Part shown: positions 1 to 33,134 of the stretch, piece after piece
Layout of the letters: each line of letters opens with the position of its first letter
Numbering within the stretch: position 1 is the first letter of the stretch
IMG/VR virus record: IMGVR_UViG_3300020045_002076
Span: 1 to 33,134 of that record
Origin: a virus
Taxonomy: Duplodnaviria; Caudoviricetes
DNA length: 33,134 nt
Direction: 5' to 3' (one strand)
Notes under the pieces: model-generated
Told to the model about the DNA's origin: nothing
The model's database searches: none
What the model saw: the letters and a program-made list of their open reading frames with translations, nothing else
Position numbers and translations under genes: made by a program

Positions 1-187
1 TGATTTTCTTGCCATTGAAATACAGCTCTGTGAATTTTGGATCGAACTGACCAGCTTGTGCGATGACTTGCTCAACCCATGTTTTGTCTGTGTTGATTTC
101 ATAGCGCTTCTGCCGCGCTATTCCGTCGATAATTAATAGCGCTTTACCTTTGCTTTTCATGTGCTCAACTAGCGCGGTGCTTGTCAT
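1..187 (-). CDS. Tail tip / host-specificity protein, N-terminal fragment (runs off window)
   Basis: ATG at 187 overlaps the stop of the NlpC/P60 gene (ATGA); open frame MTSTALVEHMKSKGKALLIIDG... to the window edge; position after Dit/DUF1833/NlpC is that of the J-like tip protein. Confidence 0.7.
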   Translation of the reverse strand, partial: MTSTALVEHMKSKGKALLIIDGIARQKRYEINTDKTWVEQVIAQAGQFDPKFTELYFNGKKI

Positions 188-576
188 CCGATATACTCAT
201 AAAATTGCATGTCTGGATACAATTTTAACATAGCGGCGAGTCTGTCGCACCGTGTAGCTCCGTGGGCTGTGTTGTTCTTGCAGTGCAGGATGAATTTGCC
301 ATTCCCAACCACTACGCCAACGTGACAAGGTTCGTGCGTTAATTTATCAAAGCACATGAACGCGACACCCTGCTTTGCACTTGCCGTCTTCCAGTGTTGT
401 ACCTCTTGCATATAGCCTTGCAGGAAGTTTGCATCGTAGTCGTTGCAAAGCTCTATTCCTAAGACGTCTTTGTAATAACGAACAACAAGCGCCCAGCAGT
501 CGATTCCTTGCGTTGAGTTTCCACGCTCAAGCCATGGGGTTCCAACCCAATGCGAGATGAATTCTTGTTCTGTCAT
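184..576 (-). CDS. Tail tip assembly protein, NlpC/P60 family (lambda K-like)
   Basis: GTPW..RG....GIDCWALV motif with catalytic Cys, HVGV and ILH motifs; tail-tip synteny. Confidence 0.88.
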   Translation of the reverse strand: MTEQEFISHWVGTPWLERGNSTQGIDCWALVVRYYKDVLGIELCNDYDANFLQGYMQEVQHWKTASAKQGVAFMCFDKLTHEPCHVGVVVGNGKFILHCKNNTAHGATRCDRLAAMLKLYPDMQFYEYIG

Positions 577-586
577 GGTGCATTCC

Positions 587-1072
587 TTATGTATTCTGCA
601 AGCCCGGCCATTCGGTTATCTCATACAGCCTAGCCACTGACCGCGTCATCTGATTTAGTTTTTGCGCTTTAATGGTTACCGAATCAATCGACATCGAAAC
701 ACCTTCGCTGCTGATGTTTAGCTCGTAACCAAACATCAGCGTTCCGCCGTTTTCTTCTGACCAATGTTGGAATGTCGCAATAACAGGCTCAACCATTCTT
801 TTCCACGGCGGAATTGATTTAATTAGCGTCTCGATTTCGTCTCCAACCAATGCGCGTGCCATATCGACTTGAACCTCTGGCGTAGTTTCACCATCAACGA
901 CTGGATAGGTTATCTCTCCGTAACATGGCAAGTATTCGTTACCGTTAAGCGTGACCGAATCGTATTGATTGAAAACAACATAAACCGGAGAGAATGAGCT
1001 ATGACTTATCATCATAGTGTCGAACTCCATGATAGGATTTGCTGTTGTCCAGATTGTGGAGTTTGAGGTCAT
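587..1072 (-). CDS. Minor tail protein (DUF1833-like tail hub)
   Basis: 161 aa, ISH.SF near N-terminus, C-terminal ..Y....WPGL motif; between Dit and NlpC/P60. Confidence 0.75.
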   Translation of the reverse strand: MTSNSTIWTTANPIMEFDTMMISHSSFSPVYVVFNQYDSVTLNGNEYLPCYGEITYPVVDGETTPEVQVDMARALVGDEIETLIKSIPPWKRMVEPVIATFQHWSEENGGTLMFGYELNISSEGVSMSIDSVTIKAQKLNQMTRSVARLYEITEWPGLQNT

Positions 1073-1081
1073 CGTGGCACC

Positions 1082-1561
1082 TTAAATAATCGGCAAATAA
1101 TCATTAACAATCAAGTCAAACAAGCCCGCTTGCGTGTAGTAATCCGACTGCAGCAAGTCATATGAATCAAAGTAAACTTGCGGAATCGGTAACGCACGAA
1201 CAATGCCGGACGCCGTGTAACTGTAAACAGTCGAGCCTTCTGTAGTGCAAGGTACAAGACTATCAGGAAGTAATTGCACGGTGTGGTCAAGCAATCCAAA
1301 CTCTGTATTTAACTTTACAGTGAATGTATTGCGACCTTGGTTTAATCCGTCTTGATTATAAAACCACGCCGTAAACCGCTGCGCACCAAGTCGTGACATC
1401 CGCCACGCGATATCATATTGCACTGGTGCGTCACTGGATGTTTTCTTTATGCGAATAGGCCCAGCCAATGGCTGATACGCTCGAAACGTAGCCGCCTGCG
1501 AGCGGCTAGTTTCAGTCAATAATGGCAGTGGTACGTTTTCAGGATAGGCGACTATTGCCAT
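1082..1561 (-). CDS. Distal tail protein (Dit-like minor tail protein)
   Basis: Directly after tape measure; YP..VPLPL N-terminus and F.AWF...L..G..F motif. Confidence 0.72.
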   Translation of the reverse strand: MAIVAYPENVPLPLLTETSRSQAATFRAYQPLAGPIRIKKTSSDAPVQYDIAWRMSRLGAQRFTAWFYNQDGLNQGRNTFTVKLNTEFGLLDHTVQLLPDSLVPCTTEGSTVYSYTASGIVRALPIPQVYFDSYDLLQSDYYTQAGLFDLIVNDYLPII

Positions 1562-4125
1562 TATCTAGCCCTCGATTGCAGGTTTGTTGTCCGGTTAAAT
1601 GCTGAGTAAATTCTACCACGCTTCTCGCTGATTGACTTGCTTACGGTTTGCTCTACTAATATGCGCATTTGCTTTCCGTCCGCACTGGTGTTGTGCGATA
1701 CGCTAGCACCTGATGTGTTAACAATGCTGACGTTTTGACTAAAACCTCCGCCTCCCATACCGACCATTGGTGTAACCTGTCCCCCGCCGTCGCCGGGCAG
1801 CAGATAGTTTCTTCCGCCCTGAGTGAATACTTCTGCGTGTCCGTTTTCGCCAACTCGATACATGCCGCCAGCGTTTACGCCACCACCGAACTGACGGGCA
1901 CCAGCAATACCAACAAGCTGAGCTGATGCCAACCCTGACTCTAAAGTTGCCAGCCCTGTTGCTGATGCTCCACCCATCGTCGCAACGTTCGCCATAAAAG
2001 CAGCAGGAGCATAAGCGCTAGTTATTGCCGCCGATGTAGCTGTTGCGGTGGCCACATTAGCAGCTTGCATAGCTTGACCTACCATCTGATTTTTTAGCGC
2101 CTCAATACCCATACTGACTAGCGCGCCAACAGCCTGATTCAGAATGATGTTAGCAAAATTCTGCATCGCCTCGGTGGCAGACATGGTTCCAGACGCTAAG
2201 CCTGCAATTGTGGTGGTTGCCGACTGGCCAAGCGCGTCCAAGCCGTCCATTAAAAATGTATTCCATTCTGACTGCGCTTTATAGTCCTCAATCGCTGCGG
2301 CTTGCTTGTCCTTGCGGTATTTCTCTTCTAGCTTACTTTTTGTTTTCTGGTATCGCGCATCGCTAGCGCCTGCCATCTTGTGGTAGTTTTCTAGCGCTTT
2401 CAGGTCTTCCTTGTATTGCGCGTCAACACCTTCTCCTTTCGTCCCTGTCTTGCTTTCTACAGTCTCAAATTTTTGCGTGGTCTGCACGTCTTCTGCTTGT
2501 TTCTTTTTGAGTTTATCAATCGCGGCGGTTTCTTCGTGAATTTTCAGAATGTTGGCCGCTTGCGCTTCGATTTGCTCTTTTGTTGCAGCCGCACCTAGTT
2601 GGCGTTGTGCCTCAAGTGTCGCTGACTCAATTGTGAACCTGCTTGTTGCTGCTGAGTTGTCGTCGATGCCTTTTTTTAGGTTGTTGTATTCAATGCCAAG
2701 CTGGGCTGCTTTGCTGGTGGTGTATTCCATTTTATCGGTGACTTGCTGCTGTGCATTTGCTGCTTGTTTTGCCGCTGCTGCGCGTTGCGATGCCGCTCGT
2801 TTTGCTTCTGCTGCTGCCTCTCGTTCTTTTTGTTGCTGCTTTTCTGCTGCATCAACCTGGTTTAATTGTGATTCAATATATTCCTGAGTTACTACATCCG
2901 CGCCTTGCATTGCTGCCGCGTGAGCAGCTAACTGCCCTCTGGTCTTTCCGATTGCAAATGCCGCCAAATCAGCTTGCTCTACAAGTCTTGCAATGGCATT
3001 GGCAGAACCTGAAAGCACAGACTCTGATTGTCCAGCGACTAAGCCTAGATTATTTAACGCATTCTTCATGAAATCAAACGATTCACCAGCTTGTACACCT
3101 TTCTGTGCGTTATCCAAAACGGTGTGCGCAAGCTGAGTGAATGAATCGTTAGCATAGTTATTCTGCTGATTTATGTTAGCCATAACATCAGCCAGATTTC
3201 TCATGTTGGCAGGTGTCTTGTTATCAGCTAACTGGTCAAATGCCCGCACCAATTGCAGCGATTGGTCAGCTGTGAGACCGAATTGATTTTCCAATCTGCC
3301 AACATAGTCATTCAGTATTGATACTTGGTCTAAAAAGTGAGCCGGAACATTTCCATCGAACACTTCAACAGATGTGATTCCAAATCTTTTTGCTATGAGA
3401 TCTAAATCATCCAACTGCGCTGATGCGTTTTTAATGTTGGTGTTATTAAAAAATGCATCAGCCTGCTCGGATGCCGCGCCTATAGCATCACCAGCTTGAG
3501 TTATTGCAACGCGAGACTGAGCCATACCTCTGGCTATTTCTGAGCGCGCAAGTGACTCACTAACCTTGGCAAGTTTAAGTATTTTTTCTGATAGCGTTTC
3601 TGTGCCATCTTCCGTTGTTTTCATGACGTCTTTTAATGACGCCATTGTCTCATCAAGCGCTTTAGATCTTTCTTCTGCGCTAGCAAATGACGGCACCAAA
3701 ACGGACGCTATTGACGCGCCTATAGCTACAATTAAACCAGCCACAGCGCCAGCCGCACCGAATACACCGAGGAATTGTGGGGCCTGTTGCGCCATGACGC
3801 GCATCCAGTTAGTCCCCATCTGCAGCTGCACCACAGCGTCTTGCATTTGGTAGCCAAATTGCTGAACAACAATGCCACCTCTTGACATGCTGGATGTTGC
3901 AGCTTTGACGCCAGCAGCCGTGGTTGTCATCTTTGTGTTTAATTGTGTAGACTTACCACCCAAATCAGTGAATGAGTCTCCTAGCGTGTCAGATGCTTTT
4001 GTTGTCTTTGATAGGCTTGTACTCATATCGGTTGATGCGGTATCAACCTTTGAGGCGGCAGTTATCAGTTTTGACGCATCCGCATCAATGGTAAATATCA
4101 GCGAACCAGCGCTATTCTCTGCCAT
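1561..4125 (-). CDS. Tail tape measure protein
   Basis: 854 aa Ala-rich, coiled-coil; GYQMQDAVVQLQMG...AQQAPQFLG N-terminal motif and ARQFGGGV...YRVGENGHAEVF C-terminal motif. Confidence 0.95.
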   Translation of the reverse strand: MAENSAGSLIFTIDADASKLITAASKVDTASTDMSTSLSKTTKASDTLGDSFTDLGGKSTQLNTKMTTTAAGVKAATSSMSRGGIVVQQFGYQMQDAVVQLQMGTNWMRVMAQQAPQFLGVFGAAGAVAGLIVAIGASIASVLVPSFASAEERSKALDETMASLKDVMKTTEDGTETLSEKILKLAKVSESLARSEIARGMAQSRVAITQAGDAIGAASEQADAFFNNTNIKNASAQLDDLDLIAKRFGITSVEVFDGNVPAHFLDQVSILNDYVGRLENQFGLTADQSLQLVRAFDQLADNKTPANMRNLADVMANINQQNNYANDSFTQLAHTVLDNAQKGVQAGESFDFMKNALNNLGLVAGQSESVLSGSANAIARLVEQADLAAFAIGKTRGQLAAHAAAMQGADVVTQEYIESQLNQVDAAEKQQQKEREAAAEAKRAASQRAAAAKQAANAQQQVTDKMEYTTSKAAQLGIEYNNLKKGIDDNSAATSRFTIESATLEAQRQLGAAATKEQIEAQAANILKIHEETAAIDKLKKKQAEDVQTTQKFETVESKTGTKGEGVDAQYKEDLKALENYHKMAGASDARYQKTKSKLEEKYRKDKQAAAIEDYKAQSEWNTFLMDGLDALGQSATTTIAGLASGTMSATEAMQNFANIILNQAVGALVSMGIEALKNQMVGQAMQAANVATATATSAAITSAYAPAAFMANVATMGGASATGLATLESGLASAQLVGIAGARQFGGGVNAGGMYRVGENGHAEVFTQGGRNYLLPGDGGGQVTPMVGMGGGGFSQNVSIVNTSGASVSHNTSADGKQMRILVEQTVSKSISEKRGRIYSAFNRTTNLQSRAR

Positions 4126-4847
4126 TATTTATCCCCCTTAGTCGCCAATTCTTTTAATGCTGCGTATTCTTCACGGCTGATTTCTTTTTCTTTCTTCTTG
4201 CCGCTTCTGCGGTCTAACATGCGGATAAGTCGCGTCATGGTTAGTTGTTCAGCCTCTGCAAATGGCATTTTCAGCAAATCAACCGCCACTTCCACAAACT
4301 CAGCGGGGTTGAATTCATCTGAATATTCGCCATCTTCCTTTTTCTCGCCGTCACCAACTACGCCATGCTTCATCATATGACGCGCAAGAATGATAATTTC
4401 TTTCGTATTAGCCTTGCCGATGGAATATAGCAGCTTACCGCGCACTGATTTGTATCCGCCAACGATAGGCGTTAAATCGCTTTCACCTCCGTAGCAGCAC
4501 CACAGGATATTAATGGCGGTAGGCAATATCTGCTTCAACAGTGTTTTGTAATATCGCCCGTAGATATCCGCTCCAGTCTGAAATTGCAGCAGCTCACCTA
4601 TAGCAACTAGGTGTGTGCCGTGATGCGCTATGAGCTCTTGCGCGCGCCGCTGTAAGTTATCAGTATCAGACCTGAAACCATCTATGTCTTTCAGTGCTGA
4701 TTCAATGCCAGCGCCGTGTAATTGCCCGAAAATCTCAATGATTTCCTTCGGGTCGCCAAGTTTTGCCATGTTTTTAAGTGACGGGCGAAATAGGTAGTCA
4801 GCGCCGTTAAACGTGATAACCGTATCGCCAGATGTAATATCAATCAT
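4125..4847 (-). CDS. Tail assembly chaperone (DUF6246-like)
   Basis: YLFRPSLKNMAKLG.PKEII N-terminus, EF...EFV..A...L.M...EAEQLTMT C-terminus; immediately upstream of tape measure. Confidence 0.7.
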   Translation of the reverse strand: MIDITSGDTVITFNGADYLFRPSLKNMAKLGDPKEIIEIFGQLHGAGIESALKDIDGFRSDTDNLQRRAQELIAHHGTHLVAIGELLQFQTGADIYGRYYKTLLKQILPTAINILWCCYGGESDLTPIVGGYKSVRGKLLYSIGKANTKEIIILARHMMKHGVVGDGEKKEDGEYSDEFNPAEFVEVAVDLLKMPFAEAEQLTMTRLIRMLDRRSGKKKEKEISREEYAALKELATKGDK

Positions 4848-4877
4848 GAAAAATTCTCGCTATGAAAGCATGGTGAC

Positions 4878-4886
4878 ATTTTATCA
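4878..4886 (-). promoter_or_regulatory. Extended -10 late-type promoter TGATAAAAT
   Basis: 31 nt upstream of chaperone start; one of 11 TGnTAnAAT sites upstream of minus-strand genes. Confidence 0.6.
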
Positions 4887-4924
4887 TTTTTTTGTGTTTC
4901 TGGCTTGATGTTGGTGTGAAGGTG

Positions 4925-4937
4925 TGTAATAGTTAAA
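4925..4937 (+). promoter_or_regulatory. Conserved island motif TGTAATAGTTAAA
   Basis: Exact copy; TTGATG -35-like element at 4905-4910; upstream of the 47-aa ORF. Confidence 0.7.
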
Positions 4938-4970
4938 TACAACGAAGCGATGCAAACTGGAGATACAAAA

Positions 4971-5114
4971 ATGGAATTAACATTCTTGGGATATGAAGAG
5001 GATTTAGCAGTTATTAAATCTGAATGCAATGAAGGTATTGAGATTCATTATTTTGATGCCGTAGAACAAAATGACATTGACTTATCTGAGCTTGAAAACT
5101 TCAAGTTAAACTAA
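4971..5114 (+). CDS. 47-aa highly acidic protein (moron), not in ORF track
   Basis: GGAG RBS, ATG 4971, TAA 5112-5114; MELTFLGYEEDLAVIKSECNEGIEIHYFDAVEQNDIDLSELENFKLN; own promoter motif and terminator. Confidence 0.8.
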   Translation: MELTFLGYEEDLAVIKSECNEGIEIHYFDAVEQNDIDLSELENFKLN

Positions 5115-5131
5115 GCCCCTTCCGGGGCTTA
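5112..5131. terminator. Hairpin terminator between convergent genes
   Basis: taagcccc-ttcc-ggggctta perfect inverted repeat. Confidence 0.75.
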
Positions 5132-5133
5132 TG

Positions 5134-5595
5134 TTACTTAACGGTATTAAGAATAGACCATTCTGCTGAGTACTTAATCACGTCATCATGGCTTGACGTA
5201 ATTGTGCATTTAGTTCCCATACAGAAGTGATAGCGAGTGCCAAATACGGGGCTAACTTCTTTAAGCCACATGTATGGCTCACCACCTTGAGATGTTGCAT
5301 CTGGATAGTTAATGGCCAGCTCTAACTCTGGAATATTGAAAGAGTCCTCGTTATAGGCAACACCATCGATTTTTAGCGTAGATTCAACAAACGTAACCAA
5401 CGATTGCTTCTTATAATTTGGAGAGTCAGAGGTTGTTGCGTCTGCCGTTGTCCATGACGAATCATTTTCCTTGCCGCGAGTTGCGCCAATGTATGACCAC
5501 GTTAATGAAGCAAGCTCAACAAGCGTTTTGCTATTTGCTGAACCTAAAGCAGGTGAAAAGCTATACGCCGTTGCACGGCCTACATATGCAGTCAT
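5134..5595 (-). CDS. Major tail (tube) protein
   Basis: W..IGATRGKE...SWTTADAT..DS...K.SLVTF motif typical of siphovirus tail tube proteins; synteny. Confidence 0.85.
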   Translation of the reverse strand: MTAYVGRATAYSFSPALGSANSKTLVELASLTWSYIGATRGKENDSSWTTADATTSDSPNYKKQSLVTFVESTLKIDGVAYNEDSFNIPELELAINYPDATSQGGEPYMWLKEVSPVFGTRYHFCMGTKCTITSSHDDVIKYSAEWSILNTVK

Positions 5596-5635
5596 TTGTT
5601 ATACCTCAAAAAGTTTGTAATATTACGTTTCGATT

Positions 5636-6013
5636 TTACCACACTAAGCAGCGTAAGTTAATTTGGCAGTATGGTCGGCCGTCTGTTGTGCGTTCGGTTA
5701 CCGAAATGTCATTAGTAACATCAAAAAGCGCAACGTTTCCTTGTTTGTAGTCTGGACTATCTGGTGACAGTTTTTTAACAATCGCGTCTGCCGCGTTCAC
5801 GACATAAGCCGCTAATTCGTTGATTTGGCCAATCAACAAAATGCGCACGAAAGGCTGCCTTATTGACGCATTACCGCCACCATCTGGCAACAATGCCATA
5901 TAACGCTCAGTTGCTGTTGTTGTGCTTTTTAGTTCGTATGGTTGAACTATAAAACCAGTTGTTAGGTTTTGCGCAACTAGGAAATCTTTCAGGTCTGCAA
6001 TGTGGTTGCTCAT
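5636..6013 (-). CDS. Tail terminator / tail completion protein
   Basis: 125 aa before tail tube gene; C-terminal T.DGRP...INLR motif. Confidence 0.7.
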   Translation of the reverse strand: MSNHIADLKDFLVAQNLTTGFIVQPYELKSTTTATERYMALLPDGGGNASIRQPFVRILLIGQINELAAYVVNAADAIVKKLSPDSPDYKQGNVALFDVTNDISVTERTTDGRPYCQINLRCLVW

Positions 6014-6363
6014 AACACCGCCTTCATAACCGCCAGCATTTCATCGCGGCTTTCTTTTGCTGATTCAGTTAACCAGTGGTCAATCGCAGAAGGCCGCTTC
6101 CAGTTTACGCCAACTTTCGCGTTAACTGCTGCAGCATAGTCTTGATGGAATTTAAGAATTGACACAACACGCATTTCACCAACAGCGCTTGTCTCAATGG
6201 TGCGATTATTGGCTAGCGCACTGGTATCAATCGGGATATTGGTGGCTTGATAACCATCAAGAACGGTAGCGCCTGCGTAAGTCATGCGAGCCATTTTTGT
6301 TTGAATTTCAGACAGAATAGCAGGCATGTTGTTGATTACTTTCACCGCGGTAATAGCCATCAC
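6010..6363 (-). CDS. Neck protein (HK97 gp10-like)
   Basis: PIDTSAL.N and DYAAAV motifs; synteny. Confidence 0.7.
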   Translation of the reverse strand: MMAITAVKVINNMPAILSEIQTKMARMTYAGATVLDGYQATNIPIDTSALANNRTIETSAVGEMRVVSILKFHQDYAAAVNAKVGVNWKRPSAIDHWLTESAKESRDEMLAVMKAVL

Positions 6364-6707
6364 ACAAACACCTTATACAAATCAGACGAATCAATAGCGG
6401 ACGCCGGGATGTGACCAACGCCAATCACCGGCATAACCGCAACCTGCATCGGGTCAGATTCCGTTGTCGTGCCGATATGAATTAAATCGCCAACTGACAC
6501 GCCTTGTAGGTATGGACTAAAGAATGTCGCTGTCGATACCACTTCTTGTCCTTGTGCGTTGCGTATCATCTTGTAATCTTGTTTGTACCAGCACTTAGCT
6601 GATACAGGCGCGGAATAAGTGGTAACACCTGTCCACTCGTCAACGCCGGATGTTTTCCAGTATGTGCAAGTTTCGGTTAGGAAATCTTCTGCTATGAAAT
6701 CACTCAT
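6360..6707 (-). CDS. Head closure / head-tail joining protein
   Basis: TCTYW...G.DEW.G...YSAP motif and G.EVVS motif. Confidence 0.72.
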   Translation of the reverse strand: MSDFIAEDFLTETCTYWKTSGVDEWTGVTTYSAPVSAKCWYKQDYKMIRNAQGQEVVSTATFFSPYLQGVSVGDLIHIGTTTESDPMQVAVMPVIGVGHIPASAIDSSDLYKVFV

Positions 6708-7095
6708 CGGCGGCCTGTCCTGACGTTACAGCAATAAAACCAAATCCAGTTCCGCTGGATGGAATTAGCGAACTAACAACACCTTCACTGTCTGCGGTCT
6801 CAATAGCCGACTCAAGCCAACGATAAGTCTCTTCTAGAGTTCCATACTTGTATGACTTTGACATCACGTCAAGCCCGACGGATGACACCTGGCGCACGCC
6901 ATTAATCGACAACATGGCGCACAAATACAGCTTAATCAGTCGAATCTTTGCGTCGGTATAGCCTGTAATATCAAAACCTGAATCAACAGAATTTGCAGTC
7001 TCAATGAACGCCTCGCTCTCGATGTCGGTTAGTGATTCGAATCCGAGCTTCTTTGTGAATGCTGCTAGTTCTGCTGCCGTTACTGTTGCTGTCAT
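6700..7095 (-). CDS. Head-tail adaptor protein
   Basis: 131 aa, VT..EL..F...G N-terminus, LIKLYL..ML...RQVSS...S.SY.Y motif; synteny. Confidence 0.65.
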   Translation of the reverse strand: MTATVTAAELAAFTKKLGFESLTDIESEAFIETANSVDSGFDITGYTDAKIRLIKLYLCAMLSINGVRQVSSVGLDVMSKSYKYGTLEETYRWLESAIETADSEGVVSSLIPSSGTGFGFIAVTSGQAADE

Positions 7096-7361
7096 TCTGC
7101 ATTCTCCATTTCTCCGCTATCGTTTTGATATCGCTTGATCTTGCGGTCTTGGTATTCCCAAATCAACCGAACGACACCATTAAACATCATCCAACTTACG
7201 CCAAGAATAGAGAATGCAGCGCCCCACCATGCGATATCAACGTTTTGTAGCCAACCAAGATAATGAGCTGCCGCCGTAGTGGCACCGGTCAATACACCAC
7301 TCTTACCAGCGGTCGTCGCTGCGCTGTCTGACGCTAATATGCTTGCTACCGTATTCATCAT
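7092..7361 (-). CDS. Small membrane protein, holin-like
   Basis: 89 aa, hydrophobic segments (IAWWGAAFSILGVSWMMFNGVV) followed by a charged C-terminal tail; ATGATG dual start. Confidence 0.5.
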   Translation of the reverse strand: MMNTVASILASDSAATTAGKSGVLTGATTAAAHYLGWLQNVDIAWWGAAFSILGVSWMMFNGVVRLIWEYQDRKIKRYQNDSGEMENAE

Positions 7362-7819
7362 AAATTAGCACCATGATTCTTTTTGTTATTCGATAACACA
7401 CGACCAATATTAGCGAGGCTAATATGCCTATTGTCATAGAACCCCGCCATAATTATCAATGCATTCAATATGCTAATTATAACAGGATAGGAAGTGTAAA
7501 AGATTGTTTCGTTTTCAGGTGAAGCGGTGGCATCAAAAAACATCACGCCTGTGTATAGCGAGAGCATGCCGACAGCGATAGTTGAATGCTTTATTTTAAG
7601 CGCATCAAAAACAATAAACCAAGCGACATACAGCATAAATAGGACGGCATAAAATATGTTAGGTGAATGCTGCATAGCCTCAATCTTGTTGAAATACTCG
7701 AACCAGACTTCTGATAATTCATCAACGACCGCACCAAAAAGCAGTATTGCGATAGTCATTGGTTTGTTAAATAGTAATGCTATAAAAGCGAATGTGATGT
7801 AGTAGATGCAATATTCCAT
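7358..7819 (-). CDS. Multi-pass membrane protein, unknown function
   Basis: 153 aa with 4-5 hydrophobic segments; GAGG RBS. Confidence 0.7.
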   Translation of the reverse strand: MEYCIYYITFAFIALLFNKPMTIAILLFGAVVDELSEVWFEYFNKIEAMQHSPNIFYAVLFMLYVAWFIVFDALKIKHSTIAVGMLSLYTGVMFFDATASPENETIFYTSYPVIISILNALIIMAGFYDNRHISLANIGRVLSNNKKNHGANL

Positions 7820-7828
7820 AGTAACCTC

Positions 7829-7850
7829 AAAAACGGGGCCTAAGCCCCAT
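7829..7850 (-). terminator. Intrinsic terminator-like hairpin after micropeptide
   Basis: Minus strand GGGGC-TTAG-GCCCC then GTTTTT. Confidence 0.65.
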
Positions 7851-7853
7851 TAT

Positions 7854-7901
7854 TTATTTCTTGCCCTTGCCGCCACGGCTTGGCTGACTTGATGTTGCCA
7901 T
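7854..7901 (-). CDS. 15-aa basic micropeptide MATSSQPSRGGKGKK
   Basis: AGGTGGGA RBS, TGTTAAAAT promoter at 7937-7945, ATG 7901, stop TAA, followed by a terminator. Confidence 0.55.
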   Translation of the reverse strand: MATSSQPSRGGKGKK

Positions 7902-7950
7902 GTTTTATCCCACCTAGTAGTTGTTGTTACCACAATATTTTAACACAGTT

Positions 7951-8793
7951 TTATGATGTTGCTACGCTTGGTGGTATTTCAGCAAACTCTATAGTTACTT
8001 TAATATCATTTGCAGCAGACGACAGGTTTGTTACCTTTGCCTCAAACCCTGTATTTTTTGGATAAATTGTGAACCCACTTTCACGACTTGATGTTCCCGC
8101 TTGAGCATTACCAACACCGGATGATCCTGCTCCCGTATACATTACAGGCCCAAAGTCAGTGCCTGGTGTTGTCACGGTGGCGAGATTAATAAGTGATGCA
8201 GGTGAAGTGTTAATTCTTCGGTTAACGTTATACGCTGGCTTTGCAGCACCGGGGGTAATCCCAGATGAGCCAACAAATAATCTATATTCAGCGCCTGAAT
8301 TTTTACTAGCTAAGTTACGGCTTATAATGGTTACCTCTTTGTCGGCAGGAGCAACAAATCTAATCCATTGGCTAGCTCCAGCGGCTAGCGCGTCAATCTC
8401 GATAATGCAGCGATACAGAATGCCAAGCAAGGCGAATGACTCAGCATTGGTGATAATAGATGTCTGCAATTTTGGCTGCGTAAGCGCTGGATATACGCGC
8501 ATTGCAGACTCTAAACTCCAATTATCAGCATACTGCAAATTAACAAAACCAGAACTAACGCACGCCATCCATATTTTAGTGTTAGGTGGGATGGTGATGC
8601 TTTCGCCGACATTTAACCATCTGCTTTGATTTTCTGCTGCTGCTGACGGTTGCAATGCAGAAACAGTGTAGCGGATTTGCTCTGTGCCGATATTAAAGGC
8701 GATGATTGGTATATTTGAGTTGAGACCTGAATTTGCCACAACGTCCGTAAATGATGGCGCTATGGCAACCGGCGCAATAAAATCTGATGGCAT
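7951..8793 (-). CDS. Putative virion accessory protein (head fiber / decoration-like)
   Basis: 280 aa Ala/Ser/Gly/Thr-rich, beta-rich appearance; late-type promoter at 8821-8829; located between capsid and neck genes. Confidence 0.55.
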   Translation of the reverse strand: MPSDFIAPVAIAPSFTDVVANSGLNSNIPIIAFNIGTEQIRYTVSALQPSAAAENQSRWLNVGESITIPPNTKIWMACVSSGFVNLQYADNWSLESAMRVYPALTQPKLQTSIITNAESFALLGILYRCIIEIDALAAGASQWIRFVAPADKEVTIISRNLASKNSGAEYRLFVGSSGITPGAAKPAYNVNRRINTSPASLINLATVTTPGTDFGPVMYTGAGSSGVGNAQAGTSSRESGFTIYPKNTGFEAKVTNLSSAANDIKVTIEFAEIPPSVATS

Positions 8794-8844
8794 GATGATG
8801 ACCTGTTATGCGTTTTGGTTATTATATCACCTTTTCACTGGCAT

Positions 8845-8869
8845 AAAAAAAGGCCTCATTCGGCCTTTT
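8845..8869 (-). terminator. Intrinsic terminator
   Basis: aaaaggcc-tcattc-ggcctttt with T7 tail on minus strand. Confidence 0.75.
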
Positions 8870-8885
8870 CTCGTTTCGCTTTACT

Positions 8886-9227
8886 CTAGCCCTGTAACAC
8901 AGCAGCGGTTAAACCAGCTGCGCCAGTGACAGTCACTGTTGTTCCAGCCATAAATTCTTTGCGTGAGTTAACATTTAGCACTTTGTGCGCACCAGCCGCA
9001 ACGGTTACATCAACGCCTGCGGACAACGACACAGAGCCAACGCCGTCAACTTGCTTTGTTGTTGCGCTAGAGCCTTTGACGTTGGCAGTTAGTGAGCCAC
9101 CCGTAGGGTTATGAAACAGGATGTACTCATTAGCTGAATATGTGATTGTGTCAGATGCTGTCAGTGTAGACATCGTGATAGCAAACGAGCCATCTTGCGT
9201 GATTGATTGTGTAGTAATTGCGGCCAT
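8886..9227 (-). CDS. Putative structural (capsid decoration-like) protein
   Basis: 113 aa Thr/Ala/Gly/Val-rich; downstream of major capsid. Confidence 0.55.
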   Translation of the reverse strand: MAAITTQSITQDGSFAITMSTLTASDTITYSANEYILFHNPTGGSLTANVKGSSATTKQVDGVGSVSLSAGVDVTVAAGAHKVLNVNSRKEFMAGTTVTVTGAAGLTAAVLQG

Positions 9228-9229
9228 GT

Positions 9230-9400
9230 TTATTCCCCTTGCTCAGTTGATTTCTTACGTTTCGGCGTAGCAACTTCAAGCGATGCTGGTTCAACTTCTT
9301 TGACGTACGGCGCAAAGTATTCACCAATCTCTCCGCTTGTTTCAATCTTATCGCCAGCTTTAAAGCCGCCGAAGTCTTCCGTTAGTTCGTATGTCTTCAT
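9230..9400 (-). CDS. 56-aa hypothetical head-region protein, not in ORF track
   Basis: MKTYELTEDFGGFKAGDKIE...LEVATPKRKK; AAGAG RBS and TGTTAAAAT promoter at 9439-9447. Confidence 0.65.
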   Translation of the reverse strand: MKTYELTEDFGGFKAGDKIETSGEIGEYFAPYVKEVEPASLEVATPKRKKSTEQGE

Positions 9401-9415
9401 GATTTTCTCTTATTA

Positions 9416-9436
9416 AAAAGGGAGCCTAAGCTCCCT
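9416..9436 (-). terminator. Terminator after major capsid gene
   Basis: Minus strand AGGGAGC-TTAG-GCTCCCT-TTT. Confidence 0.7.
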
Positions 9437-9465
9437 ATATTTTAACACAACTTTACGATGCAATA

Positions 9466-10593
9466 TTACGCAACGTTGGAGAAGTTGAACACGCCGCAGT
9501 GACCCGCGTAGTCGTTGCGGATTTGCAGGCCCATAGCGCCGTAAATCATGAAATTGTAGTTGTCCAATGGGTTTACACGGCTCATCGGAACGACAGCAAC
9601 TGATGCGCCAACCAGCGGGCGAATGAAGTCAGCAGAGCGAACATAACCAAACATTGCCTGACCGCCTGACAGCTTGAATGTGCGTTTGAATGCGCCGATT
9701 CGTGCAAATTTCAGAATTTCAGTTTCCAATGTACCGTCTTTGAAGCCAGCTGAGCCAGAAAGAGGACGCTGCAACACGCGCATGATTTCTGGTGACACCC
9801 ACAACACATCCAAACGGTCTACAAAGTTGTTATCCAGCGCGGTAGCCAGATACACAGTGAAGAACGTGATGATTTGATCATTGGTAGCGGTGGTGAAATC
9901 AATGTTCGCACCAGCTACTCCGCCAACAGTGCCAGAGCCCAAGTTTACTTGGTAGCTGTTACGATGGTTACGGATACCCTGACCAACAGCGCCGTCAACC
10001 TTGATTTTTGTATCACCGTTCAACATATAGTCGGCAATGTTAGACAGTACCCACTTCATTTTCAGCGCCTGAGAATCCAGCGCGAAATCGATGCCTTCCG
10101 TCAGGCCGCCAGTTGCTTTGCGGAAATTGACACCATAGCCAGCGGTAAACGTTGGGATTGGGTCTGAGTCGTAGATGTTTTCGTTGTGGTCGAAATCAGT
10201 TGGAGTTTTGAAATCCATGCTGCGAGCCACGCCAGTCGATAAGTCAGTGCCTTTTGCGTAAGCATTTGATGTCTTACCGATAGACAGTGGTTTAGCCAGT
10301 GGCATGATGTCAGTCAGGAATTCACGGCCTTGGTCGTTGTCTTTCACCTGAATGCTGGTGCGGTCAGTTTCGCGCCAGAAGTCTAAGCCAGGTTTACCTG
10401 CGTTACCAACCAAACCAAAAGCGGAGTTGATTTCGATATCTACTGGTTGCAAGTCATTACCGTACATGTCAACAAAGTGTCGTGATTGCGATGCAATTAC
10501 ACGGCGCTGTGACAGCATTTGCTCTTTTTGTGTTCGCAGCGAGGCACCATCTTTGGTGTTCGCTTGCAGGTCTTTTTCTTCAAAAACTAACAT
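9466..10593 (-). CDS. Major capsid protein (HK97 fold)
   Basis: 375 aa; DFWRE.D, D.DPIP.F..GYG...R and YNF.IYGAMGLQIR.D..G..GV motifs; follows protease and decoration genes; AAGGGG RBS. Confidence 0.9.
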   Translation of the reverse strand: MLVFEEKDLQANTKDGASLRTQKEQMLSQRRVIASQSRHFVDMYGNDLQPVDIEINSAFGLVGNAGKPGLDFWRETDRTSIQVKDNDQGREFLTDIMPLAKPLSIGKTSNAYAKGTDLSTGVARSMDFKTPTDFDHNENIYDSDPIPTFTAGYGVNFRKATGGLTEGIDFALDSQALKMKWVLSNIADYMLNGDTKIKVDGAVGQGIRNHRNSYQVNLGSGTVGGVAGANIDFTTATNDQIITFFTVYLATALDNNFVDRLDVLWVSPEIMRVLQRPLSGSAGFKDGTLETEILKFARIGAFKRTFKLSGGQAMFGYVRSADFIRPLVGASVAVVPMSRVNPLDNYNFMIYGAMGLQIRNDYAGHCGVFNFSNVA

Positions 10594-10604
10594 TTGTTAT
10601 CCCC

Positions 10605-11036
10605 TTATGCAAAACGAACTTTTACCAACTGTGCGGCAGCGCCAACAGTCAGAGCTTCTTGTGAGTACGCGATCACTTCATCAGTGCCAAGCACAGCAAT
10701 TCGCAAAGTACCGTCACCAGCGGAGGTTAAAGGAGTATCTTCAACCAGCACCAGAGTTGCTTTAATCAGTACCGCTAATTCACGACCTGTTTCTGCAATC
10801 TCACCAACAATGGTTGAGCTTGCCGCGATAGTATCGCCAGATTGCTGCCCTTCACTTTCGTTAGTGTTAACGATGTAAATTGAGTCTTGTTTCTTACCGT
10901 CAGTGGCATGCTTGATAAATGTGCCGGATGATAGCTTGACAACGTTACCAGCTTGCAGCGTGATAGCACCGGATAATTTTGTTTTTGTGCATGACTTACC
11001 GTCAAGGTTCACACGAGCGTAACGACCAATAGCCAT
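10605..11036 (-). CDS. Capsid decoration/stabilising protein
   Basis: RYARVNLDG N-terminus, D.PLTS.GDG.L..A and IAYSQEA motifs; between scaffold and MCP. Confidence 0.75.
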   Translation of the reverse strand: MAIGRYARVNLDGKSCTKTKLSGAITLQAGNVVKLSSGTFIKHATDGKKQDSIYIVNTNESEGQQSGDTIAASSTIVGEIAETGRELAVLIKATLVLVEDTPLTSAGDGTLRIAVLGTDEVIAYSQEALTVGAAAQLVKVRFA

Positions 11037-11040
11037 TTAA

Positions 11041-12492
11041 TTAGCCCTCAAATTTGTAGTCAGCGAATGGGTCAGCGTTAGCTTCGCCAGCAGCCCGGTT
11101 AGCATTCAGACCGAAAGCCGGTTGTTTCTGATTAGCAATCAGGCCGCGCAATGCAACGATACCGCATTCTTTTGCGGCTTCTTCTGGTAACAGTTTGGCG
11201 TTAACCACTTGCTGAATTAGGCCGTCTTTTTCGGCTTGCTCTGAATTGGTTTTCATTGTTTGCATCATCTGATTGCACACATCTGTGCAGATTTTCTTCA
11301 TAGATTCTTCCAGTTGTGATGCGTTTACCGCGAGGGCATCCGCAATCATTTTTTCGGCTTCTTGTTTTTCCACTTGTTCGCCCTCACGGCTGTTATTCAT
11401 AGGTATTTCGGACTGTTCGTCCTGTCCTGTTGATTTTACCACACTTTTCACTATGTCAACAATCTTGCCGATTACACCGCCAAAAACATAGTTTCGCTGT
11501 GTCTCAACCTTCTTGATATCGCCTACAAATTCAATTTCTCCGTTTGTGATTGCATATTTTACGCTATACAATCCGAAGCGAGTGTAGAATATCGCCGTGT
11601 CTTCGTTGTAGTCATCGATTTCGCAATAAACATCTTCATCGGTTTTTTCTGATAGAGAGCTAAATAAACAAGCGTCTTTGGCTGCATCCTCTAATTTGCG
11701 GCGAATCTTATTTGAGGATAACGAAAAATCCTCACCACTAGATAGATTGCAATACATCACCTCAACTTCTTGCTCACCATCTGCGTTCACGAAAATACCC
11801 ACACCTTGCTCTGGTGTTGCCGCGCCGATTTCGCCGACTAGAATGGCATCGTGGTTGAATGTGTCGATGTTGGCTTTGTATTCGTATTCTTGCCCGGCTG
11901 CGTTCGTTCCAAGCTCAGGTACGCGAGACAAGTAAACCCCGGTTGATGTATGAATTGGCTGCTTTTTGGCAATGGCATTCGCAACAATCTTGCCACGGGT
12001 GGAGTTTTGCAACGCTTCTGTCGGGATGTACTTATCAACCAGCCAGCTACCGTCTTGCGCTTGACCCGTTACTTTGTTGAATGCGCCGGATAAGCCGTGT
12101 TTGGCTTGACTCATCATGTCGTAGGCATCGGCAAAGCGACCATTAACGACTGGGTGACCCAATGTGACAGGAGTCATATTCAGCGTGTCGATGGTGCGCT
12201 TAACCTCATCAGCTGGGTACATAATGCCATTCATGACTATGTCTTTCGGCAAGGTCTTAGATGGCAGGACTGTAAACTCTACGCCTTCGATTGTCTCAGT
12301 GCGGATGGCGGAATTGTCAACCAGCGTGGAAATGTTAACCAACAACTGATTGCCAGTTGGTTCTTTCGCGTGTTTGATTTTGTTGATTTCATCTTCACGC
12401 GCTTGCGCATCTTCTTTTGTCGCAAAACTGCCGAGACGCTTTGTGCCATCTTTGCTGTATAGCTCGAATTTACCTTTGATTTTCTTAATCAT
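11041..12492 (-). CDS. Prohead protease / scaffold fusion (DUF2213-like)
   Basis: DIVMNGIMYP..E, P.TLGHP, STG and HDAIL..E.GA..P.QG.GIFVN motifs; helical C-terminal scaffold. Confidence 0.85.
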   Translation of the reverse strand: MIKKIKGKFELYSKDGTKRLGSFATKEDAQAREDEINKIKHAKEPTGNQLLVNISTLVDNSAIRTETIEGVEFTVLPSKTLPKDIVMNGIMYPADEVKRTIDTLNMTPVTLGHPVVNGRFADAYDMMSQAKHGLSGAFNKVTGQAQDGSWLVDKYIPTEALQNSTRGKIVANAIAKKQPIHTSTGVYLSRVPELGTNAAGQEYEYKANIDTFNHDAILVGEIGAATPEQGVGIFVNADGEQEVEVMYCNLSSGEDFSLSSNKIRRKLEDAAKDACLFSSLSEKTDEDVYCEIDDYNEDTAIFYTRFGLYSVKYAITNGEIEFVGDIKKVETQRNYVFGGVIGKIVDIVKSVVKSTGQDEQSEIPMNNSREGEQVEKQEAEKMIADALAVNASQLEESMKKICTDVCNQMMQTMKTNSEQAEKDGLIQQVVNAKLLPEEAAKECGIVALRGLIANQKQPAFGLNANRAAGEANADPFADYKFEG

Positions 12493-12548
12493 GAATTTAT
12501 ACCAGTTGTCTAGACTGGTGATATTTTAGCATGGAATTGCAGTCAAAG

Positions 12549-12572
12549 AAAAAACCCTCACGAGGAGGGCTT
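12549..12572 (-). terminator. Terminator closing the terB unit
   Basis: Minus strand CCCTC-CTCGT-GAGGG-TTTTTT. Confidence 0.7.
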
Positions 12573-12725
12573 GTTATCTTCTTCTTTCATCTGCCATAGC
12601 AGGTAGATTGCAACACCAACCAACATACCATCTGATAAAACTGAAAGTATCGTTGAGGTGAAATCAACCAGAATGCTAAGGCACATAAATAATATCGCCG
12701 TTGCAAACTTGGCATTTTTAAACAT
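12558..12725 (-). CDS. 55-aa two-TM membrane protein coupled to TerB, not in ORF track
   Basis: MFKNAKFATAILFMCLSILVDFTSTILSVLSDGMLVGVAIYLLWQMKEEDNKPSS; start overlaps terB stop (ATGTTTAA). Confidence 0.7.
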   Translation of the reverse strand: MFKNAKFATAILFMCLSILVDFTSTILSVLSDGMLVGVAIYLLWQMKEEDNKPSS

Positions 12726-13152
12726 AGTCAGAAATCCGCAAACCTAAGCGCTGTGCAACTGTTTCAAGTTCTTTTTGCTCTGCTGGTTCGATTTCGCCAT
12801 CTGCTTCTGCAATGGTCAGCATGTTAAGAAGTACGTCTTCTTTTTGTTGCGGGTCTGATTTAATGTCTTCGATTTCACGAAGAATTTCAGCTCGAGCAAC
12901 GCGATAACCCGACTGCAAGCGCTCAGAGAAGCGATTAACCAGTTCTGTGATTTCGCTACCAAAGTGCTCAAGATTTTTATTTGTGCGCAACAGTGAATCA
13001 ATTTTCTTAACTTCTGAATCTTCAATATCACCATCCGCCGCAGCAACCAATAAGCAGCCACCTACGACAGCTTCCAGCAGGTCGCGGTTTTCGAATTTCT
13101 TAACTTCTGCTTTAGCTTGGTTTACTTTTTTACCGAATAATTTACCGAACAT
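12718..13152 (-). CDS. terB: TerB-family (tellurite resistance-like) protein
   Basis: Duplicated motif LVAAADG.IE..E and IAEADGEIEPAE...L..VA..LGL. Confidence 0.88.
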   Translation of the reverse strand: MFGKLFGKKVNQAKAEVKKFENRDLLEAVVGGCLLVAAADGDIEDSEVKKIDSLLRTNKNLEHFGSEITELVNRFSERLQSGYRVARAEILREIEDIKSDPQQKEDVLLNMLTIAEADGEIEPAEQKELETVAQRLGLRISDYV

Positions 13153-13169
13153 AGTTTTTTACTCCAAAA

Positions 13170-13274
13170 TAAAAGGTCAGCTTGCTATCTGTGTGGAAGT
13201 GGGCTCTCAAATAAACCCAACAGATTAAACAAGCTGACCTTTTACCATTTGAGATTTTGTAATGGCTTCCACAC
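13170..13274 (-). ncRNA. Structured leader / CI-c4-like riboregulator upstream of terB
   Basis: 15-bp perfect inverted repeat 13170-13184/13230-13244; bulge and loop sequences complementary to 13266-13274 and 13247-13254. Confidence 0.6.
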
Positions 13275-13284
13275 CATGAATTAA

Positions 13285-13313
13285 AGATTACACTCACAAT
13301 TGGTATTGGTCAA
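13285..13313 (-). promoter_or_regulatory. Sigma70-type promoter for terB unit
   Basis: TTGACC-N17-TAATCT on minus strand. Confidence 0.75.
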
Positions 13314-13337
13314 TATGTTTTTTGTAATTTTTAGCCA

Positions 13338-13365
13338 AAGAAAAAGCCAGTGATTAGCTGGCTTT
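13338..13365 (-). terminator. Terminator after acb2
   Basis: Minus strand AAAGCCAG-CTAATCA-CTGGCTTTTTCTTT. Confidence 0.75.
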
Positions 13366-13437
13366 ATTGTTAAATCTTCCATTAGGTAGCTGGTAGTCAA
13401 AGAGTCCAGCTCTCGCTGCATCGATTTAACTTGTTAC

Positions 13438-13662
13438 TTAAAATGTGGTTGGCTGCGCAATTGATCTAACCGCTGCCATGAAACCTTTCTGTAAATCTTC
13501 TTTTGCAATGGAAACCCAACGCTGGTCCAACTTATCGTTTTGCTCTAACTCTTCAATCAAAATGCCAACGCGAGACGCCTCTGCCTTAACTGCATTCATT
13601 GCATCAATTTCAGCCTGGCTCAGATCGCGATATCCACTAATTTTCTTATGTTGATTATCCAT
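13438..13662 (-). CDS. acb2: Acb2-family anti-CBASS cyclic nucleotide sponge
   Basis: MDNQHKKI.GYRDLSQ.EID.MN.VK N-terminus and RW..IAK.D.Q.G.MA..R.IAQP..F C-terminus closely match Pseudomonas phage Acb2 as recalled; AAGAGG RBS. Confidence 0.92.
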   Translation of the reverse strand: MDNQHKKISGYRDLSQAEIDAMNAVKAEASRVGILIEELEQNDKLDQRWVSIAKEDLQKGFMAAVRSIAQPTTF

Positions 13663-13689
13663 TTAATCATCCTCTTAACTAATTTTGTG

Positions 13690-14115
13690 ATAACAGCGCC
13701 GTACATATGCAGAGGGCGCTGTCTAATTTGGAGCGAGTGGTCAGCGTTTGATAATTTATATAGCCATGCCGACAGATTACAGCTCTTACACTTACGTTAT
13801 CAGTTGGTAACTCTTTACGCGGCTCGGCCGGCAACCTTATTACAGGAAGAGAACTCCACATTTCTGTGTTCTGGTTGAGTTTTTAACTAATCAAGGTTTT
13901 GCACGCCAACAGATTAGAGCTCTTGCCCATTCGCTACGCTTCACAGCGTTGCTATGGTTGAAAGCCTAGCGGTAGCGACAAGGTTAGGCTTTCTTTGTTG
14001 TGGGCTCGAACCACCTACATTAACTCTGCACCAAGCTTGCAACGGAATCGAACTGTTTGAGTTTATGCTTCACCAATTTAACACAACTGTTGTTGTGATT
14101 ACCTTCCCAGATATC
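13690..14115 (-). ncRNA. Putative large structured ncRNA with tRNA-like elements
   Basis: No credible ORF; two T-loops (GTTCGATTC, GGTTCGAGCC), D-loop-like AATTGGTG, GNRA-capped hairpins, 23-nt imperfect repeat, acceptor-like end CCACTCGCTCCA; promoter at 14124-14156. Confidence 0.6.
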
Positions 14116-14131
14116 CGCAACAATTTAATTA

Positions 14132-14350
14132 TTACACAACTTCGTTATCTTTGCAAGCCACAAATTCAACTCCACACCGAACATAATCAAAAACAGCATG
14201 ACATTTAACGCCAGCCATAAGCACCGTGCGCTGTTCTGTGTACTCAATGAAGTTCTCTATGCCGTAACTACTTGCAATCGTGCAGGCGCATCGCAGGAGG
14301 TCGTCACCGCTATCCTGATGCATCTGGTCTTTAGTGAGTTGAATGAACAT
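14132..14350 (-). CDS. Hypothetical protein (72 aa)
   Basis: ATG with GGGA RBS and TGGTAAAAT promoter at 14380-14388. Confidence 0.6.
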   Translation of the reverse strand: MFIQLTKDQMHQDSGDDLLRCACTIASSYGIENFIEYTEQRTVLMAGVKCHAVFDYVRCGVEFVACKDNEVV

Positions 14351-14474
14351 GGATTTTATCCCGTAGTTGTCGTGTGGCTATTTTACCATTTGCATCGCCG
14401 CAGGAACCTAAAAATAAACTCCGATTTACCATTTACCACAACGTACCAATGTGGCATACTAGGTAGGCTCCTGA

Positions 14475-14600
14475 ACAACAATATACATAAATACTCTCTT
14501 ATAGAGATTATAATCTTTATATTATTTATATATAGAGATAAAAAAAGACAGCTATCTGCTGTCTTTTAGGTTTTTTAAAATATTAACTTATGAACTTTTT
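14475..14600. other. AT-rich origin-like region A with hairpin
   Basis: TATATATAGAG, A-run + AAAAGACAGC-TATCT-GCTGTCTTTT hairpin, AAATATTAA; same layout as region B after primase. Confidence 0.45.
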
Positions 14601-14639
14601 TAAATCTTGCTACAGAAAAACGTCATTTTCTGAATTTTC

Positions 14640-14690
14640 AAAGCCGCTCAAATATGGATATTCCTAATAAATGAGGTATTTGAGCGGTTT
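14640..14690. terminator. Long inverted repeat downstream of nuclease gene
   Basis: aagccgctcaaata ... tatttgagcggttt. Confidence 0.55.
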
Positions 14691-14732
14691 CATTGTTAGA
14701 TGATAGCACTAATCAGTGCATTTCATCAAATT

Positions 14733-15401
14733 TTACGCTAGTTCGTACCTTGTGTGCTCCGCCTTTGTCTTTCCATGTATGACAACGTTTAACTTGATGG
14801 TGCCATCAGTAAGAAGTTTGCTTATTGCTGCATCTGTGTCTAGATCGCTTATGTCTAGCTTCTTTGATTTGCAGCACTGTCTTATCACAGATGGTGGCGT
14901 TGGTTTTTTCTTTTTGGTAAGTATTGATATGACTCTTTCAACTGTAACGATGTCTTTGCTTTTCTTGGTCGCTTCGTTTTTTTCACCTGGAGTTTTCACG
15001 TCTTCACAAACTGCTTTGTATGCGATCATCTCTGGTGTTGATTTTATTGAAACAAGAATGTCTCCATCTTTTCCTATTGTAGGTATTTTTGTTGTTCTGA
15101 TGAAGTTAACACCTGCGTCATTAAAAATGTTCATGCAGTCATATATGGTAATCCCATTAAAATACTCTGTTGGCCCGTTTGGTTCGCACAACAACGTAGC
15201 AGACGTTAGCAATTCTCTCTCCATGTCGCTATGCAATGGAATGACATCTGTAAAAATTATGTCAACAATATCAACACAAAACTTTCTTGCTGAGCTTCTA
15301 TGTTCACCCAGTCTCTTTATTATATTTACGCTTTTCCCTATTTTTACCGTTCCATTATTGAACTCTATTGCATAGCAGTAACCAAAATCATGCTCTTTCA
15401 T
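14733..15401 (-). CDS. GIY-YIG-like (T5orf172/Mug113-type) nuclease domain fused to primase-like C-terminal domain
   Basis: GYCYAI...VKIGKS.N..KRL.EH...E.EL...EYF N-terminal motif; last ~68 aa align with the primase C-terminus. Confidence 0.75.
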   Translation of the reverse strand: MKEHDFGYCYAIEFNNGTVKIGKSVNIIKRLGEHRSSARKFCVDIVDIIFTDVIPLHSDMERELLTSATLLCEPNGPTEYFNGITIYDCMNIFNDAGVNFIRTTKIPTIGKDGDILVSIKSTPEMIAYKAVCEDVKTPGEKNEATKKSKDIVTVERVISILTKKKKPTPPSVIRQCCKSKKLDISDLDTDAAISKLLTDGTIKLNVVIHGKTKAEHTRYELA

Positions 15402-15437
15402 ATAATACCTTTATGATGAATGTGAACTTACAAATAC

Positions 15438-15466
15438 ATTATAACTCTATTGTTATAAAGCTACAA
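15438..15466 (-). promoter_or_regulatory. Sigma70 promoter of nuclease gene with overlapping operator-like palindrome
   Basis: TTGTAG-N17-TATAAT; TTATAAC-N6-GTTATAA at 15439-15458. Confidence 0.6.
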
Positions 15467-15589
15467 CACGCATATCTAATATTCTGTATTTGCGTATTTT
15501 TACTTGTTATTAAAGTGTTTTTTTATTATAGGAAATATCTACAATTCATTTACTTATTACGCTTATGTAAATTTACATCATTAAGCGTA

Positions 15590-15618
15590 TTGCAATCATG
15601 TAATAGTTAACCTACACT
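15590..15618 (+). promoter_or_regulatory. Sigma70 promoter of plus-strand island with island motif in the spacer
   Basis: TTGCAA-N17-TACACT; TGTAATAGTTAAC at 15599-15611. Confidence 0.7.
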
Positions 15619-15648
15619 AGGTTTAATGATTACAAATTGAGATGCAAA

Positions 15649-15858
15649 ATGGTTCACATTCCAGATTCACAGATTATGACGAAGCCTTGCGATTGGTGCG
15701 GCGAGGAGTTTAGTTACATCGAAAACTCCAACTCATCACATGCACCGCGAAAGTTCTGCAACAAAAACGGCACAAATGCTTGCGCAGTGGCATATCACAG
15801 AGCAAAGCGCGCACAGCGTAAATTAGCAGTTAAGGAGATTAAAGATGATAAATGCTAA
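15649..15858 (+). CDS. Small Zn-finger-like basic protein
   Basis: CDWC.EEF...RKFC......C...YHR with basic tail; ATG 15649 preferred. Confidence 0.65.
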   Translation: MVHIPDSQIMTKPCDWCGEEFSYIENSNSSHAPRKFCNKNGTNACAVAYHRAKRAQRKLAVKEIKDDKC

Positions 15859-16099
15859 AGCGATGTGTGATTATCTGAATGAGATTCACGCTATTGATAA
15901 CAACTTCTTGCAGCAATTAACCGATAACAGAGTTCCAGTTACTAACGCTGTAGCCAAAAGCCAAGTCATGTGTGCACTAGTGAATGACGTTGTAGAAAGT
16001 GGGGTCATTGGTGTACTTAATGGCTTTGTTGAAGGTGGTTTCATAGCTTGTTGCTATGAAAATGGAAAGCTAGAAGGTTTTTGTGTAATTGAAAATTAA
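15845..16099 (+). CDS. Hypothetical protein (84 aa)
   Basis: AAGGAG RBS, operon context. Confidence 0.7.
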   Translation: MINAKAMCDYLNEIHAIDNNFLQQLTDNRVPVTNAVAKSQVMCALVNDVVESGVIGVLNGFVEGGFIACCYENGKLEGFCVIEN

Positions 16100-16110
16100 G
16101 GAGATTAAAG

Positions 16111-16317
16111 ATGTTAAGTAAAAAACGAAGCTCAGGAACACCAGCAAAACTGGCAATCTTTGTAATCGCAATGTGGTTAATTTGCATTTACGGATGGATT
16201 GTAAACTGCATCAATGTTGTTAACAGCGATTTCAGCAACATAACAGGGCTATTGGTGGTTAGATGTGTTGGGATTATTGCGGCTCCTGTTGGCTCGTTTA
16301 TGGGGCTGTTTTTCTGA
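16111..16317 (+). CDS. Small two-TM membrane protein
   Basis: AAGGAG RBS; GWIVN...VRCVGI.AAPVGS.MG pattern. Confidence 0.7.
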   Translation: MLSKKRSSGTPAKLAIFVIAMWLICIYGWIVNCINVVNSDFSNITGLLVVRCVGIIAAPVGSFMGLFF

Positions 16318-16332
16318 TTAAGGAGATTAAAA

Positions 16333-16506
16333 ATGGAGCGTAAAAGTGGGTTTTATTGGGTGAAATACATTAATAGCAATGATTGGATTATTTGTCGGTA
16401 TTCGAAAAACTCAGAAAAATGGTACGTACCGAACACTTTTATTAGTGATAGCGAGCTAGGTGAAATCAACCCTAACCGCATCATGTCGCCTGACGAGTGG
16501 GAGTAG
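16333..16506 (+). CDS. 57-aa hypothetical protein, not in ORF track
   Basis: AAGGAG RBS; MERKSGFYWVKY....WII.RY......W... Confidence 0.75.
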   Translation: MERKSGFYWVKYINSNDWIICRYSKNSEKWYVPNTFISDSELGEINPNRIMSPDEWE

Positions 16507-16508
16507 AT

Positions 16509-16724
16509 ATGCAAAACACAGAAAACAAGTTCAAGCATGATGGCTTGTGGTATATCGCGGTTGAGCAAGATGGTTGCAGGAATTGTGAGTTTAAAACCAC
16601 CACAGGATGCGAGCTTGACTCAATATTTTGCGATGTACCTGAATGCGGCATGCAAGATAGACAAGACAACCGCAATGCAATTTTCGTTCGTAGTGATGTT
16701 GATAATTTAGGATATGAAGAATGA
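16509..16724 (+). CDS. Cys-rich hypothetical protein
   Basis: GCRNCEF...C.....C...C; GGAG RBS before ATG 16509. Confidence 0.65.
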   Translation: MQNTENKFKHDGLWYIAVEQDGCRNCEFKTTTGCELDSIFCDVPECGMQDRQDNRNAIFVRSDVDNLGYEE

Positions 16725-17245
16725 AATATGAAGCAGTTTTTGGCAATCAAGATTTATTTGACGGAGCCGGAACATTCACAGGTTTAGATGTTGTTGTTCA
16801 TAGTATTGCTAGTGGGATTAAGTCTTACGCTAGACTATCGGATTTAACTCCAGAGTCGTTGAGAAATCACCCAGTTTGCGCCATGCGCCGCATCATCCAA
16901 GAACCTAAACGCTGGACGGTTGAAGACCAGAAGGCTGGGCGGTTGCCTGAGGTTGGGGCAAAATACGATGCTAGTGGGTGCATTGTTGAGCACCTCGGTG
17001 TTGGTGTTTTGTCAAACTCAAAAACTTTTTATTTTAGATTTCCAAGTGGAGATTGCGGGCTTTGTGATTCAATTTTAATTAAGCCACTCGAAACACAAGA
17101 AGAAAAAGCTGAGCGGTTGCGGAGTGAGTGGGTAGAGTTGGCTAAAAGTAAATACGCTGATGACTTAAACTGCAATGCGTTTTCATTCGTTTACGATTCG
17201 ATTATCTCTGGCGAATTATCAGTACCAACAAAAGGCGGCGAATGA
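16721..17245 (+). CDS. Hypothetical protein (174 aa)
   Basis: ATGA overlap with upstream gene; operon context. Confidence 0.7.
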   Translation: MKYEAVFGNQDLFDGAGTFTGLDVVVHSIASGIKSYARLSDLTPESLRNHPVCAMRRIIQEPKRWTVEDQKAGRLPEVGAKYDASGCIVEHLGVGVLSNSKTFYFRFPSGDCGLCDSILIKPLETQEEKAERLRSEWVELAKSKYADDLNCNAFSFVYDSIISGELSVPTKGGE

Positions 17246-17676
17246 TGATTAACATAAAAGTAAAACGCATTACAGATACAGCAAAGCTACCAACCTATGC
17301 ACACGATGGTGATGCGTGTTTTGATTTGTATGCCGATGACGTTAACGAGACGTGCGGTGGGACTGTGTTCACCTGCGATACTGGATTATCTGTAGATGTG
17401 CCGAAAGGTTATGCCATGATGATTTACAGCCGCTCTGGTCATGGATTTAAAAACAACATGCGCCTATCGAATTGTGTTGGCGTTATCGACTCAGGCTATC
17501 GCGGGCCATTAATGGTGAAGCTAACGTGTGACCGCCATATTCAATACATCCCAAAAGTCGGCGACCGCATAGCACAAGCTATGCTCATTCCTGTGCCGGT
17601 AGTGACATTTGAAGAAGTAACTGAACTAAGCGACAGCGAGCGAGGTGAAGGTGGATTTGGGAGTAGTGGGCGATGA
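17242..17676 (+). CDS. dut: Trimeric dUTPase
   Basis: Five motifs: ACFDL, RSG, GVIDSGYRG, GDRIAQ, RGEGGFGSSG. Confidence 0.97.
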   Translation: MMINIKVKRITDTAKLPTYAHDGDACFDLYADDVNETCGGTVFTCDTGLSVDVPKGYAMMIYSRSGHGFKNNMRLSNCVGVIDSGYRGPLMVKLTCDRHIQYIPKVGDRIAQAMLIPVPVVTFEEVTELSDSERGEGGFGSSGR

Positions 17677-17813
17677 TGACCATAGGTTCATTTATGCGTG
17701 AATTTTTCCCAGCCGAAAAACCATGGGAAACAAAATGGCAAAAGCGTGATGTTTGCAGATTTCGCGGAACCGGAATAACAAGAAAGGCCGCAAGTAAACG
17801 CAAAAAGAAGTAA
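17673..17813 (+). CDS. 46-aa basic protein, not in ORF track
   Basis: ATGA overlap with dut stop; MMTIGSFMREFFP...RKAASKRKKK. Confidence 0.5.
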   Translation: MMTIGSFMREFFPAEKPWETKWQKRDVCRFRGTGITRKAASKRKKK

Positions 17814-17840
17814 CTACATCCCCGACATCGTCATAATGGT

Positions 17841-17863
17841 AAGGCGCTTAGTGCGCCTTTTTT
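17841..17863 (+). terminator. Intrinsic terminator
   Basis: aaggcgc-ttagt-gcgcctt-tttt. Confidence 0.75.
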
Positions 17864-17929
17864 GATAAATATCTTGTAATAGTTAAATGATTTGATACTA
17901 TATATAAAATTGTACTGCGGAGATCTGTT

Positions 17930-18964
17930 ATGACACCACTAGAGATGCAGAAAATGAAACAACGGATGGCGCTTCCATTTGAATACAAACTAGAGCTTAC
18001 AAAGCGAAGAATAAAAGACTGGTACAAACACTGGGATGGCGATGTATTTGTTGGTTTTTCAGGTGGCAAGGACTCAACTGCGTTGCTTCATATAGTTCGT
18101 AGCCTGTATCCAAATGTTGAAGCTGTATTTAGTGACACCGGACTTGAAATGCCTGAGATTCGTAATTTTGTTAAAAAGTTTGAAAATGTAACCAGAGTTA
18201 GACCAAAAAAACCATTTAACAAGGTTATAGAAGAAGATGGTTACGCCATTGTTAGCAAGAAAGTATCACGGCAGATTAGAACGTTAAAAGCTGGCCCAAC
18301 GGGTAACGGCGACACATACAAGCTATATGATGAAGGAGTTACATCAGAGGGACATAGCGCCCCATCTTGGAAGTTGGCAAAAAAATGGAGAAAATTGGTT
18401 GATGCAGATATTAAAACATCCGAAAAATGCTGCGATCATTTAAAGAAAGAACCATTAGGTTCGTATATAAAAGAAACTGGGAAAAAACCATTTTCCGGAA
18501 TGATGGCATCGGAAGGTGGTTATCGCTCATCCATTCCAAAGTGTAACGCTTACGATACAGCTAAACCAATGTCGTCACCTTTGTTATTCTGGTCTGATGA
18601 CGATGTTTGGGAATACATAAAACGCTACAATGTTGATATTTGCGAGGTTTATTACGATAGATTGATGGTAGATGGTAATGTCATTATTACATCGAAAGAC
18701 AGATTATTTTCAAAAACAATAGAATCATTAACTATAGAAAAAACACTAGATGATATTGTTTTATATACAGATGGTTCTGTATTTGTTCCAGCTGAAAAGC
18801 GCACAGGTTGTATGTTTTGCATGTTTGGTGTGCACTTAGAAAAAGGCGCAAACAGGTTCCAGCGCATGTATTACTCACATCCCCGCCACTGGGACACGTG
18901 TATAAATAAATTGGGGCTAAAAAAACCTCTTGAACTGATAAATGTTAAGTATATTCCAGAATAA
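17930..18964 (+). CDS. PAPS reductase-like (PP-loop) protein
   Basis: FSGGKDS PP-loop, DTGLE.PE, KCCD.LKK.P, RTGCMFC.FG motifs; own promoter with island motif at 17875-17887. Confidence 0.88.
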   Translation: MTPLEMQKMKQRMALPFEYKLELTKRRIKDWYKHWDGDVFVGFSGGKDSTALLHIVRSLYPNVEAVFSDTGLEMPEIRNFVKKFENVTRVRPKKPFNKVIEEDGYAIVSKKVSRQIRTLKAGPTGNGDTYKLYDEGVTSEGHSAPSWKLAKKWRKLVDADIKTSEKCCDHLKKEPLGSYIKETGKKPFSGMMASEGGYRSSIPKCNAYDTAKPMSSPLLFWSDDDVWEYIKRYNVDICEVYYDRLMVDGNVIITSKDRLFSKTIESLTIEKTLDDIVLYTDGSVFVPAEKRTGCMFCMFGVHLEKGANRFQRMYYSHPRHWDTCINKLGLKKPLELINVKYIPE

Positions 18965-18966
18965 AC

Positions 18967-18989
18967 AAAGGCCCTTTCGGGCCTTTTTA
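18967..18989. terminator. Bidirectional terminator
   Basis: aaaggccc-tttc-gggccttttt between convergent genes. Confidence 0.8.
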
Positions 18990-19919
18990 TTTAACCCCAC
19001 CACCTGCCGCAATCCACGACTCCTCTTGCTTCTGCATTTTGGCAATGAGGTTTTTAGCGAGCGCTTCTCCTTTTTCGTTGACTACTGTCGGGACGATTGC
19101 ACATCTGCAATTGATCGAATTAGAATTCACAGCATAAAAATCCTGCACTTGCGCTTGCGTATAAAGTTGTCCGTGTCGTTCGGCGTGATTTTTTCGCGTA
19201 GTCGCCATCAACGCGCTAACCCACAGCATCCTCATCTTCAATTCAAACTGCCTTGCAGCCTGTGCTGATTCATCCATGACTGCAGAGCGGAATGCTACGC
19301 CCATTTCTGTTCTGGCAATGCGTAGTGCTCGTTTCTTATCTCCGTCAATAGCTTCCGCTAATTGCGAAACTGCCCATTTAGGTGACTTTCCGCGCGCAAT
19401 AGTTTCACCTAGGATGAACCTCGCCTGTTTTGTCACATCATCGGTAAATCCGCGCATTTCGTTAAACGTGCGAGCAGATACGATGCCAATGCGCCGTTGA
19501 TATGGCTGACTAAGCAGTATCTGCTGCAAGTTTTGATATGTCCGAGCATAACTATCTGCCTGCTGGCTAATGAATGCCTGTGCGTAGCCTGTGCCTTGCT
19601 CATAGGCGGCCTCAGTGTATCCAGTAAAAAACCAGTTATCACCAGGCTGATTGTTATCATCCATCATGATTTTTTCTATCAGTGCATCGATTGTTTCATT
19701 CAGTCGCAAGATTTCATTCAAGTCGATTTCATACAGATATGTCTTTTCGGAATTTAGAAAGTATGAGCGCGTATTACTTGCCGTCTCTATAGGTTTTAGT
19801 GACTCATAAACAGCGGTGACCTCTTTCTTAATGCGCGTTAGTCTGCGCTTAAATTCACCATAAGCCTTTACGATTCTACCCGCTTGAAATGTCGGGTCTT
19901 TGATTGATACGGTTGCCAT
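18987..19919 (-). CDS. Head morphogenesis protein (Mu gpF / SPP1 gp7 family)
   Basis: RA.RIARTE, W.SAL..TTR..HA.RHG and INCRC motifs. Confidence 0.9.
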   Translation of the reverse strand: MATVSIKDPTFQAGRIVKAYGEFKRRLTRIKKEVTAVYESLKPIETASNTRSYFLNSEKTYLYEIDLNEILRLNETIDALIEKIMMDDNNQPGDNWFFTGYTEAAYEQGTGYAQAFISQQADSYARTYQNLQQILLSQPYQRRIGIVSARTFNEMRGFTDDVTKQARFILGETIARGKSPKWAVSQLAEAIDGDKKRALRIARTEMGVAFRSAVMDESAQAARQFELKMRMLWVSALMATTRKNHAERHGQLYTQAQVQDFYAVNSNSINCRCAIVPTVVNEKGEALAKNLIAKMQKQEESWIAAGGGVK

Positions 19920-20013
19920 TGCTTAGCCCTGAAAACTTTTTTTTATTATATCACTTGTTGATAGTGTGTTTTTGTGTAATGGTTAAAACAGGTTTTTATG
20001 ATAGGACGCGATA

Positions 20014-20142
20014 ATGAGTTTTATAGCAACAGCAATCACATATTACCTAATTTACTGCGCGGTTATGATGGCTTTAACTGCTGTAGTTGTTACAAGTTGG
20101 TGTAAAGGTTATGAGGAAGGAGTTAAAGATGGACAAATGTAG
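20014..20142 (+). CDS. 42-aa single-TM protein, not in ORF track
   Basis: AGGA RBS; MSFIATAITYYLIYCAVMMALTAVVVTSWCKGYEEG...; downstream of island motif 19975-19987. Confidence 0.55.
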   Translation: MSFIATAITYYLIYCAVMMALTAVVVTSWCKGYEEGVKDGQM

Positions 20143-20425
20143 AGAAGAATTTGAAATATTCTGGATAAGAAGATGCGAGGAATTGGAAATCAAATGCGTG
20201 TTAACTAGATCGGCAATTGATGGCGATTATCTCTACATTAACGCCAATTACGCATGGATAGGCTGGAAAGCATCACGCGAAAGCATGAAGGCGATTAAGT
20301 TGCCAAAAAAAGAAGCCCATCATGTTTATGACAGCCATTACGATGATGGCTTTGCGGATGGATACAATGAATCGATAAAAGATTGCATAAATCAAATTAC
20401 ATCAGCAGGATATAAGGTGGAATAA
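20129..20425 (+). CDS. Hypothetical phage protein (REEFE...AW.GW.ASR family)
   Basis: AAGGAG RBS before ATG 20129; common small-phage-protein pattern. Confidence 0.7.
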   Translation: MDKCREEFEIFWIRRCEELEIKCVLTRSAIDGDYLYINANYAWIGWKASRESMKAIKLPKKEAHHVYDSHYDDGFADGYNESIKDCINQITSAGYKVE

Positions 20426-20631
20426 TGAAACAAGTCTCAGAAATGCCAACTAGCGGGCAGTTTGTGGCGGTGTGGCAGAATCCAACTGGAGGAGTTTGGA
20501 GTGATACGTTTAAGATAAGCAATGGAGAAATGAGTCAATACAACAATGAATTTGATGATTTCTTTCCGCCAGATATCGATACCGTAAATTCTATGAAAGA
20601 AAATAACGCATCATTCTTCATCGCAGACTAG
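20425..20631 (+). CDS. Hypothetical protein (68 aa)
   Basis: TAATG overlap; MP.SGQFVAVW. Confidence 0.7.
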   Translation: MKQVSEMPTSGQFVAVWQNPTGGVWSDTFKISNGEMSQYNNEFDDFFPPDIDTVNSMKENNASFFIAD

Positions 20632-20648
20632 CCCCATCCATGGGGCTT
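20630..20648. terminator. Hairpin between convergent genes
   Basis: agcccca-tcca-tggggct. Confidence 0.6.
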
Positions 20649-20653
20649 TATCT

Positions 20654-22057
20654 TTACTCTTCTTTGTCCATTTCGGCGCTTAGGTCTTCAACTTCTTTTT
20701 GTAGTGCCTTATCTACTTTTTCTGGTTCATATCCACCAGCTACCATCATCTTGTTAGAATCAAATACTACCCCAACAGTGGTAATAGATTTATTGTTAAC
20801 GTCTGCCATCTTATCAACAACCATCATGCGGTCTAATGGTGAAGGTGTTAGCAAATCAGGCCATGAAATATCGAACTCCTTACCAGTCCAGCAGCCCAAA
20901 CCTTGCAGGAATGAAACGAAGTCCAAGATGTCGTTATTCAGTACCTGGTTACGCCGCCCATCAGCAAGCATTGCCATTACTTTGCCATTCTCAGTGCTTG
21001 CACGGTCGCCTGTTAGTGTGCCTGTTAGCTCAGTAGATGGAATACCACCTAATGCAGCACAGAACTCATTCATGTTCCACTGCGCGAACTCGGCAATGGC
21101 TGGCATAGAGACGGACAGCGCTGTCATGTCTACGCCTTGAGTGACAGTGAAGGCGTCCAAGAAGGTGTTCAGGTCTTCACCCATGGACTGGAAAGCGTCG
21201 CCAATTTCTTCCACTTTAACGCCCAACGCTTGCGCTACTTTGCGCATATCAGAATCTTTATCAAAATTAGCATGAATCTGCCGCATTGAGTTTTTAGCGA
21301 AACCCTCAGCGCCGGATTGGTTTAGCTTAAACAAAGCAAATGCAGAATTATACGCCGATGCCAGCAGGTTGTTTCCGCCTTCTGATGACAAGCCATCAGT
21401 GAATACATCACCTAGATAGAACACGCGGTCACGGTGAATGGTGATATCAACCGGCTTTACGCGCGTGTTCATTGATTCATCAAGAATAACCGGCTCGTGA
21501 TATGTCCACAGTAAAGGCTCGCCGTAGGTGTCACTCATGCGGTCTGTGTCAGTTGAGCTAACTTTAAGTTGGTCTTCCCATACCGGATAGAATCCGACTA
21601 TTTTTTCAGGCGTCAGTCCATCTACCGGAAGCGCCCAATCTTTACCGTCAGCAATTCGCAAGATGAGTGCAGAATAGTTGCCAACCATGCGGTACTTATC
21701 AGCCATGCTAAAACAGCGCCATAGTTTTGTACGCTTAGCGAATGCGGAAAACTCTTTCTCTGTTTGTGTCTCTTTTCTGTTTTTCGCTTCTTCTCCGCTT
21801 CCTTCAACAATTTCTGGGTTATCCTGCCATACTTTTCCGCACAGCTTATCAATCGCGCCTTTTACGAAGCCGTTGCGGTCGTACAGGTTCTTTTTGGCTT
21901 GGAATGTCAACTGTTCAGGCAACCCAAAAACTTTATATAACCGGTCATGTTTATTATCTTGCCCGGGTAACCATCCGGGTAATGTCGCTCGTGTGTATTG
22001 TTGCGCATTGGCGGCTAGCATCTGCTTTGCGCGGTTAACAATTATCTCTTTGTCCAT
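20654..22057 (-). CDS. Portal protein (DUF1073-like)
   Basis: 467 aa after terL; Y.RNG......DK, G.YS.L.L..AD, YGEP..W, IH.DRV, IP...L.G..TG.RASTE motifs. Confidence 0.88.
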   Translation of the reverse strand: MDKEIIVNRAKQMLAANAQQYTRATLPGWLPGQDNKHDRLYKVFGLPEQLTFQAKKNLYDRNGFVKGAIDKLCGKVWQDNPEIVEGSGEEAKNRKETQTEKEFSAFAKRTKLWRCFSMADKYRMVGNYSALILRIADGKDWALPVDGLTPEKIVGFYPVWEDQLKVSSTDTDRMSDTYGEPLLWTYHEPVILDESMNTRVKPVDITIHRDRVFYLGDVFTDGLSSEGGNNLLASAYNSAFALFKLNQSGAEGFAKNSMRQIHANFDKDSDMRKVAQALGVKVEEIGDAFQSMGEDLNTFLDAFTVTQGVDMTALSVSMPAIAEFAQWNMNEFCAALGGIPSTELTGTLTGDRASTENGKVMAMLADGRRNQVLNNDILDFVSFLQGLGCWTGKEFDISWPDLLTPSPLDRMMVVDKMADVNNKSITTVGVVFDSNKMMVAGGYEPEKVDKALQKEVEDLSAEMDKEE

Positions 22058-22173
22058 CTTTCTTGCTCCTGTGTGGAATGATTTATTTTAGCATTTTGTG
22101 GTGAATATGGCTTGCGGAGTGTGAATAGTGGCTATACTATGTATGTAATAGTTAAATTGATGGAGATAGAGCA

Positions 22174-22434
22174 ATGAAAAGCGTTTGGAAATTTGAGTTA
22201 ACACCGACAGGTTTTGTTGATATGCCGATTGGTGCGGAGATTTTAAAAATAAAAGAACAAGACAAACTGGTTTATATCTGGGCATTAGTTGACACGGAAG
22301 CAGAAACTGAGACTCGAGAGTTTTTCGTGTACGGAACTGGTCACGCCGTTGATGAAGGAATGAAGTATATAGACACATTTTATATTTCTGGTGGTATTTA
22401 TGTGTTTCATGTATTTGAGAGAGATGAGAAATGA
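22174..22434 (+). CDS. Hypothetical protein (86 aa)
   Basis: GGAG RBS; VWKF.L...MP.GA.IL...Q......WALVD...GTGH...VFHVFE conserved-looking phage pattern. Confidence 0.75.
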   Translation: MKSVWKFELTPTGFVDMPIGAEILKIKEQDKLVYIWALVDTEAETETREFFVYGTGHAVDEGMKYIDTFYISGGIYVFHVFERDEK

Positions 22435-22703
22435 TTAATCAAGACGAAGACAATGAATATGTATTGAATTACGCAAGAGTAATAATGGCATTATTCTCAT
22501 ATGAAACTAGCTTTGCGGCATATACAGCAAGAACTGTAGCAGCAAAACTTTATGCAAAAATGAGAAGAAAACGAGAGGCAGGCAGAAACTACAGAATGGC
22601 AATAAAAGATAAAACCATTGGCGCTATTACTCATGACCGTATTTTGCATAAGCGGAACAATGTATCTATAGGCAGAAACCTTATATGGAATAAGGAGTGG
22701 TAA
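22431..22703 (+). CDS. Hypothetical basic protein
   Basis: ATGA overlap; operon context. Confidence 0.6.
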   Translation: MINQDEDNEYVLNYARVIMALFSYETSFAAYTARTVAAKLYAKMRRKREAGRNYRMAIKDKTIGAITHDRILHKRNNVSIGRNLIWNKEW

Positions 22704-22705
22704 AA

Positions 22706-22990
22706 ATGATTAACCTAGCACTACCAATCACCTATCAAGGCAACACGCCAGAAATGAAGCGCATCGAGTCGGAAGAATTCCGCTCTATGTTGCTAACCTG
22801 CCTACTGGCTGCTGAGTTAAACAGTGATAAACCTAACACCGCAGTTCGCAAGGCTTGCGGTTACATGCTAAAACGATTTCAAGGTGAGCGCACTAGAAAG
22901 ATTCTAGTTGGCGCCATGTCGCAGGCGTTACCGTTGGCTTATATCCATCGGTTGATTAAGATTGTTGAATCTGAATGTGGAGTAAAATAG
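22706..22990 (+). CDS. Hypothetical protein
   Basis: AAGGAG RBS; ATG 22706 (track start 22697). Confidence 0.65.
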   Translation: MINLALPITYQGNTPEMKRIESEEFRSMLLTCLLAAELNSDKPNTAVRKACGYMLKRFQGERTRKILVGAMSQALPLAYIHRLIKIVESECGVK

Positions 22991-23173
22991 ATGACAATTT
23001 CAGTTACTCGCGTTTTCTTTAACGGAGATACAATTCGTGATGTTTTATCAATTGCAGTTAGCCGCGCTATTGAGTTAATTAGCCTTGATTACTCAATCTC
23101 ATTCCAATGTCACAACGTCACCATCATGAAAAACGCACAAGGTGACAGGGTTATTATTCAGGAGGTTAAGTGA
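22991..23173 (+). CDS. Hypothetical protein (60 aa)
   Basis: GGAG RBS; abuts upstream stop. Confidence 0.6.
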   Translation: MTISVTRVFFNGDTIRDVLSIAVSRAIELISLDYSISFQCHNVTIMKNAQGDRVIIQEVK

Positions 23174-23433
23174 TGGATAACAAAAAGTTCTATCGTTATG
23201 GAAAGCATTTTGATGTTGAATCGTGCATCAAAGCAGCAGCCGAAAGAAACAAGTTTAATGATTATTACTCGCTTGCTATGTTCGTAGATTACAAAACGCG
23301 GAGCCAAGAAGACACAACAATAACAGGCAACAAAGATGTATTTGTGAGATATTATTTACCTGAAATAGCAAAAGGCGTTTTGTTTTCTGTTGCTATGCTG
23401 TTGTTTGCTTGGATTGTCGGCGGTGCGAAATGA
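23170..23433 (+). CDS. Hypothetical protein with C-terminal TM helix
   Basis: GGAGG RBS; hydrophobic C-terminus. Confidence 0.65.
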   Translation: MMDNKKFYRYGKHFDVESCIKAAAERNKFNDYYSLAMFVDYKTRSQEDTTITGNKDVFVRYYLPEIAKGVLFSVAMLLFAWIVGGAK

Positions 23434-23669
23434 CATCACCAAACAATCAACTCATCATAGACAAAATAAAATCAGGCAAACTATTCACCAATGAATATCA
23501 AGAATCCTGCCGACAGCGCAAGGCTGCGATATTGCTTGAGCGTAGCAAGCGAGCAAAGCAGGATAACGACTTTTACACGAAACTATGGGAAGAAAACAAA
23601 GCCAAGCGCACCACTGGTGATGTTAGTCCGTATGCAGGAAAAGAATCCGGTGAGTTTGTTGGGGATTAA
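23430..23669 (+). CDS. Hypothetical protein
   Basis: ATGA overlap start MTSPNNQ... Confidence 0.6.
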   Translation: MTSPNNQLIIDKIKSGKLFTNEYQESCRQRKAAILLERSKRAKQDNDFYTKLWEENKAKRTTGDVSPYAGKESGEFVGD

Positions 23670-23671
23670 TT

Positions 23672-23848
23672 ATGTATTCAGAGCGCGATAAATTCGAGCG
23701 ATGGTTTGCAGCAAAGCACAAGCTATTCAACGTTGAACTATCAAAACATCGTAGTGACTCAGTTCACTACGCAACGTATCAAGGTAAAGCAAAATGCTAC
23801 CTAGAGCATGACTGGGAAGTCTGGAGAAATGCAAAGGCCGCTAAATAG
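23672..23848 (+). CDS. 58-aa hypothetical protein, not in ORF track
   Basis: GGGGA RBS; MYSERDKFERWF...DWEVWRNAKAAK. Confidence 0.65.
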   Translation: MYSERDKFERWFAAKHKLFNVELSKHRSDSVHYATYQGKAKCYLEHDWEVWRNAKAAK

Positions 23849-23853
23849 CGGCT
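23836..23853. terminator. Hairpin between convergent island and terL
   Basis: gccgct-aaat-agcggc. Confidence 0.55.
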
Positions 23854-25318
23854 ATCTTCTTCCTGATGGTCGGAAAGCTCCATAACTTTCCGCATTCAAA
23901 TCGGCCAGCTCAGTTAATGCCCACACCAGTGCATCTACTCTGTTCGGTGATTTACCGCCAGCTAGTCCGCTAACCGGGTCGAAATCCATCATTTCCTCTT
24001 CTAAATCATGCAGTCCGCTTTCATGCTTAACCAGTCCCTGTTCATATAGCGCCACTACTGGTTCAGCCCGCAATACTTTACCCTTACTGGCGTGAACTCG
24101 AATTATGCGCCCGTTGAATCCAGATAGTCGCAATGTGTTTTCGCACATATCCCCGCCTTGGTTTGTCTCAATGACGATAGCGTCAGCATTCAGTTCGTTA
24201 TAGATATCAATAGCAGTTGTCGCCCAATCTGTCGGGCTGCCGTGCTGTGTTCGGTCTTTGATTACCCTGTATTTGTCATCGCTCGTTTTGGCTGCTGCTA
24301 CTATGCCGTGAGCATCAGACGTCTTGGTGTTGCTTGCGGCTGGGTCAATAGCTACCACAATGCGCTCATCACTAGCAGTCTCGATATCATGAGACTTGCT
24401 TATGATGCGCTCAGGCCACAATGCTGTTTCTTCATCGCGCTTGATTGGTTTCTGCATGTACTGGGCCCAGAACTTGCGGCGATGAGATTTAAGCGCCACC
24501 TCCTGTTCTGGTCCATGCTTAATGGGCCATAACCAACCATCTGGCAGGCCGTGCTCAATGGGTATGCCGTGCGTGTATTCTGCAGGATACGGCTCGTTAT
24601 TGTTTATGATGACAGGTAGGTTTAAATGGTGCCATTTTTCACCACTACCGCCTCGCAGTAGATAACCAGACAAATCATCCCAATGAATACGCTGCATGAT
24701 GACGATAATTGGAACTGATTCAATCGCTAGCCGCGATGCGATAGTTTCGTTGTACCTATTGTTAACGCCGGAGCGCATCACCTCAGAATATGCGTCATCA
24801 GGTTTGACTGGGTCATCAATAATCAGCGCACCAGTGAAACCTTCTTGCATATGTCCAGCTCGAAAGCCGGTAACCTGACCTGCAGATGATGTTGCATATA
24901 CTCCACCACCTTGCTCAGTCCACCACATAGCCTTACTGTCTGCATCGTCTTTCAATTCAATCGGCCACATAGCCTGAAATGCTGGTGATTTTATTATTGC
25001 GCGACTAGTTGATGAGTTAAGCAGTGCCAAGCTGTGAGAATATGATAAGTGAAGGAACTTTGCTTTTGGGTTGATTGCCAGTCCATATGCCATCATGTTG
25101 ATGGTGCATAACTCGGTCTTTGTGTAACCAGGAGGAACGTTAATTATCAGGCGATTTATTTCGCCAGTTAGGACGCGATTGAGAGCTGACATTATTGCGG
25201 CGTGATGGTCGCCGATAAGTAGCTTGCTACCCATGCGCTGCTTAAAGAAGTAACGCATGAATAGCATTGGGTCTTGCTCTAGCTGCTCACGCAGTAGATG
25301 CTGCTCAAGCGTTGCCAC
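23852..25318 (-). CDS. terL: Terminase large subunit
   Basis: RLIINVPPGYTKTE Walker A, IIDDP Walker B, QR.H.DDL, AIDPA nuclease motif, IETNQGG, SP.RVDALVWA; GTG start overlaps terS stop. Confidence 0.95.
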   Translation of the reverse strand: MATLEQHLLREQLEQDPMLFMRYFFKQRMGSKLLIGDHHAAIMSALNRVLTGEINRLIINVPPGYTKTELCTINMMAYGLAINPKAKFLHLSYSHSLALLNSSTSRAIIKSPAFQAMWPIELKDDADSKAMWWTEQGGGVYATSSAGQVTGFRAGHMQEGFTGALIIDDPVKPDDAYSEVMRSGVNNRYNETIASRLAIESVPIIVIMQRIHWDDLSGYLLRGGSGEKWHHLNLPVIINNNEPYPAEYTHGIPIEHGLPDGWLWPIKHGPEQEVALKSHRRKFWAQYMQKPIKRDEETALWPERIISKSHDIETASDERIVVAIDPAASNTKTSDAHGIVAAAKTSDDKYRVIKDRTQHGSPTDWATTAIDIYNELNADAIVIETNQGGDMCENTLRLSGFNGRIIRVHASKGKVLRAEPVVALYEQGLVKHESGLHDLEEEMMDFDPVSGLAGGKSPNRVDALVWALTELADLNAESYGAFRPSGRR

Positions 25319-25809
25319 TAGATGTCAGCCTCATCAATCACGCGCTTTTTCATTGCCTCGAAATCTTCTTTCGATAACTGTACAGACTGGATTGGTCCAC
25401 CATTTGCGCCAGTGTGTTCGTTGCTGGTAGCATCTTTAAGGCCAAGGTCACGCGCGATAATATTCGGATTTAACAGGTCAGCAGCGGCTCCAGTAAATTT
25501 CTGTTCGCGTATTGATGTCTCGATTCTGGTGATGACTTCCGAAAATTCACCCTTTTCTTTGTAGTCATACCATGAGCTTTTACTCATTCCAGAGTGAAGC
25601 CAGAATCCGTCAAGCGTAAATGCACGCATCTTTGGCAGCGATTCAACCCATGATGAGCCTTGAAACGAGAATGCTTTAGCTTCCATCAGCGGGTTATCTT
25701 CCGCCCATTTAAAGTAAGATAATGCCGCATCCCACATTGCTTGCGGTGATTCAAAAACAGCGGGTCTACCAACGCTTCTGGCTGCTATCTGCCACAACGA
25801 TTCAGCCAT
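25318..25809 (-). CDS. terS: Terminase small subunit (P22 gp3-like)
   Basis: GRP..F.SP..MW.A...YF.W..DNPL and QKFTGAAADLLNPNIIARDLGL motifs; AGGAGG RBS. Confidence 0.92.
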   Translation of the reverse strand: MAESLWQIAARSVGRPAVFESPQAMWDAALSYFKWAEDNPLMEAKAFSFQGSSWVESLPKMRAFTLDGFWLHSGMSKSSWYDYKEKGEFSEVITRIETSIREQKFTGAAADLLNPNIIARDLGLKDATSNEHTGANGGPIQSVQLSKEDFEAMKKRVIDEADI

Positions 25810-25877
25810 AAAAACCTCCTAAAAATAAACTCAATTGTAACAGTTTATCAGTGTTGTGTCGTTAATGTTGCACCAAT

Positions 25878-25902
25878 AAAAAAGCCCCGCAAGTGCGGGG
25901 GC
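25878..25902 (-). terminator. Intrinsic terminator
   Basis: Minus strand CCCCGC-ACTT-GCGGGG-CTTTTTT. Confidence 0.75.
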
Positions 25903-25923
25903 AAAACCCTTGAGCAGATTCTG

Positions 25924-26196
25924 TTATGCTGTCGCTGTCTCTGCAACCGTCTGCACCAGTTGCCCGTTAACAACACAGCCATCTATATTTCCAGTTACAG
26001 CAACTTTGATTGCGCCATTTTTCATGATTACAGGCTTTCCTGTGCTCATCAGGCTTGACAAGTACGCCCCAACGTCTACCGCTGTGATAGTCATTTGCAC
26101 TACGCCGTCAGTCTGCACAGTGTTGAATGTTGGCGCTGTTGTTAGTGCAAGTGACGTGTAGTCGTTTAATTGTTGGTTTTCTGTTAGTTGAAGCAT
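25924..26196 (-). CDS. Hypothetical late-class protein (90 aa)
   Basis: AGGAG RBS, TGGTATAAT promoter 26223-26231, own terminator. Confidence 0.7.
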   Translation of the reverse strand: MLQLTENQQLNDYTSLALTTAPTFNTVQTDGVVQMTITAVDVGAYLSSLMSTGKPVIMKNGAIKVAVTGNIDGCVVNGQLVQTVAETATA

Positions 26197-26233
26197 GTAA
26201 AGTCTCCTGGTTATTTGTGTAAATTATACCACA

Positions 26234-26593
26234 TTAAAAATATTGCCATTCCGCACTTTCGTTGTCTTTCCGCTGAATCAAATCAGCTCGCAGTACCAAG
26301 ACCTCATCTTCCGCCTGCATGAATCGATAGGTAACGGTTGCGCGCTTCCTGTTCGTGATACGGAATGACGTCTTTCCAAAATCGAACCAATCATCATGCG
26401 GAATTGGCATAAACGTAGTCGGGATAAACCCATCTTTACCAGCCGGATATTCAACGCGACAAATCAGCGGAGCGTGATAGATGTTTAATTGTTCATCATT
26501 AGCCAACATGGTGGTAATCGTCATCAAATGGTGACCCGTCTGCGCATCTTTCAGTACGATTTTTTCACCGCAGGATTGTTTTAGTTTTAGCAT
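26234..26593 (-). CDS. CsrA/RsmA-like protein, apparently tandem
   Basis: ML.L....GE.I N-terminus and A..EV.V.R.DL.QR C-terminus resemble CsrA ends. Confidence 0.5.
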   Translation of the reverse strand: MLKLKQSCGEKIVLKDAQTGHHLMTITTMLANDEQLNIYHAPLICRVEYPAGKDGFIPTTFMPIPHDDWFDFGKTSFRITNRKRATVTYRFMQAEDEVLVLRADLIQRKDNESAEWQYF

Positions 26594-26958
26594 TTGGTTT
26601 GCTCCAATAAGTGTGCGTGTTGGTGGATGTTTCCTGCAACCTTAAATTGATAATCATCTAAGTTAACAAAATCATAAATAGTATCAGGAACATGAGCTAT
26701 AAACTTTCCGTCTAAAAACGAAACAAGCCAGTAGTAATTATTTTCATCTAAAAGTATATCACCTTCATAGACGTTATTTCCCTCATTATCTGGCATTCCG
26801 GTGAATTGCATTAGTTCAACGCAATCAAACAGCTCATCATAAAGCACATAGTTTTCATCTAGAATCTGAACTGTTGCAGGGGTTCTAAAGTTTATATCAA
26901 AAACATCAAGAATTTTTTGTCTTTCTTTGTTCCACGCCCTAAACTTAATCTCTCTCAT
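26587..26958 (-). CDS. YopX-family protein
   Basis: MREIKFRAW, LMQFTG..D..G..VYEGDI, V.GNIH motifs. Confidence 0.9.
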   Translation of the reverse strand: MREIKFRAWNKERQKILDVFDINFRTPATVQILDENYVLYDELFDCVELMQFTGMPDNEGNNVYEGDILLDENNYYWLVSFLDGKFIAHVPDTIYDFVNLDDYQFKVAGNIHQHAHLLEQTKC

Positions 26959-26961
26959 ATC

Positions 26962-27150
26962 TCATCCTCTATCACTAATTCCAACAATCACAACCCATGC
27001 GCCAGATGGCATATGCTGCAAATTTGCTGAGTATTTGTCGTTTAAATAATAACCTTTCATGCCGCGAACTTGTTTGAAGTTGTTGCCATCAATCCACTGC
27101 AAAGCCTCTTTTTTCGTCATGAAGCGGTGCTTTTTCGATGGGGCTATCAT
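26962..27150 (-). CDS. Hypothetical protein (62 aa)
   Basis: ATGA overlap; operon context. Confidence 0.6.
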   Translation of the reverse strand: MIAPSKKHRFMTKKEALQWIDGNNFKQVRGMKGYYLNDKYSANLQHMPSGAWVVIVGISDRG

Positions 27151-27839
27151 TTGCAGTTAGCCTCAAAAATAGCTTGCGCGAATCCTCTCGGTGTTGCGCT
27201 GCGAATGTTTTTTGTTTTAAGTGATTTACCTCCAAGTTTTTTATGTTGGTCCGAATATCCAGGCTCAACGCTTACTGGTTTTTTATCTGGCATAACAAAT
27301 CCATTACCAGCCCAAATACATGTTTTCTTTGGGTATGCATCGCGCGGCTTTATGTAGTCTGAATAAATCGGGTGTTCATCATCCACTGGCAAATATCCGC
27401 CATACTCATACGGGTGGAATGAGTAATTTGGTTTACGCCATAATGTAGCCAGCACACTAACTGGATTCTCGGCAGCCCACGCGCACCCGAATGAATCACC
27501 AACATATTCAACTAATCTTGCAAGTTCACATGCCTCAGCTTGGAATGCGATATTGTTTTGTGATTTCTTTGCAAAGTGTGCCGCACCGCTAACAGCTATG
27601 TCGGTGCATTCAGGAAATCCAAAAACAAACACAACGCCGTCACCAACCATTTGTTTTATTTCTTTCACTGTTTGCGCTGTACTGTAAGAATCGAACCACA
27701 TACCAACCTTTACATGGTTGCCGTTGCGAGTAACTCCTTGCGGATGTTGCCCATCAAAACACCAGCACTCATAACCAGTATCAAGCCAAGGTTGTGCCAT
27801 GATTCCAGTAAGGTCGTATAGGAAGATTGCTTTTTTCAT
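27147..27839 (-). CDS. Short phage DNA cytosine-5 methyltransferase-like protein
   Basis: FPECTD (motif IV-like), ENP (motif VI), Y.KKTC.W, RS.TPRGFA.A; degenerate motif I (LYDLTG). Confidence 0.78.
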   Translation of the reverse strand: MKKAIFLYDLTGIMAQPWLDTGYECWCFDGQHPQGVTRNGNHVKVGMWFDSYSTAQTVKEIKQMVGDGVVFVFGFPECTDIAVSGAAHFAKKSQNNIAFQAEACELARLVEYVGDSFGCAWAAENPVSVLATLWRKPNYSFHPYEYGGYLPVDDEHPIYSDYIKPRDAYPKKTCIWAGNGFVMPDKKPVSVEPGYSDQHKKLGGKSLKTKNIRSATPRGFAQAIFEANCK

Positions 27840-28238
27840 TTAAAAACTATCCTGACATTTTTCTGGCTTATCAAAAGTAATCATATCGCCATCGCGGTAT
27901 GAGTTATATTTAGTGTGCACTGGCTTATCTGTGAATACTTTTTCGTACCGCTCGATATTTGGAGCGTATCGCGCATCAGCGATGATTGCAAAATCAATAT
28001 GCTCAGTGCTTGGCTTTTCGTAATCACCAACCAGCTCGACTCCAGCTGCCTCCAGTATCGCATCAACGCGCTTATGGACTGCTTTGCACTCATCCTCATA
28101 AAATCCAAATAGCGCTGGTTCTTTGGTGCCTTTGTACGCTACATCGAGCGTTAACGCCGACCTCGTATTCTGCACCAGTTGCTGGGCATCGCTTAGGATG
28201 CTGACGAGTTGTTCACGGGTTAGGTTTGTGTTGCACAT
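27840..28238 (-). CDS. Hypothetical protein (132 aa)
   Basis: AGGAG RBS; operon context. Confidence 0.7.
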   Translation of the reverse strand: MCNTNLTREQLVSILSDAQQLVQNTRSALTLDVAYKGTKEPALFGFYEDECKAVHKRVDAILEAAGVELVGDYEKPSTEHIDFAIIADARYAPNIERYEKVFTDKPVHTKYNSYRDGDMITFDKPEKCQDSF

Positions 28239-28259
28239 CGCGTTACTCCTATGTTTTTA

Positions 28260-28610
28260 TTACCACAAGCCATTTTCAGCTGAAAACAAAATATCGCCGG
28301 TTTCACAATAATGGTTCCAGTTTTTTCTCAATCCATCAGAATCGTATTCATTCATTTTCTTTCCATTTGTGCGCTTATACACACTCATAACGCTTTCCGC
28401 TCTAACACTAAAATGGTCATATTCACTATTCCAGCACCCACAAGCTGTAAATCGGCCATTATCAAACTGCCAAGCTTTAGGTTTTAATCCGCATTTTGGG
28501 CATTTATTCCATTCACCTTCTGGTTCTTTGTAGAAATCAAGGCAGCTGTGAAATGAATGTGCTTCGTATTTGTTTATTACCTTTGTTATATCCACGCTAT
28601 CACACCTCAT
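28260..28610 (-). CDS. Zn-ribbon hypothetical protein
   Basis: CPKCG..P...CGC...WN pattern. Confidence 0.65.
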   Translation of the reverse strand: MRCDSVDITKVINKYEAHSFHSCLDFYKEPEGEWNKCPKCGLKPKAWQFDNGRFTACGCWNSEYDHFSVRAESVMSVYKRTNGKKMNEYDSDGLRKNWNHYCETGDILFSAENGLW

Positions 28611-28962
28611 TCATCATCAAGAAAACAATCATTGCTGCGCGGAGTGGTTTTTTGTCATAACAAGTTGCAACATCATAAAATCCAATTGGCTTAATCCTAA
28701 GCCCTTGCTCAGCTTTCCATAATGAATCTGCACAATTTGGATTTAGCATGATGTCATTTTCAACAATAATCGGCCATACATCGCGCGGGTCATTCAAATC
28801 AAAGCTGAATGTATCGTAATCTCTGATTAGTTTTGCGTGAGTTTCATAAAGCGCAATAAGTCCTCGCCCTTCCTTGTTATGCTTTATCTTCAAAACCTCT
28901 GCCGCAATGTGCGCGTCACTCATTGTTGAGTAGTTCGCTTCTGCATAGTTCATATCACTCAT
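28600..28962 (-). CDS. NinX-like protein
   Basis: NYS.MSD..I...V, NDP.D.WPII.EN.I, PLRAAMIVFLMM. Confidence 0.85.
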   Translation of the reverse strand: MSDMNYAEANYSTMSDAHIAAEVLKIKHNKEGRGLIALYETHAKLIRDYDTFSFDLNDPRDVWPIIVENDIMLNPNCADSLWKAEQGLRIKPIGFYDVATCYDKKPLRAAMIVFLMMNEV

Positions 28963-29341
28963 CTCCTAGCACCATAAGTAGAACAAAACAAGCCGCTTTC
29001 AGTGGGTCATAATCTTGATAGCTTATATCGGCGACAGTAAAGAATTTATCAGCGTCAATGTCACCCACCTCTACGACTCTATCAGCAGAAAATTTACCTG
29101 GATAATCCGTTAGCTGAGTAACCACAATTTTATGCTCAATCATCAGCGGCCACAAAACTGATATATCACCACTGTAATTCGCAATCTCACGCGGGTCATA
29201 TTTTGCTGTGACTTCTTTTCCGTCAGCAATCCAAAATGTGTAATTGCCTTTTATGCCGGTGAATTTTGCTTTATCTCGACACACAAGAAGCGCGTGAAGT
29301 CTTACGTTAATTTCTCTTTTGCTCATCTCTGCATAGTTCAT
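28955..29341 (-). CDS. NinX-like protein (tandem paralog)
   Basis: MNY.EMS..EIN, D....WPLM.E..I, PLKAA..V.LM. Confidence 0.75.
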   Translation of the reverse strand: MNYAEMSKREINVRLHALLVCRDKAKFTGIKGNYTFWIADGKEVTAKYDPREIANYSGDISVLWPLMIEHKIVVTQLTDYPGKFSADRVVEVGDIDADKFFTVADISYQDYDPLKAACFVLLMVLGDE

Positions 29342-29423
29342 GGTATAACTCCTATCTTTAACGCTTGCTGAATCGATTTAGTTTTTATTTCTTTACACTG
29401 GCAGTAGTTTGCTTGCCTTGCTG

Positions 29424-29552
29424 CTAGCTATTGAATACAACCACTACCGCTTGGCTGTCAGCGTCACAGATGATGCCCTCGAAGTTATCTGGCCGCTCTG
29501 CGTACATGTATGTATCCAGTAAATCGCCAATTGTGATGTTTGCGTAGGTCAT
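29424..29552 (-). CDS. 42-aa acidic hypothetical protein, not in ORF track
   Basis: GGAG RBS; MTYANITIGDLLDTYMYAERPDNFEGIICDADSQAVVVVFNS. Confidence 0.55.
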   Translation of the reverse strand: MTYANITIGDLLDTYMYAERPDNFEGIICDADSQAVVVVFNS

Positions 29553-29568
29553 TTTGTTTCTCCAGTGT

Positions 29569-29838
29569 TTATTTGATGCATTCCGTTGTGTTTGATAGCG
29601 AATATATTTTACCGTTTACTACTTTGCTCAAGGTTTTAACCCATGATTTTCCGCCTAGGTACATGTCAACATTAAAGAATTTATTGCTAGACTTGGCTAG
29701 TATCACTTCTTCTCCGTCGGTTTTTGAGTTAATAACTTCTTTCACGCAAGCAGGAAACGTATTTTTACCATCATCGACCAAAACTACATCTCCGACATGT
29801 AATTGGTTGTTTCTTGTTATCGGCATCAATTCAATCAT
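29569..29838 (-). CDS. Hypothetical protein (~89 aa)
   Basis: GGAG RBS before ATG 29838; downstream of island motif 29909-29921. Confidence 0.65.
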   Translation of the reverse strand: MIELMPITRNNQLHVGDVVLVDDGKNTFPACVKEVINSKTDGEEVILAKSSNKFFNVDMYLGGKSWVKTLSKVVNGKIYSLSNTTECIK

Positions 29839-30004
29839 GTAAATCTCCACTCGCTTGGCAACCAAACGCACAATTGCGCCTTACCTGTCATTAAATCTAC
29901 GCCAATAATTTAACTATTACAAGTTAAACAATGCATAAAAATAAAGTTTTTTAAACTATTCCACTGGTAACAAAAGCGTGTTATCGTATGGCGAGTTCGG
30001 TGTT

Positions 30005-30130
30005 AAAGTTTACTTAAACTTCTCTATATAACAATATTAAAATATTAATATATCTATATATAAAAGAGCGAAACATAAAAAAGCCCCTTCCTTTCGGGGA
30101 GGGGCTTTCAAATATTAATATTTCTCTAAA
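30005..30130. other. AT-rich candidate replication origin B with terminator hairpin
   Basis: Non-coding, very AT-rich (AATATTAA repeats, TATATATA), AAAGCCCCTTCC-TTTC-GGGGAGGGGCTTT hairpin, immediately downstream of primase. Confidence 0.55.
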
Positions 30131-30191
30131 GCTAAATGAGTCCAACAAAGAGCGCTATGGTGCACAACACCAGATAACTACCAATCTTAGT

Positions 30192-32489
30192 CTAAACTGC
30201 CACGTACCGCAATGACTTCACATGTGTTTTGCCGTGTTCTACTTCGTATGACTCAATACTTCCATCATCAACCATGGCGACAACCATCGCCTGTACATCC
30301 TGCTTGGTGTACTTCTTGCTGGTGGCCCGCTGACATATAACACTGATTGGCTCACCTTCCTCATAACCACACGCTGAAATGATGCGCGTACGCAAAACAT
30401 CAACTAGCGAGTCACTACGCTCTGACTCTGCCAGCATATTGGAACGAGCAAGCATTATTTTGGTATCAACATCTTTCCGCATTGCAGCGTAAGCCCATCT
30501 AACGTGCTCTGCTGTGCGTAGGCCACTAGGTATGGCAAGTATCAGGCTTATCTTTGCGCATAGCTCGTATCCTCGTTTTACGATGCTTTCCAGCCCTGTA
30601 GCTCCCTTGTGCTTCTCTGCATAGTCTTCAATCCAATCGGAAACCTGCTCCAGCATGTCTTCCGCTTCTTTGTCTGTGCGTACTTCAATCTTATCTCCGC
30701 GATGCTCTACACATACCTGCATATCAGGATTGCAGGTCCCCTGGTTGTAAAGCTGCTTCAATGTGGCATTCATGTAGCTATCAGGCGGTGCTTTCTTGAA
30801 TTTCTTTTTCTTGCGCGGATTTGTCTCGTGCTCACGAACAATCCATGCGCGGCCGATGAAACCGTTTGTTGCCTGCTCATAGTTAACCATGCCGTCAAAC
30901 GTCACCGGAGTAGTGGCACCAAACATAGAAAGAAATGGCGCGACAATGCCTTTGTCTAAATTTTTAAGGCTTTCTTCTGAGCGTGCTAACCTGGCCGCAA
31001 AAAATCCGTCGCTGTCTTCGTTTTCGTCTATTTTCCCGTTGCACAGTGCTATTTCTTTCATTAAGTTTGTGCGGATATCTTCTTTGAGGTCGCCACTAAT
31101 GGTGAGATACCCATTAGCCTTTCCATATGCAGACATCAGCGTCCCAATGACGCCCTCAAGGTAGCTAGCCCCACTCTTACCGGCGTTGGAAATCTTTTTC
31201 AGTACAATGCCTAATTCATCTATCTGGTATGCTGCCATCTGGTGGCGTAAAAGGTTGCGGATAATTTCCTGCTCTGACTTAATAGCGCCATGTACTGCCG
31301 CGCTAATACCAGCAGCAATGTGCAAATCCATAATGGCTGTCATAATCGCTTCTTTACCGGTCCCTGATGCAGCCACACCAAACACAAACAGGTTAGCAGT
31401 AACACTACTTAAATCGTCTGTGTAGCGTAACCCTGCAATGTTACCTATGGTTGATATTGCCGCAGCCGCCGCTAAATGTTCACGAGGAAAAAGACATTGT
31501 GAGTTTATCCAGTTGGTAACCTTTCCTACGAACCCTGGTGGGCGAAGTATGTCTATGGTGTCTATAGAAAACGGATGGTCGTCTTCTTTGCGCTGTTCTT
31601 CCTGCTCTTCATGCGGCATTGAAAAAGTAATCGACCGCTTATATCCACCAGCCTCCGCCATATGGAACAACGTACCAATGGTGACTGGGTTTGCAGACTT
31701 ACCGAAAGAATGCCAGTGCTTATCGAGCTCATCTCCGCCGTTGTATTTCTTACCCTTGGATGACCATGCGTTCCATAAGTGAAAACCATCCCCATTTGTA
31801 GAATGGTGAACGGCCATCCCTATTTTTATCCAATCGTCATAATCAACGTCTGCATTTACATGCGCAAGCATATCGCAAATTTCTTGCTCAGTTACGTCGA
31901 GACTTTCCCCGTTGAACACGGCACGGTAATGGTCTGGCTTCTTTAATAGTTCAAGCAACGCCGATGGAATTGGCGTTAAATCACACGGATTACCTTTCTT
32001 CTTTTCGTAGTAGTTGCCGGATTTGTGAAGGCTACCGCAACCCACGCAATAGCCGGATATTTTGAAATCAACACCTTTGTATTTATCCAAATGAGACAGC
32101 AAAGCAATTGGAGGTTCATTCTTGAAATAGATGTGCAGCCCACCGCCGCCAGTGGATACAACAAATCCGCTTTCAGCTTCATAGTCGATACCGGTATCTT
32201 TGCATAACCGTTTATATGACTCATCACCGCCGTTGCGCGGGTCGATATCAATCACTAGATGGTCATCAACTACAACACCAAAGCCAGTGTCTAACTGGCC
32301 TGTTGATTCCATTACCTCGATTTGCTCATCTGACCAATGTGGGACGTTAGTCCAATTCGATATGCGTGGATGTTTGAGAATTGTTTTGCAATCAGAGTTT
32401 CCACACTTGCATGTACCGTCTGTGTTTACCCCCCACAATGGAAATATACGGAATCCTGCTTCTAAGTAGTCGTAAATGAAACTAGCCAT
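30192..32489 (-). CDS. Bifunctional Prim-Pol primase / helicase (Prim-Pol, PriCT_2, P-loop domain, C-terminal wHTH-like)
   Basis: C.CG...C...KHP, VIDIDPRNGG, TGGGGLH.YF, YDDW.KIGMA.H (PriCT_2), A.SGTGKE Walker A, IDE.G Walker B. Confidence 0.92.
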   Translation of the reverse strand: MASFIYDYLEAGFRIFPLWGVNTDGTCKCGNSDCKTILKHPRISNWTNVPHWSDEQIEVMESTGQLDTGFGVVVDDHLVIDIDPRNGGDESYKRLCKDTGIDYEAESGFVVSTGGGGLHIYFKNEPPIALLSHLDKYKGVDFKISGYCVGCGSLHKSGNYYEKKKGNPCDLTPIPSALLELLKKPDHYRAVFNGESLDVTEQEICDMLAHVNADVDYDDWIKIGMAVHHSTNGDGFHLWNAWSSKGKKYNGGDELDKHWHSFGKSANPVTIGTLFHMAEAGGYKRSITFSMPHEEQEEQRKEDDHPFSIDTIDILRPPGFVGKVTNWINSQCLFPREHLAAAAAISTIGNIAGLRYTDDLSSVTANLFVFGVAASGTGKEAIMTAIMDLHIAAGISAAVHGAIKSEQEIIRNLLRHQMAAYQIDELGIVLKKISNAGKSGASYLEGVIGTLMSAYGKANGYLTISGDLKEDIRTNLMKEIALCNGKIDENEDSDGFFAARLARSEESLKNLDKGIVAPFLSMFGATTPVTFDGMVNYEQATNGFIGRAWIVREHETNPRKKKKFKKAPPDSYMNATLKQLYNQGTCNPDMQVCVEHRGDKIEVRTDKEAEDMLEQVSDWIEDYAEKHKGATGLESIVKRGYELCAKISLILAIPSGLRTAEHVRWAYAAMRKDVDTKIMLARSNMLAESERSDSLVDVLRTRIISACGYEEGEPISVICQRATSKKYTKQDVQAMVVAMVDDGSIESYEVEHGKTHVKSLRYVAV

Positions 32490-32735
32490 CTATTTGTTTC
32501 TCCATTGTTTAACATCTGGGCGCATTTCTGATGCCTTGAATTTTCCGTTTGTGAATTCTTCCACCTTTAACGCTGCTGTTGCGCTAATGCGGCCTCTGGC
32601 AAGCCAACCACTTACAACCTGCGCGCTAGTGTCAATAAGCAATGCAAGAGCAGACGCTGACCCTGCATATGCAATAAGTTTTTCTAACTGCTCTTTCTCT
32701 TGCTCTTTGATTTGCTCTAATATCGATTTGCTCAA
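32490..32735 (-). CDS. Cro-like HTH transcriptional regulator
   Basis: AGS.SALA.....S.Q.VS.W..RG.I...A..VEE.T.G......MRPD; AAGGAG RBS with TTG start. Confidence 0.85.
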   Translation of the reverse strand: MSKSILEQIKEQEKEQLEKLIAYAGSASALALLIDTSAQVVSGWLARGRISATAALKVEEFTNGKFKASEMRPDVKQWRNK

Positions 32736-32800
32736 TTTAATTTCTCCTTACGTTTGCAATTACGTTTAATACTACGCTGAAAATAATGTTTAAACAATGC

Positions 32801-32829
32801 TTGACTCGCTGTTTTTATGCGAATAGTAT
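32801..32829 (+). promoter_or_regulatory. Sigma70 promoter, divergent from cro
   Basis: TTGACT-N17-TAGTAT. Confidence 0.75.
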
Positions 32830-32865
32830 TTATCACATCGAAGCGAAACAACGGAGTAAAAATAC

Positions 32866-33134
32866 ATGGGAACCGGAGTGATAGTAATGGGGAACAGTGG
32901 GACTGGAAAATCTACCAGTGGCCGCAACCTAGACCCAGAAAAGTGCTTATGGATACAGGTTATTAAAAAACGCTTGCCATTCAGTTCAAAAAACTGGAAA
33001 CCTTGGGATGGAACAACAAAAACAGGTTCAGTTGCCTGTACCGATAGCACAAAAAACATTTGCGCGGCAATTGAACGGGCAAAACAGAACGGAAAATCAA
33101 TTGTTATCATTGATGATTTCCAGTACCTGATGGC
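32866..33134 (+). CDS. AAA/P-loop NTPase (Sak4/AAA_24-like), truncated by window edge; not in ORF track
   Basis: GGAG RBS; MGTGVIVMGNSGTGKSTS Walker A and IVIIDDFQYLM Walker B. Confidence 0.85.
   Translation, partial: MGTGVIVMGNSGTGKSTSGRNLDPEKCLWIQVIKKRLPFSSKNWKPWDGTTKTGSVACTDSTKNICAAIERAKQNGKSIVIIDDFQYLM

Follow-up and report, generated by a model that had tools for sequence, protein, structure and literature searches.

A variable tRNA-site island in a tailed-phage record holds two undescribed structured RNAs, one related to a candidate PRTase toxin/RNA antitoxin locus of plasmids

In the window (the whole stretch of 33,134 nt that was analysed), the non-coding region bordered by a 72-aa ORF and a gene of the acb2/Tad1 family is a variable tRNA/ncRNA island. 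It consists of a series of RNA modules, each gained or lost independently of the others, and carries the scar of a deleted tRNA gene. It holds two undescribed structured RNAs, modules F and G, both with covarying stems. Module G is an orphan copy of an RNA that on plasmids is linked to a solo phosphoribosyltransferase (PRTase) gene, and it exposes a candidate PRTase toxin/RNA antitoxin system together with candidate decoys in phages. These two best-supported structures were missed by the earlier note on this DNA, which had proposed a single, partly tRNA-like RNA of ~430 nt transcribed into acb2.

Setting and modular composition of the island

The window is a tailed-phage record with terminase, portal, tape measure and primase by PHROGs and a completeness of 71%. 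The 483-aa protein encoded at 11041-12492 has its closest named relatives (55-59%) in the Aeromonas phages 4_L372X and phiA005, both of which carry tRNAs directly upstream of the gene for its counterpart. Five syntenic loci were fetched via the upstream 72-aa ORF and compared with the window (Table 1). In three of them the island contains intact tRNA genes, for Tyr and Ser in L096, Met and Gly in L098 and Asn in L100, in the manner of phage tRNA clusters and morons, whereas the window has non-tRNA modules only at this place.

Table 1. Features of the island and its borders
Feature	Position	Strand	Relatives with feature (of 5)	Remarks
72-aa ORF, no known function	14132..14350	-	5	no PHROG; 85-94% identity in the syntenic relatives; fixed upstream anchor of island
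Sigma-70-like promoter (predicted)	14128..14156	-		9/12, TG extension; overlaps end of the 72-aa ORF
Module A, GGGA-capped hairpin	14090..14122	-	1	L098
Module B, D-arm-like stem and two T-loop hairpins	13997..14085	-	1	L100 only, 93% identical copy
Module C, 9-bp hairpin, 16-nt loop	13960..13993	-	4	stem constant, loop variable
Module D, GUGA-capped hairpin	13927..13957	-	5	
Module E, partial second copy of the G 5' half, with linker	13885..13926	-		repeat, 77% over 35 nt
Module F, covarying three-way junction with 5' stem	13806..13884	-	1	no Rfam match; common to unrelated phage families
Module G, H-type pseudoknot	13739..13786	-	3	orphan copy, matching the 5' domain of the plasmid sRNA behind a solo PRTase gene
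tRNA-Gly(TCC) 3' tail, gene deleted	13729..13740	-	2	identical to the intact gene end in L098; L097 shares the junction
Module I, 3' boundary hairpin	13694..13722	-	5	no U tract
acb2/Tad1-family gene, 74 aa	13438..13662	-	0	separate indel between short AGTTAA repeats
Intrinsic terminator-like site	13343..13365	-		first downstream of island

Contigs from sequencing runs likewise skip whole modules. A joint of 13788-13927, by which modules E and F are lost together, was found in wastewater contigs of five of eight runs (X1, X16, X9, X17 and X13), the A-B region is skipped by joints in the wastewater runs X1 and X20, and loose ends at 13741 in X1, X17, X19 and X13 continue into tRNA-Gly-like sequence. 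Contigs from RNA libraries cover parts of the island as well; they show neither transcript ends nor strand and are thus no evidence of expression.

The earlier note had read the region as one RNA closed by a long-range pair with a tRNA-Gly-like acceptor end, which would act as a decoy of anticodon nucleases or modulate CBASS together with Acb2. That the region is non-coding, tRNA-associated and structured on the minus strand is borne out, and the local motifs named are all present there, namely the D-arm-like stem and T-loop hairpin (14041-14057) of the mini-tRNA-like unit, the second T-loop hairpin (14000-14014), the hairpin at 13960-13993 and the GUGA-capped and GAAA-capped stems. The segments 13927-13935 and 13732-13740 are indeed complementary, but their pairing is not conserved in the five syntenic relatives, as the first side sits in the local hairpin D, kept in all of them, and the 13729-13740 tail is missing from three. 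Since this tail is identical to the end of the tRNA-Gly(TCC) gene in L098, the supposed acceptor end is a deletion scar, and the closing acceptor helix that a tRNA mimic would have is not conserved together with the body. The 441-nt region folds no better than shuffles, with z-scores of -1.50 on the minus and -1.33 on the plus strand, and its parts are independent of each other in the five relatives.

What speaks for one ~430-nt tRNA mimic are the T-loop and D-loop-like motifs in module B and the stretch between the island and acb2, which has no terminator-like site. However, module B has no anticodon loop and occurs in a single relative, and the independence of the modules, the tRNA scar in place of a closing helix, the module-skipping joints and the failure of the region to match, in blastn and nhmmer, any of the 80 acb2 loci that are nearest among 346 found leave a single RNA in partnership with CBASS unsupported. 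We regard this reading as very improbable and as largely refuted for the region as a unit; module B alone might still serve as a tRNA-elbow decoy.

The strand, which the earlier note had left open because three stems contain mismatches on the minus strand, is settled for minus: relatives mend the mismatches of the window there (the T-arm of module B, with its first T-stem repaired, in L100, hairpin D in L096, and P1 of module G), and the tRNAs in the homologous loci lie on the same strand.

Neither an ARAGORN gene nor an Rfam family at gathering score was found in the window, and none of the three sub-threshold Rfam matches near the region is credible. Rfam gave no family for any module in the window and the homologous loci, by gathering score or by E-value, and with the covariance models of Rfam 15 the region fits no known riboswitch, ribozyme, GOLLD or ROOL. 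ARAGORN and Rfam detected no cloverleaf and no tmRNA; the ARAGORN result at relaxed score carries no weight, since known tRNAs at other loci went undetected as well. Module B did not score in either program and is neither tRNA nor tmRNA. As described in the accessible part of PMC5737381, GOLLD and ROOL are also structured ncRNAs near tRNAs in phages without assigned function; each of them is one large RNA, whereas the island consists of small independent modules.

Beyond the syntenic relatives, module B gave three BLAST matches in named phages, which is the chance level, and a search of viral_contigs with module D returned nothing outside its own lineage. Regarding a bacterial partner, modules C, D and F had chance-level plasmid matches only, and modules B-F had none in E. 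coli genomes. Other tRNA-shaped units occur at comparable places. In L097 (3230-3335) such a unit with a long closing stem and no Rfam match stands in place of module B, and units of similar shape stand at the start of the islands in other Aeromonas phages and in enterobacterial phages (L103, L124-L127). Two further loci (L101 800-1050, L102 5170-5290) show a long stem under a tRNA-like domain that is variable and contains one or two T-loop hairpins, a plan that resembles module B.

The TTGCAA that had been claimed as part of a promoter is present at 14151-14156 within the sigma-70-like site (14156-14128), and L096-L098 have similar sequence at this place. Such sites are fewer in the region than expected by chance (five found vs 10.2 in shuffles), and the site by itself is therefore no evidence of a promoter. 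Upstream of the island ORF, a bidirectional terminator-like hairpin (14543-14567) is kept in L087. A 222-aa protein adjoining the island (14733-15401) has weak GIY-YIG/T5orf172 matches and could be a mobile nuclease or a regulator.

Covariation of modules F and G

Module F was detected by BLAST in unannotated gaps of the tRNA clusters of Aeromonas and Citrobacter phages (Straboviridae and Demerecviridae), and further searches added copies in Cronobacter and Klebsiella phages, Kunmingvirus and other small Aeromonas phages. Some of these further copies sit in non-coding islands for which no tRNAs are annotated, and the copy in L129 lies inside an annotated hypothetical ORF. Module F recurs in islands of both T4-like and T5-like phages and in those of small Aeromonas phages. 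In genome_contigs it matched two short contigs of one MAG, one of them with 13 tRNAs, which are probably phage DNA. A pattern scan yielded three true homologues among ten loci, six being copies of one coding sequence, and L095, which scored 26.9 bits with the F model, was kept out of the alignment.

RNAalifold on 21 sequences gave a three-way junction with compensatory change in nine of 13 pairs. With an added 5' stem, which is poorly aligned (63%), 86.2% of the cells are paired compared to 71.2% in shuffles (0/500) and 30-52% in slid controls; further pair types were not above shuffles (418/500), and the shuffle controls, here as for module G, ignore the relatedness of the sequences. The compensated pairs are kept in the copy of the window too. 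Module F is a real RNA motif, without an Rfam family for the window or for the homologous loci. Likenesses to words of the purine, FMN, ykkC and glycine riboswitches or to twister and hairpin ribozymes had no Rfam support and were dropped.

Additional elements were noticed around some copies of module F. An extra hairpin motif without Rfam match lies downstream of it in tRNA-cluster gaps, twice in L093 and once in L003. A sub-threshold match to the type III hammerhead (L095 1537-1583, minus strand) adjoins the weak F-like stretch of that locus on its upstream side, and in the Klebsiella T4-like phage of L129 a second, weaker match to the F model (1017-1127, 32.3 bits) lies just upstream of the main copy.

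For module G, the pattern scan found the stem in five of 32 loci, the three relatives and two divergent copies, and the 27 loci without stem were left out. In the two divergent copies the sequence of P2 is changed yet complementary. Over 13 distinct pair patterns from 16 sequences, anchored by the analyst and with relatedness uncontrolled, 63 of 65 cells are paired in P2, with up to five pair types per column (shuffle mean 39.9, reached by 0/2000), and 75 of 78 in P1 (1/2000 shuffles). The pseudoknot is compact; some of its unpaired residues are invariant, and its loop 3 is A-rich.

The G copy of the window agrees with the plasmid RNAs of Enterobacter, Serratia and Yersinia in 33-34 of 47 positions (~70%) and has a G-A mismatch in P1. 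In the window and its three relatives with G, the 48-nt pseudoknot only is present, without the 3' domain that is conserved in bacteria and large phages. The region could be a decaying tRNA cluster, in which the modules, formerly functional in another context, are passengers or processing/stability signals and the truncated G is inactive, and the tRNA-Gly remnant, the partial duplicate E, the mismatches of B, D and G without counterpart in relatives and the loss of the 3' domain would all fit. Yet the 48-nt boundary of G stays constant in the three relatives (92-96% identity) amid differing neighbours, and the F copy of the window retains its compensated pairs. We consider decay unlikely.

A PRTase-sRNA locus on plasmids and orphan copies in phages

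When a divergent G copy was used as query, nine plasmid records out of 397 records matched with at least 80% coverage; the other 388 had short partial matches (25 nt at E 0.9 among the matches listed). In the five of the nine that were fetched, the RNA lies behind a solo gene for ~246 aa annotated as phosphoribosyltransferase or hypothetical. A search with the PRTase protein gave 31 plasmid records, of which the nine closest (at least 54% identity) are the same nine records. In these records the RNA lies ~70-115 nt downstream of the PRTase gene. Ten of the 22 distant loci, with 28-33% protein identity and from Gamma-, Beta- and Alphaproteobacteria, were fetched by protein alone, and the pseudoknot is present in seven of them, six included in the model and one (L178) held out and scoring 52.9 bits. 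The remaining three (L171, L174 and L179) gave no score with the model and by eye carry a variant RNA that shares words of the 3' domain. The linkage to one candidate toxin gene that an RNA antitoxin in the broad sense would have is thus found in all nine close loci and in the distant loci, three of them with the variant. In Shewanella, Vibrio and Acinetobacter loci it is the 5' domain of the RNA that is variant.

By eye, the plasmid RNA is flanked by promoter-like and terminator-like sites of its own, giving ~180 nt, so that the plasmid loci (L164-L168, L170-L179) consist of two parts, a solo PRTase and a ~180-nt sRNA that matches no Rfam family. This candidate two-part locus, found in three proteobacterial classes, looks like a pair of protein toxin and RNA antitoxin.

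Alternatively, G and its bacterial homologue could be small-molecule aptamers or RNA cofactors of a non-toxic PRTase, with the phage copy binding a nucleotide metabolite or signal. The compact pseudoknot with its invariant unpaired residues and A-rich loop 3, which we take to resemble H-type pseudoknots such as preQ1-I, SAM-II and NAD+-II-like, is in line with this, as are a partner enzyme that handles nucleotides and a nucleotide-sponge gene adjoining in the window and 2.5 kb off in L029. However, Rfam on 11 PRTase loci and the window returned no riboswitch family, even by E-value, and the RNA follows the gene on its 3' side, has a separate promoter-like site and is not a leader. An aptamer or cofactor seems quite unlikely to us.

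The PRTase itself matches ShosT of PADLOC weakly and partially (E 4e-8 to 7e-4), has a weak Pribosyltran match and carries an invariant DD (D211-D212) in a PRPP-loop-like motif. At an E-value of 1e-10 or better the protein has at least 80 clusters, and no solved structure was matched by sequence. With ShosTA (PMC11961720, as far as accessible), in which ShosT is a PRTase toxin in phage defence, it shares the PRTase fold and the DD of the PRPP loop. The full ShosT combines a hydrolase with a PRTase and is paired with the protein antitoxin ShosA, in contrast to the partial profile match found here. The annotations of the fetched loci (L170 is without annotation) show no ShosA-like neighbour and no other protein antitoxin gene beside the solo PRTase; the conserved sRNA follows instead.

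Further phage copies of G were recovered by the model without having been part of it. The copies in L029, a 354-kb phage, and L003 scored 36.4 and 34.5 bits, and three weak ones (L001, L131 and L105) 18-21 bits. All five lie in tRNA clusters with stems changed but paired, and the 3' domain is present in several of them. A profile of 26 PRTase sequences found no PRTase in four near-complete phage records that carry the RNA (98%, 100% and 98% complete, and the complete Akh-2 record), whereas the plasmid control gave E 6.5e-57. These phages thus have the RNA without a cognate PRTase, as a phage antitoxin mimic would. The profile found none in the record of the window either, which at 71% completeness is no proof of absence. 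Exact peptide patterns of the PRTase gave a single, not meaningful 20-residue match in viral_contigs. The ESM Atlas lists related proteins of 267 aa in a cluster of 295 members, 45% of them viral, and some phages may therefore encode a PRTase-related partner protein.

Proposed decoy role of module G and relation to acb2

From sequence and analogy we give about an even chance to module G being a decoy antitoxin RNA, one that binds a predicted PRTase toxin of the host and thereby silences it. One transcript would run from the promoter-like site at 14128-14156 through acb2 to the terminator-like site at 13343-13365 and would be cut into separate RNA units; as no terminator-like site precedes the one behind acb2, co-transcription with this gene is plausible. 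The PRTase would be toxic in the way of ShosT, which phage shut-off releases and whose toxicity is abolished in the DD mutant (PMC11961720). The bacterial sRNA, with an architecture analogous to the pseudoknots of type III antitoxins, would be its unstable antitoxin and would be lost when the phage shuts off host transcription. The phage copy may then stand in for it, by analogy with pseudo-ToxI of phage PhiTE, which is a precedent for a toxin-less antitoxin copy in a phage (PMC3475682, seen in part). Modules B, C, D and F would be further cargo. Against a decoy stand the lack of module G in two of the five relatives, the missing 3' domain and the P1 mismatch of the window, the weak and partial match to ShosT, and the chance-level or absent bacterial matches of B, C, D and F. 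In the pseudo-ToxI study, moreover, over-expression of one repeat failed to neutralise ToxN. The anti-defence role suggested in the earlier note is thus plausible by way of module G, but it had been assigned to the wrong unit and, with anticodon nucleases and CBASS, to the wrong mechanism.

Pseudo-ToxI, which acts against ToxIN, is the closest parallel in being a toxin-less phage copy of a bacterial pseudoknot RNA found beside a toxin gene (PMC3475682, in its accessible part). The partner of pseudo-ToxI is the RNase ToxN, whereas that of the module G RNA has a PRTase fold, and ToxI consists of tandem repeats upstream of the toxin, whereas the plasmid sRNA is single-copy and downstream. Unlike pseudo-ToxI, module G sits among tRNAs in several unrelated phage families, with the decoy role predicted.

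With TenpI and CptI, as given in the available parts of PMC13682666, PMC12283969 and PMC3401426, module G has in common that it is an H-type pseudoknot of ~50 nt in which an A-rich loop runs along stem 1. With P1 and P2 covarying, it fits the form of the ~35-55 nt H-type pseudoknots of type III antitoxins. However, the PRTase locus has neither the tandem array nor the layout of a terminator followed by the toxin, and it lies by a different protein than the ToxN/CptN/TenpN endoribonucleases. An assignment of G to TenpI was rejected, as the tenpI repeats in the published supplements accessible to us show another consensus (PMC12283969, PMC3401426).

Neither motif and no solo PRTase with a downstream pseudoknot sRNA appeared in the open-access literature searched (abstracts, and the available parts of PMC5737381 and bioRxiv 10.64898/2026.09.22.753630). 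The readable tables of a viral candidate RNA catalogue (Fremin 2023, PMC10690425) contain no match to the F and G motifs or to contig ids, and F or G may still figure elsewhere in this catalogue without function. The PRTase is a toxin fold that we did not find described for RNA antitoxins, and phages of T4-like, T5-like, jumbo and small types carry toxin-less copies of the plasmid sRNA in their tRNA clusters. Should these copies be decoys, mimicry of antitoxin RNAs would be widespread and no longer restricted to one case selected in the laboratory. Some of the non-coding DNA in phage tRNA clusters that now lacks an explanation would gain a function, and module F and other orphan RNAs of phages could be baits for new defence systems. 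A broader version, in which gaps of phage tRNA clusters would be decoy libraries that exchange RNAs against protein-RNA defences, G disarming the new PRTase/RNA system and F, C-D and B leading to further RNA-controlled defences, is tentative and somewhat doubtful.

The acb2/Tad1-family gene behind the island encodes a protein matching Pfam PF24729 (E 2.3e-19, 69.8 bits vs a cut-off of 27) and p26 in the PDB (8h2j, E 5.4e-17), with ~19 central residues of p26 missing. It is followed by terB and a tciB-like gene, and acb2 with terB/tciB resembles insertable, moron-like cargo. The partnership between the RNA and acb2 that the earlier note had claimed does not hold, as acb2 is missing here in all five relatives, in addition to the lack of matches at the 80 nearest acb2 loci; a joint of 13427-13686 in run X1 skips the gene. 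Among 55 of these 80 loci none scored with the module F model, and the G model gave L029 as the sole credible match. The link between island and acb2 is a shared location and not a conserved partnership, and nothing but adjacency to this separately inserted gene connects the RNA with CBASS.

Two observations concern the sequence downstream of the island. A perfect 15-bp inverted repeat upstream of terB (13170-13244) is kept in L087. In run X1, a short contig that matches just past the stop of acb2 (behind 13440) runs on into other sequence, which we take to be CRISPR-repeat-like; the contig may presumably hold a spacer against this phage and hence a possible hint at its host.
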